Source: Candidatus Bathyarchaeota archaeon
Lineage (GTDB): Archaea; Thermoproteota; Bathyarchaeia; Bathyarchaeales; DTEX01
Direction of reading: 5' to 3'
DNA length: 48,420 nt
Assembly: GCA_018396435.1 (NCBI GenBank)
Contig: JAGTRG010000005.1
Coordinates: 1-48,420, forward strand
A program made the position numbers and the translations under genes. Below, in pieces: positions 1 to 48,420 of this stretch (the first letter of the stretch is position 1; the number at the start of each line of letters is the position of its first letter). Under the pieces are notes generated by a model. It was not told the origin of the DNA and searched no databases. It saw only the letters and a list, made by a program, of their open reading frames with translations.

Positions 1-450
1 GATGGCTCCCAGTTTCCCATACCCAAACCGGGGTATGGTACTCCGGGACACCGGTCCAGCTCCACTCGGCTTACGCCTACGGGGCTTTCACCCTCTACGG
101 CGGACCATTCCAGGCCACTTCAGCTTCGCCAAGGAGGAGGCGACCGGGCCCACTACGCTACATCCCCCATGGGTTTCCCCATAAGGTTCAGTTTAGACTC
201 TCCCCCTTTCGCTCGCCGCTACTTAGGGGATCCCTGTTGGTTTCTCTTCCTCCCCCTAATAAGATGTTTCCGTTCGGGGGGTTTCCACTCCCTACTTGGG
301 AGCATCGCAGAGCATTAACTCTGCGATGGGAAGTCCCATTCGGGAATCCCCGGATCGAAGGCTGCATGCGCCTACCCGGGGCTTATCGCAGCTTGCCGCG
401 CCCTTCCTCAGCGTTCAAGCCGAGCTATCCACCAGACGGCGTCGGCGTGC
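1..450 (-). rRNA. rrl: 23S rRNA, 5' portion (truncated by window edge)
   Basis: Reverse complement reads GCCGTCTGGTGGATAGCTCGGCTTG...GCAAGCTGCGATAAGCC...GAAACATCTTATTAG...CCCTAAGTAGCGGCGAGCGAAA, the conserved archaeal 23S 5' region. Exact 5' end is approximate. Confidence 0.96.
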
Positions 451-610
451 CGGGCTTACTCGGGTTCAGCACCCGTTTAACGATTTGGATCTATGCATGG
501 TGCTCATTGTGAGAGTGATTTCTCTCACTTTCACCCTTCCCCCGCCAACCTTGCGTTGGAGGGGTGCATGTTTGGGAAGTTTCTGCAAAATGTTGTTTAC
601 ATTTTTCCCG

Positions 611-622
611 ATATAAACTTTC
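611..622 (-). promoter_or_regulatory. BRE/TATA promoter for the stand-alone 23S rRNA
   Basis: Minus strand GAAAG-TTTATAT about 160 nt upstream of the 23S 5' end, followed by a hairpin-rich leader. A second TTTATAT lies at 634-640. Confidence 0.6.
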
Positions 623-732
623 TGCTTAGCTCCATATAAAGATAACTAATATGCCTATATTCTGCGGTGCGGGATATGAGTAACATTAATATTTTTCTCG
701 CTTCAGAATAGTATCCTTGAAGGCAAAGCGGA

Positions 733-2388
733 ATGATTGTCAAGAGTTTCGGTCTTAAACTTAAGGGTCTTATTTTAGTCTCTGCATTTTGCCTCCTATT
801 AACGTTGGGTCCATATTCATCGTTTACGATGGTTTTTTCCAGCCCGGAGCCTCAAGGATACATTGATTACTGGTTTATTGTTGATGAGGATGGTTTCACG
901 CAAGTTAGAATCGTCTACAAGAACAATATGGAGAACGGGTCTTCATGGATGTTTATTCCAAGATTTTCTGAATGGCTAAACTATACTGTTAGTGGGCGCG
1001 TCTATGAATGGTCTTTGGAAGAGCCTGAGAAATATGTGGGCGCAGAATACTACTTCTATAATATTTTAAGTTTCAACTTTTTCTCTAGGGGTTCTCAATT
1101 TGAGATGGTTGTGGAATTTAATTTTTCAAGGGCTGCCATAATAATTGAGCCTAATGGAATGTTCTATTCGCCGCAAATAGGCTTCAGCAGGGGGAGCATA
1201 CTCAAAGCATCGGTTATTTTTCCATCGGCTTTTAGGATAAACCGGAATGAGGCTTTGGCTTTGGGGGCTAGCGGCTCATACAGACCTAGCTACTTAAACT
1301 CCACCTTCGCCTTTTTTGAAAATTTGCCCTCATCTGAGAATCTTCTGCGCATACAGATAGGTTTTAGCACACCTAACAAAAAAGCGGAGATGGTTTCTCT
1401 TGAGAGCGGCATTTTCAGGTTTGAAACTGTTAAGCGCTATGAATCTTATGCTCAAAGCATTCTAGGATTATACAATGCCTCATATGAAACTTTGGTCAAC
1501 CTTTTCAATGTAACCCTCAGGTTTAATGGTTCGGCTGACGATCTGATCGTGAGATTTTTTATCCCAGACTTTAATTCCTTAATGTCAATCGGTGGATACG
1601 TGCCCTTCTCAGGCAAAAGCATGGGTGACATATATATAAATTTCATGTTCACCCGGTATGTGGAGGGCTACCTGGAAGTTGTAGCATTGCATGAGCTTAT
1701 TCATCATTTCCTCTGGAGGGCCGGCGTATCGCCGCAAAACCTTCTATGGTTCCATGAGGGAATAGCGCAGTATGTCAGCATAGAGATCGCTGAGAAATTA
1801 GGCTATGCTGGCGCAGGCATGATTGAGGAAAGCATTGAGGAAAGCGTTAAAGATTTGGAAGGAATGCTTAGCGGGAACTTCGGTTTCTTGGCGGAATGGA
1901 CCCCAACTACTACCCCAAGGGACTTTAATACCCTGTATGCCGCCGCATATTATGTTGTTAGCAGATTGGCTGGGAACCGAGGCTTAGATTATTATGCGAG
2001 ATTCTTTAAAATTATTAATGGTGAGAAGATTGAGGATTCCGTTGCGCTATGTTATTATTTAAGCCTGGCATCTGGTGAATCTGTCGCAGATAAATTGAAT
2101 GCGTGGGGGTTCAATATACCTGACCTTTACACTTACTCGCCGCTTCTGAGGGAGATTGAGAAGGCTGTAAAAGATGTTGACCCAATTTCTCAGCCTTTCA
2201 AGCGTCTAGCTGAATCGATTTATAAGATGGTTATATCTGGAGGACATGTAAGCGCTGAATATGTATTGCCATGCTTACTCGCTGCGTTGGTTGTCGCCCT
2301 CCTAGCTCCACTTCTAACTTTGCTGATGTATTCTGGGGTGTTATTTGCGCTTATGCTTTTCATACTTAAGAAGAAGGGCGTTCTATAA
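733..2388 (+). CDS. membrane-anchored, secreted gluzincin (peptidase MA/M1-like) metalloprotease
   Basis: HELIH (HExxH) followed by WFHEGIAQY; N-terminal signal-like segment; C-terminal hydrophobic segment ending KKKG. Confidence 0.8.
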   Translation: MIVKSFGLKLKGLILVSAFCLLLTLGPYSSFTMVFSSPEPQGYIDYWFIVDEDGFTQVRIVYKNNMENGSSWMFIPRFSEWLNYTVSGRVYEWSLEEPEKYVGAEYYFYNILSFNFFSRGSQFEMVVEFNFSRAAIIIEPNGMFYSPQIGFSRGSILKASVIFPSAFRINRNEALALGASGSYRPSYLNSTFAFFENLPSSENLLRIQIGFSTPNKKAEMVSLESGIFRFETVKRYESYAQSILGLYNASYETLVNLFNVTLRFNGSADDLIVRFFIPDFNSLMSIGGYVPFSGKSMGDIYINFMFTRYVEGYLEVVALHELIHHFLWRAGVSPQNLLWFHEGIAQYVSIEIAEKLGYAGAGMIEESIEESVKDLEGMLSGNFGFLAEWTPTTTPRDFNTLYAAAYYVVSRLAGNRGLDYYARFFKIINGEKIEDSVALCYYLSLASGESVADKLNAWGFNIPDLYTYSPLLREIEKAVKDVDPISQPFKRLAESIYKMVISGGHVSAEYVLPCLLAALVVALLAPLLTLLMYSGVLFALMLFILKKKGVL

Positions 2389-2988
2389 TTTATTCCCAAT
2401 CAGATTCCTAGATATCATTGCTTTTCTATCATCAGCATCTTTAATGGTTTTTTCAAAGAGATCTCCCCCATGAGAGTCTATGGCGATCACCAGCGGGCCG
2501 AATTTTTCAACCTGAAACGTCCATACGGCTTCAGGAATCCCCAGATCCATCCATTCAACGCCCAGCACCCTTATAATATATTTTGATGCTAAAACGGCGG
2601 CTCCGCCAGTGAATACCCCGTATGCTGACCCATTCTTCACCATCGCCATTTTGGTCTTATTCCCCATGCCGCCCTTGCCTATTACAAGTCTAACACTGAG
2701 CTTCTCTATGATTTCATGCTCGAAGGGCTCCATACGCATGCTGGTTGTTGGTCCCGCTGAGACTACAGTCCATTGATCATTCGCCTTTTTAACCAACGGT
2801 CCGCAATGGTAGAGCGCTAAACCGTCAAATTTAAAGGGCAACTCCTTAGATTCCCTTAGATACTGGCATATTCTTTTATGGGCTAGATCCCGCGCTGTGA
2901 TTAACGTTCCGGTTAAATAGATTATGTCGCCAACCCTCAGTCTGCGTACATCATTTTCCGAGATTGGTGTTCTTAGATTAATATACAT
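2383..2988 (-). CDS. Fe-S hydro-lyase (fumarate hydratase/tartrate dehydratase) beta subunit
   Basis: TARDLAH, HCGP, GPTTSMRM, IGKGGMG, DLGIPEA and IDSHG motifs; GGAGG SD. Confidence 0.9.
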   Translation of the reverse strand: MYINLRTPISENDVRRLRVGDIIYLTGTLITARDLAHKRICQYLRESKELPFKFDGLALYHCGPLVKKANDQWTVVSAGPTTSMRMEPFEHEIIEKLSVRLVIGKGGMGNKTKMAMVKNGSAYGVFTGGAAVLASKYIIRVLGVEWMDLGIPEAVWTFQVEKFGPLVIAIDSHGGDLFEKTIKDADDRKAMISRNLIGNKL

Positions 2989-3036
2989 GACGTTTCCTCC
3001 TCCACATTAAATGCTTTGTTTTTCTTTCACTCCCAA

Positions 3037-4116
3037 TCAGCCGTAGGCAGCCTTAAATCTATCAATGAGCTCCCTTGCCTCCCTATATGAAGCGCATGTG
3101 GTTTGGATCGCCACGCCTCTAGGAGATATTTTATTAAGTATGTGCAGCACCCTTTGGGGTTGAACAAATATTTGAAGAAGCTTTCCCTTCCCCTGTATTT
3201 TCCTGTACAATGGCACCCATGTCTCTTCCCCTCCATCAGGATTTCCCGCGCCGGGAATCCATTGTATACCGTCCAATTCAGGGATGTCGAGCAGTTTTTC
3301 CAGATGCTTCAACTCTAATGGTCCGTCTAAATGCCATATCGTTCTTTCAATAGTTTTGCATGCTTCAACTATGTAAGGGTAAACCAGCTGATCGAATACT
3401 CTGGGGGACAAGTAGACGATGGTATCGCATTGAAGCACATAGTGCCTCCTTTCGCTCCAGAGGCCTGCCCATGTGGAGAATCCATTTTCCGGGTTATCTA
3501 TCAATCCGCAGAGCTCTTCGTAAGATTGAAACCAGATCTCCTCAACTCTCCTTAAGGCTTCAACCAAGCTGCTCCAGTTAAGAAAAGCATCTCTTATCAT
3601 ATCCGTTGGAAAGTTTCCCCTAAGCAGCCCGAGAACCGTAATTGGGTCAAGCAGGTCGGTGAGCCCTACAACAGCCTCTTCTCGGCATCTTTCTAAAGCG
3701 GTCCTTGTACATTTAACAAGATATCTCCACCATTCATTTTGCGTGTCAAACTCAACTTTTTTAATTTCCTCCAATTTCATTCTACCTTCAAACCAGGCTG
3801 TATCGATCTCTGGGTTAAATTTCACATCGGCCCCTAAACATGCAGATAGGAATCCTGGTCCCAGATTTATCCAAGCGTTTGGGTAAGCCTCCCCGAGAAA
3901 GCAGACCTCTCTAAACTGCGATAGCAGCGTATCTATCGCCTTATCCACATTGGGGTAGTGCCTGAGGAAAACCCATATGTCTATTGTTTCCCTCCAATGG
4001 TCGTTTTTCGGTGCAAGAATCTGCAGTATGGGTTTATCTAGGCTTCTCTCCCACCAAGCCTTAAAGGCGTCTTTCACTTCGTTCCAATCCTCTTTATTTA
4101 TCATTTGGAACACCAT
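3037..4116 (-). CDS. URO-D/cobalamin-dependent methyltransferase-like TIM-barrel protein
   Basis: LQCD...SP, WHLDG and IQWIPGAG motifs typical of a URO-D-like subfamily. Confidence 0.7.
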   Translation of the reverse strand: MVFQMINKEDWNEVKDAFKAWWERSLDKPILQILAPKNDHWRETIDIWVFLRHYPNVDKAIDTLLSQFREVCFLGEAYPNAWINLGPGFLSACLGADVKFNPEIDTAWFEGRMKLEEIKKVEFDTQNEWWRYLVKCTRTALERCREEAVVGLTDLLDPITVLGLLRGNFPTDMIRDAFLNWSSLVEALRRVEEIWFQSYEELCGLIDNPENGFSTWAGLWSERRHYVLQCDTIVYLSPRVFDQLVYPYIVEACKTIERTIWHLDGPLELKHLEKLLDIPELDGIQWIPGAGNPDGGEETWVPLYRKIQGKGKLLQIFVQPQRVLHILNKISPRGVAIQTTCASYREARELIDRFKAAYG

Positions 4117-4141
4117 TATATTTTACATGACCCCACATAGA

Positions 4142-5209
4142 TTAATCATATTTTTCGGCAGCGCCATGGATCGGATATTCTCCATACTTTTTTGCGGCTT
4201 TAAGCATTATTATGAAATTTTGCGGTGAAACAGAATCATGTATGGTGTGTCCCGATCCTAGTATGTATCCTCCGCCATATGCAGCTTCATTAATGGCTTT
4301 CTTAACTTCCCTTATAACCTGATCCGCTGTTCCGCTTGTAAGCGTATATGCGACATCGATATTTCCTATAAGGCATATTTCCTCACCATATTTCGCTTTC
4401 GCATCGCAAAGTTTCATCCCAGCCGTAGGTTCTAAAGGTTGAACAGCATCTATGCCGGCTTCTATTATCCCATTCATAAGCAAATTTATGTTACCGTCGC
4501 AGTGGAGCAGCACAGGCACCCCTCTCTTATGAAAATTTTCAGCCACCCTTCGAAGCTCCGGATATATGATCTCCATCCATCTTTTTGGGGAGATGAAAGG
4601 CCCTGTTTTATATGCGAAATCGTCCGCAACAAGGAGGGCTTCTGCCCCCGCGTCTATCAAGGCGTTACCGCAAGCAATAGTATAGTCTGCATGGTCTTTG
4701 ATAACCCTTCTTACGAAGCCTAAGTTGCTTTGCATATATCTGAAAAAGTCAACAAAGCCCACCGCTTCTATGGCTACTTCAAAGATGCTCCCGCAGCATG
4801 GAATTAAGAAAAGCCGCCCTTCAGATGCCTTTACACTTTCTTTAAAATACTCAACTCTCCAAGGATCATGGGGGTCAGGTCTGGGAAAAGCATAGTATTT
4901 TTCAGGGGTATTAAGTGTGCCTCCCAAATAGAAGTCAGATGTGGAGAAAGAGATTTTCCTCGTGAATAATCTTCCAAACTCATCAACATATCTATCGCTG
5001 TTCAACTGCTTACTATTCTGGTGATTTAGGAAAGGCCATATTACCAACGAATCTAATCCTAATTTTGATAAAGCAATAAATTTTTCATGATCGATTAAGC
5101 CTGGAAAGATCTTTTTAAGCACCACATCGCTTATCCCTACCTCAAGAAGGGGTACTCTATCGGGTTCCTCTAGGAAAATTGCGGAGAGAACCCGATCTCT
5201 TGAATTCAA
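4142..5209 (-). CDS. uroporphyrinogen decarboxylase (URO-D)/MtaA-CmuA family protein
   Basis: MNSRDRV..A....EPDRVP N-terminus; ADDFA, LHCDG, GNID, GGGYILGSGH. Confidence 0.85.
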   Translation of the reverse strand: MNSRDRVLSAIFLEEPDRVPLLEVGISDVVLKKIFPGLIDHEKFIALSKLGLDSLVIWPFLNHQNSKQLNSDRYVDEFGRLFTRKISFSTSDFYLGGTLNTPEKYYAFPRPDPHDPWRVEYFKESVKASEGRLFLIPCCGSIFEVAIEAVGFVDFFRYMQSNLGFVRRVIKDHADYTIACGNALIDAGAEALLVADDFAYKTGPFISPKRWMEIIYPELRRVAENFHKRGVPVLLHCDGNINLLMNGIIEAGIDAVQPLEPTAGMKLCDAKAKYGEEICLIGNIDVAYTLTSGTADQVIREVKKAINEAAYGGGYILGSGHTIHDSVSPQNFIIMLKAAKKYGEYPIHGAAEKYD

Positions 5210-5349
5210 TATTTTCCCCTCCAGTTTATTTCTCCCAAAATTTTCCTCAAGTTTATGAGGCTTTGCCGCGTGCCCTCTTCCGGATTTAAAGTATTCTCAT
5301 ATTCTATAGAGAGGTACCCTTTGCATTCCACTACTACCAAACCAAACAT
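5206..5349 (-). pseudogene. C-terminal remnant (47 aa) of a sugar-phosphate isomerase/epimerase TIM-barrel gene
   Basis: Hand translation MFGLVVVECKGYLSIEYENTLNPEEGTRQSLINLRKILGEINWRGKY*; KGYLSIEYE...PEEG.R.SL..LR matches the xylose-isomerase-like (AP_endonuc_2) C-terminus; its stop overlaps the next start (TTGA). Confidence 0.6.
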
Positions 5350-6102
5350 TTTCTCAGCATCCCCCCGATTAAGGCTTGTCTCGGCTTAATAAATAGAAAA
5401 CTTCAGATAAAAAGTCTTATTATGTAAGATTTTTATGGGTGACTCTTACGTTAGAAAAGGGCTGGGATAAGCGGCGAAACCTTTTATAGAACTTTGAATG
5501 TTAGAAGAGTTGATTAGCCAGCAATGGCAACTTAGACCTTTTCGTTGGAAATACTGAGCAACCCTAGCGACCCGCTATATAACACCCTAATCTCTTCGTA
5601 AGCCCGTTATGGGGCTCCACAACTCGTTTATTAGGCTTGGACGAAGGGTTACGATGAAAGTTGTTCGGCTCAGGCGGCAGGTTTAAAGGTGGCTGAACAA
5701 AAGCAGCATGCAGAATGCACACGCCAATAAAATTGCTACAGTAGCAATTTTTTTCTCAGGGATAACAACTGTAGCAATGGATTAGGGAATAGGGTTGGTT
5801 TTAAGGATGGACCGGAAATCATATTGAGGTACTCCTTCAGAATATACCTCCCACTCCTAGAACATGAGCAGATAACAGAATTCCAAGGGAGGAGCAAATC
5901 CTCAAGAAGACGCCCCCGCAATTTTCTCAGATTTAAACGGTTAGAGTGCTACACCAAAATCGCTTGGCATAACCGAAAGAAGCATATTTAAGAGAGCTTT
6001 ATGAAATCACAAACAGAAACAGCCTTAATCCCAATCTTCGGATTCGAACTCCGAGAATGGAGCCAATTTTAAGCCGTGTTCCAGAAGATCAGATTGAAAA
6101 AG

Positions 6103-6180
6103 TGGCGGGCCCGAGGGGAATTGAACCCCCGACCCTCGGCTTAGGAGGCCGATGCCCTATCCTGACTAGGCCACGGGCCC
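6103..6180 (-). tRNA. tRNA-Arg(CCT), intronless, CCA encoded
   Basis: GGGCCCGTGGCCTAGTCAGGATAGGGCATCGGC-CT-CCT-AA-GCCGAGGGTCGGGGGTTCAATTCCCCTCGGGCCCGCCA forms a cloverleaf. Confidence 0.97.
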
Positions 6181-6283
6181 CACAATTCTTTGCTCAAGGA
6201 ATAAATTAAATTTTATGTTGCATTCTGTTTCGGTAAAAGATAAATTTTTGTTTCACCCCTTTCCTTAGAAGGAGAAGGCTGAT

Positions 6284-7201
6284 TTGAAGATTAAGGATCC
6301 CTTTGGAAGGGCTGTTGAAAATATAAGGGTGTCAGTTACCCAAAGATGCAACTTCAGCTGCATCTATTGCCACCGTGAGGGTCAAGCGTCAAATTATGAG
6401 GTTGAGATGTCGGCTGGAGAAATTAAGCGAATAGTTAGGTTAGCTGCCTCCTTAGGTGTTGACAGCGTTAAATTAACGGGCGGTGAACCCCTACTGCGCA
6501 GCGACATAATTGACATAACGCGCGGGATAAGCAGCATAACCGGCATAAAGGATGTTTCCATGACGACGAATGGTTTCCTCCTAGCTCAATACGCTGAGCA
6601 ATTAAAGGAAGCTGGCCTTTCAAGGGTTAACGTCAGCCTAGACACATTGAAACCTGAAAGGTTTAGGTTTATCACCAGTATAAATGCCCATAAAAACGTT
6701 GTTGATGGAATAATTAGAGCTGTTGAGGTGGGCTTAAACCCGGTTAAAGCAAACGTGGTGCTGCTTAAAAACGTAAACGATGATGAAGTAAGCGACCTGA
6801 TAGATTTTGCGGGAAGCCACAGCATAGTGCTTCAAATAATTGAGCTTGAGAAATTCGGCAATGAAACCTTTTATGAGCAGTATCACGTTGATCTAAGCAG
6901 CCTCGAAAAAGAGCTTGAGGAGAAAGCCTCAGAAATAATTGTTAGGCGGATGCAGCATAGGAAAAAATACATTCTTGACAATGGGGCTGAGGTTGAGATC
7001 GTCAAGCCCATGCATAATACTGAATTCTGCCTTCACTGTAATAGAATCCGCCTCACATCCGATGGGCGGCTTAAACCATGCCTATTCAAGAACGATAACC
7101 TAGTAGACCTTCTAGAGCCCATGAGGCGGGGCGAAGACGATGAATATTTGAAGAATCTATTTATTGAGGCTGTGATGAGGAGAAAACCCTACTTTATATA
7201 G
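6284..7201 (+). CDS. moaA: GTP 3',8-cyclase (molybdopterin/tungstopterin biosynthesis radical SAM)
   Basis: RVSVTQRCNFSCIYCH, LTGGEPLLR, C-terminal FCLHCNRIRLTSDG.LKPCL. Confidence 0.95.
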   Translation: MKIKDPFGRAVENIRVSVTQRCNFSCIYCHREGQASNYEVEMSAGEIKRIVRLAASLGVDSVKLTGGEPLLRSDIIDITRGISSITGIKDVSMTTNGFLLAQYAEQLKEAGLSRVNVSLDTLKPERFRFITSINAHKNVVDGIIRAVEVGLNPVKANVVLLKNVNDDEVSDLIDFAGSHSIVLQIIELEKFGNETFYEQYHVDLSSLEKELEEKASEIIVRRMQHRKKYILDNGAEVEIVKPMHNTEFCLHCNRIRLTSDGRLKPCLFKNDNLVDLLEPMRRGEDDEYLKNLFIEAVMRRKPYFI

Positions 7202-7251
7202 GAAAATATCATGATGTAATATTAAATATTTTCAGGCTAGGTGCAGCCATT

Positions 7252-8301
7252 ATGGCTGGAAAAGTTAGGTTCGGCATAATTGGAACAGGCGTTGGAGGCA
7301 ACTTTTGTGCAAATGGAATAGCGCTTATAGCTAACAGCGGCATAGCCGAGCTGACGGCAGTTACAAGCCGGAGGGAAGAAAGAGCAAGAGAATTCGCGTC
7401 AAAATGGGGCGTAAAACAATGGTACACCGATTACAGAAAGATGCTTACGGAGGCGCCAATAGACGCTGTCATAATAAGCACGCCGCACTATCAGCATTAT
7501 CCTATGGCTTTAGACGCAATAGAAGCCAATAAACATGTTCTAATCGACAAGCCTATGGCAATAAACCTAAAAGAAGCGGATGAAATCATTAGGGAAGCTG
7601 AGAGAAAAGGAGTAAAACTTGGAGTGAACCTCCAATCACGATTCGACCCAACCATCAAGAAGGTTAAGGAAGCCGCAGACGCCGGAATATTTGGGCGTCT
7701 AATCCTAGGTGAGGCGGTGATTGAATGGTTCAGAACCAAGGAATACTATGAAAACAGCGCATGGAGAGGACGCTGGTCAACTGAAGGCGGAGGCGTGCTG
7801 ATAAACCAGGCCATCCATACGATAGATCTCCTATTATGGATCATGGGTTCCCCAAAGTGTCTCTGGGCTCAAATGGGCACATTCGCTCACAGAATAGAAG
7901 TTGAGGATCTTGCCGCTGCAATAATTAGGTTTGAGAACGGCGCCATTGGGATAATACAGGGAAGCACAGCGATCTACCCTGGGCTGCCAACTAGGCTTGA
8001 AATACATGGAACAAAGGGAACAGCCATAATTGAAGGCGAGAGTCTGAAAAGATGGTCCATAATTGGCGGGGAGGACATGGTTTCAGAAGCCACAAAGGAG
8101 GGATTGAAATCATGGGCTAAGCCTGAGATTGTTCCGGCAACCAACCATGCAGCCTTAATAAAAGATTTCGCTGAGGCAATCCTTGAAAATAGGAAGCCGG
8201 CTGTCGACGGGGTTGAGGGCCGAAAATCTCTTGAGGTTATAATGGCCATATATAAGTCAGGTAGAACAAACAATGTTGTGACCTTCCCGCTAAGCAATTA
8301 A
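7252..8301 (+). CDS. Gfo/Idh/MocA family oxidoreductase
   Basis: GIIGTG Rossmann motif, DKPMA, GGGVLINQAIHTID. Confidence 0.92.
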   Translation: MAGKVRFGIIGTGVGGNFCANGIALIANSGIAELTAVTSRREERAREFASKWGVKQWYTDYRKMLTEAPIDAVIISTPHYQHYPMALDAIEANKHVLIDKPMAINLKEADEIIREAERKGVKLGVNLQSRFDPTIKKVKEAADAGIFGRLILGEAVIEWFRTKEYYENSAWRGRWSTEGGGVLINQAIHTIDLLLWIMGSPKCLWAQMGTFAHRIEVEDLAAAIIRFENGAIGIIQGSTAIYPGLPTRLEIHGTKGTAIIEGESLKRWSIIGGEDMVSEATKEGLKSWAKPEIVPATNHAALIKDFAEAILENRKPAVDGVEGRKSLEVIMAIYKSGRTNNVVTFPLSN

Positions 8302-8322
8302 TCTCAAAGAGAGGTTATTAAA

Positions 8323-8811
8323 ATGAAAAGTAAAGTTGTAATTTTAATGGGCTCAAAAGCAGACCTCGACTTCTCCCAAGAAATAGTTAAATACTTAAGC
8401 GCCCTAGGTGTTGAGTATGAATTTCGAGTTGCATCCGCCCACAAGACCCCGGAGAAAGTCCTGGGAATATTGAAAGAATACGAGAATGATAAAGTGGTTT
8501 TCATAACAGTTGCTGGAAGATCCAATGCACTAAGCGCATTTGTGGATGCGAACACGCTGAAACCGGTTATAGCATGTCCACCATACTCCGAGAAATTCGG
8601 CGGCGCAGACATATATTCCTCATTAAGGGTTCCGAGCGGAATAGGATCAGTTGTAACCATTGAGCCTGAGGGCGCGGCAATAGCCGCGGCGAAGATCCTT
8701 GCTTTAGATAACCCCCAACTATCCGAAAACATCCTTAAATATCAAAGTTCAAAAAGGATGGAAATCGAGGAAGCCGATAAGGCGGTTAGGAATATTAAGA
8801 GAGGAATCTGA
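8323..8811 (+). CDS. purE: AIR carboxylase PurE (class II-like)
   Basis: MGSKAD, VASAHKTP, VAGRSNALS, PVIACPP, SSLRVPSG. Confidence 0.92.
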   Translation: MKSKVVILMGSKADLDFSQEIVKYLSALGVEYEFRVASAHKTPEKVLGILKEYENDKVVFITVAGRSNALSAFVDANTLKPVIACPPYSEKFGGADIYSSLRVPSGIGSVVTIEPEGAAIAAAKILALDNPQLSENILKYQSSKRMEIEEADKAVRNIKRGI

Positions 8812-8813
8812 GA

Positions 8814-9872
8814 TTGGGAAGTGTGAAGGACTTAGAGATCGTTAAGGCGCCGACTAAAGAAATAATGGGGATAGGTAGATTCCACTTTTCAAACCGCTAC
8901 TCAGTATTCGACTGGGGTGAAATGCCTGATCACATACCCTTTAAGGGTGAAGCGCTATGCCTTATGGGGGCATTCATCTTTGAGAGGCTTGAGGAAATAG
9001 GTATTAGAACGCACTATAGAGGCCTAGTAGATGGAAGCGGTAATATCCTAAGGTTCGATGAGATGGATCAACCAACAAACGTGATGGAATTTAATTTAGT
9101 CAATGTTTATAGGCCAAGAGCATATAGGGATGAAGCCGGCTTAAAATATGACTACAGCATATTCACAACGAACTTGAAGAATTACCTAGTACCTCTCGAA
9201 ATCATATATCGAAACGGTCTCCCTGAAGGCTCATCGATCTTCAGAAGGCTTGAACAGGGCTTAATTACAATTGAAGACCTAGACTTGGATCATTATCCCA
9301 AGCCCGGTGAGAAACTTTCTAAACCAATCCTGGATGTCAGCACAAAGCTCGAGGAGAAAGACCGGTATATAACTTGGGGTGAGGCGAAGAAGATAGCTGG
9401 CCTAAAGGATCATGAGGTAGATGAGATAAAAAGTATGCTTCTTAAAACCGACGATGTAATAACCGAAATAGCTTCGGAAGCCGGATTAATAAATGAGGAT
9501 GGGAAGATCGAACTGGCATTTGATCATGAGAGGAGACTTATGATTGCAGATGTAGTTGGCACACTGGATGAGTGCCGCTTCTCATATGATGGGATACATG
9601 TCAGCAAGGAGGTTGCCAGACAATTCTATAGAAAAACCGAATGGTATAAGGATATTGAGGAGGCAAGAAGGAAATCCGAGGCAGTTGGCTTAAAAGATTG
9701 GAGGGGACTCTGCAAGTCGTCTCCGCCAAAACTGGACCCGCGGCTTAAGGCCATCATAAGTGAAATGTATATGGCGGCCGCTAATGATATAACAAAAAGG
9801 AGGCTCTTTGAAGCGCCTAAACTCCATGAGGTTGTGAGGAAATATCGAGAGTATGAGAAGGCAAAAATTTAG
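8814..9872 (+). CDS. purC: SAICAR synthetase (long archaeal type)
   Basis: GSVKD, RYSVFDWG, STKLE, DGKIE, DVVGTLDECR, SKE. Confidence 0.92.
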   Translation: MGSVKDLEIVKAPTKEIMGIGRFHFSNRYSVFDWGEMPDHIPFKGEALCLMGAFIFERLEEIGIRTHYRGLVDGSGNILRFDEMDQPTNVMEFNLVNVYRPRAYRDEAGLKYDYSIFTTNLKNYLVPLEIIYRNGLPEGSSIFRRLEQGLITIEDLDLDHYPKPGEKLSKPILDVSTKLEEKDRYITWGEAKKIAGLKDHEVDEIKSMLLKTDDVITEIASEAGLINEDGKIELAFDHERRLMIADVVGTLDECRFSYDGIHVSKEVARQFYRKTEWYKDIEEARRKSEAVGLKDWRGLCKSSPPKLDPRLKAIISEMYMAAANDITKRRLFEAPKLHEVVRKYREYEKAKI

Positions 9873-9931
9873 CCGCTAAATATTGAAGAGAAAAAAGGTC
9901 TAGGTTTTCCTTTAAATCTTCTCTCTGATAT

Positions 9932-10390
9932 CTAAAATACGCCGGGTGTCTCCTCCGCAGTCGTTTCTTCAGCTGGTGTTTCAGTTTTCTCCTCTTCATG
10001 CTCGCATACGGCTGCCTCAGCAGACTCGGCAGGTTTAGACCCCTCCAAGACGCTTTTTATGTCGCTTAGCTCCTGCTTCGCCGCTTCTAAACCAAGGTTT
10101 ATTGCCTTCATTTGCTTCTCATATGTTTCATCATCAATCTCGCCTGTAACATGAAGCATTTCAGTATTAGCAAGAAATATCTCTAAGGTTCCTATCTGCT
10201 TCTCTAGATCTTGGGCTCTAGATTCCATTTTGCAGACTATGGTCTCAAGATATTTTTCTACACTGGTTAAAGCCTCTTTTATCTCACCGTTTAGATGCTC
10301 ATATGTTGATTGCGAGATTCTTCCAGAGGAGAATAAATCATCCAGCGCCTGTTTTTTTCTCTTTATGAGATCTAATTCTTTACTCGCCAA
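9932..10390 (-). CDS. CdvA-like coiled-coil protein (start uncertain, see findings)
   Basis: KKQALDDL...GRISQSTY...LEIFLAN.E..HVTGEIDDETY pattern, recalled as typical of Bathyarchaeia CdvA-like proteins; acidic tail. Confidence 0.7.
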   Translation of the reverse strand: MASKELDLIKRKKQALDDLFSSGRISQSTYEHLNGEIKEALTSVEKYLETIVCKMESRAQDLEKQIGTLEIFLANTEMLHVTGEIDDETYEKQMKAINLGLEAAKQELSDIKSVLEGSKPAESAEAAVCEHEEEKTETPAEETTAEETPGVF

Positions 10391-10553
10391 CTCATGAATG
10401 TGCTTCCATAAGCTAAAGAAATCTATAAATAATCTTTATCATCATTTACGCATACATCTACATATTATATAAAAGAATGCCAAAAAACAGCGCTTCCCGA
10501 AAAACACACGAATTTTTAACATTTCAGGCAGAAGAGTAACCCTAAATAGTTAG

Positions 10554-10650
10554 TTACCTCCGACCCTTCTTATGCCGGAAATGCCTCTCTACTGGAGCAG
10601 CCTGCCAAGCCTAAGCGGTTGGACTACAAACGTGCCCGGTGATGAGGTAA
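10554..10650. ncRNA. candidate structured small RNA
   Basis: GC-rich island in an AT-rich intergenic region; terminal stem TTACCTC/GAGGTAA; CCGA and GTGATGA box-like motifs; internal hairpins. Confidence 0.4.
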
Positions 10651-10721
10651 GCAAAATAGATATTTAAGCATTAAAAATATAAATATCCATTGAATTAAAA
10701 TTAAGAAGAAATGATTAAGAA

Positions 10722-11471
10722 GTGAGATGGCTTATGGAGAAGATGGTTCCGGCGGTTAAAGTCGTTGATGTTCACAAAGACTACTACCTTAGGGGCGAGG
10801 TTGTCCACGCCCTACGCGGAATAAACCTTGAGATACCGCGTGGAGAATACTTGTCAGTTATGGGTCCTTCGGGTTCCGGTAAGACGACGCTTTTCAACAT
10901 GGTAGGCGGCATAGACCGCCCAACGAAGGGCGACATATTTATAGATGGAATAGATTTATCGAAGATCCCATCAAAATCCATGGCTTGGCTTAGATGCAGG
11001 AAGATAGGGTATATATTTCAAACTTTCAACCTTATACCTGTCCTAACGGCTAAAGAAAATGTTGCCCTGCCGATGGTTTTCCTCGGTGTGCCTAAGGAGG
11101 AAAGGGAGAAGAAGGCCACCGAACTTCTCAGCACTGTTGGTCTGGGGGATAGGCTTAATCACCGGCCCACTGAGCTCAGTGGCGGTCAGCAGCAGCGTGT
11201 GGCCATAGCCAGAGCCCTAGCCAATGATCCGGCAATCATACTTGCAGATGAGCCGACTGGAAACCTGGATCTAAATACTGGCTTCGCAATAGTGCAGCTA
11301 CTTTATCGCTTGAAGGCTGAACGCGGCACAACAATTATATGCGCCACCCACGACCTGAAAATGATCGACATAAGCGACAGAGTGGTTTTCCTAAGAGACG
11401 GCACCATAGAGAATATTGAGGAGAGACGCGGCCTTGTCCTAACGGCCGAAGAGTTCTTCGCAGGGGAGTAG
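10722..11471 (+). CDS. LolD/MacB-type ABC ATP-binding protein (paralogue 1)
   Basis: GPSGSGKT, FQTFNL, LSGGQQQRV, ILADEPTGNLD, ATHD. Confidence 0.95.
   Translation: MRWLMEKMVPAVKVVDVHKDYYLRGEVVHALRGINLEIPRGEYLSVMGPSGSGKTTLFNMVGGIDRPTKGDIFIDGIDLSKIPSKSMAWLRCRKIGYIFQTFNLIPVLTAKENVALPMVFLGVPKEEREKKATELLSTVGLGDRLNHRPTELSGGQQQRVAIARALANDPAIILADEPTGNLDLNTGFAIVQLLYRLKAERGTTIICATHDLKMIDISDRVVFLRDGTIENIEERRGLVLTAEEFFAGE
10860..11269 (+). repeat. left arm of mosaic inverted repeat (perfect blocks 10860-10924, 10983-11050, 11166-11212, 11235-11269)
   Basis: Base-by-base comparison: each block is the exact reverse complement of 14365-14429, 14239-14306, 14077-14123 and 14020-14054 respectively. Confidence 0.93.
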
Positions 11472-11486
11472 ATGGAGGCGTGAATT

Positions 11487-11807
11487 TTGGCTGAGGAGAT
11501 TGAAAAAATTCAATGCCCTTGTGGAAGAATAATAGATGACCCGGAAGAATATAAGGTGCTTTACTTAAAACATGAGCTAAGAGAGATAGATATTCTCTGC
11601 CCGAACGACTCATGCTACCTTAGAGAGCTCGGATACATAAAATTTGAAATTAAGGATGGAAAAGCCGTATTTAAGGAGGCATCATTTTATCCGCCCTTCG
11701 TAACGTGGAACGCAGGGCGCCTCGGCTTTGAAATAGCTGAGAAGATTCTAAAGTCTCATTTAAAGGAGATTGCTAAAAGAGTCGACTGGGTTAGATTGGG
11801 CAGATAG
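11487..11807 (+). CDS. small Cys-containing (putative Zn-binding) protein of unknown function
   Basis: CPCG...CPNDSC; GGAGG SD; 15 bp downstream of the ABC ATPase. Confidence 0.8.
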   Translation: MAEEIEKIQCPCGRIIDDPEEYKVLYLKHELREIDILCPNDSCYLRELGYIKFEIKDGKAVFKEASFYPPFVTWNAGRLGFEIAEKILKSHLKEIAKRVDWVRLGR

Positions 11808-11819
11808 ATCCCTAGTTTC

Positions 11820-13700
11820 CTATTGAAACATGTTAGAGACATACTCATAGGTCCAACCTATACCTAACTCTTCTAGCTTAGCCCTTGTAGGGACGCCCCT
11901 TTTATCCCAACCCATCATTTCATAATACAGTTCAATTGCATTTCTTAGGTTTTCAGCATCTAATGAAGTTTTTGAGAGAACCCCATCCCGTTTAGGGCTA
12001 AAGAATCTTTCGGGAAGCCAATCATCAACCTTTGTGAAGCCCTCCCTTAAATTAAATATTCTAGCCATCGTTGTGATTCTTTCACCCGTCTTCATCAGAT
12101 CCCACATCGAAGTGTTCCAACCTGTTACGGCTTCAACAATATCGGTTTTCTGATTGAAGTCCCAAGGTAGGAAGACGCATATAAGTAGGCTATTATCTAA
12201 AACGCGCCAATTAACATAATATATGAAAGCTCTAATCTTCCCCGGACTGAGATCCTCCAGCGGAATGGGCTCCAGAATACCTAAACTTGAAAGGGAGCTA
12301 AGCATTGGACCAGCGCTTACCAACCCAGTATCGTGCATGTTATGCGCATGGTCGGCGCCGGTTGGAGAGACCGCGTAACCTAAGCCGAGGGCTCTTTTAA
12401 GCCTCGGCTCATGCATCGGTATTTCTAAACCCTTCACATGCATCGCGAATTTCTCAGATCCCCCACCTATGATTTCAGAGGCCCTCCTCACGCCCTCAGC
12501 CAAAATTTTCCCTACGCCTTTACGGTAGGCTATTTTCTCAACCACTTTAACCATAGCTTCAGCATTTCCAAACCAGAGATCTAACCCATCAGCGTCCTTC
12601 CTAGTTAATATGTTATTTTCGTAACATTCCATGGCAAACGCTATTGCCACACCAGTTGATATGGCATCTAAAGAGTACCTGTTACATAACTCGTTTGCCT
12701 TCGTCACCGCCTGAAGATCGTCCACTCCACAGTTTGAGCCGAGGGCTGCTAAAGCCTCATACTCTGGTCCACCGTAAGACGGATCAACATTCCAAGGCTC
12801 ACCAATCTTAACAATTTTCTTGCATCTAACTGAACAAGCGTAGCAGCCTTCCATACCTATGCTTATTGTTCTTTTTATTGTTCTCGCATCTAGATTCTCA
12901 TATCCTGCGAATAATCCATCCCTGAAATTTCTAACTGGTAGATTTCCAGATGCAACACCAGCGTCCATCCCAGCCCCGGTGCCATAATTATGAAAATTGT
13001 ATGCGAGTTTATCCATATTCTGGTTCAGCCATCTGGTTAGATCTCTCAGTCTCTCAGGATTATGAACCTCAACCCTGCCCCTCCCCCTAACAGCTACCGC
13101 CTTAAGATTCTTTGATCCCATAACAGCGCCCATACCGGTTCTTCCAGCCGCATCACGTAGATCAACGATTACGCATGCAAATCGAACAAGGTTCTCTCCC
13201 CCAGGCCCTATTGAAGCAATGCGAACAAGCTTATCGCCTAATTCCTCACGTATTATACTCTGGGTTTCACCAGTCTCCTTACCCCACAAATGCTCAGCGT
13301 CCTTAATTTCAGCTTCACCATCGTGAATCCAAAGGTACACTGGTTCACTGGACTTACCCTCAATTATTACGGCGTCGAGCCCAGCTCGCTTAAGCTCAGC
13401 TCCCCATGATCCACCGACCTCAGACTCGCCGAAACCGCCTGTTAACGGAGACTTTGCGCCTATGCTATTCCTTCCACATCCAGGTATCGGCGCGCCAGTT
13501 AGCGGTCCAGCCGCAAATATCAGCTTGTTTTCAGGTCCAAGCGGGTCTATGCCGGGTTTAACTTCTCTCAGCAGATAGTAGGCAACAAAGCCTTCCCCGC
13601 CTAAATACATACGATAGAACTTTTCATCCGGCTTCTCAATTGTTATGCGTTCATCTGAAAGATTAACCCTTAATACCCTGCCATTATAGCCGAAGGGCAT
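11820..13700 (-). CDS. aor: tungsten aldehyde:ferredoxin oxidoreductase family protein
   Basis: KSPLTG, AAGRTGMGAVMGSKNLKA, CYAC...C, GGPEYE, HVKGLE. Confidence 0.93.
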   Translation of the reverse strand: MPFGYNGRVLRVNLSDERITIEKPDEKFYRMYLGGEGFVAYYLLREVKPGIDPLGPENKLIFAAGPLTGAPIPGCGRNSIGAKSPLTGGFGESEVGGSWGAELKRAGLDAVIIEGKSSEPVYLWIHDGEAEIKDAEHLWGKETGETQSIIREELGDKLVRIASIGPGGENLVRFACVIVDLRDAAGRTGMGAVMGSKNLKAVAVRGRGRVEVHNPERLRDLTRWLNQNMDKLAYNFHNYGTGAGMDAGVASGNLPVRNFRDGLFAGYENLDARTIKRTISIGMEGCYACSVRCKKIVKIGEPWNVDPSYGGPEYEALAALGSNCGVDDLQAVTKANELCNRYSLDAISTGVAIAFAMECYENNILTRKDADGLDLWFGNAEAMVKVVEKIAYRKGVGKILAEGVRRASEIIGGGSEKFAMHVKGLEIPMHEPRLKRALGLGYAVSPTGADHAHNMHDTGLVSAGPMLSSLSSLGILEPIPLEDLSPGKIRAFIYYVNWRVLDNSLLICVFLPWDFNQKTDIVEAVTGWNTSMWDLMKTGERITTMARIFNLREGFTKVDDWLPERFFSPKRDGVLSKTSLDAENLRNAIELYYEMMGWDKRGVPTRAKLEELGIGWTYEYVSNMFQ

Positions 13701-13832
13701 TTTTCATACCTCAGCCCAATTTTCCCTCTATTCCTTCCTCTACTATTAAAATTTAAAATCTCATTTTGTAAGCTAAATTGATGAATGAAAGCGCCGTTGA
13801 ATTTTCGATTTGTTTTAAATGCCTGTTAATAT

Positions 13833-14552
13833 CTATTCTGAAACTCTCACGTATACTTCCGCTCTAGTCTCGTATCGGTCTACTCGTCCATCACGTAGGT
13901 AAATTATCCTATCACTGACATCGATCATTTTCAGGTCATGAGTGGCTGAAATAACCGTTACCCCTTTTTCCTTGTTCATTTCCCTAAGAAGAGTTATTAT
14001 CTCAAGCCCCGTATGTAAGTCCAGGTTTCCAGTCGGCTCATCTGCAAGTATGATAACCGGATTGTTTGCTAGGGCCCTGGCTATGGCCACACGCTGCTGC
14101 TGACCGCCACTGAGCTCAGTGGGTTTGTGATTAAGCCTATCTCCCAAACCAACCATCTCAAGAATTTCCCTACCCCTTCTGAATCTTTCCTCACGCTCCA
14201 CACCAGCAAAGATCATGGGTAGCATGACGTTCTCTATGGCCGTTAGGACAGGTATAAGGTTGAAAGTTTGAAATATATACCCTATCTTCCTGCATCTAAG
14301 CCAAGCAAGCTCATAGGCGTCCAACTTGGCAATGTCAACACCATCGATGTATACTCTTCCCCGGGTTGGGCGGTCTATGCCGCCTACCATGTTGAAAAGC
14401 GTCGTCTTACCGGAACCCGAAGGACCCATGATTGATATATACTCGCCACGTTTAATTCTTAGGTCAACACCATCTAAAGCCTTAACCGTTATGGGGCCCA
14501 TCTGATAATATTTGGCTAAATCCTCCGTTTCAACGACATATTCAAAGCTTAT
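13833..14552 (-). CDS. LolD/MacB-type ABC ATP-binding protein (paralogue 2); probable non-canonical start near 14552
   Basis: All ABC motifs present. The frame stays open upstream of the called ATG (14501) as ISFEYVVETEDLAKYYQ, the expected first strand of the fold. Confidence 0.9.
   Translation of the reverse strand: MSFEYVVETEDLAKYYQMGPITVKALDGVDLRIKRGEYISIMGPSGSGKTTLFNMVGGIDRPTRGRVYIDGVDIAKLDAYELAWLRCRKIGYIFQTFNLIPVLTAIENVMLPMIFAGVEREERFRRGREILEMVGLGDRLNHKPTELSGGQQQRVAIARALANNPVIILADEPTGNLDLHTGLEIITLLREMNKEKGVTVISATHDLKMIDVSDRIIYLRDGRVDRYETRAEVYVRVSE
14020..14429 (-). repeat. right arm of mosaic inverted repeat shared with ABC paralogue 1
   Basis: Four perfect blocks of 35, 47, 68 and 65 bp. 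Confidence 0.93.
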
Positions 14553-14701
14553 ATGTCATTCCTCCCAGTCACTAAATCTTGACATTAATATAAAACAGCT
14601 CCCTCTTATAAAATTAACTTTATTTACGCAGTTGCTGAGTCGCATAAGAAAAATCTTTTAAAAGGCTATCCATACATTGGAATGGATGAGAGGTCTCCCC
14701 T

Positions 14702-15934
14702 ATGAAAAGAGTTAAAGTCGGTGTTGTTGGATCCGGCGGTATCTTCCAGGGCGCCCACCTCCCAGCGTACCCAAATATAGCTGAGGCGCATCTGGCCGCC
14801 ATATGCGATGTTTCAGAATCCGCTTTAAAGATTGCTGAAAGAAGGGTCAGAAGCATCTATTGCGAGAGGGCTCAAAAAGTTATGGAAGAGGGGAACGCAG
14901 AATTGGCTGAGAGACTAAAGGAGGACGCTGAGGAATTAAAAACTTACCTAAGTTTATCCGATATGCTTTCAAAAGAAGACCTAGACTTAGTTGACATATG
15001 CACCCCAACTAAGTTTCATAGTCAAACAGCCATGGAAGCCCTGAAGAACGGCGTAAATGTCATGTGCGAGAAACCAATGGCTAGAACATACATAGAATGC
15101 CTAGAGGTTATTGAAGCCGTTGAGGATGCAAAAAAGATTTATCAGCATAATGAGAACTGGCTTTATCACACCCTCTGGTATAACGCCAAGAAATTTATTG
15201 ACAGCGGCGTGATAGGTGAGCCGCAACTAATATTTCTGGCAACAGCCCATGGAGGGCCTGAGTGGGCATCATGGTTCTGGGATCCTGAAATAGCCGGAGG
15301 CGGCTCCCTACTGGATAACGGCGTGCATGCTATTACATGCTCATGGTTCCTAAGCGGTTTTGATAAGAAACCCACCGTTGTCAAGGCGGCTGAACCCTAT
15401 GGCATATGCATACGCATGAAGACCAGATTTATACAGGGGATGTTCAGACCCTTCGAGGTTGAAGATGACGCGCATGTCCTAATAAGGTTTGATGATGATA
15501 GCGGCAGGTGGGTGACAGCACACATTGAAGGCTCATGGTCCCATAGGGACTCGATGGATACAGCCATAATTGGAACCAGCGGTGAAATAAGGCCGGAGAC
15601 TAAAGGTGAAGAAACAAATATGGTGATACGTGATGCTAAAGGCGACAGGAGAGAATTCAATTTAGGTAAAATTTCATGGGTTCAAAGCTTCACTGAGGAA
15701 ATAAGGAACATGTGTAACTGCATTCTTAGCAATACGCGTCCAATATGCGATGAAAAGATAGGTGCTGAAACAACAGCTATAGTTCAAGCGGCATACCTAT
15801 CTCAGAAGAGAGGGATGAAACCGGTAACACTCGAAGAATTCAAGAGGTACGCACTGGAGATAAGAGATAGGGAGAGAGAAAATGCCTCGGACTTTCTGTT
15901 AAAAGAGCTGCTTATGGGCATAAGAAAAACGTAG
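14702..15934 (+). CDS. Gfo/Idh/MocA family oxidoreductase
   Basis: GVVGSG, CEKPMA, GGGSLLDNGVH, VEDDA. Confidence 0.9.
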   Translation: MKRVKVGVVGSGGIFQGAHLPAYPNIAEAHLAAICDVSESALKIAERRVRSIYCERAQKVMEEGNAELAERLKEDAEELKTYLSLSDMLSKEDLDLVDICTPTKFHSQTAMEALKNGVNVMCEKPMARTYIECLEVIEAVEDAKKIYQHNENWLYHTLWYNAKKFIDSGVIGEPQLIFLATAHGGPEWASWFWDPEIAGGGSLLDNGVHAITCSWFLSGFDKKPTVVKAAEPYGICIRMKTRFIQGMFRPFEVEDDAHVLIRFDDDSGRWVTAHIEGSWSHRDSMDTAIIGTSGEIRPETKGEETNMVIRDAKGDRREFNLGKISWVQSFTEEIRNMCNCILSNTRPICDEKIGAETTAIVQAAYLSQKRGMKPVTLEEFKRYALEIRDRERENASDFLLKELLMGIRKT

Positions 15935-15963
15935 ATTCAGCTCTAATTTTTTGCGATACGCTG

Positions 15964-17322
15964 CTAATGAAAGTATTTCGTGATTCTCTCCTGGTATAAT
16001 GCGTCTTTAAGCAGCGCGCTTGTTTTTATCCATTCGTCAATGCCGACTGAAAATTTCGAGCTTACATATGTAAGAGCTTCAATAAGCGTATCGAACTTCT
16101 CACCTTCCTGCTTTAGAGCCTCGCGAACACACTCTCTATTAATCCATACCCCTAGGGGCATGATGAAACTTGGATGAATCTCCCTCATAGCTACCACACC
16201 CGCCTGCCTGCCTTCCCTTGAAAGCGCCTCTGCAACCGCAAGCCTAACTGCATAGTAGCATCCTCCCAAAGATGCATATGCTGTTCTACCCTGATAGCTC
16301 TCCCAATCGCTCCCCATGGCTACGCTTCCACTCTGAGGGTTCCAAAATGTCCCGGGATACCATGCTTCAATCCACTCATATCTCCATTTAGATGGCATCA
16401 CTAAAATGACAAATCTATTTCCCAGATAGTTAAAGCTGTAAACTCGGTATTCACTTATCACCGGATTATCCTTTATCTCATCTTCTATTAAACGCCTAGA
16501 AATCGATGAGTCAACAGCTGTTATGCTCCATCTCGTCGGTACAAGCCTCCTCTGCCTTTTTACACCGAAGGCGCCCACGCTAAATGCCCTTTGGATTCTT
16601 GAAACCGGAACTTGACCCTTATACAGATCCAAAATGGCTTCCTCAGCCTTAAGATCAGAGTCACCGTATGCCTTCTCAATCCTGTGGTCAACTTTAACAT
16701 TTTCCACTTCGATTTTTAGCAGGGGGGCTGATGGGCCCATAGGTTGAACTTCATCGTCGAACAGGAAGCTTCCAGAAGGCTTCCTCTTAAAGAGAACCTC
16801 TGTGTTAACAGAGTCCCTTGAAAGGGCTATTTCCAAGGTTCTGTCAAGGAACCGTTCGTTGCTTAGAGGTTTTTTAATGTTAACCAGAAATTTTCCACGT
16901 ATTAAACCGGTTCTAAAATCAATTATTTCCTCAATAGTTTTACCAACCCATTTTTCAGGGGTATCAAATAGGGATGTGTCCCCCAAAACCGGTGGGACAA
17001 GCGGTCCAGCATAAACATAAGGATAACCTATCCGCCCAACAAATACTCCGGGAGGCGAAGAACCGAGTATTTTATCAGAGTTAACCAGGTTTTTAACTTT
17101 TAAAAATGAATAAAGCTTCGTTACGGCTGGGCACCTAGTTTTCCCACAGAGCATGCGGCTTCCTCTGCAGATTAGGCATGGGCTTCCATCTCTAACATGG
17201 ATCTCTAGGTTTGGCACTGACGGGTTTAAGTCACCAGCTACTTTCTCATCGCTCAGAATATGATTTATCCACGGAAGCTCACGTTGAACTTTTTTAAGGA
17301 TTTTCTTGCGCAGTATTTTCAA
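15964..17322 (-). CDS. nreA: Nre family archaeal DNA repair protein
   Basis: CLICRG...CG...CP, GSSPP.VFVG..GYP, RLVPTRWSITAVD, C-terminal PIP box QERITKYF. Confidence 0.92.
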   Translation of the reverse strand: MKILRKKILKKVQRELPWINHILSDEKVAGDLNPSVPNLEIHVRDGSPCLICRGSRMLCGKTRCPAVTKLYSFLKVKNLVNSDKILGSSPPGVFVGRIGYPYVYAGPLVPPVLGDTSLFDTPEKWVGKTIEEIIDFRTGLIRGKFLVNIKKPLSNERFLDRTLEIALSRDSVNTEVLFKRKPSGSFLFDDEVQPMGPSAPLLKIEVENVKVDHRIEKAYGDSDLKAEEAILDLYKGQVPVSRIQRAFSVGAFGVKRQRRLVPTRWSITAVDSSISRRLIEDEIKDNPVISEYRVYSFNYLGNRFVILVMPSKWRYEWIEAWYPGTFWNPQSGSVAMGSDWESYQGRTAYASLGGCYYAVRLAVAEALSREGRQAGVVAMREIHPSFIMPLGVWINRECVREALKQEGEKFDTLIEALTYVSSKFSVGIDEWIKTSALLKDALYQERITKYFH

Positions 17323-17456
17323 TCTTAGCCGACCTTAGGTTTGGTCGCAGGGGCGATATCTAACAAAAAATAATATAAAATACATTATTATAGTTTATTC
17401 TCTCCAAGAATCTAGAGTTGATTTGTTCAATAAGCAAAATAAAAAGTGAAATAGTG

Positions 17457-18062
17457 CTATTCTATTTTTATCGGTTCACCCTTAGGTGCCTTCCCCTCTT
17501 TTTTCGGCAGTGTAACTTCTAATACGCCATTCTTGTATGTTGATCTAGATTGCTTCGGGTCAACAGCGCTGGGCAGCTCAACTTCTTTGTAGTACTTGCG
17601 TTGCGGCGTATCCACGCTTATCGTTAATGTGTTTTCTGTTCCATGAAGTTTTATGTCTTCCTTCTCAACGCCTGGCAATTCAGCAATAACTTTTATCTCG
17701 CCGTTGGTGCTGAAAATGTCAACCAGTGGTTCTCTCTCTTCTTTAATGGATATTGATGGTCTTCCGGGTCTTCCGCCTAAGCCTGGCTTTACGTTACCGA
17801 ACTCCCTTACTTCCGGTTTACCATCAGGTCCAATTGTGATGCTGTATCCGTATACGAAGGGTCCCCACTCCTTAATTCTTGTTCCATCTGGAAGTGTTCT
17901 CTCACGAATGAAGTCTTTAGGAACCCTCTTTGATAAATCCTCAAAGTCCCTCTCGAACATCCTCTCCATCTCCCTAAACATTTCATCTATGTCTTCAAAG
18001 AAGCTGGAGAATGGTCTGCGTCTTCTAAACCATCTGTCCCAAAATTCCTCGAACCCTGACAA
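17457..18062 (-). CDS. hsp20: archaeal small heat shock protein
   Basis: GPFVYGYSITIGPDGKP.VREFGN, AELPGV.KEDI, YKNGVLEV. Confidence 0.95.
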   Translation of the reverse strand: MSGFEEFWDRWFRRRRPFSSFFEDIDEMFREMERMFERDFEDLSKRVPKDFIRERTLPDGTRIKEWGPFVYGYSITIGPDGKPEVREFGNVKPGLGGRPGRPSISIKEEREPLVDIFSTNGEIKVIAELPGVEKEDIKLHGTENTLTISVDTPQRKYYKEVELPSAVDPKQSRSTYKNGVLEVTLPKKEGKAPKGEPIKIE

Positions 18063-18104
18063 AGCGCATCACCAATATGTATATTGCGAAAATCTCTTAA
18101 AAAC

Positions 18105-18488
18105 TTATTGGAGAATTTTAAGAATCTTCAGCATAAATATAAGTTTCCTAACGTCGTCTGCATTAACCCTGAATTCCAACCTATAGGGACAGATTTCATC
18201 CAGCATAACTTTGCCTCTTTCCAAGTTAAAAATGAGCGGATAAAGCTGGCAACCATAAGGCCTATATTTATATATTCGACATAAGCCATCATTAAGGAAA
18301 AAGCATTTCCCATCAACATTCTTAAGATGCCAGCAACCATCCATTTTCTCAGCGAAACCGTTTATCCCATAACCAAGCTTAACTATTCTATTCATGTCAA
18401 AATACGTTAGCAGCATGTTTGTCCTATGACAACATAATGAACATTTATGCTTTAAACATATGGTTCCGCTCTCAAGAGGCATCTTCAT
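18105..18488 (-). CDS. YkgJ-family cysteine cluster protein
   Basis: C..CC, CFFL....C.IY..RP.GC..YP. Confidence 0.85.
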   Translation of the reverse strand: MKMPLESGTICLKHKCSLCCHRTNMLLTYFDMNRIVKLGYGINGFAEKMDGCWHLKNVDGKCFFLNDGLCRIYKYRPYGCQLYPLIFNLERGKVMLDEICPYRLEFRVNADDVRKLIFMLKILKILQ

Positions 18489-18592
18489 CTATAAGCCGCC
18501 TAAACGCATTAGTTTTTATGCAACAATAATTTCTACAGAAGGCATTTTATATTGCTAATGCGATCTTATAATATGTTAACCGGTGGTGAATT

Positions 18593-19291
18593 TTGAGCCA
18601 AGTATATGTTGGAGCCTTAATTAGAGTTCGAACAGTTTCAGAAGCTTGGGAAAAAGCGGTGCTTAAATGCTGGGAGGAAGGGCTTGAGACTCCAACCGAA
18701 TACGGTGAAAAATCTAGGGAGATTCTAGGGCTACTCGTAGTTGTGGAGGAACCGTTTGGAAACCCGAGGATCCACAGAGGAGACTTATATGTAGCCACGA
18801 AAGGTTCTCTGCAAAAATATATCGATGAGGTTCTTGAGGGAACCCTCGACTGGGCTGTTAAGGAGGGAAAAATACATTACACCTATCATGAGCGCCTATT
18901 CAGTTATCCGCCCAATGAGATAAACCAAATAGGCTATATAGTTGAGAAGCTTAGCAAATCCATTTTCTCTAGGAGAGCTCAGGCAATAACTTGGGTGCCG
19001 GAGAAGGATATGTGGGCTGATTCTCCTCCATGCCTCCAGAGGGTTTGGTGTACAGTTAGAGATGGCAACCTAATAATGCATACGACTTGGAGGAGCCGAG
19101 ATGTATTTAGAGCCATGCACATGAACATGCTGGCTATGACGGAGCTTCAAAGGAGAATCGCTGAGAAGTTAAATGTTAATGTCGGCGCATACGTCGACTT
19201 TTCAAACAGCGCCCATCTATACGAAAAGAGCTATGGCGACGTCGAGCGCTTCGTAAGCGTGCTGAAAAGAAGGTCAGGCGGGCAATTCTAG
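18593..19291 (+). CDS. thyA: archaeal thymidylate synthase-like protein
   Basis: YTYHERL, SRRAQA, PPCLQ catalytic Cys, RSRD, SAHLYE. Confidence 0.8.
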   Translation: MSQVYVGALIRVRTVSEAWEKAVLKCWEEGLETPTEYGEKSREILGLLVVVEEPFGNPRIHRGDLYVATKGSLQKYIDEVLEGTLDWAVKEGKIHYTYHERLFSYPPNEINQIGYIVEKLSKSIFSRRAQAITWVPEKDMWADSPPCLQRVWCTVRDGNLIMHTTWRSRDVFRAMHMNMLAMTELQRRIAEKLNVNVGAYVDFSNSAHLYEKSYGDVERFVSVLKRRSGGQF

Positions 19292-19295
19292 CATA

Positions 19296-19724
19296 CTATT
19301 CGCCTAAGACATATACGTGTACTCTGCGGGTTTGAGGGCCATCCATCTCAATGAATAGAATTGACTGCCATGTGCCGAGCGCCATTCTTTCTTTCTCTAA
19401 TGGCAATGTAACGCTAGGCTTAATTAGGCAATTCAATATGTGTGCATGAGCATTTTGCTCCTGCGGTATCCAACCGTACTTAGCATTGTGATGGTAGAGG
19501 CCCTTTATAGGCACGATCTTTTCCATAGTGGTAAGAATGTCCTCCCACAGATCCGTATCATGCTCATTAACGGCTACGGAGGCTGTTGTATGCGGAACCC
19601 AAACATTTACAAGCCCATTTTTAATCCCGCTCTTCTTAACCGCTTCATCCACCCTGCTTGTTACATCTATAATCTCCATTTTCCTCGTGCTCTGAACCGA
19701 GAAGTCTGATGAATAAAACTTCAA
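19296..19724 (-). CDS. YjbQ/UPF0047 family protein
   Basis: HTTAS...NE, NAHAH, LGTWQSILF.E.DGP..R. Confidence 0.92.
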   Translation of the reverse strand: MKFYSSDFSVQSTRKMEIIDVTSRVDEAVKKSGIKNGLVNVWVPHTTASVAVNEHDTDLWEDILTTMEKIVPIKGLYHHNAKYGWIPQEQNAHAHILNCLIKPSVTLPLEKERMALGTWQSILFIEMDGPQTRRVHVYVLGE

Positions 19725-19942
19725 GGCTTCCTCCCATCCAAGATTTATGTTTAATCACTATTCTTGCTCAAAGGTCACGTTAAAAAGGTTTCGCATTTTA
19801 GAACCTAATTTGTCCATAGGCTAAATGGCGGAGAATTTAAAAGAGAGTGAGTCATATCAATGCCTTAGAATAAGTTAATGCTAATAATGCTAATGTTGCC
19901 CTTCCATTAATATTTGCGTCTTGCCGAATGGAGGATTGAAAA

Positions 19943-21052
19943 GTGGCCGATGTGGAGAAAAAATCTTTCATAGACCCTTTTGGAATAACACTGATTGAGG
20001 ACTATGAGAAACTATTCGCAGAGTTTGGTATACAATCCTTCAAGCCCCTTCTATCACAGATGCCTAACCCATCAGCCGCCATGCGAAGAGGCATAATTTT
20101 CGGACATAGGGATTTTGAGCGCATACTGGAAGCCATGAAAAAGCATAGTGAATTTGCAGTTATGAGCGGCATAAAGCCAACCGGCGAGTTCCATCTTGGA
20201 ACATTAATGACCGCACGGGAAATAATTTATTTCCAGCAGCAGGGCGCCATTGCCTTCTATTGCATCGCCGATATAGAAGCTTACGAAGATAATGGCATAT
20301 CTTTTGAGGAGAGCAAGAAAATAGCCGTAAACAATATTGCGGATATGCTTGCTTTAGGCTTCGATCCGAAGAGGGGCTACGTGTATTGCCAATCTAGGGA
20401 GGAGCGCGTTAAGGACTTAGCCATAGCTTTCAGCAGAGGCGTAACGCTAGCAACTATGAAAGCCATTTATGGGGAGCGCCATATGGGGCTTTACTTGTCA
20501 GCGCTAATTCAGGCTGGAGACATATTGCTTCCTCAAATCGAGGAGTTTGGAGGTCCAAAACCTACCGTTGTCCCAGTGGGTGTGGATCAGGACCCGCATA
20601 TACGTTTCACAAGGGATTTAGCCACTAGATTTTACGGCAAATACGGATTCATCCCGCCCTCTTCAACCTACCATAAACTCATTAAGGCTTTGGACGGCGG
20701 TTATAAGATGAGTAAGCGTGAACCCATGAGCTACTTCACTCTTGACGAGGAACCGGAAGTCATAGCCAAGAAGATCTTTTATGCATTCACCGGCGGCCGT
20801 CCCACGGCTGAGGAGCAGAGGAAGCTCGGCGGCAACCCGGAAATATGCCCAATCTATGACTTATATCTATTCCACTTCTCTGAGGACGACAAGGATATTG
20901 TTGACCTCTATAATAATTGTAAGTGCGGCAATATTTTATGCGGCGAAGATAAAGCGCACCTAACAGGGATAGTCACAAAGTTTGTTAGGGAGCATCAGCG
21001 CAAGAAAAGCCAGTACATTGATAAAGCGAGGGAAATCCTGGAGGCGGAATGA
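19943..21052 (+). CDS. trpS: tryptophanyl-tRNA synthetase
   Basis: GIKPTG.FHLG, PVGVDQDPH, KMSK, AFTGG....EEQR..GG, CG..K. Confidence 0.95.
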   Translation: MADVEKKSFIDPFGITLIEDYEKLFAEFGIQSFKPLLSQMPNPSAAMRRGIIFGHRDFERILEAMKKHSEFAVMSGIKPTGEFHLGTLMTAREIIYFQQQGAIAFYCIADIEAYEDNGISFEESKKIAVNNIADMLALGFDPKRGYVYCQSREERVKDLAIAFSRGVTLATMKAIYGERHMGLYLSALIQAGDILLPQIEEFGGPKPTVVPVGVDQDPHIRFTRDLATRFYGKYGFIPPSSTYHKLIKALDGGYKMSKREPMSYFTLDEEPEVIAKKIFYAFTGGRPTAEEQRKLGGNPEICPIYDLYLFHFSEDDKDIVDLYNNCKCGNILCGEDKAHLTGIVTKFVREHQRKKSQYIDKAREILEAE

Positions 21053-21095
21053 ATAATGGTAACCTTTTAAAACCTTTTAAGGGCTACTATATCAT

Positions 21096-22175
21096 CTAAT
21101 TTCCGAAGTATTTCCATGTCATCTTGGTGGATAAATAGCTGAGGAATATGAGGATAAAACCGAAAATTATTGCTAGGAAGGGCCCCATATTCGCTTCGTA
21201 AATGACGTATGTGGGGTGAACCGGTTCTATCCTAGTGATTTCAACCCCATATATCCAGGATGATGCCGATATAATGCTCAATGCTCCTGAAATTAATGAG
21301 CGGAGGTGTAAAATTTTTCTTCTTATATGTGTCCGGCTTATTTCTATTTCAATGGGGACAAAACCGATGAGGAGTGCTAGGGCATACGCTCTCACTGTTA
21401 CAATAACAGTTTGGCTGGACGGAAAGGGATCTGAGTCATGAATCTCAAAGCTGAAGTACTTGGAAAGGCTTATATCACTTATCCACGGTAGCCAAATCGA
21501 AATTAAAAGCAGCATCATGCATATGCCTATAACATATGTTTTTATTTCTAAGAAAAATTCCACGTTAATTTTAGAAGCTATCTTTTGAAAAATAGGCAGC
21601 TCCGCAGCTATCAAGGTGATTAAAATAGGCACTCCTCCCATTAAAAGCGCATAGGGAAATGGAGGCAATAAACTAATTATGGATCTACGCACAGTTCTAT
21701 ATATTGTAACCACTCTTAAAAACATAATAGAGTATCCCACGCTTATATCCGCATCTTCGGGAGCGTATTCAACTATAACTCCAAAAGTTTTCTCCTCACC
21801 TATAGAGAGATCATGCCCATATTGCGGGTATGTTTCATGCGGATAAGTGGTCTCGCTCGTAACATTGTGCAGCATAGGGTCAACAGCGATCTCCAAGATC
21901 CTTTCCCGTGTACGAATTGTGATCTCAAAAATAATCATTCCAGGAGTTGGATTCCTCAAGGAAACGGATAGAATTTCAAAAGGTAATGGAGATTTCAAAA
22001 GGGTAGATAGTTCGTCAGAATCTGGCTGTTCATCACGAATCATAGACACCCAGAAAACATCGTATTCCCATGCTCCGTAAGGCATGTCTACGTAAAGGAT
22101 GGGTATTAGCAGCATGGTTAAAGCTATGATGGCAAGCATCATCAAGAATGAACGTATGCGCGCTGTTTCCCCCAT
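21096..22175 (-). CDS. multi-pass membrane protein with an extracellular domain, unknown function
   Basis: 359-aa ORF with an N-terminal TM segment, a soluble beta-rich segment and about five further hydrophobic segments. Confidence 0.7.
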   Translation of the reverse strand: MGETARIRSFLMMLAIIALTMLLIPILYVDMPYGAWEYDVFWVSMIRDEQPDSDELSTLLKSPLPFEILSVSLRNPTPGMIIFEITIRTRERILEIAVDPMLHNVTSETTYPHETYPQYGHDLSIGEEKTFGVIVEYAPEDADISVGYSIMFLRVVTIYRTVRRSIISLLPPFPYALLMGGVPILITLIAAELPIFQKIASKINVEFFLEIKTYVIGICMMLLLISIWLPWISDISLSKYFSFEIHDSDPFPSSQTVIVTVRAYALALLIGFVPIEIEISRTHIRRKILHLRSLISGALSIISASSWIYGVEITRIEPVHPTYVIYEANMGPFLAIIFGFILIFLSYLSTKMTWKYFGN

Positions 22176-22353
22176 AACTCTAACACCGCTAAAGCGAATT
22201 GAAAGACCCTTTTAAGGAAAAACGTGTGGGCAGAATTAAACTTTTTGTATACAATAATTAACATACTTTTGTGAAAAGATAGTGCTTGCTTATTTTGCAT
22301 CTTAGGAAATGCTTTTTATAAGCATCCTTCAAAATATTTGTTTGGTGTTAGAA

Positions 22354-22821
22354 ATGTCTAGGAGAACCCTTAGAGTTTCAAAGATTAGGGATGGGACCGT
22401 TATCGATCATATAACTAGGGGGCACGCTTTAAACGTTATTAAGATTTTGGGGATTAATGGGCAGTCAAACGGCATCGTTACAATAGCCATGAATGTTCCA
22501 AGCCAAAAGCTGGGTGTTAAGGATATTGTGAAGATTGAAGGGCGGGAATTAAACCCGGAAGAGGTTAATAGGATTGCGCTTATAGCTCCTCATGCCACAA
22601 TTAATATAATAAGGAATTTTAAGGTTGTTGAGAAACAAAGGGTTAAACTTCCGTCAATAATACAGGGAACAATTAAGTGTACAAACCCGCCATGCATATC
22701 CAACAGCGAAAACGAACCTGTTAAACCAATTTTCTACGTTGAGAGCGAGGAACCCTTAAGGCTGAGGTGTCACTACTGTGGACATATAATGGGTAAGGAG
22801 GATATGCTGAAACAATACTAA
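22354..22821 (+). CDS. pyrI: aspartate carbamoyltransferase regulatory subunit
   Basis: L.VSKIRDGTVIDHI, KDIVKIE, C.NP.CI, C.YC; likely start ATG 22354. Confidence 0.95.
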   Translation: MSRRTLRVSKIRDGTVIDHITRGHALNVIKILGINGQSNGIVTIAMNVPSQKLGVKDIVKIEGRELNPEEVNRIALIAPHATINIIRNFKVVEKQRVKLPSIIQGTIKCTNPPCISNSENEPVKPIFYVESEEPLRLRCHYCGHIMGKEDMLKQY

Positions 22822-22850
22822 TATAAATTTAGTTCAGTGAGTGAACAATT

Positions 22851-23405
22851 TTGAAGCAGCAGCCTCGCCATATTTTTCTAACAGGTCCGCCTAGAATTGG
22901 GAAGACAACAATTGTATTAAAAGTTGTTGGTGAACTTAGAAATATGGGTCTTAAAGTAGGCGGCATGATAAGCCAGGAGATCCGCGATGGAGGAGTCAGG
23001 GTCGGCTTCAAAATAATGGATTTGAAGACCGGCTTGGAAGGCATATTGGCTCATATAGATCAGAAAAGCGGTCCCTTAGTAGGCAAATATAGGGTTTGCC
23101 TAGAGGATTTAGAGAATGTAGGTGTTGAAGCGATACTGAACGCATGTAAGGAGTCAGATTTAATCATTATAGATGAGGTTGGACCGATGGAGCTTCATTC
23201 TGAAGCATTTAAGAAGGCTGTCCTAGAAGCCCTAAACAGTGGGAAAACAGTTCTTGGAACAATACATTATAGGGTTAGTTCCCCATTTATAGATGCAATA
23301 AGAAATAGGGAAGATGTCGAAATAATTGAGGTTACGTATAGAAACAGAGACAACCTGTCTAAGACGATCGCCAAAAAGATCCTTGAGAGAACGCCTAAAC
23401 ATTAG
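22851..23405 (+). CDS. THEP1/NTPase_1 family nucleoside triphosphatase
   Basis: LTGPPRIGKTT, RVGF, VGKYRV, IIDEVGPMEL. Confidence 0.92.
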   Translation: MKQQPRHIFLTGPPRIGKTTIVLKVVGELRNMGLKVGGMISQEIRDGGVRVGFKIMDLKTGLEGILAHIDQKSGPLVGKYRVCLEDLENVGVEAILNACKESDLIIIDEVGPMELHSEAFKKAVLEALNSGKTVLGTIHYRVSSPFIDAIRNREDVEIIEVTYRNRDNLSKTIAKKILERTPKH

Positions 23406-23417
23406 GATGGATAAACC

Positions 23418-24113
23418 TTGCTAATTTGCGGGATTGACGATGCTGGACGCGGCCCGGTTATAGGTCCGCTTATCATAGCCGGTATAGTCGTTGATGAGCA
23501 CGGCTTATCAAACCTAATTAATATTGGTGTTAAGGATTCTAAAATTCTGTCGCCTAGGAGAAGGGAGCATCTAGCAGCTGAAATACTGAAGATCGCTGAG
23601 AATTATAAAATAATTAAAGTTCCGCCGTCAGTGATAGATCATGTTGTTAAAACCGGGAAAAAACTTAACCGCTTAAATAGGCTTGAAGCCCGCGTTATGG
23701 CTAATATTATAAGAGAACTTAGACCTGACATAGCCTACGTCGACGCTTCGGATGTCCTGCCTGAAAGATTTAGGCAGCATATAGCAGAAGAGATTCCATT
23801 CAAGGTTGAAATAATTTCAGAGCATAAGGCTGACAGAAAATATCCTGTTGTTTCAGCAGCGTCAATAATAGCGAAAGTGGAGAGGGATAGGGAAATCGCT
23901 GAGCTAAAAAAGAAATATGGCGATTTTGGATCAGGATATGTAGCCGACCCAAAAACAATGCAATTTTTAAGAAGATGGATTGAGAATCACGATTCCTATC
24001 CAGATTTTGTTAGGAAATCTTGGAAGACGATAAAAGCATTAATGAAGAATAAGGATAGTGGGCGTCAGAGAAGCCTGCCAATGGGGGATGCAAAGGCTAA
24101 AAAGGATCTTTAA
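23418..24113 (+). CDS. rnhB: ribonuclease HII
   Basis: GIDDAGRGPVIGP, VKDSK, HKAD..YP.VSAASIIAKV.RD, GSGY..DP. Confidence 0.95.
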   Translation: MLICGIDDAGRGPVIGPLIIAGIVVDEHGLSNLINIGVKDSKILSPRRREHLAAEILKIAENYKIIKVPPSVIDHVVKTGKKLNRLNRLEARVMANIIRELRPDIAYVDASDVLPERFRQHIAEEIPFKVEIISEHKADRKYPVVSAASIIAKVERDREIAELKKKYGDFGSGYVADPKTMQFLRRWIENHDSYPDFVRKSWKTIKALMKNKDSGRQRSLPMGDAKAKKDL

Positions 24114-24129
24114 CTAAAAAATATTATGG

Positions 24130-25290
24130 GTGTCAAAATCTCCAATGGTAAACGAAGACGAAGTCATTAATTTCCTAATTGAGCATGATGGAGAAGCTAC
24201 GCTGGATGAGGTTTCATCAGCTTTAAAAATCCCAAAATATGGGCTAAACTCCGCATATGCGCTCTTATACTCGCTTAAATCTAAAAATATTGTTGAGAGA
24301 AGAGGCGATAAATGGGTTATAATCGAGCAGAAGCAACCCCCAGTTTCTTCCCCTAAACCCGTCGAGGAAGCCGTGAAAGCGGTGGCAAAAACCTTCAAGG
24401 AAGCATCTCTAATTCAGGGTCAAGGTGAAATTCCCTCCGCATCGTTAGATTTTCAAGGTGAGGTAAAGCAGGAAAAACATTTAGCTCCCGCAGAATACTG
24501 CATCATAAAGCCCGATAAGTCGTATGAAATGCTTAAAAACATTAGAATCCTGGAGAGCGGGACGGTTTTAGATATGCTTTTTCTTGGACCTAGCGGCGAA
24601 GCACTTGGCGGGATTCCATCTTCAGGGCAATTTATTATCATTGGGCCGTTAGGCGCTGGCAAGAGCCTAATTGTCAGCGAGGCCGCTCTTAGGGTCGCCG
24701 GCTCCGGATTAAAAGTTCTCTACGTATCACTTGATGATTTTTGGAGATTTGAGTCTCAAGGATTCGACCTTCAGTCCCGGATGTTTCTTAAGGCTAAAGT
24801 TCACGGCTTAAACTGGGGTAAGATAATTGAAAATTTGCGCATATTAGATCAGCGATTGATAAATGAATCCTTTGAGGAGAACTATAAGCAGCTAGTTGCT
24901 GATGAAAAAATCTCGTTAGCAATATTCGACTCATTAAATGGGCTTCAATCATGCATAGGGGAAGCAAAAAGATTTCATGAAACATTAAGAGGCATTATTC
25001 AAACCAACAAGGTTTATGGTGCCGCAGGACTTTTCACTGCACATTTGAACCCGTCGCAATATGATCCGAACGTTATGCCTGAAGCAGCTAATTTCCTAGC
25101 GCACTTAATGGATGGGATAATCGCGGTTGCAAACATGCAGATAAATATTCCGGGTTTAAAAACAAACATCAAAGGGTCTAGCAGGCTAAGGGTTATATGG
25201 GTCTTAAACTGTCAGCTCTGCAGCTTTGAAGAAAACGGCATCTTGATCGGCATAACACACGATGGGTCAATTCAGCTGATTGAACCCTAA
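24130..25290 (+). CDS. N-terminal wHTH fused to a KaiC/RadA-like (aRadC) ATPase domain
   Basis: wHTH-like first 65 aa; SG..LD.L....GGIP, Walker A GPLGAGKS, Walker B AIFDS, HLMDGII. Confidence 0.75.
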   Translation: MSKSPMVNEDEVINFLIEHDGEATLDEVSSALKIPKYGLNSAYALLYSLKSKNIVERRGDKWVIIEQKQPPVSSPKPVEEAVKAVAKTFKEASLIQGQGEIPSASLDFQGEVKQEKHLAPAEYCIIKPDKSYEMLKNIRILESGTVLDMLFLGPSGEALGGIPSSGQFIIIGPLGAGKSLIVSEAALRVAGSGLKVLYVSLDDFWRFESQGFDLQSRMFLKAKVHGLNWGKIIENLRILDQRLINESFEENYKQLVADEKISLAIFDSLNGLQSCIGEAKRFHETLRGIIQTNKVYGAAGLFTAHLNPSQYDPNVMPEAANFLAHLMDGIIAVANMQINIPGLKTNIKGSSRLRVIWVLNCQLCSFEENGILIGITHDGSIQLIEP

Positions 25291-25298
25291 ATAAAAGC

Positions 25299-25631
25299 CT
25301 AGTTCTGAGATGATTTAGGTTTTAAATATTCGATTCTCATCTGGATTCTAGATTTTTCTTCAGCGCAACCTCTTATCTTCCTCTCTATCTCGTTTTTCCT
25401 AGATTCCATTTCCCTTCTCCGTCTGGATATAGCGTTAAATTTTATCTCCAGCTGGCTATACTTGTATGGATCACGGCACTTCCTCATTTCCTCAATTATT
25501 TTATTCTCCTCATCCAAAATGGCTGAATATTTCTCCTCAATTTCTCCCCTTTGAGCCTCTAGATGAGCTAAGGTTTTATCAATCATCTTTAGTTCTTCTT
25601 TAAGTTTCTCTAAAATAGTTGTTTGTGACAT
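25299..25631 (-). CDS. small coiled-coil protein, unknown function
   Basis: 110-aa ORF rich in E/K/R heptads. Confidence 0.7.
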   Translation of the reverse strand: MSQTTILEKLKEELKMIDKTLAHLEAQRGEIEEKYSAILDEENKIIEEMRKCRDPYKYSQLEIKFNAISRRRREMESRKNEIERKIRGCAEEKSRIQMRIEYLKPKSSQN

Positions 25632-25674
25632 ATTTGCGAAAATTTAATAACACATTAATAAACCTGTCGGATCT

Positions 25675-27054
25675 CTATTTTCTTGAACCTTGCTCCAGAA
25701 GCTTCTCAAACCACTCTATATCCTCATCCTCAATCCGCTTGTATTCAGCTATTATCCTATCTATTGTCTCCACCTCCTCCTCGAAGATTTCCCTAAGCTC
25801 CTCCTCGAATTTTGCAGGGTACTTATAGGGCTCTTGGATGGTTAGGTAGAGTAATCCGGATACTAACCTGCCTATTATGGATATTAGATAAACCGTCATC
25901 ATGGATTCTTCAAAACCTAGGCCAGCGCCCATAAAGAGGTCAAGCATGTAGCCTCCAGTTACTGAGCCGAGGAACGTTAAGGATCCAGCTATGGCATTAT
26001 ATATGCTTATGTACGAACCCCTCATGCTTCTAGGCGATATATCCAAGAGATATGCTGAGAGAGCAACATCTGAGGAGGCCATAAGTATGCCGACGATAAA
26101 ATTCACTATTATCAATTCGTTTACTGTTCTTGCAATGGCGTATATAAGTGGTATGAGGAAAAGTCCCATCCTGCCTAATACTATAAGTGGTTTCCTTCCA
26201 GCTCTGTCGGCTATTCTGCCTGTAAACCTGCGAACTATTATCGCTGTTGAGGCGCTGACAATATTTAGGAGGGATATTTGAAACATGTCTGCCTTAACAA
26301 TTTTTACAACTGTTATTGTGAAAAGAGGCCAAGCTAAACCCATGGTGAAACCCTGTATCGTTGAAAGCATGCATAATCTTTTAAAATAAGGGTTTGTTCT
26401 AAGGGCTTTAGCCCAGCCTTTAATGGAGAAGGTTTCCTCATACGAGGGTTCGCTCTTAATTTTCAGCGTTATTAATGCGGCAATTAAGCTAAAAATGAAG
26501 CATAGAATTATGGGTACCCTGTACATTTCTTCAACTTCCCCGCCGATTCGATAGAGAATGTAGCCGGAGATGATTGTTGCTGGCATGCTTCCCATAGAGG
26601 CCATGGCGTTGAGCTTAGCCAAGGTTTTTCCTCTGCCAATCCTGCTTGAGTAATCGCCTATGAGAGAGTTTAATGCAGGTATGGACATTGCCGATAATAT
26701 GTAGGACAATAGAATGATCATGATGAACTCAGTTATGCCGCTTACTTGCAGTAATAGCAGCAGCGCTAAAGCGTACAGGAGGCTGCTCAAAAATATAAAT
26801 GGCTTTCTCCGCTTAACTCTATCTACAACAAGTCCCCAAGGTATCTGGGACATGCTAGGTGAAACCGAGTTTATTGCCTGAACTAGTCCTATTTCTACGG
26901 GCGAGGCGCCAAGCTGCGCTGCGTAGATCGGTATGAAGGGACCTATAAGTCCGCTCCCGAAGGAAGCTAAGAAGGTCCTTCTAAGCAGTATTTTTAAGCC
27001 CTGATTTACATCATCTTCAAATTTCTGCCCGCTCATTTTATTAAGATGATTCAT
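25675..27054 (-). CDS. MFS transporter
   Basis: About 12 hydrophobic segments; motif A copies WGLVVDRVKRRK and GRIADRAGRK. Confidence 0.92.
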   Translation of the reverse strand: MNHLNKMSGQKFEDDVNQGLKILLRRTFLASFGSGLIGPFIPIYAAQLGASPVEIGLVQAINSVSPSMSQIPWGLVVDRVKRRKPFIFLSSLLYALALLLLLQVSGITEFIMIILLSYILSAMSIPALNSLIGDYSSRIGRGKTLAKLNAMASMGSMPATIISGYILYRIGGEVEEMYRVPIILCFIFSLIAALITLKIKSEPSYEETFSIKGWAKALRTNPYFKRLCMLSTIQGFTMGLAWPLFTITVVKIVKADMFQISLLNIVSASTAIIVRRFTGRIADRAGRKPLIVLGRMGLFLIPLIYAIARTVNELIIVNFIVGILMASSDVALSAYLLDISPRSMRGSYISIYNAIAGSLTFLGSVTGGYMLDLFMGAGLGFEESMMTVYLISIIGRLVSGLLYLTIQEPYKYPAKFEEELREIFEEEVETIDRIIAEYKRIEDEDIEWFEKLLEQGSRK

Positions 27055-27163
27055 AGTCTCCTATAAATAAATCTACATGCGAAGCAAATATATGAGACTG
27101 AGAATATAAGTAGCTGCTAAATTGGGAGGTTCCAATGTCGCCTGAATAGTCCCTAAAACAGAG

Positions 27164-27745
27164 GTGTGCTACACTTTGAGGGAGGAGATTGAGAAAAGGG
27201 TCTTAAGGGTTTTGATAAACACGGGACTAATAATCCTAATAGGGTTAGCGCTGAGCTTTTTAAATATAAGCCTTCCATCTATCCTGACAATAATACCGAC
27301 TGGAAGTTTTTCATTAACGGTTTTCATCTCTTTAATCATAATTGTAGTGCTATTTTTTACGGCCTTAAGAATCACATTAGACTTGATAAGGCTGATGGAC
27401 GCTGTCTCAACTTCGTTTTTAAGGCGCATACCTGGCTTTAATCCTGAGAAGGGTCCATCAATAGTTAGGGCGCTAAAAGAGTTATTAGCGGTCTTCGCCA
27501 TAACTATATGCGTATCCCTCATTTCGCCATTAATTGCATCCATTCCTAGAGTAGGCGGATGGCTGAGCATAACGCTCTCAATAGCTGCATTCGCCTTTTC
27601 CGCGATATTAATGTATGATGCTGGCAGAACCATGTATGCAGCGTTTGAGTCTTCGATACAAATTTTAGTTGACCGTATAGTAGCGCATATTAACGGTAAT
27701 GAAGCGGAGGAAAAGAAAAATAATGTGGATGTAAGCAAGAACTGA
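27164..27745 (+). CDS. 4-TM membrane protein, unknown function (start possibly TTG 27176)
   Basis: Four hydrophobic segments; GAGGTG SD upstream of TTG 27176. Confidence 0.75.
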   Translation: MCYTLREEIEKRVLRVLINTGLIILIGLALSFLNISLPSILTIIPTGSFSLTVFISLIIIVVLFFTALRITLDLIRLMDAVSTSFLRRIPGFNPEKGPSIVRALKELLAVFAITICVSLISPLIASIPRVGGWLSITLSIAAFAFSAILMYDAGRTMYAAFESSIQILVDRIVAHINGNEAEEKKNNVDVSKN

Positions 27746-27786
27746 ATAATTTATCTTTTTTCAAGTATCTTCAGATTTAAAAAGCC

Positions 27787-30684
27787 TTATTCAACATATA
27801 TTGCTGGTTTGTATGGTCTAGCCTGCTGCGCCTTACCTCTAGGATCATGTTTTTTCTGGTCCTCTTCGCTATAAACGACCACTTCAGCGTTGAACTCTTT
27901 CTCTAGGAGAGTTTTTGCATATTTTATCTCCGTCATCTCGTCAATTATGCCGGACTTTAAAAGCCTATCCTTCCTATCCTTCGGAAGCATATTGAGCTCC
28001 TCGATCAGCCGGCTTACGAACGGCGCTAGGTCTTTAGCTGCGCTCCTTAATTCATGGTCTTCCATAAGGGTCTTCATTACTTCCCTCATATCTATTATTT
28101 TAGATGCCGCTATCTCTAAAATCTTCATGTAAGCCTTCCATTTCCATTGCGCCGCGGCATAATAGTAGATTCTCTTCGGCGGAGTCTTCATTAGTCTCAG
28201 AATATTCATCGTATCGCTTATCAGATTTTTAATAAATGCTTCCGTTTCCTCGGCTTTCACGTCTACTTTAGATTCGTTGTATTCCGGCCATTCGGCGAGC
28301 GACACGAAGCCTTCATTTCCAAGCATGCTCCACATTTCCTCACATATGAATGGCGCGAAGGGTGCTAAAAGTCTAATCCATATGTTAGCAACATCCCTAA
28401 GGATCCTTGGGTTCGGTTTGTCTCTGCGTCTAATATACCATCGTATGTCGTTCCAAACCTCATATAGAGCTATTTCAGCAGCGGTTCTTGTTCTAAGGCT
28501 CTCTATGGCTTCTGTTATAGCTCGTATTCTGCCCTGCAGCATTGAAAATAACCATCGATCTATACTTTTTATCTCCTCCTCACCAGACATCTTTGTGATC
28601 TGATCCATGAATGAGTAGAGCGCTCTGAGTCTGGCATCTATGCTTCTTGCATTTTCCTCACGCCAATCCGGATCATCCATTTCCTCAGCTGCTAAAGCCA
28701 ATGTTAACCTAACAACATCGGCGCTAAAGCGGTTTATAGCATCCCTTAAGGTTAGAAAGTTTCCCTTTGATTTAGACATCTTCTGTCCCTCAATTGTTAA
28801 CACACCGTTTACGCCTACGGCTTTAGGCCATTGCTCTCTTGGGAAGAGCGCCACATGCTGGAATATGAAGAATGAGAGATGGTTTGGAACAAGCTCCTTA
28901 GCTGACACTCTGAGATCGACAGGATACCAATATAGGAACTCTTCACGCATCTCTTGGAGTATTGAAGAAGCGATGCCTGATTTCTCAATTGCCATATTTA
29001 CATCTCCCTTTCCAAGAAATACATAGTCAAAGACTTCCCTTACTAGTTGCTCCGGCTTAATGCCGTATTGCCTAATGTGCTTAGCTATCGTGTAGAAAGC
29101 CATGTAGATCGTTGAATCGCTTAATGTCTCAACTATCCATCCTGGGCTCCAGGGAAGCGGTGTGCCTAAGCCGGTTCTCCTCGCGCACGCCCAATCTCTG
29201 AGCCAATCGATCTTATCATGGAAGTATGCTTTTGCGCTCTCCGGAAAAATATTAGCTGAGTCAATTGCTTCATGAGCTAGGTTCTTCCAATCGGGATCGG
29301 AGTAACGTAGAAACCATTGGTCTGAAAGTATTTTAACCACGCATCTTGTTGTGCATCTGCATACAACTCTCTGGGGTAAATCATACATTGAATCCGCTAC
29401 ATTTGTCTTCCTAAAGTCTTCTATTATTTGAGTCTTCACATCCCTAACTGTTTTGCCAGCGTATTTACCGCATATAGGCTTTAAAATGCCGGTGTGGAAC
29501 TCTTTTCTATATATTATCGATGTTGCTTCATCAAGCTTGGGGTCAAACTGGTCTTTAACTTTAAGATGCTCAACTATTTCTACAGCTGGATAATCGCCGA
29601 AACCCTCGATACTTATCAACGAGATGGGTTTGATCCCCTTAACCGTCTCGGCTGTAATGCCGAATTTCTCCAGGGTTTCAGGCTTCTCCATCAGGTCTTT
29701 GAGAGCCACCCAATCTGCGGGTGCATGCGCTGGAACACTATAAACGACCCCGGTTGCAGATTCCGGATCAACGAACCATCCGGGAAGTATGGGGAGATCC
29801 CTGCCGCCAATAGGCTCCTTAAATTGCTTTCCGATCAGCTCCTCGCCTTTAAACTTCCTTAAAACCTCAACTTTCTTAAGTTGCTCAGAAAGCTTGTATG
29901 CCGCCTCCCTGCTTATAATCCATTTTTCACCATTAACTTTGGCCTCAACATATGTTGCATCCGGATTTATGAACATGTTTGTTACGCCGAAGATTGTTTC
30001 AGGCCTGAATGTTGCCGCTGGAAGATACCCGTCGCCAAATATGAATTTTATCAACGTATATTCCTCCGGGAACACTCCCTCGCCTTCTAAGCGGTCGTGG
30101 TCTCCAGTTGGACTTTGGCATTGTGGGCACCAAACCACTGGGTGTGTTCCCCTAGTAACATAGCCCCTCTCACGTAGAGTTTCATACTGCCACTCTATGA
30201 AGCGGCTGTATGTTTGCTCATGGCTTGTTGTATGGAATTCCCTACGCCAATCAACAGAAAATCCCATTCTCTTAACAACTTCTCTGCTCTCACGGGTGTA
30301 ATAGATTGCCATGTAAACTGGATCTGTAAACTTTTCAAGTTCCTCCTCTGGAACCCCATCGATCTCCCTTAAAGCCCTTATTAATTCTTTATCGCCCATC
30401 TTCAATCTTAGCGATGCGCCAACTATCGGCTCACCGGTCCAATGCCAAGCCCATGGGAAAAGCGTGTTATAGCCCTTCATTCTCATGAATCTGGCGTAAA
30501 CATCCACACGAGTAGCCGTAAAGCCGTGTCCCATATGCAGCGGTCCATTCATGTATGGGTAAGGGAACGTCACAAAGCACTTCTCACGTTTAGGATCCGG
30601 ATCAGCCTCAAATATGCGGGCTTCCTCCCACTCTCTCCGCCACTTTTCCTCAATTTCCCTCCAGCTTATCGAAGCCATTTTCAC
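27787..30684 (-). CDS. leuS: leucyl-tRNA synthetase (archaeal type)
   Basis: FPYPYMNGPLHMGH, ATFRPET, TGVVYSVPAHAP, KMSKSKGN. Confidence 0.97.
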   Translation of the reverse strand: MKMASISWREIEEKWRREWEEARIFEADPDPKREKCFVTFPYPYMNGPLHMGHGFTATRVDVYARFMRMKGYNTLFPWAWHWTGEPIVGASLRLKMGDKELIRALREIDGVPEEELEKFTDPVYMAIYYTRESREVVKRMGFSVDWRREFHTTSHEQTYSRFIEWQYETLRERGYVTRGTHPVVWCPQCQSPTGDHDRLEGEGVFPEEYTLIKFIFGDGYLPAATFRPETIFGVTNMFINPDATYVEAKVNGEKWIISREAAYKLSEQLKKVEVLRKFKGEELIGKQFKEPIGGRDLPILPGWFVDPESATGVVYSVPAHAPADWVALKDLMEKPETLEKFGITAETVKGIKPISLISIEGFGDYPAVEIVEHLKVKDQFDPKLDEATSIIYRKEFHTGILKPICGKYAGKTVRDVKTQIIEDFRKTNVADSMYDLPQRVVCRCTTRCVVKILSDQWFLRYSDPDWKNLAHEAIDSANIFPESAKAYFHDKIDWLRDWACARRTGLGTPLPWSPGWIVETLSDSTIYMAFYTIAKHIRQYGIKPEQLVREVFDYVFLGKGDVNMAIEKSGIASSILQEMREEFLYWYPVDLRVSAKELVPNHLSFFIFQHVALFPREQWPKAVGVNGVLTIEGQKMSKSKGNFLTLRDAINRFSADVVRLTLALAAEEMDDPDWREENARSIDARLRALYSFMDQITKMSGEEEIKSIDRWLFSMLQGRIRAITEAIESLRTRTAAEIALYEVWNDIRWYIRRRDKPNPRILRDVANIWIRLLAPFAPFICEEMWSMLGNEGFVSLAEWPEYNESKVDVKAEETEAFIKNLISDTMNILRLMKTPPKRIYYYAAAQWKWKAYMKILEIAASKIIDMREVMKTLMEDHELRSAAKDLAPFVSRLIEELNMLPKDRKDRLLKSGIIDEMTEIKYAKTLLEKEFNAEVVVYSEEDQKKHDPRGKAQQARPYKPAIYVE

Positions 30685-33458
30685 TTCCCCACAATTCTAT
30701 ATATAACTTCTTTAGCCTCCACTAAAGCTTTAGGGGAGTTTTCAACCCTTACCCCACCAGCTTGGGCGAAATCCGGTTTTCCACTTCCCCCTCCGCCAAG
30801 CGCGGAGCCTATTTTCCGAGCTATCTCAGACGCATTGACGCTGGCTTTTATAGCCTCTTCGCCGACTCTAACAACAGCCCTAGCTTCCTGGTTCACGCAT
30901 ATGAAGACAACAACAGCCCTAGAGTTCAACTTTACAATCTCATTCGCAATCTTAATAAGCAGATCCACGTCAGCTTCCTGGGCGTTAACCACCTGCGAAA
31001 TAAATTCTAAGCCACCGATACTTAATGCTGTGGCAGCGTATCTTTCAGCCATCATCTTGGCTATCTTCTCCATGAGGCGTTCCCTCTCACGGCGTAGCTC
31101 TTTATATTCATCTATAATCTTTTCGATTGTTGCATCAGCCTTCTCAACGGGGGCTTCAAGAATCTCAGCAATCTTAAGCATCTTCATCTCGTTTTCCTGT
31201 ATTCTCTTTAGGGCCAGCATTCCCGCGCTGAAGATCATCCTTTCAACGCCGTCCTGTATTCTCTCAGTGCGAACAATCTTTATTAAGCCTACTTCCCCGG
31301 TTGATTTACAATGCGTTCCGCCGCATGCTTCAACATCCCAGTCTCCAGTTCTAACAACCCTTATCTCCCTACCTGGAACAACGCCGCCTTGATAGAGCCT
31401 GAAACCGTATTTCCCCTCCGCTTCTTCCCTAGGCATCCAGAATATTTCAACGGGCATATTTCTTAAAATAGCTTCATTAGCTAGCTCTTCTATTCGAGCG
31501 ATTTCTTCTTTGCTTAACCTTTTTGGATGCGTTATGTCAAGCCTAGATTGCTCAACATCCTTCTGCGCTCCAGCCTGCCAAACATGCTCACCAAGGATCC
31601 TCCTAGCCGCCCCCATAACCAGATGCGTAGCTGTATGATGCCTCATTAGGCTTATCCGCCTATTCCAATCTATTACTCCTTTAACTTCATCACCCTCATT
31701 CGGGACGGGCCCATCAACGAAATGAACTATGAGATTGCCTACAGTCTTCCTCACGCTGTAGACCTTAGTTCTCACACCGCTAAACTCCAGAAAACCATGA
31801 TCAGATGGTTGTCCACCACCCTCTGGATAGAAGGCGGTTCTATCCAATATGACGCGGTTTCCAGAAACCCTTAAAGCCTTAGCGTTGAACTCCTTAATGT
31901 AGGCATCTGCATAGTATAATGGGTAAGTTTCAGAAAGACCAGAAACATCTATGCCTAGATCCTCAATTTCCTCAGCGGCTTTAAATGCCGGCCTTGAGGA
32001 TGCCACATGCTTCTCCGCCACGAAGCTATAAAATCCCTCAGGTACATTAACAGACATGCCCTCTAATAAGGCAACTTCTCCGACAACCTCAGGTGTCAAT
32101 CCATGGGAATCATAGAGTTCAACAAGCTTTTCAATCGGCATCTCCCTTTCACCCCTCATTTTAGCCTCACGGACAACCTTCTTCACCATATCTCTACCTC
32201 TCTCAAGGGTCTGCTCATATTTTTCAAGTTCTACCTTCAATAGCTCTAAGATTTCATCACGCATTTCTGCTAAATGGGGGAAATCAGTTGACCAATAAGA
32301 GATTTGCATGTCCACTATATCCATCATCATCTTCTCAATTAACAGATTTTTCAGCAGCCTATACGTTCTCCTAATTAATAGCCTAGCTAAGTAGCCCTCC
32401 TCAACGTTTGACGGGACAACGCCCTCGGCGAGCATAAAAGCCAAACACTTCGTATGATCCGTTACGGCGAAAGCGTCAACTATGGGATTCATGATACGCT
32501 GTAAATCACCTAAATCAAAGCCTAGGTTAGATGCTATTCTCCTCCAGTTTTCAGCCCGACTTACAGTTTTAGATATGCTTATTAAACCTGAAGCCTTAGA
32601 GAACTCCGCTAAAATTTTCTCGTCTAAAGTGCCTATTCCAGCCAAATTCATGATCCTGCCAAGCAGATTTCCGTAAACCGCATGGAAGCAGCTCGATGAG
32701 CCTTGGGAAAGCCACGTAAACCTCTCAATCCCGTAACCAGTATCAACCGTCCTTATTGGCAACTCAATTAACTTATCGCCCACAACCTTATATCTCATGA
32801 AAACCAGAGTTGCAACCTCTAATCCGCCTACCACGCTCTCAACGTCTGGACCGGCGTTTCCGCCGCCTGACCATATTCCCTCCTTATAAATTATGTATTC
32901 CGATTTAACGCCTAGATCCCTCGTTAAGAATTCATGATGGTATCTTAATGTTTCATCTTTCCAGTAAACCTCTTTATCCGGGTAGTTAAACGCGTGGTGA
33001 CCGCCCATTTCAAAGATTGTTAGATGCCTTCCAAATGTTGGACCTACATTTTCAAGGTCTGGGAACCTTATGCATGGCTGACTTATGACGAGCGGGTTAG
33101 CCGGGGGCGGAATGAGCCCCTCGGTGACATATGGTTGGAAGTCGATTATGCTGGCATTAGTGAAGTAGAGGTCGTCCCTCCATCGGGCGACAATGGGGTA
33201 GGGCTTAATGCGCCTGTGACCTCTCTTCTCAAAAAACGATAGAAAAGCTTCCCGCATTTCACCCAGCGTATAAGATTTCCGAACTGGCGATTTGCCGATG
33301 AAGGTGTATTCTCCGCAGCCATAAATGTTCGATTCGCCGCAGAAAGTTTGATCGGCATTTAATGTCCAGAAGTATTCGCCGCATTTTGGGCAGCGCTTTC
33401 TAACATAGCCGTTTTCCAAAAAGAAAGGTAGCCGATACTCCTCCTCGGGAAACTGCAT
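30681..33458 (-). CDS. alaS: alanyl-tRNA synthetase (archaeal type)
   Basis: ARWRDD, QPCIR, FEMGGHH, VDTGYGIER, editing domain HHTATH and CGGTH, GGGSG; ATG 33458 follows GAGGAGG. Confidence 0.97.
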   Translation of the reverse strand: MQFPEEEYRLPFFLENGYVRKRCPKCGEYFWTLNADQTFCGESNIYGCGEYTFIGKSPVRKSYTLGEMREAFLSFFEKRGHRRIKPYPIVARWRDDLYFTNASIIDFQPYVTEGLIPPPANPLVISQPCIRFPDLENVGPTFGRHLTIFEMGGHHAFNYPDKEVYWKDETLRYHHEFLTRDLGVKSEYIIYKEGIWSGGGNAGPDVESVVGGLEVATLVFMRYKVVGDKLIELPIRTVDTGYGIERFTWLSQGSSSCFHAVYGNLLGRIMNLAGIGTLDEKILAEFSKASGLISISKTVSRAENWRRIASNLGFDLGDLQRIMNPIVDAFAVTDHTKCLAFMLAEGVVPSNVEEGYLARLLIRRTYRLLKNLLIEKMMMDIVDMQISYWSTDFPHLAEMRDEILELLKVELEKYEQTLERGRDMVKKVVREAKMRGEREMPIEKLVELYDSHGLTPEVVGEVALLEGMSVNVPEGFYSFVAEKHVASSRPAFKAAEEIEDLGIDVSGLSETYPLYYADAYIKEFNAKALRVSGNRVILDRTAFYPEGGGQPSDHGFLEFSGVRTKVYSVRKTVGNLIVHFVDGPVPNEGDEVKGVIDWNRRISLMRHHTATHLVMGAARRILGEHVWQAGAQKDVEQSRLDITHPKRLSKEEIARIEELANEAILRNMPVEIFWMPREEAEGKYGFRLYQGGVVPGREIRVVRTGDWDVEACGGTHCKSTGEVGLIKIVRTERIQDGVERMIFSAGMLALKRIQENEMKMLKIAEILEAPVEKADATIEKIIDEYKELRRERERLMEKIAKMMAERYAATALSIGGLEFISQVVNAQEADVDLLIKIANEIVKLNSRAVVVFICVNQEARAVVRVGEEAIKASVNASEIARKIGSALGGGGSGKPDFAQAGGVRVENSPKALVEAKEVIYRIVGK

Positions 33459-33558
33459 TAATCTCCTCCTCAAACAGTTATTAAAGTAGACGGTAAAGTT
33501 AAGAATAATTTAGGAAATACATAAATAAATATCGCTGCGGCAGCAAAATATATAAAAT

Positions 33559-33870
33559 TTACCCAAATAGGGCCGCGAGTCCTTCTAGGGCCTCCTCCTC
33601 TTTCTTCTCTTCCTTTTTCTCCTCTTTCTCCGGTTTCTCCTCTACTGGTGCCGGTGTAGGAGCGGATGGTGCTGGCACCGTCATTGGCATAAACGTTGGC
33701 GCAGACTTTAGTGCTTCATCAATGTTTATCTCAGATAGGGCCGCAACTAGGGCCTTAACCTTTATTGGATCTACATTTATCCCCGCCGCATGTAGAACCC
33801 TGGTTAAATTGTCCTCATCTATTGGTTTACCAGCTCTGTAGAGCAGCATCGCGGCATGTATATATTCCAT
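33559..33870 (-). CDS. rpl12: 50S ribosomal protein P1/L12
   Basis: MEYIHAAMLL...VKALVAAL...acidic hinge...GLAALFG. Confidence 0.96.
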   Translation of the reverse strand: MEYIHAAMLLYRAGKPIDEDNLTRVLHAAGINVDPIKVKALVAALSEINIDEALKSAPTFMPMTVPAPSAPTPAPVEEKPEKEEKKEEKKEEEALEGLAALFG

Positions 33871-34126
33871 CCTAAATCACCATCCTTCAATTATCAGCGT
33901 TTTTACTCAACCTTTCGAACATAGCTAATCTACTACTTAAAGTTTCCGCTAGGGGGACAGTACTTAAGCTGATCGGAAGATATTAAGGTGATTTTAGTGA
34001 CTATGATGAGGAGGAAGTGTTAGATGTGTGTTCGCATGTTTTAGGTAAGATTATATGTATCTGCCGCAACATTATTTAGATACAATCATGAGGTTGTATC
34101 AAGAGCATTTGGAGGTTGATGTTTGA

Positions 34127-34684
34127 TTGTTGGTTGAGGTTCGCTGGCATGGCAGAGGCGGCCAAGGCATAGTTACAGTGAGCCGTATGCTTGCCCAAGC
34201 AGCGTTGCTTGACGGCAAATACGTGCAGGCTTTTCCGGAATTCGGTCCTGAGAGAAGAGGCGCTCCGGTCACTGGATATACGAGGATATCTGATGAGCCG
34301 ATTGTAATTCACAGCCAAATATATGATCCCCACATCGTTGTCGTTGTTGATCCAACGCTTATAGGCAGCGTCAATGTGACCAGAGGTCTTGTACCTAAAG
34401 GATTGATTGTGGCTCATTTCGATAATAGTCCAGGGGATCTAAGAAAGAGGTTGGGTTCATACGACGCAAAAGTTTACACCGTTAACGCCATGAGGATAGC
34501 GCTTGATATATTGGGTAGACCAATATATAACACAGCTATGCTTGGGGCTTTACTTAGAGTTGCGCCACTAGCAAAACTGGATTCGCTTATAAAAGTTATT
34601 GAGGAAAGGTTTCCCGGACCTGTTGGTGAGAAAAATATTGCTGTAATAAAGAGGGCTTATGAGGAGGTGCAGGGAGATGAGTGA
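34127..34684 (+). CDS. porC: pyruvate/2-ketoisovalerate:ferredoxin oxidoreductase gamma subunit
   Basis: EVRWHGRGGQG, AFPEFGPERRGAPV, NTAMLGA. Confidence 0.93.
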   Translation: MLVEVRWHGRGGQGIVTVSRMLAQAALLDGKYVQAFPEFGPERRGAPVTGYTRISDEPIVIHSQIYDPHIVVVVDPTLIGSVNVTRGLVPKGLIVAHFDNSPGDLRKRLGSYDAKVYTVNAMRIALDILGRPIYNTAMLGALLRVAPLAKLDSLIKVIEERFPGPVGEKNIAVIKRAYEEVQGDE

Positions 34685-34961
34685 AATAAAATTAGGATGG
34701 AAATCCCTTCCAATAGGCGGGGTTCTGCTGGAACCAGGATCAGCGATGAAATATAAAACTGGAGATTGGCGGGCCTTCAAACCGATTATAGATCAAAAAA
34801 GATGCATAAACTGCCTTTTATGCTGGATTTACTGTCCAGACTCAGCCATAATTAGACTTGAGAAGTTCGTTGATGTAAACTATGATTACTGCAAAGGCTG
34901 TGGGGTCTGCGCAAACGAGTGCCCAGTAAAATGCATAATAATGGTGGAGGAGAAACGTTAA
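34677..34961 (+). CDS. porD: pyruvate:ferredoxin oxidoreductase delta subunit
   Basis: KTGDWR..KP, CINCLLCWIYCP, YCKGCGVCANECP; start ATG 34677. Confidence 0.93.
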   Translation: MSEIKLGWKSLPIGGVLLEPGSAMKYKTGDWRAFKPIIDQKRCINCLLCWIYCPDSAIIRLEKFVDVNYDYCKGCGVCANECPVKCIIMVEEKR

Positions 34962-36143
34962 ATGGCAAAGGTAATTGGTTTAACTGGAAATGAGGCTATA
35001 GCGTACGCTGTTAAACAATGCGATGTTGATGTTATAGCCGCCTACCCAATCACCCCCCAGACAATAATGGTTGAATTACTCAGCGAATACGTTTATAATG
35101 GTGAGATTAATGCTGAGTTTGTATGCGTTGAATCGGAGCATTCAGCCTTGTCAGCTTGCGTCGGCGCAAGCCTGACCGGTGCCAGAGTGTTCACTGCAAC
35201 AGCGAGTCAAGGTTTAGCATTGATGCATGAAATGCTTTACGTCGCTTCCGGATTAAGATGCCCAATAGTTATGGGCGTTGCGAACAGAGCCTTATCTGCC
35301 CCGCTTAATATTCACGGGGATCACTCAGACATGATGGGTTCAAGAGATTGCGGCTGGATGCAAGTTTATGCTGAAAACGCTCAGGAAGCCTATGATTGGA
35401 TAATTCAGTCGTTTAAAATAGCTGAGGATTGTAGGGTTCTGCTTCCGATAAGCGTGAACATAGATGGTTTTATTCTCTCACACTCGATGGAGAGGGTTGA
35501 AGTTTTAGAGGATGAAGATGTTTCAAGGTTCCTTCCTCCCAGAAAGCCCGTTATAACGATTGATCCAGCAAAGCCAATAACCGTTGGCGCTCTCTGTTTA
35601 CCAGACTACTACTTTGAAATGAAGCGTCAGCAAGTTCACGCCTTAAATGAGTCCTACAATGTGATACGTGAAGTTAACAGAGACTTTGAGTCTTTCACTG
35701 GGCGGAAATACGATTTGCTGGAGACATATGAAATGAGCGATGCTGATGTGGCAATAATCAGCCTAGGAAGCACGGCTGGAACAGCAAAAGCGGTGGCAAG
35801 AGATCTTAGAAGTGAGGGTAAAAAGGTTGGCGTTATAAAGCCTTGGGTTTACAGACCCTTCCCAGAGGAGGATTTAATTAAAGCCGTCGGAGACGCTGAG
35901 GCTCTGGCTGTTCTTGATAGGGCTTGCAGTTTCGGCGCGCCCTTCAATGCGCTCTGTAGTGATGTTGTAGCAGCGCTCTACCGATATGGAAAAAGCAGCG
36001 TGAAAGTCTTTAACTGCGTTTATGGCTTAGGTGGAAGGGATATTACGCCCACTGATATAAGGGCAATATTTAACGAGGCCCTTGAGGTAGCTAAAACTGG
36101 GATTGTGAAGGAGCAATTAGAATTTATAGGGGTGAGGGAGTGA
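34962..36143 (+). CDS. porA: pyruvate:ferredoxin oxidoreductase alpha subunit
   Basis: AYPITPQT, VESEHSA, TATASQG, GLGGRD. Confidence 0.94.
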   Translation: MAKVIGLTGNEAIAYAVKQCDVDVIAAYPITPQTIMVELLSEYVYNGEINAEFVCVESEHSALSACVGASLTGARVFTATASQGLALMHEMLYVASGLRCPIVMGVANRALSAPLNIHGDHSDMMGSRDCGWMQVYAENAQEAYDWIIQSFKIAEDCRVLLPISVNIDGFILSHSMERVEVLEDEDVSRFLPPRKPVITIDPAKPITVGALCLPDYYFEMKRQQVHALNESYNVIREVNRDFESFTGRKYDLLETYEMSDADVAIISLGSTAGTAKAVARDLRSEGKKVGVIKPWVYRPFPEEDLIKAVGDAEALAVLDRACSFGAPFNALCSDVVAALYRYGKSSVKVFNCVYGLGGRDITPTDIRAIFNEALEVAKTGIVKEQLEFIGVRE

Positions 36144-37066
36144 TGGTTAGGCTTAATGAATTACCGGTTGAAGAACTTTTCACATCGGGGCATAGACTCT
36201 GTGCTGGATGCGGGGCTGGAACAATAATGAGGATGACCCTGAAAGCCGCTCGAGGACCGACAGTTGTGGTGAACGCAACTGGATGCGTTGAAGTTGCCTC
36301 AACGATATATCCCTATACATCATGGAAGGTCTCATGGGTTCATGTAGCGTTCGAGAACGCTGCGGCTGTGGCATCTGGAATTGAGGCCGCCTATAAGGCG
36401 CTGAGAAGGAAAGGCCTTTGGGACAAACATGTGGACGTGATAGCAATAGCTGGCGACGGAGGAACATTCGACATCGGTATACAAGCTCTTTCAGGAGCTC
36501 TGGAAAGGGGGCATGACTTCCTATATATATGTTACGATAATGAAGCCTACATGAACACTGGGATTCAGAGGTCCGGTGCAACGCCCCATGGGGCTGCGAC
36601 AACAACAAGCCCGGCGGGAAGGAGGATCCCTGGCAAACCAGAGTTTAAGAAGGATTTGATAGGAATATGCGCGGCTCATGGAATAGAATATGCCGCTACA
36701 GCTTCGCCAGCATATTGGAATGATTATATAACGAAGGTTCAGAGGGGCCTGGAGGTTGAGGGTCCAGCGGTTATTCATGTCTTTTCACCATGCCCGCTAG
36801 GCATGAGGTTCGATTCCTCTAAGAGCATGGAGGTCGCTAGGCTGGCTGTTCAAACGCGATATTGGCCTGTATATGAGGTTGAGAAGGGCAAATACAAACT
36901 TAACATCAAGGTTCCGCAGCCGAAGCCGCTGGTTGATTTCCTCAAGATACAGGGAAGGTTCAGCCATCTATTCCAGCCCGAGTTTCAGCATGAGATTGAA
37001 GCTCTGCAGAGATGGGTTGATGAAAACTGGAGTAGAATAGCATCTCTTTGTGGAGAGACAGCGTAG
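36140..37066 (+). CDS. porB: pyruvate:ferredoxin oxidoreductase beta subunit
   Basis: GHRLCAGCG, TGC, GDGG TPP motif, DNEAYMNTGIQRS. Confidence 0.94.
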   Translation: MMVRLNELPVEELFTSGHRLCAGCGAGTIMRMTLKAARGPTVVVNATGCVEVASTIYPYTSWKVSWVHVAFENAAAVASGIEAAYKALRRKGLWDKHVDVIAIAGDGGTFDIGIQALSGALERGHDFLYICYDNEAYMNTGIQRSGATPHGAATTTSPAGRRIPGKPEFKKDLIGICAAHGIEYAATASPAYWNDYITKVQRGLEVEGPAVIHVFSPCPLGMRFDSSKSMEVARLAVQTRYWPVYEVEKGKYKLNIKVPQPKPLVDFLKIQGRFSHLFQPEFQHEIEALQRWVDENWSRIASLCGETA

Positions 37067-37081
37067 GCAAAAGCGTTTCGA

Positions 37082-38389
37082 TCAGCGCCTCAGCAAGTCT
37101 AGAGATATCCTTTCAGACTCACTTATAATTTCAAGTTCATTCACAGTTTTTATTTCTCTCTCCTCCATAATGATTCTTCCATCAACTATAACCGTGCTGA
37201 CATCGCTTCCACGTGCAGAGTAAACTAACGCCGCGTATGGATCATGCAGCGGGGTTAAGTGAGGCTTCTTAGCATCCAACAGTATTAAATCGGCTCTTTT
37301 GCCAACCTCCAATGAGCCGATTAAACCATCAAGCCCTAAAGCTCTAGCGCCCTCTATAGTTGCCATTTTAACAATCTTCTTTGCCGGCATAATGCGCGGA
37401 TCACCATACTTGACCTTTTGCAGCAATGCAGCTGCCTTCATTGTTTCAAACATGTCTAGACTATTATTGCTCGCCGGGCCATCTGTTCCAAGCCCAACGG
37501 TTATGCCAGCGTCTAAAAGATCCTTGATTCTGGGAATCCCGGAGGCAAGCTTCATATTAGATATTGGGTTGTATGAAACTTTGACATCATGTTTAGCCAT
37601 GAGGTTGATGTCTGTGTCGGATAGATGCACACAGTGCGCTGCTAGAAGCCTTGGGCTGAGAAGACCTAGTTCACCTAAAAGTTCAACCTCGCTTTTCCCA
37701 TAGAGTTTTCTGGCAGTGGCGGTGCCGCTTTCAGTTTCAGCCAAATGCATATGTATGCCAACATCAAATTTCAAAGATTCTTCACCAATCCTCTTAAGTA
37801 GCTGCGGACTGCAAGTGTAAACGGCATGCGGTCCAAGCATCACTGAAATCCTGCCATCTTCGATCTTGCCATATTCCTTAATTATGTTAACTGCGCTTCT
37901 AAGCAGGATCCTACCAAGCATTTTACGCCCGGCCTCTATTATTCCGGGCGATAAGACACATCTTAAACCCGTTTTAATAACGGCTTTCGCAACCATATTC
38001 TCATGAAAATACATGTCTGAAAAACATGTTGTTCCACTCTTTATCATCTCAATGCAGCCAAGCAGTGTCCCATAATAGATGTCTCGAGGCTTCAGTTTGG
38101 CTTCAAGAGGCCATATTGTCTCTCTTAACCATGTGTCTAATTCCTTATCTTCAGCTATGCCTCTAAGTAGGGTCATCGCTGCGTGAGTGTGGCAGTTAAT
38201 CAGCCCTGGCATTGCAATCTTGCCTTCTCCATCAATAACCCTATCAGCCTCGAAGGTTGGCGCTTCAGCGTCTCTTCCAACATAAATGATCTTTCCATCC
38301 TTCAATGCGATCAGCCCCCGCCTTATTACATCTTCAGCGCCCGTTACAGTGAGAATGATGCATCCACGGATGACAATGTCCGCTTTCAA
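37082..38389 (-). CDS. mtaD: amidohydrolase, MTA/SAH deaminase-like
   Basis: PGLINCHTH, GPHAVY, HMHLAET, AHCVH, GTDGPASNN. Confidence 0.8.
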   Translation of the reverse strand: MKADIVIRGCIILTVTGAEDVIRRGLIALKDGKIIYVGRDAEAPTFEADRVIDGEGKIAMPGLINCHTHAAMTLLRGIAEDKELDTWLRETIWPLEAKLKPRDIYYGTLLGCIEMIKSGTTCFSDMYFHENMVAKAVIKTGLRCVLSPGIIEAGRKMLGRILLRSAVNIIKEYGKIEDGRISVMLGPHAVYTCSPQLLKRIGEESLKFDVGIHMHLAETESGTATARKLYGKSEVELLGELGLLSPRLLAAHCVHLSDTDINLMAKHDVKVSYNPISNMKLASGIPRIKDLLDAGITVGLGTDGPASNNSLDMFETMKAAALLQKVKYGDPRIMPAKKIVKMATIEGARALGLDGLIGSLEVGKRADLILLDAKKPHLTPLHDPYAALVYSARGSDVSTVIVDGRIIMEEREIKTVNELEIISESERISLDLLRR

Positions 38390-38595
38390 CTAGGCGCATC
38401 CTCCGCAAGGAAACAATTGAACGGCGCGGTTAATCAATTTATAGATCATCTGAAGCATGGAAATTTTAGTTTTACCCCCTTTAACTGATTATAACGTTTG
38501 ATAAGCCGCCTTCTTTATGATGGATTTTCCTAAACTTTTAAATATTTCTCAAATTATGTAATTATTGAGATCTTTAAGGAGCCAAGATCAACATA

Positions 38596-38904
38596 ATGGT
38601 TGATATTTGTCCAGTATGCGGGCTTCCAAAATACCTGTGCGTTTGCGGGGAAATAAGTAAGGAACTGCAGAAGATTAAGATACGTTTAGAGACGAGGAAA
38701 TTTCGGAAGGCAATGACTCTTATAGAAGGGATAGATGACAGAAACGTTGATTTAGGTAGACTTGCTCAGAAAATGAAAGCTTATTGCGCGTGCGGTGGCA
38801 CAGCGAAGAATGGTCAAATAATGCTGCAGGGCGATCAAAGAGAGAAGGCGTATCAGTTCCTCATCCAAACGGGTTATCCTAAGGAGAACATTGAAGTGCA
38901 ATAA
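38596..38904 (+). CDS. sui1: translation initiation factor aIF1 (SUI1)
   Basis: CPVCGLP..LCVC.EI.KE.Q, CACGGT.K, LQGD. Confidence 0.93.
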   Translation: MVDICPVCGLPKYLCVCGEISKELQKIKIRLETRKFRKAMTLIEGIDDRNVDLGRLAQKMKAYCACGGTAKNGQIMLQGDQREKAYQFLIQTGYPKENIEVQ

Positions 38905-38935
38905 ACGGTGGCGATGAAGAATCGGATGGCTCATT

Positions 38936-39148
38936 ATGATGCGACAAAAAATTAGGTGGAAGCCTATAGCCCCAGGTAAAGATAGCATTACGGTTTGCCC
39001 TAGATGTGGAAGCTTAAACATTCAGCTTTCCAGCAAATTTGATGCATGGCTTATGCCGAAAAGATATGTTTGCGAAGACTGCGGATACGTAGGTCCACTA
39101 GTTTTAGAAATCGATAAGGAGGATCAGAAAAATAAAAAGAGGAAATAA
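38936..39148 (+). CDS. small Zn-ribbon protein
   Basis: CPRCGS...YVCEDCGYVGP. Confidence 0.8.
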   Translation: MMRQKIRWKPIAPGKDSITVCPRCGSLNIQLSSKFDAWLMPKRYVCEDCGYVGPLVLEIDKEDQKNKKRK

Positions 39149-39156
39149 TGCGCGAA

Positions 39157-40104
39157 TCAGTCAGGTATTTCCAGATGCAGTTGTCTCTTTAAGGTTTTAT
39201 AGCGGTTTCTAACCGTAACCTCGGTTACACCAGCAGCCTCAGCGATATCCTTCTGGGTTCTTTTTTCACCAGCCTGATAGCATGCAATATAAAGCGCTGC
39301 GGCAGCTAAACCTATGGGGTCTTTGCCAGCTGAGATATGTTTCCGCCTCGCCTCATTCAATATTCTTAGGGCGGCTGTTTGAATGTATCCGGAGATCCCG
39401 GCTCTCGCAGCGATTTTTGAAAGGTAAACAACCGGATCAGCAATGGGCATTGCTAAGTCAAGTTCACGTAGAAGAAGCCTATAGCATCTCGCCACATCTT
39501 TCCTGCTAACTAGGCTGGCTTCAGAAATTTCCCTAAGATTTCTCGGCGTGCCAGTTAATCTGCATGCAGCATAAAGCGATGCTGCGGCTATAGCGGCTAT
39601 TGATCTTCCCCTTACAAGACCCTGATCTAGCGCTTTGCGGTATATCACGGCCGCCTTCTCCTTTATGGAGGATGGTATTGCGAGTTTGTCTGATAGGCGG
39701 TCAATCTCAGTCATTGCTTGAGCGAGGTTTCTGTCCATTGAAGAGTGCACACGAGATCTTATATGCCACTTTCTTAATCTCCACATTTGAAGCCTCGTGT
39801 TCAGCGGGAGCTTCCGCCCAAGGGCGTCTCGATCAATCCTATCGATCGCCGTGGATAAACCTTTATCATGTACGGAAAATGAGGTTGGTATGCCTACTCG
39901 GCTCCTGCTTTCCTTCTCTTCCTGAGTGAAAGCTCTCCATTCCGGACCCTTATCCAGAGCCGATTCTTGAATAACTAGACCGCAACTACCGCAAATAGTT
40001 TCACCAGTATCAGGATCACTAATAAGATTTGTGCTACCGCACTCCGGGCACTTATCTAATATTACTAATTGAGATTTTACCTCGAGGTTTTCTTCCTCTT
40101 CCAT
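39157..40104 (-). CDS. tfb: transcription initiation factor IIB
   Basis: CPECGS Zn ribbon, GPEWRAF, two cyclin repeats, VTEVTVRNRY; likely ATG 40104 after GGGGGAG (alternative start 40125). Confidence 0.97.
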   Translation of the reverse strand: MEEEENLEVKSQLVILDKCPECGSTNLISDPDTGETICGSCGLVIQESALDKGPEWRAFTQEEKESRSRVGIPTSFSVHDKGLSTAIDRIDRDALGRKLPLNTRLQMWRLRKWHIRSRVHSSMDRNLAQAMTEIDRLSDKLAIPSSIKEKAAVIYRKALDQGLVRGRSIAAIAAASLYAACRLTGTPRNLREISEASLVSRKDVARCYRLLLRELDLAMPIADPVVYLSKIAARAGISGYIQTAALRILNEARRKHISAGKDPIGLAAAALYIACYQAGEKRTQKDIAEAAGVTEVTVRNRYKTLKRQLHLEIPD

Positions 40105-40146
40105 ATTAACTCCCCCATCGCCCATATATTGTGGGGTGATTTTAAT

Positions 40147-40212
40147 ACGGGATAACTTCCCAAAAGCGATTCCTCATGATGATCGGAATCGATTTCAGAT
40201 CATCGAGCCCGT
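40147..40212 (-). promoter_or_regulatory. long hairpin with K-loop-like apex in the tfb 5' leader
   Basis: CGAUUCC-GA-UCAUCAU-GA-GGAAUCG apex extended by three further stems; TATA TTTATATA at 40255-40248. Confidence 0.55.
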
Positions 40213-40424
40213 TAACAGCCGTGAAAACGTTTAAAGAGCCCTTCCAGTATATAAATCTTTCGATTTTTGAAGGGCTTCTTCAGATTTTAGTTTCATTAAT
40301 CAATCATCTTTACAGGAAATTTAGGAAACATGAAAATCTTTGATTTTTTAATGGGACAATTACACAAAAATTATAAATAATATTTTCCATATTAAAATAT
40401 TCTAATTTAAAGGGTGATTTTCAG

Positions 40425-40955
40425 TTGAGCGATGGAGGTCTTATTTGGATTTATAGGAACTATGAAGATTGCAGCGGATGCAGAAGATGCGAAATTGCCT
40501 GCTCATTGAAGCATGAAGGCAAGATATGGCCGGAAGCCTCAAGGGTCAGGGTGTTTATGCTTGTGCCGGGCATTGAGGTTCCGCATCTATGTGCTCAATG
40601 CCATGATTATCCATGCGTTGAAGCATGCCCAGTTGGTGCTCTTTCAACAAGCAAGGAAACCGGCGCTGTTCTGGTTGACAAGGATAAATGCATAGCGTGC
40701 GGCAAATGCATAGATGCTTGTCCAGGCAAGGTTCCATTTATACACCCGTCTGATAATTATGCCGTTATATGCGATTTATGCGGCGGAGAACCGGAGTGCG
40801 TTAAGGCCTGCGGTAAGGGCGGATGGAACGCGCTGCAGCTCGTCCGAAGATGGGGCGGCGAACACGATATGAAATTATATGCAAAAACCCCTGAAAAGAT
40901 AACTAGGGATCTTGTCGCAAAACTGTACGGTGAAGAAATGGCGGAGAGTGTTTAA
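40425..40955 (+). CDS. 4x[4Fe-4S] polyferredoxin, WOR5 small-subunit-like
   Basis: CSGCRRCEIACS, IWPEASR, CAQC..YPC..ACP, CIACGKCIDACP, CDLCGG.P.C. Confidence 0.88.
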   Translation: MSDGGLIWIYRNYEDCSGCRRCEIACSLKHEGKIWPEASRVRVFMLVPGIEVPHLCAQCHDYPCVEACPVGALSTSKETGAVLVDKDKCIACGKCIDACPGKVPFIHPSDNYAVICDLCGGEPECVKACGKGGWNALQLVRRWGGEHDMKLYAKTPEKITRDLVAKLYGEEMAESV

Positions 40956-40956
40956 A

Positions 40957-42834
40957 ATGAGGGGTTACGCTGGGAAATTTCTTGAGGTGGACTTATCCTC
41001 TGGAAACATTAAGGAGATTAAGATTGGTGAGGATATTTTAAGGCAGTATATTGGCGGACGAGGGTTAGCTGTAAAAATACTTTGGGATCGCTTAGGAAGA
41101 AGATGGGAAGATGTAGATCCTCTAGGTCCAGAAAACATGCTGCTACTATTGACCGGGCCATTAACCGGGTTTATGCCAGGCGGCAGAATATGCGTTTCAG
41201 GCAAGTCCCCACAAAGCAACGGCATAGTTGGCTCAACAGTTGGCGGCGAGTTTTCAATAGAGCTTAAATGCGCAGGGTATGATGGGTTAATATTCACCGG
41301 CACCTCAGAGAAGCCGGTTTACCTATCCATTAAGGACTCAGATATTGATTTGAAAGACGCTGGTCACTTGTGGGGGAAAAACGCTAGGGAAACCGTGTTA
41401 ACATTGACCAGGGAATGGTGGAAAGATTATGGGAGCCTCCATGCTGGGCGAGGCCTATTGAAGGAGCCTGCGATGCTGTATATTGGGCCTGCTGGGGAAA
41501 AACTGTGCCGAGTAGCGGCTGTAACACATAAGTGGGCGCATGCAGCCGGGTATGGTGGATATGGTGCAGTTATGGGGTCGAAATGGTTAAAGGCGATTAT
41601 GGTTAAGGGAACCGGCCCGCTTCCAGAAGTTCATGACATGGAGAAGACGGTTGAGATTGCCGATAAAATTGTGGAGGCTGCTCTCAGGATGGATCTGTTT
41701 AGGCGTTGGGGCACGGCTTCCGCCGGATACACCACTGGCGCCGAATCGAGCTCCGAGCCTGTTATGAATTGGCAAGAGGAGTGGCACGACGAGGAAAGCT
41801 TCGGCGTTAATGAGTTCGAAAGGTTCTGGGTTAAAAGGTTCTGGGGAGACTACGGTTGCCCCATAACATGCCTGAAAATAGCAGTGATCAAATCAGGACC
41901 CCTCAAGGGTGCGGTGACAGATAATCCGGATTATGAGAACCAGGCGTATTTAGGAACAAACCTGGGGATCTTTAAACCTGAGGGGAACATCTATTTAACG
42001 GCTTTAGCGGATGACTTAGGCTTCTGCGGGATTCAGGTTGGTAATCTGCTCGGCTTCGCTGCTGAACTTTATCAGAGGGGCATATTGACTAGGGAGGATT
42101 TAGGGGGCATAGATCTGAAATGGGGAGATGCTGGAGCATTCGCGGCCTTAATGAAATTGATTGTTGAGCGGAAGGGGATAGGGGACATGCTGGCTGAGGG
42201 AACCTACAGGGCGGCGCTAAAAATAAGTGAGATAAAAGGCGTTGATGCGCTGCAATACGCTGTTGTCTCTAAGGGTATAGGTATAGGTGCGCATGGAATA
42301 AGAAGCGAGAAGGATTACCCGCATTATGTATCATATGCCTGCTCAGTGCAAGGCGGTGACCACACATCGGTTGCTTATGTGCCAATCGATCATGGAGGCA
42401 GCGAGTTAGCCGCAATGCTCTACGATTCAGGGGTATTCTGCATGTTCACGTTCTTTAGCCCCGAAACCCAGCGTCTCTTATGGAGTTTCCTAGAATCTGT
42501 CACAGGCTGGAAGATCACGCCTGAAGAATGGTATAATGCGACGGCACGCAGAATACTGCACATTCAAAGGGCGGCTTTACTCCTAGGCGGACCGGATCTC
42601 AGATGGAACCCGAAAATCCATGATGATGTGCCGAAACGGTGGTATGAGCCATTAGGTAAGGGTCCATTTAGCGGTAAAGCTGTCGATAGGGATAGGATGC
42701 GTGAGTCAATAAGTGAGTATTATAGGGCTGCGGGTTGGGATGAAAACGGCATCCCGACCTCGGAGGAGCTTAGGCGTCTAGGGCTAGATGATGTGGATGA
42801 AAGGCTGGAGCATATTAGGCAATCTTTGAAGTGA
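40957..42834 (+). CDS. tungsten oxidoreductase of the AOR family, WOR5-like large subunit
   Basis: KSPQSNGIVGS, HAAGYGGYGAVMGSK, SSEP..NWQEE, YGCP..C, AHGIRS, SVQGGDHTS, LLLGGPD; start ATG 40957. Confidence 0.88.
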   Translation: MRGYAGKFLEVDLSSGNIKEIKIGEDILRQYIGGRGLAVKILWDRLGRRWEDVDPLGPENMLLLLTGPLTGFMPGGRICVSGKSPQSNGIVGSTVGGEFSIELKCAGYDGLIFTGTSEKPVYLSIKDSDIDLKDAGHLWGKNARETVLTLTREWWKDYGSLHAGRGLLKEPAMLYIGPAGEKLCRVAAVTHKWAHAAGYGGYGAVMGSKWLKAIMVKGTGPLPEVHDMEKTVEIADKIVEAALRMDLFRRWGTASAGYTTGAESSSEPVMNWQEEWHDEESFGVNEFERFWVKRFWGDYGCPITCLKIAVIKSGPLKGAVTDNPDYENQAYLGTNLGIFKPEGNIYLTALADDLGFCGIQVGNLLGFAAELYQRGILTREDLGGIDLKWGDAGAFAALMKLIVERKGIGDMLAEGTYRAALKISEIKGVDALQYAVVSKGIGIGAHGIRSEKDYPHYVSYACSVQGGDHTSVAYVPIDHGGSELAAMLYDSGVFCMFTFFSPETQRLLWSFLESVTGWKITPEEWYNATARRILHIQRAALLLGGPDLRWNPKIHDDVPKRWYEPLGKGPFSGKAVDRDRMRESISEYYRAAGWDENGIPTSEELRRLGLDDVDERLEHIRQSLK

Positions 42835-42856
42835 GTTCCCAATATTCCCTCATTTT

Positions 42857-43885
42857 TTACTTTTCTATCGGCGGCCTAACCTTTAAGACCTCCCTATTGA
42901 CCAAGTTAGGTGGGATTTTACCCTCCAATATTGCGGTCATATTTTCCGCAGCCATAATCGCCATCTTTGTTCTTGTCTCATAGCTGGCGCTCGCTATATG
43001 CGGGGCCGCGGTTACATTTTCCAGCGAGAGCAATGGATTATCTGGGTCAGTAGGCTCCTTCTCCCAAACGTCTAAGCCAGCGGCCCATATCCAGCCCTCC
43101 TTAAGGGACTTATACAGCGCTTTTTCGTCAACTACCGGCCCGCGTGAGGTGTTTATTAGGCAAGCTGTTCTCTTCATTAATCTGAGCTTCTCCTCGCTTA
43201 TCAGGTGGTGTGTTGCCGGCGTCAGCGGAACATGTATTGACACAAAGTCTGATTCTCTCAGAAGAGTTTCTAAGTCTACATATTGGGCGCCTAATTCCCT
43301 TTCCGCAGCATCGTTTCGGTAGACATCATAATATAAGATTCGCATGTTCATGCCCTTAGCCCTCCTAGCCACAGCCGTGCCTATTCTACCCATGCCAATT
43401 ATGCCGATGGTTTTGCCCCAAACATCCTGACCTAGAAACATTGTTAGGCCCCAAGGTGTGTTCCATCTGCCCGATCTAACATATCTATCTGCCTCAGCAA
43501 TTCTCCTGGCGGTTGCCATTAGTAGGGCGAAGGCGAAATCCGCCGTTGTCTCGGTTAGAACCTCAGGCGTATTAGTTACATATATGCCCTTCCTCGTTGC
43601 AGCCTCAACATCAATATTATCGTAGCCTACTGCCACCTGGCTTATGCCCCAGAATTGGTCGCCGACGGCTTCAACAACTTCACTGTCAACCCTCTCAGTT
43701 AACATGCAGATTAAACCATTAACCTCCCTAACCTTTTCAATTAAAATATTCTTCGGTACTGGGCTTTCATGAGGCCAAAACTCAACGTTGAACCTGGTTT
43801 TTAACATGTTCATAGCGTCTTCCGGCAGTTTTCTTGTGGCAAAAACCTTTTTTCTAAAGGAGCAGTTCCCCATGGAGATCACCAT
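42857..43885 (-). CDS. gyaR: D-2-hydroxyacid dehydrogenase, glyoxylate reductase-like
   Basis: AVGYDNID, TNTPEVL..TTAD, GMGRIG, NTSRG, GLDVWE.EP, PHIAS. Confidence 0.85.
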   Translation of the reverse strand: MVISMGNCSFRKKVFATRKLPEDAMNMLKTRFNVEFWPHESPVPKNILIEKVREVNGLICMLTERVDSEVVEAVGDQFWGISQVAVGYDNIDVEAATRKGIYVTNTPEVLTETTADFAFALLMATARRIAEADRYVRSGRWNTPWGLTMFLGQDVWGKTIGIIGMGRIGTAVARRAKGMNMRILYYDVYRNDAAERELGAQYVDLETLLRESDFVSIHVPLTPATHHLISEEKLRLMKRTACLINTSRGPVVDEKALYKSLKEGWIWAAGLDVWEKEPTDPDNPLLSLENVTAAPHIASASYETRTKMAIMAAENMTAILEGKIPPNLVNREVLKVRPPIEK

Positions 43886-43962
43886 TTTTTAATTGGTATA
43901 ATCTGTGAACAGAAAATAAATATTTATTTAAAAACATTGACAAATATTGGTGGTGAAGATGT

Positions 43963-45240
43963 TTGGATAAGGCTTCGATGGAAATTGCTAAAAGGCTTCT
44001 TATCGAGTTTAAGGGTGAAGATTACGCTTTTGGAGATGAAGCGCTAAAACAACTTGGCAGATACGTTGGCAGAGTTGGGAGAAGAATCGCCATCATATCC
44101 GGTGGAACCGGCATAAAGTCCGGAATAGTTGACATGGTAAGTGAAACCTTTAAGAAAGGAGGCTGTGAGGTTTTAGGGGTTCTTGAGGGAGCCCGTCAGA
44201 ATACCCCGAAAGAGGATGTCTACAGACTTGCTTATCAACTTTTGAAATTGGGATGCACCGGCGTAATTGCTGTGGGCGGGGGCAGCATTCTTGATGGGGC
44301 TAAAGCAGCTCTAGTTTTAGCCCTATACGGCGGTGTAATTGACGAATACTTCGGAACTGGAAGGGTTTCGGCGAAGTCTAGAGGGGAGAGAATACCGTTA
44401 ATAGCCATACAGACCGCAAGCAGCTCAGCCTCGCATTTAACTAAATATTCAAATGTAACGGACATCATGACTTTCCAGAAGAAGCTTATTGTCGACGATT
44501 CAATTGTGCCTAGAGCATCCATATTCCAGTATGATGTCACAAGAAGCATGCCGCCGGAGTTAACTAAGGATGGTGCGCTTGACGGCATATCCCACTGTTG
44601 GGAGGTTTGGATGGGTGCGGCTGGAAAGGAAAACTATGAGAGAATAAGCGAGGTTGCCTATACTGGGATGAAACTTATTGTTGAAGCTCTGCCAAGAGCC
44701 CTAGAGAACGGCGAAGATCTGGAAGCTAGATGCGCCTTAGGATTAGGCACAGATTTGGGTGGATACGCGATAATGCTTGGTGGAACAAGCGGTGCCCACC
44801 TCGGGAGCTTCTCGCTGGTTGACGTGTTAACTCACGGTAGGGCATGCGCAGTTCTAAACCCCTACTACACAATCCTATTCTCGCCAGTAATACAGGATCA
44901 GCTGAAAATGGCTGTCAGGATATATGCTGAAAACGGCTATATTGATGCGGGGAAAACAAGGTTGAAAGATAGGGATCTTGCTGAAGCCGTTGCTGAAGGC
45001 ATGTTGGGGTTTGCGAGAAGAATAAGATTCCCAACAACGCTTAGGGAGGCCGGCGCATCGGAGAAGCATATTGAGAGAATGGTGAATGCCGCTAAGGATC
45101 CGCAGCTAAAAATGAAGCTGGAAAATATGCCAATACCGATGAGCGTTGATGCTGGAGACATAGATAGATTGATGAAGCCAACTTTGGAAGCCGCTTACAC
45201 GGGCGACTTCAGCTTAATTCCGGAGGTTAAGTCAACATAG
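43963..45240 (+). CDS. iron-containing alcohol dehydrogenase family protein
   Basis: VGGGSILD, D.ISH..E, GAH, THG metal ligands. Confidence 0.85.
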   Translation: MDKASMEIAKRLLIEFKGEDYAFGDEALKQLGRYVGRVGRRIAIISGGTGIKSGIVDMVSETFKKGGCEVLGVLEGARQNTPKEDVYRLAYQLLKLGCTGVIAVGGGSILDGAKAALVLALYGGVIDEYFGTGRVSAKSRGERIPLIAIQTASSSASHLTKYSNVTDIMTFQKKLIVDDSIVPRASIFQYDVTRSMPPELTKDGALDGISHCWEVWMGAAGKENYERISEVAYTGMKLIVEALPRALENGEDLEARCALGLGTDLGGYAIMLGGTSGAHLGSFSLVDVLTHGRACAVLNPYYTILFSPVIQDQLKMAVRIYAENGYIDAGKTRLKDRDLAEAVAEGMLGFARRIRFPTTLREAGASEKHIERMVNAAKDPQLKMKLENMPIPMSVDAGDIDRLMKPTLEAAYTGDFSLIPEVKST

Positions 45241-45256
45241 AAAGTTTATTTCGCGG

Positions 45257-46525
45257 CTAACGGATTAGATTCCCAAGAATATCGAATCGCATCTCCTCCG
45301 GTTCGCCTAATATTTCTATTCGCTCAGTTAATTCTTTGTCTTGCTTTACGGTTTCAATTAGGCTCTCTGAAATCCACATCTCCTCTAGCTCCAGCGTATT
45401 TTTAATTCTGACTATTTTCGCCTTTGATGGGTCTATTGGTCCGCAGCAGTGTAGAGCCATTAGTATTGCGTCCCGATCGTTAGGTAGGAATGGCGGTATT
45501 TTGCCGAGTTCCGGCCATGTTCCGGTTAGGCAATTCATGAATGTTGCTTCATAATCTATTTTGGAAACAAGCCTCTTAGTCGTTATATCTGCCAATCCTA
45601 TTCCAACAGCGTTTCCATGGGATCCCTCAGATAAATCTAGCACAACGATTCTCCTTATTTTCGGTGTTTCTGTTTTGTAACCCTCAGGTATGGCCCAAAA
45701 TCTGCCAATGATGTTGGTGTCCATTCCCACCCCGCTTATGTCTTTGCCCATCTCCTCAACTATTAAGACATCCATCTCCTTAAACGGTATTTTAGCCATT
45801 AGGTTCTTTGCTTCCTCTAGAAGCTTGGGTTCTTCATCTTCAATTTTCTCAGGCTTTAGAGCTCTTATCTTCGCTATCTCATGATAGGCGTTTTCCAGAA
45901 TCGCTATCCCCATAATTATTGGGGCTTTTTTCATGATTAATTTGGCCGCTTCAGGTATGAGTTTAAGGTATCCTTCCATTTGATACCTATGTATTGTTTC
46001 AGCACCCTTCTGTTTACCAAGCCCTATTACCATCATCTTCATTAAGCCGCTTTCTATCCTGCCTTTGAAGTCCGTATGAGGCTTTATTCTGTTAACTACT
46101 ATTATGCCGTCGGATTTTAAAGCGATTCTGTCGACGTAAACTGGTGCGCCGTTTTCAAGCCGACCTACCTCCTCAACCTCCATTGAGGCGTAGATGGGTG
46201 CGCCGATTGACTCCGACGTTATGCCTAGACTCTTAAGTACGGCTATCTGTCCCTCCGGGGTTGCTCCACCATGGCTCCCCATCGTTGGCACTAAAAATGG
46301 TTTTCCACCTAACTTCTTAACTTCATCCGCTATGGTTGCTAGAATATCATGTATATGCGCTATTCCACGGCTTCCAGCAGTGATCGCTATTCTGGAGCCG
46401 GGTTTAATCTTCTCACTTAAATCGGCTCTCCTCATTTCCTCCCTTAAAATAGATGCGTGGTCGTCTATTTTTGGGGCTTGCATTTTCTGCCGGATCTTAA
46501 CCATTTTTGGAAGTAGCAGTAGCAT
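45257..46525 (-). CDS. LarA-like (lactate racemase domain) protein
   Basis: TAGSRGI, MGSHGGAT, NRIKPHTDF, ESGL.KM..IGLG, GKDISG.GMD.N. Confidence 0.8.
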   Translation of the reverse strand: MLLLLPKMVKIRQKMQAPKIDDHASILREEMRRADLSEKIKPGSRIAITAGSRGIAHIHDILATIADEVKKLGGKPFLVPTMGSHGGATPEGQIAVLKSLGITSESIGAPIYASMEVEEVGRLENGAPVYVDRIALKSDGIIVVNRIKPHTDFKGRIESGLMKMMVIGLGKQKGAETIHRYQMEGYLKLIPEAAKLIMKKAPIIMGIAILENAYHEIAKIRALKPEKIEDEEPKLLEEAKNLMAKIPFKEMDVLIVEEMGKDISGVGMDTNIIGRFWAIPEGYKTETPKIRRIVVLDLSEGSHGNAVGIGLADITTKRLVSKIDYEATFMNCLTGTWPELGKIPPFLPNDRDAILMALHCCGPIDPSKAKIVRIKNTLELEEMWISESLIETVKQDKELTERIEILGEPEEMRFDILGNLIR

Positions 46526-46621
46526 AAGTAGGAATCTGCTATTTTACAATTTAAGCATCTCGCCCATTTTGCTTGTTTACTGCTATAAAACTTTTTTTTA
46601 CAGAGGCGCCTCCTGAAAATT

Positions 46622-47374
46622 TCATTTATAGAGGAAGCCGAATATTTTGTCGATCAGTTCAGGGCTTAGCTTCTCGTAGGCTTCTGTGCTTCCAACATCA
46701 TACCAGAATGCATCCGTAATGTACCCATAAACCCTTCTTCCATAACTTATGAGGCGCGGTATTACGTCCCCCATTAGATCCAGCTCATGCTTGCCGCTGA
46801 CCAGTTTATCCGCCTCTTTCAACACTTCGCCATCTAGGGCTGTTATTGCTATGCTAACTGGCTTATCTATCTTAGGCTTCTCCTCGAAGTATAGGATTTT
46901 TCCATCGCCATCTAGTTCCGCCACGCCAACCCTCACTGTGAAGCCGCTTGATAAAGCAACTGTGGCTATGGCTTCCTTCTCCTTATGGAAACTTATAAAG
47001 TCCTGTATGTTCATGTTCGTTAGAATGTCGCCATAGTAGATTAGAAGAGTATCATCAGCGTTTAGAGCCTTCTTTCTATAGGCGTTCACTATTGAACCGG
47101 CTGTTCCCTTAAGCGCTGGATCATCGTAAACGTATGTTATATTTACATCGAATCTTGAGCCATTATCAAAGTAATTTACAATCTGCTCAGCCTTGTAATC
47201 GACTAGAAAAGTTAAATTCTTTATGCCATAAAACCTTAGAAGCCGAACTATATACTCGAGCAGAGGCTTCTGCATTCTGCCTATGGGGATCATTGCCTTC
47301 TGAAAATAGTACGTAATCGGCCTAAGCCTGGTGCCCGGACCGCCGCATAAAACAATCCCTCTAACATTCTCCAT
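46622..47374 (-). CDS. sugar-phosphate nucleotidyltransferase (NTP_transferase family)
   Basis: LCGGPGTRLRPIT...K, GTAG, YGD, FEEKP, WYDVG. Confidence 0.9.
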   Translation of the reverse strand: MENVRGIVLCGGPGTRLRPITYYFQKAMIPIGRMQKPLLEYIVRLLRFYGIKNLTFLVDYKAEQIVNYFDNGSRFDVNITYVYDDPALKGTAGSIVNAYRKKALNADDTLLIYYGDILTNMNIQDFISFHKEKEAIATVALSSGFTVRVGVAELDGDGKILYFEEKPKIDKPVSIAITALDGEVLKEADKLVSGKHELDLMGDVIPRLISYGRRVYGYITDAFWYDVGSTEAYEKLSPELIDKIFGFLYK

Positions 47375-47440
47375 TTGGATCCCGCCATCAACAGAAAATA
47401 GATATAAAAAGGATTTAACGCTTACCCAATTCCGGCATTC

Positions 47441-47755
47441 TCATTGCCCAGATTCCTCTGTTTCCTCGGTTTTCTCCGGTTTACTTTCCTCCTCAATCTC
47501 CTTTTCGATTTCTTCTATTGGCTTAGGCGGCGGGGTGGTTGCAATCGTCCATCCAATCCACGCTCCGATGAACATTATCGCCAAAAAGGCTATGAGCACA
47601 ATTATGGCAACAGCCCAGAAGCGCACGTCTCCCTCGTTTAGGTTTAATGGTCCGGCTAATATTCTTGGAAATGCAAGTACGGCAATATAGCCTACGGCGA
47701 CAAGTAAGCATAAGGCAAGTATGAGCGCGCCTAAAATCTGATCTTTGCTCACCAT
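47441..47755 (-). CDS. 2-TM membrane protein, DPM2/PIG-P-like
   Basis: Two TM helices followed by TTPPPKPIEE and an acidic tail; GGTGA SD. Confidence 0.75.
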   Translation of the reverse strand: MVSKDQILGALILALCLLVAVGYIAVLAFPRILAGPLNLNEGDVRFWAVAIIVLIAFLAIMFIGAWIGWTIATTPPPKPIEEIEKEIEEESKPEKTEETEESGQ

Positions 47756-47836
47756 TAATCATCACCAAACAGAATTAAAAATAATTGATTAATGCTTAAA
47801 AATCTTGTCATATTCTCTTAACGACATATATGCTGC

Positions 47837-47847
47837 AAAAATAAAAA
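47837..47847 (-). terminator. oligo-T terminator after the 16S trailer
   Basis: Minus strand TTTTTATTTTT about 50 nt past the 16S 3' end. Confidence 0.5.
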
Positions 47848-47899
47848 TATGAGTTCATAGGCTTGACATCATCCCCCGCCGGCCCGAAGCATTCTTCTT

Positions 47900-48420
<521 letters not shown>

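Follow-up and report, generated by a model that had tools for sequence, protein, structure and literature searches.

Two convergent ABC ATPase genes in a 48.4-kb stretch of bathyarchaeal DNA (the window, that is, the whole stretch analyzed) carry inverted blocks that match to the last nucleotide, separated by segments that differ even in protein sequence. We asked whether this patchy identity reflects recombination between the two copies and, if so, whether that recombination also inverts the genes lying between them.

Gene content of the locus

Paralogue A (positions 10734–11471, forward strand) encodes 245 aa from an ATG at 10734; its longest open reading frame (ORF) begins with a GTG at 10722, and its orthologues begin with MEK. 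Paralogue B (13833–14552, reverse strand) has a canonical ORF of 222 aa (13833–14501), preceded in frame by the peptide ISFEYVVETEDLAKYYQ (to 14552), which has no ATG, GTG, or TTG start; the 239-aa orthologues of B begin with MSFEYVVE at the codon that heads this extension. The two genes converge, lie 2.4 kb apart, and are 68.6% identical over 669 aligned nucleotides. Each has its own conserved orthologues, the best 120 matches being 78% to 97% identical for A and 80% to 96% for B, with names that include Bathyarchaeota, Bathyarchaeia, and Thermofilaceae.

Both products match the Pfam family ABC_tran (A, 2.9e-36; B, 2.6e-34), and within this domain both contain all of the segments that we take to be the Walker A, Q-loop, signature, Walker B, and H-loop motifs. 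Their nucleotide-binding domains are of the MacB/LolD/FtsE type, with LolD (225 bits), FtsE, DarD, DevA, and MacB as the top NCBIfam matches, but they fall below every NCBIfam equivalog cut-off (LolD, 225 versus 307.75; FtsE, 212–214 versus 264.85; MacB, 209–222 versus 966). No FtsX or MacB_PCD permease was matched among the 47 window ORFs scanned, and neither A nor B has one in its operon; in the archaeal relatives L002 and L035, the operon includes a gene for a MacB_PCD+FtsX permease. The 2 proteins thus share all motifs with known MacB/LolD/FtsE-type ATPases and differ from them in their sub-cut-off scores and in having no operon permease. Judged by sequence, they are conserved, putatively orphan MacB/LolD-type ATPases of Bathyarchaeia, whose permease may be encoded at another place in the genome.

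Two further genes occupy the interval, both within the segment that a crossover between the ATPase genes would invert. A Cys-rich (CPCG...CPNDSC) protein of 106 aa (11487–11807, forward strand) is encoded 15 nt downstream of A; it matched no Pfam or NCBIfam family, and its closest Atlas clusters are hypothetical proteins of Bathyarchaeota. The other gene, aor (11820–13700, reverse strand), encodes an aldehyde:ferredoxin oxidoreductase of 626 aa (Pfam AFOR_N, 3.2e-83; AFOR_C, 1.1e-123) and lies on the same strand as B, 132 nt downstream of it.

Silent-site identity is confined to inverted blocks

The original prediction listed 4 exact reverse-complement blocks shared by the 2 genes, and each is present as described. 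Block 1 (65 nt) spans the Walker A region MGPSGSGKTTLFNMVGGIDRP at 10860–10924 on the forward strand in A and 14365–14429 on the reverse strand in B; block 2 (68 nt) spans the Q-loop region AWLRCRKIGYIFQTFNLIPVLT at 10983–11050 (forward) and 14239–14306 (reverse); block 3 (47 nt) spans the ABC signature PTELSGGQQQRVAIA at 11166–11212 (forward) and 14077–14123 (reverse); and block 4 (35 nt) spans the Walker B sequence IILADEPTGNL at 11235–11269 (forward) and 14020–14054 (reverse). No other exact repeat of at least 30 nt was found in the whole window, and the 68-nt block occurs exactly twice, a match that none of 100 shuffles yielded. The protein differences quoted for the segments between the blocks (DLSKIPSKSM versus DIAKLDAYEL and FLGVPKEEREKKAT versus FAGVEREERFRRGR) are likewise right. 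Two shorter exact runs, absent from the earlier list, also occur: 15 nt ahead of block 3 (11148–11162 in A, 14127–14141 in B) and 17 nt in the H-loop region, DLKMI (11352–11368, forward, in A; 13921–13937, reverse, in B).

That the blocks lie at the best-conserved motifs agrees with a conversion model, but the residues themselves are little informative. In the alignment of A with B, several block ends are marked by synonymous rather than residue differences, and the block boundaries are therefore a feature of the DNA. Within the blocks, all 66 degenerate codons that specify the same residue in both genes are identical, compared with 30 of 76 outside. Measured against the window's own codon usage, the blocks contain 69 identical codons of 69 where 25.5 would be expected (log10 P = −32.5), whereas the remainder contains 32 of 77 against an expectation of 28.4, which is the random level. 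By the NG86 method, dS within the blocks is 0, whereas outside them it is saturated and hence undefined; the copies are therefore old and the patches recent. The runs of identical silent codons are 22, 20, 20, and 12 long, and the longest run reached 22 in 392 of 100,000 permutations of the silent-codon states. The silent-site identity had been said to be a property of the blocks, and these counts confine it to them: silently identical tracts are flanked by silently diverged sequence, the pattern by which gene conversion is recognized.

The same counts bear on explanations that dispense with recombination, namely a recent duplication followed by fast divergence between the motifs, or codon bias or nucleotide-level selection acting on the motif codons. 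Such explanations draw on the position of the blocks at the protein motifs that the family conserves most and on a G+C-rich control locus unrelated to this one (L043), where 2 ATPase paralogues share exact patches of 30 and 36 nt at the signature and Walker B. Codon usage, however, falls far short of the identity within the blocks; outside them, codons match no more often than usage predicts, which makes the duplication old; and A and B each have separate orthologues across Bathyarchaeia. Moreover, the 79 control loci encoding other ATPases of the same type, with the same motifs, match A or B exactly over no more than 20 nt. We consider a history free of recombination extremely unlikely.

Mosaic and homogenized proteins in relatives

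A census sorted 249 related database proteins by the A or B type of their segments. Clean A/B mosaics that switch type at the blocks account for 30 of the 249. Eleven of the mosaics carry an internal foreign patch, as conversion would be expected to produce, and 7 of these are encoded on contigs of at least 10 kb, the longest being 149 kb; the other 19 are single-switch chimeras (segment patterns abbbb, 5; baaaa, 2; aabbb, 4; aaabb, 5; bbbaa, 3).

Seven A/B pairs could be assigned to the same contig, the pairing being inferred from equally long longest contigs of both proteins. Ordinary pairs are 63% to 69% identical, compared with 79% to 82% for P0003/P0125 and P0016/P0181. The members of the former pair are identical over 122 residues and both carry an A-type segment 2 and a B-type segment 3, and those of the latter are identical over 145 residues and both carry a B-type segment 2 and an A-type segment 3. 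None of the 7 pairs shows a reciprocal swap. Given this pairing, the 2 cases represent non-reciprocal transfer, in both directions.

Grouping of the paralogues by genome within the blocks and by orthology outside them, a check proposed with the original prediction, was run on proteins and gave that result: where residues vary among the 7 genome pairs, those within the blocks track genome 18 times and orthology 10 times, whereas those outside the blocks track genome 90 times and orthology 692 times. The two copies of every one of the 7 pairs agree in FNM[V/I]GG, for example, and of the 7 pairs, 6 have matching block 1 peptides and 5 have matching block 2 peptides. In the most distant pairs, P0104/P0180 and P0079/P0187, blocks 2–4 differ by orthology, so that conversion has not been uniform across the group. 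In a scan of genome contigs, the matches listed were all at most 56% identical.

These data also speak to the concern that reads of one copy overwrote the other during assembly or polishing and that the blocks are not truly identical. The window does look metagenome-derived, and its close relatives are all proteins from metagenome-assembled genomes or metagenomes. Yet the blocks, at 35–68 nt, are shorter than ordinary reads and are sharply bounded by strongly diverged, read-anchoring sequence. Independent assemblies, furthermore, yield the matching block 1 and block 2 peptides and the mosaics on long contigs described above, and the phenomenon hence does not depend on this assembly; an artefact is extremely improbable.

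Silent identity restricted to the blocks, mosaics that switch there, and 2 pairs of inferred contig partners homogenized non-reciprocally over long stretches are what the data show, and together they uphold the proposal that the copies recombine. The process is very probably recurrent interlocus (ectopic) gene conversion between the ancient paralogues A and B, carried out by the general homologous recombination machinery.

Does the locus invert?

The original prediction went further, proposing that the pair may form an invertible cassette or shuffling switch. The geometry allows inversion: the blocks are inverted repeats that bound the segment, with 2726–3392 nt between the arms, and a crossover in one of them would flip 10925–14364, or a smaller nested segment, creating chimeric ATPases. 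Public proteins do include the very chimeras predicted, namely the 19 single-switch forms, which conversion could not make since their foreign part reaches the stop codon, where homology ends. Switches at block 1 and at blocks 3/4 are each represented in both reciprocal forms. None of the 19, however, is found on a contig of at least 10 kb, compared with 82 of 219 unswitched proteins (Fisher p = 2.7e-4), and none of the 89 proteins on such contigs is a single-switch form; the chimeras' contigs have a median of 1.7 kb and a maximum of 8.9 kb. With no chimera on a long contig and no reciprocal pair, the chimeras may represent minority variants, or the assembler may have joined sequences across the repeats.

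One reading, additional to conversion, is that some events at the blocks resolve as crossovers, so that the segment with the Cys-rich gene and aor occasionally flips in an unprogrammed way and ATPases joining the A N-terminus to the B C-terminus, and the converse, persist as minority variants in natural populations. In favor of this reading, the bbbaa proteins P0205 and P0206 differ slightly from each other and come from 3 contigs in all, and P0130 and P0201 each come within about 1–3 residues of the A and B parts of this window. Recombination between the tuf genes is described as giving inversion in up to 50% of events (Hughes 2000, as cited in PMC6735719). Against this, assembler joins across repeats of 35–68 nt or longer predict the same restriction to short contigs, no pair is reciprocal, no bbaaa partner for the 4 aabbb proteins exists among the 249, and P0138, which has no N-terminus, may carry an internal patch rather than a single switch. 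Occasional inversion is a possibility that we regard as on balance doubtful.

A functional, reversible switch, in which inversion gives the aor half or the Cys-rich-gene half of the locus a different promoter and ATPase N-terminus and varies the ATPases, would account for the same chimeras. A flip would set aor behind the promoter of A and the Cys-rich gene behind that of B, and short contigs such as those of the chimeras are typical of minority orientations. However, no integrase, invertase, or transposase family of Pfam was matched among the 47 ORFs scanned, though ORFs without a family may still encode one, and 3 of the 47, re-scanned at E 0.01, matched nothing. Nor is the inverted state ever the assembled majority, and the forms that are fixed on long contigs are internal patches, which inversion does not make. 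The cassette claim is accordingly unproven, and a functional switch is highly improbable.

Somewhat broader, and very unlikely as well, is the idea that the conserved convergent pair serves as a recombinase-free module-shuffling locus, with the 4 blocks as joints and with standing combinatorial ATPase alleles and 2 operon wirings, of selective value, in natural populations of Bathyarchaeia. The exchange would involve the strands that follow Walker A, the C-terminal part, and the helical subdomain, through which ABC proteins touch their membrane partner, and general recombination would also flip the aor/Cys-rich-gene segment between 2 promoters. Inversion is possibly a by-product of conversion, and at most a rare one.

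Mechanism and known parallels

Under gene conversion, strand invasion and tract ends would be located where purifying selection holds the 2 genes closest to each other, which would be in the Walker A, Q-loop, signature, and Walker B codons. Each event would return these stretches to identity, silent sites included, and the blocks would for that reason stay good substrates for recombination. Where a tract also takes in diverged sequence between blocks, the outcome would be a mosaic allele like those of the relatives; in this genome the blocks alone are homogenized at present. The enzymology is presumably RadA-type recombination, perhaps with Sulfolobus-like short-patch processing, and selection presumably keeps the inter-block segments of A and B distinct.

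Hin/Gin/Rci-type switches and shufflons use a dedicated recombinase and short specific sites. The A/B locus resembles them in that inverted repeats flank a segment which, if flipped, would bring gene halves and promoters into new combinations, but its repeats are coding motifs of paralogues, and no recombinase family was matched among the 47 window ORFs. The closer parallel is tufA/tufB of Salmonella enterica, which PMC5485169 and PMC6735719 describe as inverse paralogues on one chromosome that are homogenized by non-reciprocal homologous recombination and whose crossovers invert the intervening DNA and create hybrid operons. A and B are likewise an inverted pair, non-reciprocally homogenized. 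Whereas the tuf genes, on that description, are almost the same across 1185 nt, with 12 differences, and lie 762 kb apart, A and B are 69% identical and close neighbors; unlike the tuf pair, they are archaeal, homogenized only in motif-codon patches of 15–68 nt, and known here from sequence. At the unrelated locus L043, the exact 30- and 36-nt patches that its 2 ATPase paralogues share at the signature and Walker B offer a further precedent.

Among Archaea, gene conversion between the paralogous subunits of the chaperonin (thermosome) was reportedly described by Archibald and Roger in 2002. Both those subunits and A/B would be archaeal ATPase paralogues with a history blurred by conversion, though the thermosome belongs to another family and is not known to have the inverted-pair geometry. 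Sulfolobus belongs to the same wide archaeal group as Bathyarchaeia. In Sulfolobus acidocaldarius, short-patch gene conversion with multiple discontinuous tracts is described in PMC4471258. Those tracts resemble the several short patches of A and B; that work concerned transformation with marked DNA rather than chromosomal paralogues, and heteroduplex processing may differ in Bathyarchaeia.

Implications

Gene conversion is a known process, to which this locus adds another, tufA/tufB-like instance. It offers a clean archaeal case of patchy concerted evolution between old paralogues, with mosaic alleles plainly in evidence in the public data. For these 2 widespread ATPases of Bathyarchaeia, trees and orthology assignments need to be made segment by segment and will otherwise be misleading. 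Assemblies from short reads will be prone to breaks and false joins at the A/B locus. Caution is advisable with chimeric ATPase gene calls on short contigs. Parts of the nucleotide-binding domain are exchangeable in nature, in that internal segments are swapped on long contigs, while in the census of 249 proteins no long contig joins an N-terminal part of one origin to a C-terminal part of the other. The locus is also a tractable one for learning what share of ectopic recombination events in archaea end in a crossover, and an inversion that proved both real and regulated would amount to a switch without a recombinase in an uncultured group of archaea.

Exact blocks shared by two diverged ATPase genes

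The convergent ABC ATPase genes A (ORF 10722-11471, + strand, with the likely start at ATG 10734, as orthologues begin MEK) and B (ORF 13833-14501, − strand) are 68.6% identical overall at the nucleotide level over 669 nt. The four exact reverse-complement blocks of the original prediction were all recovered at their positions and lengths, namely 65 nt (10860-10924/14365-14429), 68 nt (10983-11050/14239-14306), 47 nt (11166-11212/14077-14123), and 35 nt (11235-11269/14020-14054), hereafter blocks 1 to 4. They are the sole exact repeats of at least 30 nt within the 48.4-kb window; two shorter stretches, of 15 nt and 17 nt, also match exactly between the genes. Where both genes encode the same residue with a degenerate codon, the codon is identical in 66/66 cases within the blocks and in 30/76 outside. 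Using an expectation derived from the codon usage of 29 other genes in the window, we found 69/69 identical block codons versus 25.5 expected by chance (log10 P = −32.5), whereas 32/77 codons outside the blocks were identical versus 28.4 expected, so that silent sites there are randomised. The NG86 estimates gave the same picture, with a dS of 0 in the blocks and a saturated, undefined dS outside them (dN = 0.47). The controls, 79 loci with other ATPases among the matches listed (mostly bacterial, with identity to A of at most 56%), contain the same motifs, and none of their exact matches to either gene exceeded the 20 nt that the longest reached. Furthermore, several block ends coincide with synonymous differences, not with residue changes. 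The identity of the blocks thus exceeds both chance and protein conservation, and the earlier claim that protein-level selection cannot explain it holds. Collectively, the silent-site, dS, control-locus, and block-end evidence indicates that the A and B copies are old and that the patches are recent DNA-level events.

Gene products and genomic neighbourhood

A and B each encode one ABC_tran domain, and their top NCBIfam matches (LolD, FtsE, DarD, DevA, and MacB) all fall below the equivalog cut-off. The Walker A motif, Q-loop region, signature, and Walker B motif are encoded within the blocks, and the 17-nt exact run falls at the H-loop. The host belongs to the Bathyarchaeia, and the best 120 database matches are 78-97% identical to A and 80-96% identical to B, with named sources among each 120 including Bathyarchaeota/Bathyarchaeia and “Nitrososphaerota” MAGs, as well as Thermofilaceae for B. 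Since each protein has its own high-identity matches, A and B represent two separately conserved orthologue groups, and they seem to be maintained as a same-contig pair in at least 6 relatives. No permease gene adjoins A or B, and no match to FtsX or MacB_PCD was obtained in the 47 scanned ORFs of the window. The two are orphan ATPases, unlike their archaeal relatives at control loci L002 and L035, where the ATPase lies in an operon with a MacB_PCD+FtsX permease and a large Ig-like/CARDB protein.

Two genes lie between the ATPases: an ORF for a 106-aa Cys-rich protein (11487-11807, +), 15 nt 3′ of A, and an aldehyde:ferredoxin oxidoreductase gene (aor; 11820-13700, −), 132 nt 3′ of B. The Cys-rich protein matched no Pfam or NCBIfam family, and its closest Atlas clusters (0.95 and 0.94) consist of Bathyarchaeota hypothetical proteins of 115-117 aa. 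At 40425-42834 (+), a second aor paralogue (640 aa) follows a 4Fe-4S ferredoxin-like gene; it has no exact repeat of 30 nt or longer in common with the aor flanked by the ATPases. On its upstream side, A is adjoined, across a 330-nt A+T-rich spacer, by a gene for a 152-aa coiled-coil protein (9932-10390, −) that weakly resembles CdvA (Pfam 1.7e-13; the NCBIfam score is well short of the cut-off). Rfam and tRNA scans placed no RNA genes at the ATPase locus or beside it, and a scan for bacterial-type promoters and terminators returned nothing of use in an archaeon. The genome's rRNA genes are unlinked: on the − strand, a 23S rRNA gene (5′ end, 1-456) and a 16S rRNA gene (3′ part, 47900-48420) are separated by 47.4 kb that contains protein genes.

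The start of B deserves separate consideration. The N-terminal strand and aromatic “KYY” stretch of B (ISFEYVVETEDLAKYYQ) are encoded in frame 5′ of the called ATG (14501), and the region upstream (14502-14570, −) contains no ATG, GTG, or TTG start, with a TGA two codons further up. An ATA codon (14552-14550), standing 6 nt after GGGAGG, occupies the position of Met in 13 orthologues (MSFEYVVE), and 46 of the best 120 B relatives listed are also called at 221-223 aa. We rejected a frameshift at the 5′ end of B, because orthologues show the upstream peptide in frame, 13 of them with Met at the ATA codon. The arrangement suggests either that B would initiate at a near-cognate AUA start or that it would be a truncated ATPase without the adenine-stacking residue.

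Mosaic relatives and probable gene conversion

Relatives were compared as proteins: 249 database sequences were aligned to A and B, and each was scored at the 88 columns that distinguish A from B, across 5 segments delimited by the blocks, each segment being denoted a or b according to its type. No clear switch was apparent in 219/249 proteins, and the remaining 30 were clean mosaics, the switch points of which fall at the blocks. In 11 mosaics, the foreign patch is internal (abaaa, 3; babbb, 3; and aabaa, bbabb, aaaba, abbaa, and ababb, 1 each); 7 of these 11 reside on contigs of at least 10 kb, up to 149 kb, and internal segment swaps are thus tolerated.

Six relatives, for which contig sharing was inferred from the equal size of the longest contig, provided A/B pairs, yielding 7 pairs with the window. 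In the pair P0003/P0125, 122 residues are identical between the copies and both carry an A-type segment 2 and a B-type segment 3, whereas in P0016/P0181, 145 residues are identical and both carry a B-type segment 2 and an A-type segment 3; overall identity is 79% and 82%, respectively, versus 63-69% in the other 5 pairs. None of the 7 pairs displays a reciprocal swap; transfer was thus non-reciprocal and went in both directions. The expected grouping of paralogues by genome within blocks and by orthology outside them was borne out by the 7 protein pairs taken together (variable residues distributed genome-wise versus orthology-wise, 18 versus 10 in block columns and 90 versus 692 outside). In the 2 most distant pairs, P0104/P0180 and P0079/P0187, blocks 2-4 differ according to orthology. 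Homogenisation is therefore lineage-dependent.

The best-supported explanation is recurrent ectopic gene conversion via general homologous recombination, and it is in this form that the predicted ongoing recombination between A and B is upheld. Conversion would start in the motif-coding sequences kept most alike by selection, and each event would reset these sequences to identity, through an enzymology that we infer. In most genomes, the segments between the blocks presumably stay distinct through selection.

Does the segment between A and B invert?

The invertible aor cassette of the original prediction is possible but unproven. Crossing over within a block would invert the DNA that separates A from B. 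Such a flip would yield A-N/B-C and B-N/A-C chimeras, each retaining its own promoter, with aor remaining downstream of the B-type 3′ part and the Cys-rich gene downstream of the A-type 3′ part. Chimeras of the predicted kinds do occur: 19/249 proteins have a single switch (abbbb, 5; baaaa, 2; aabbb, 4; aaabb, 5; bbbaa, 3), and they are beyond the reach of conversion, as the foreign part of each continues through to the stop codon and homology goes no further. Two of them, P0130 and P0201, are nearly identical to the window proteins, and a total of 3 contigs carry the recurring chimeras P0205 and P0206. However, no single-switch chimera resides on a contig of at least 10 kb (0/19 versus 82/219 unswitched proteins; Fisher p = 2.7e-4), their contigs having a median of 1.7 kb and a maximum of 8.9 kb; the bbaaa class is absent among the 249 proteins, and chimera P0138 is ambiguous, its N-terminus missing. 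Short contigs are expected of minority orientations and equally of assembler joins across repeats. On long contigs, assembly never yielded the inverted state as the majority form (0/89), and no family of site-specific recombinases was matched in the 47 scanned ORFs. A regulated inversion switch is unlikely.

Relation to known systems

The closest analogue of the A/B pair is tufA/tufB of Salmonella, inverted paralogues that are described in PMC5485169 and PMC6735719 as evolving in concert through conversion, with inversion being costly to fitness; up to half of tuf recombination events are reported as inversions (Hughes 2000, cited in PMC6735719). For Sulfolobus, PMC4471258 describes conversion tracts as short-patch and discontinuous. 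Exact patches are not unique to the A/B locus, given that 2 control loci also have them. At the unrelated locus L043, from Oleiharenicola sp., 2 ATPase paralogues share, at 7435-7534 and 14532-14631, similar but shorter exact patches, of 30 nt and 36 nt, where the signature and Walker B are encoded, and at L002, from Methanosarcinales, a duplicated unit of ATPase and CARDB-protein genes (3126-3977 and 7090-7967) shows patchy identity with patches of 30-47 nt. Conversion among archaeal chaperonin paralogues was reportedly described by Archibald and Roger in 2002. A narrow search of the Bathyarchaeota gene-conversion literature, by title and abstract, retrieved no report of the A/B locus. The chief interest of this locus lies in its clear series of mosaic alleles in an uncultured archaeal group, and the A/B mosaics represent a practical caution for phylogeny and assembly.
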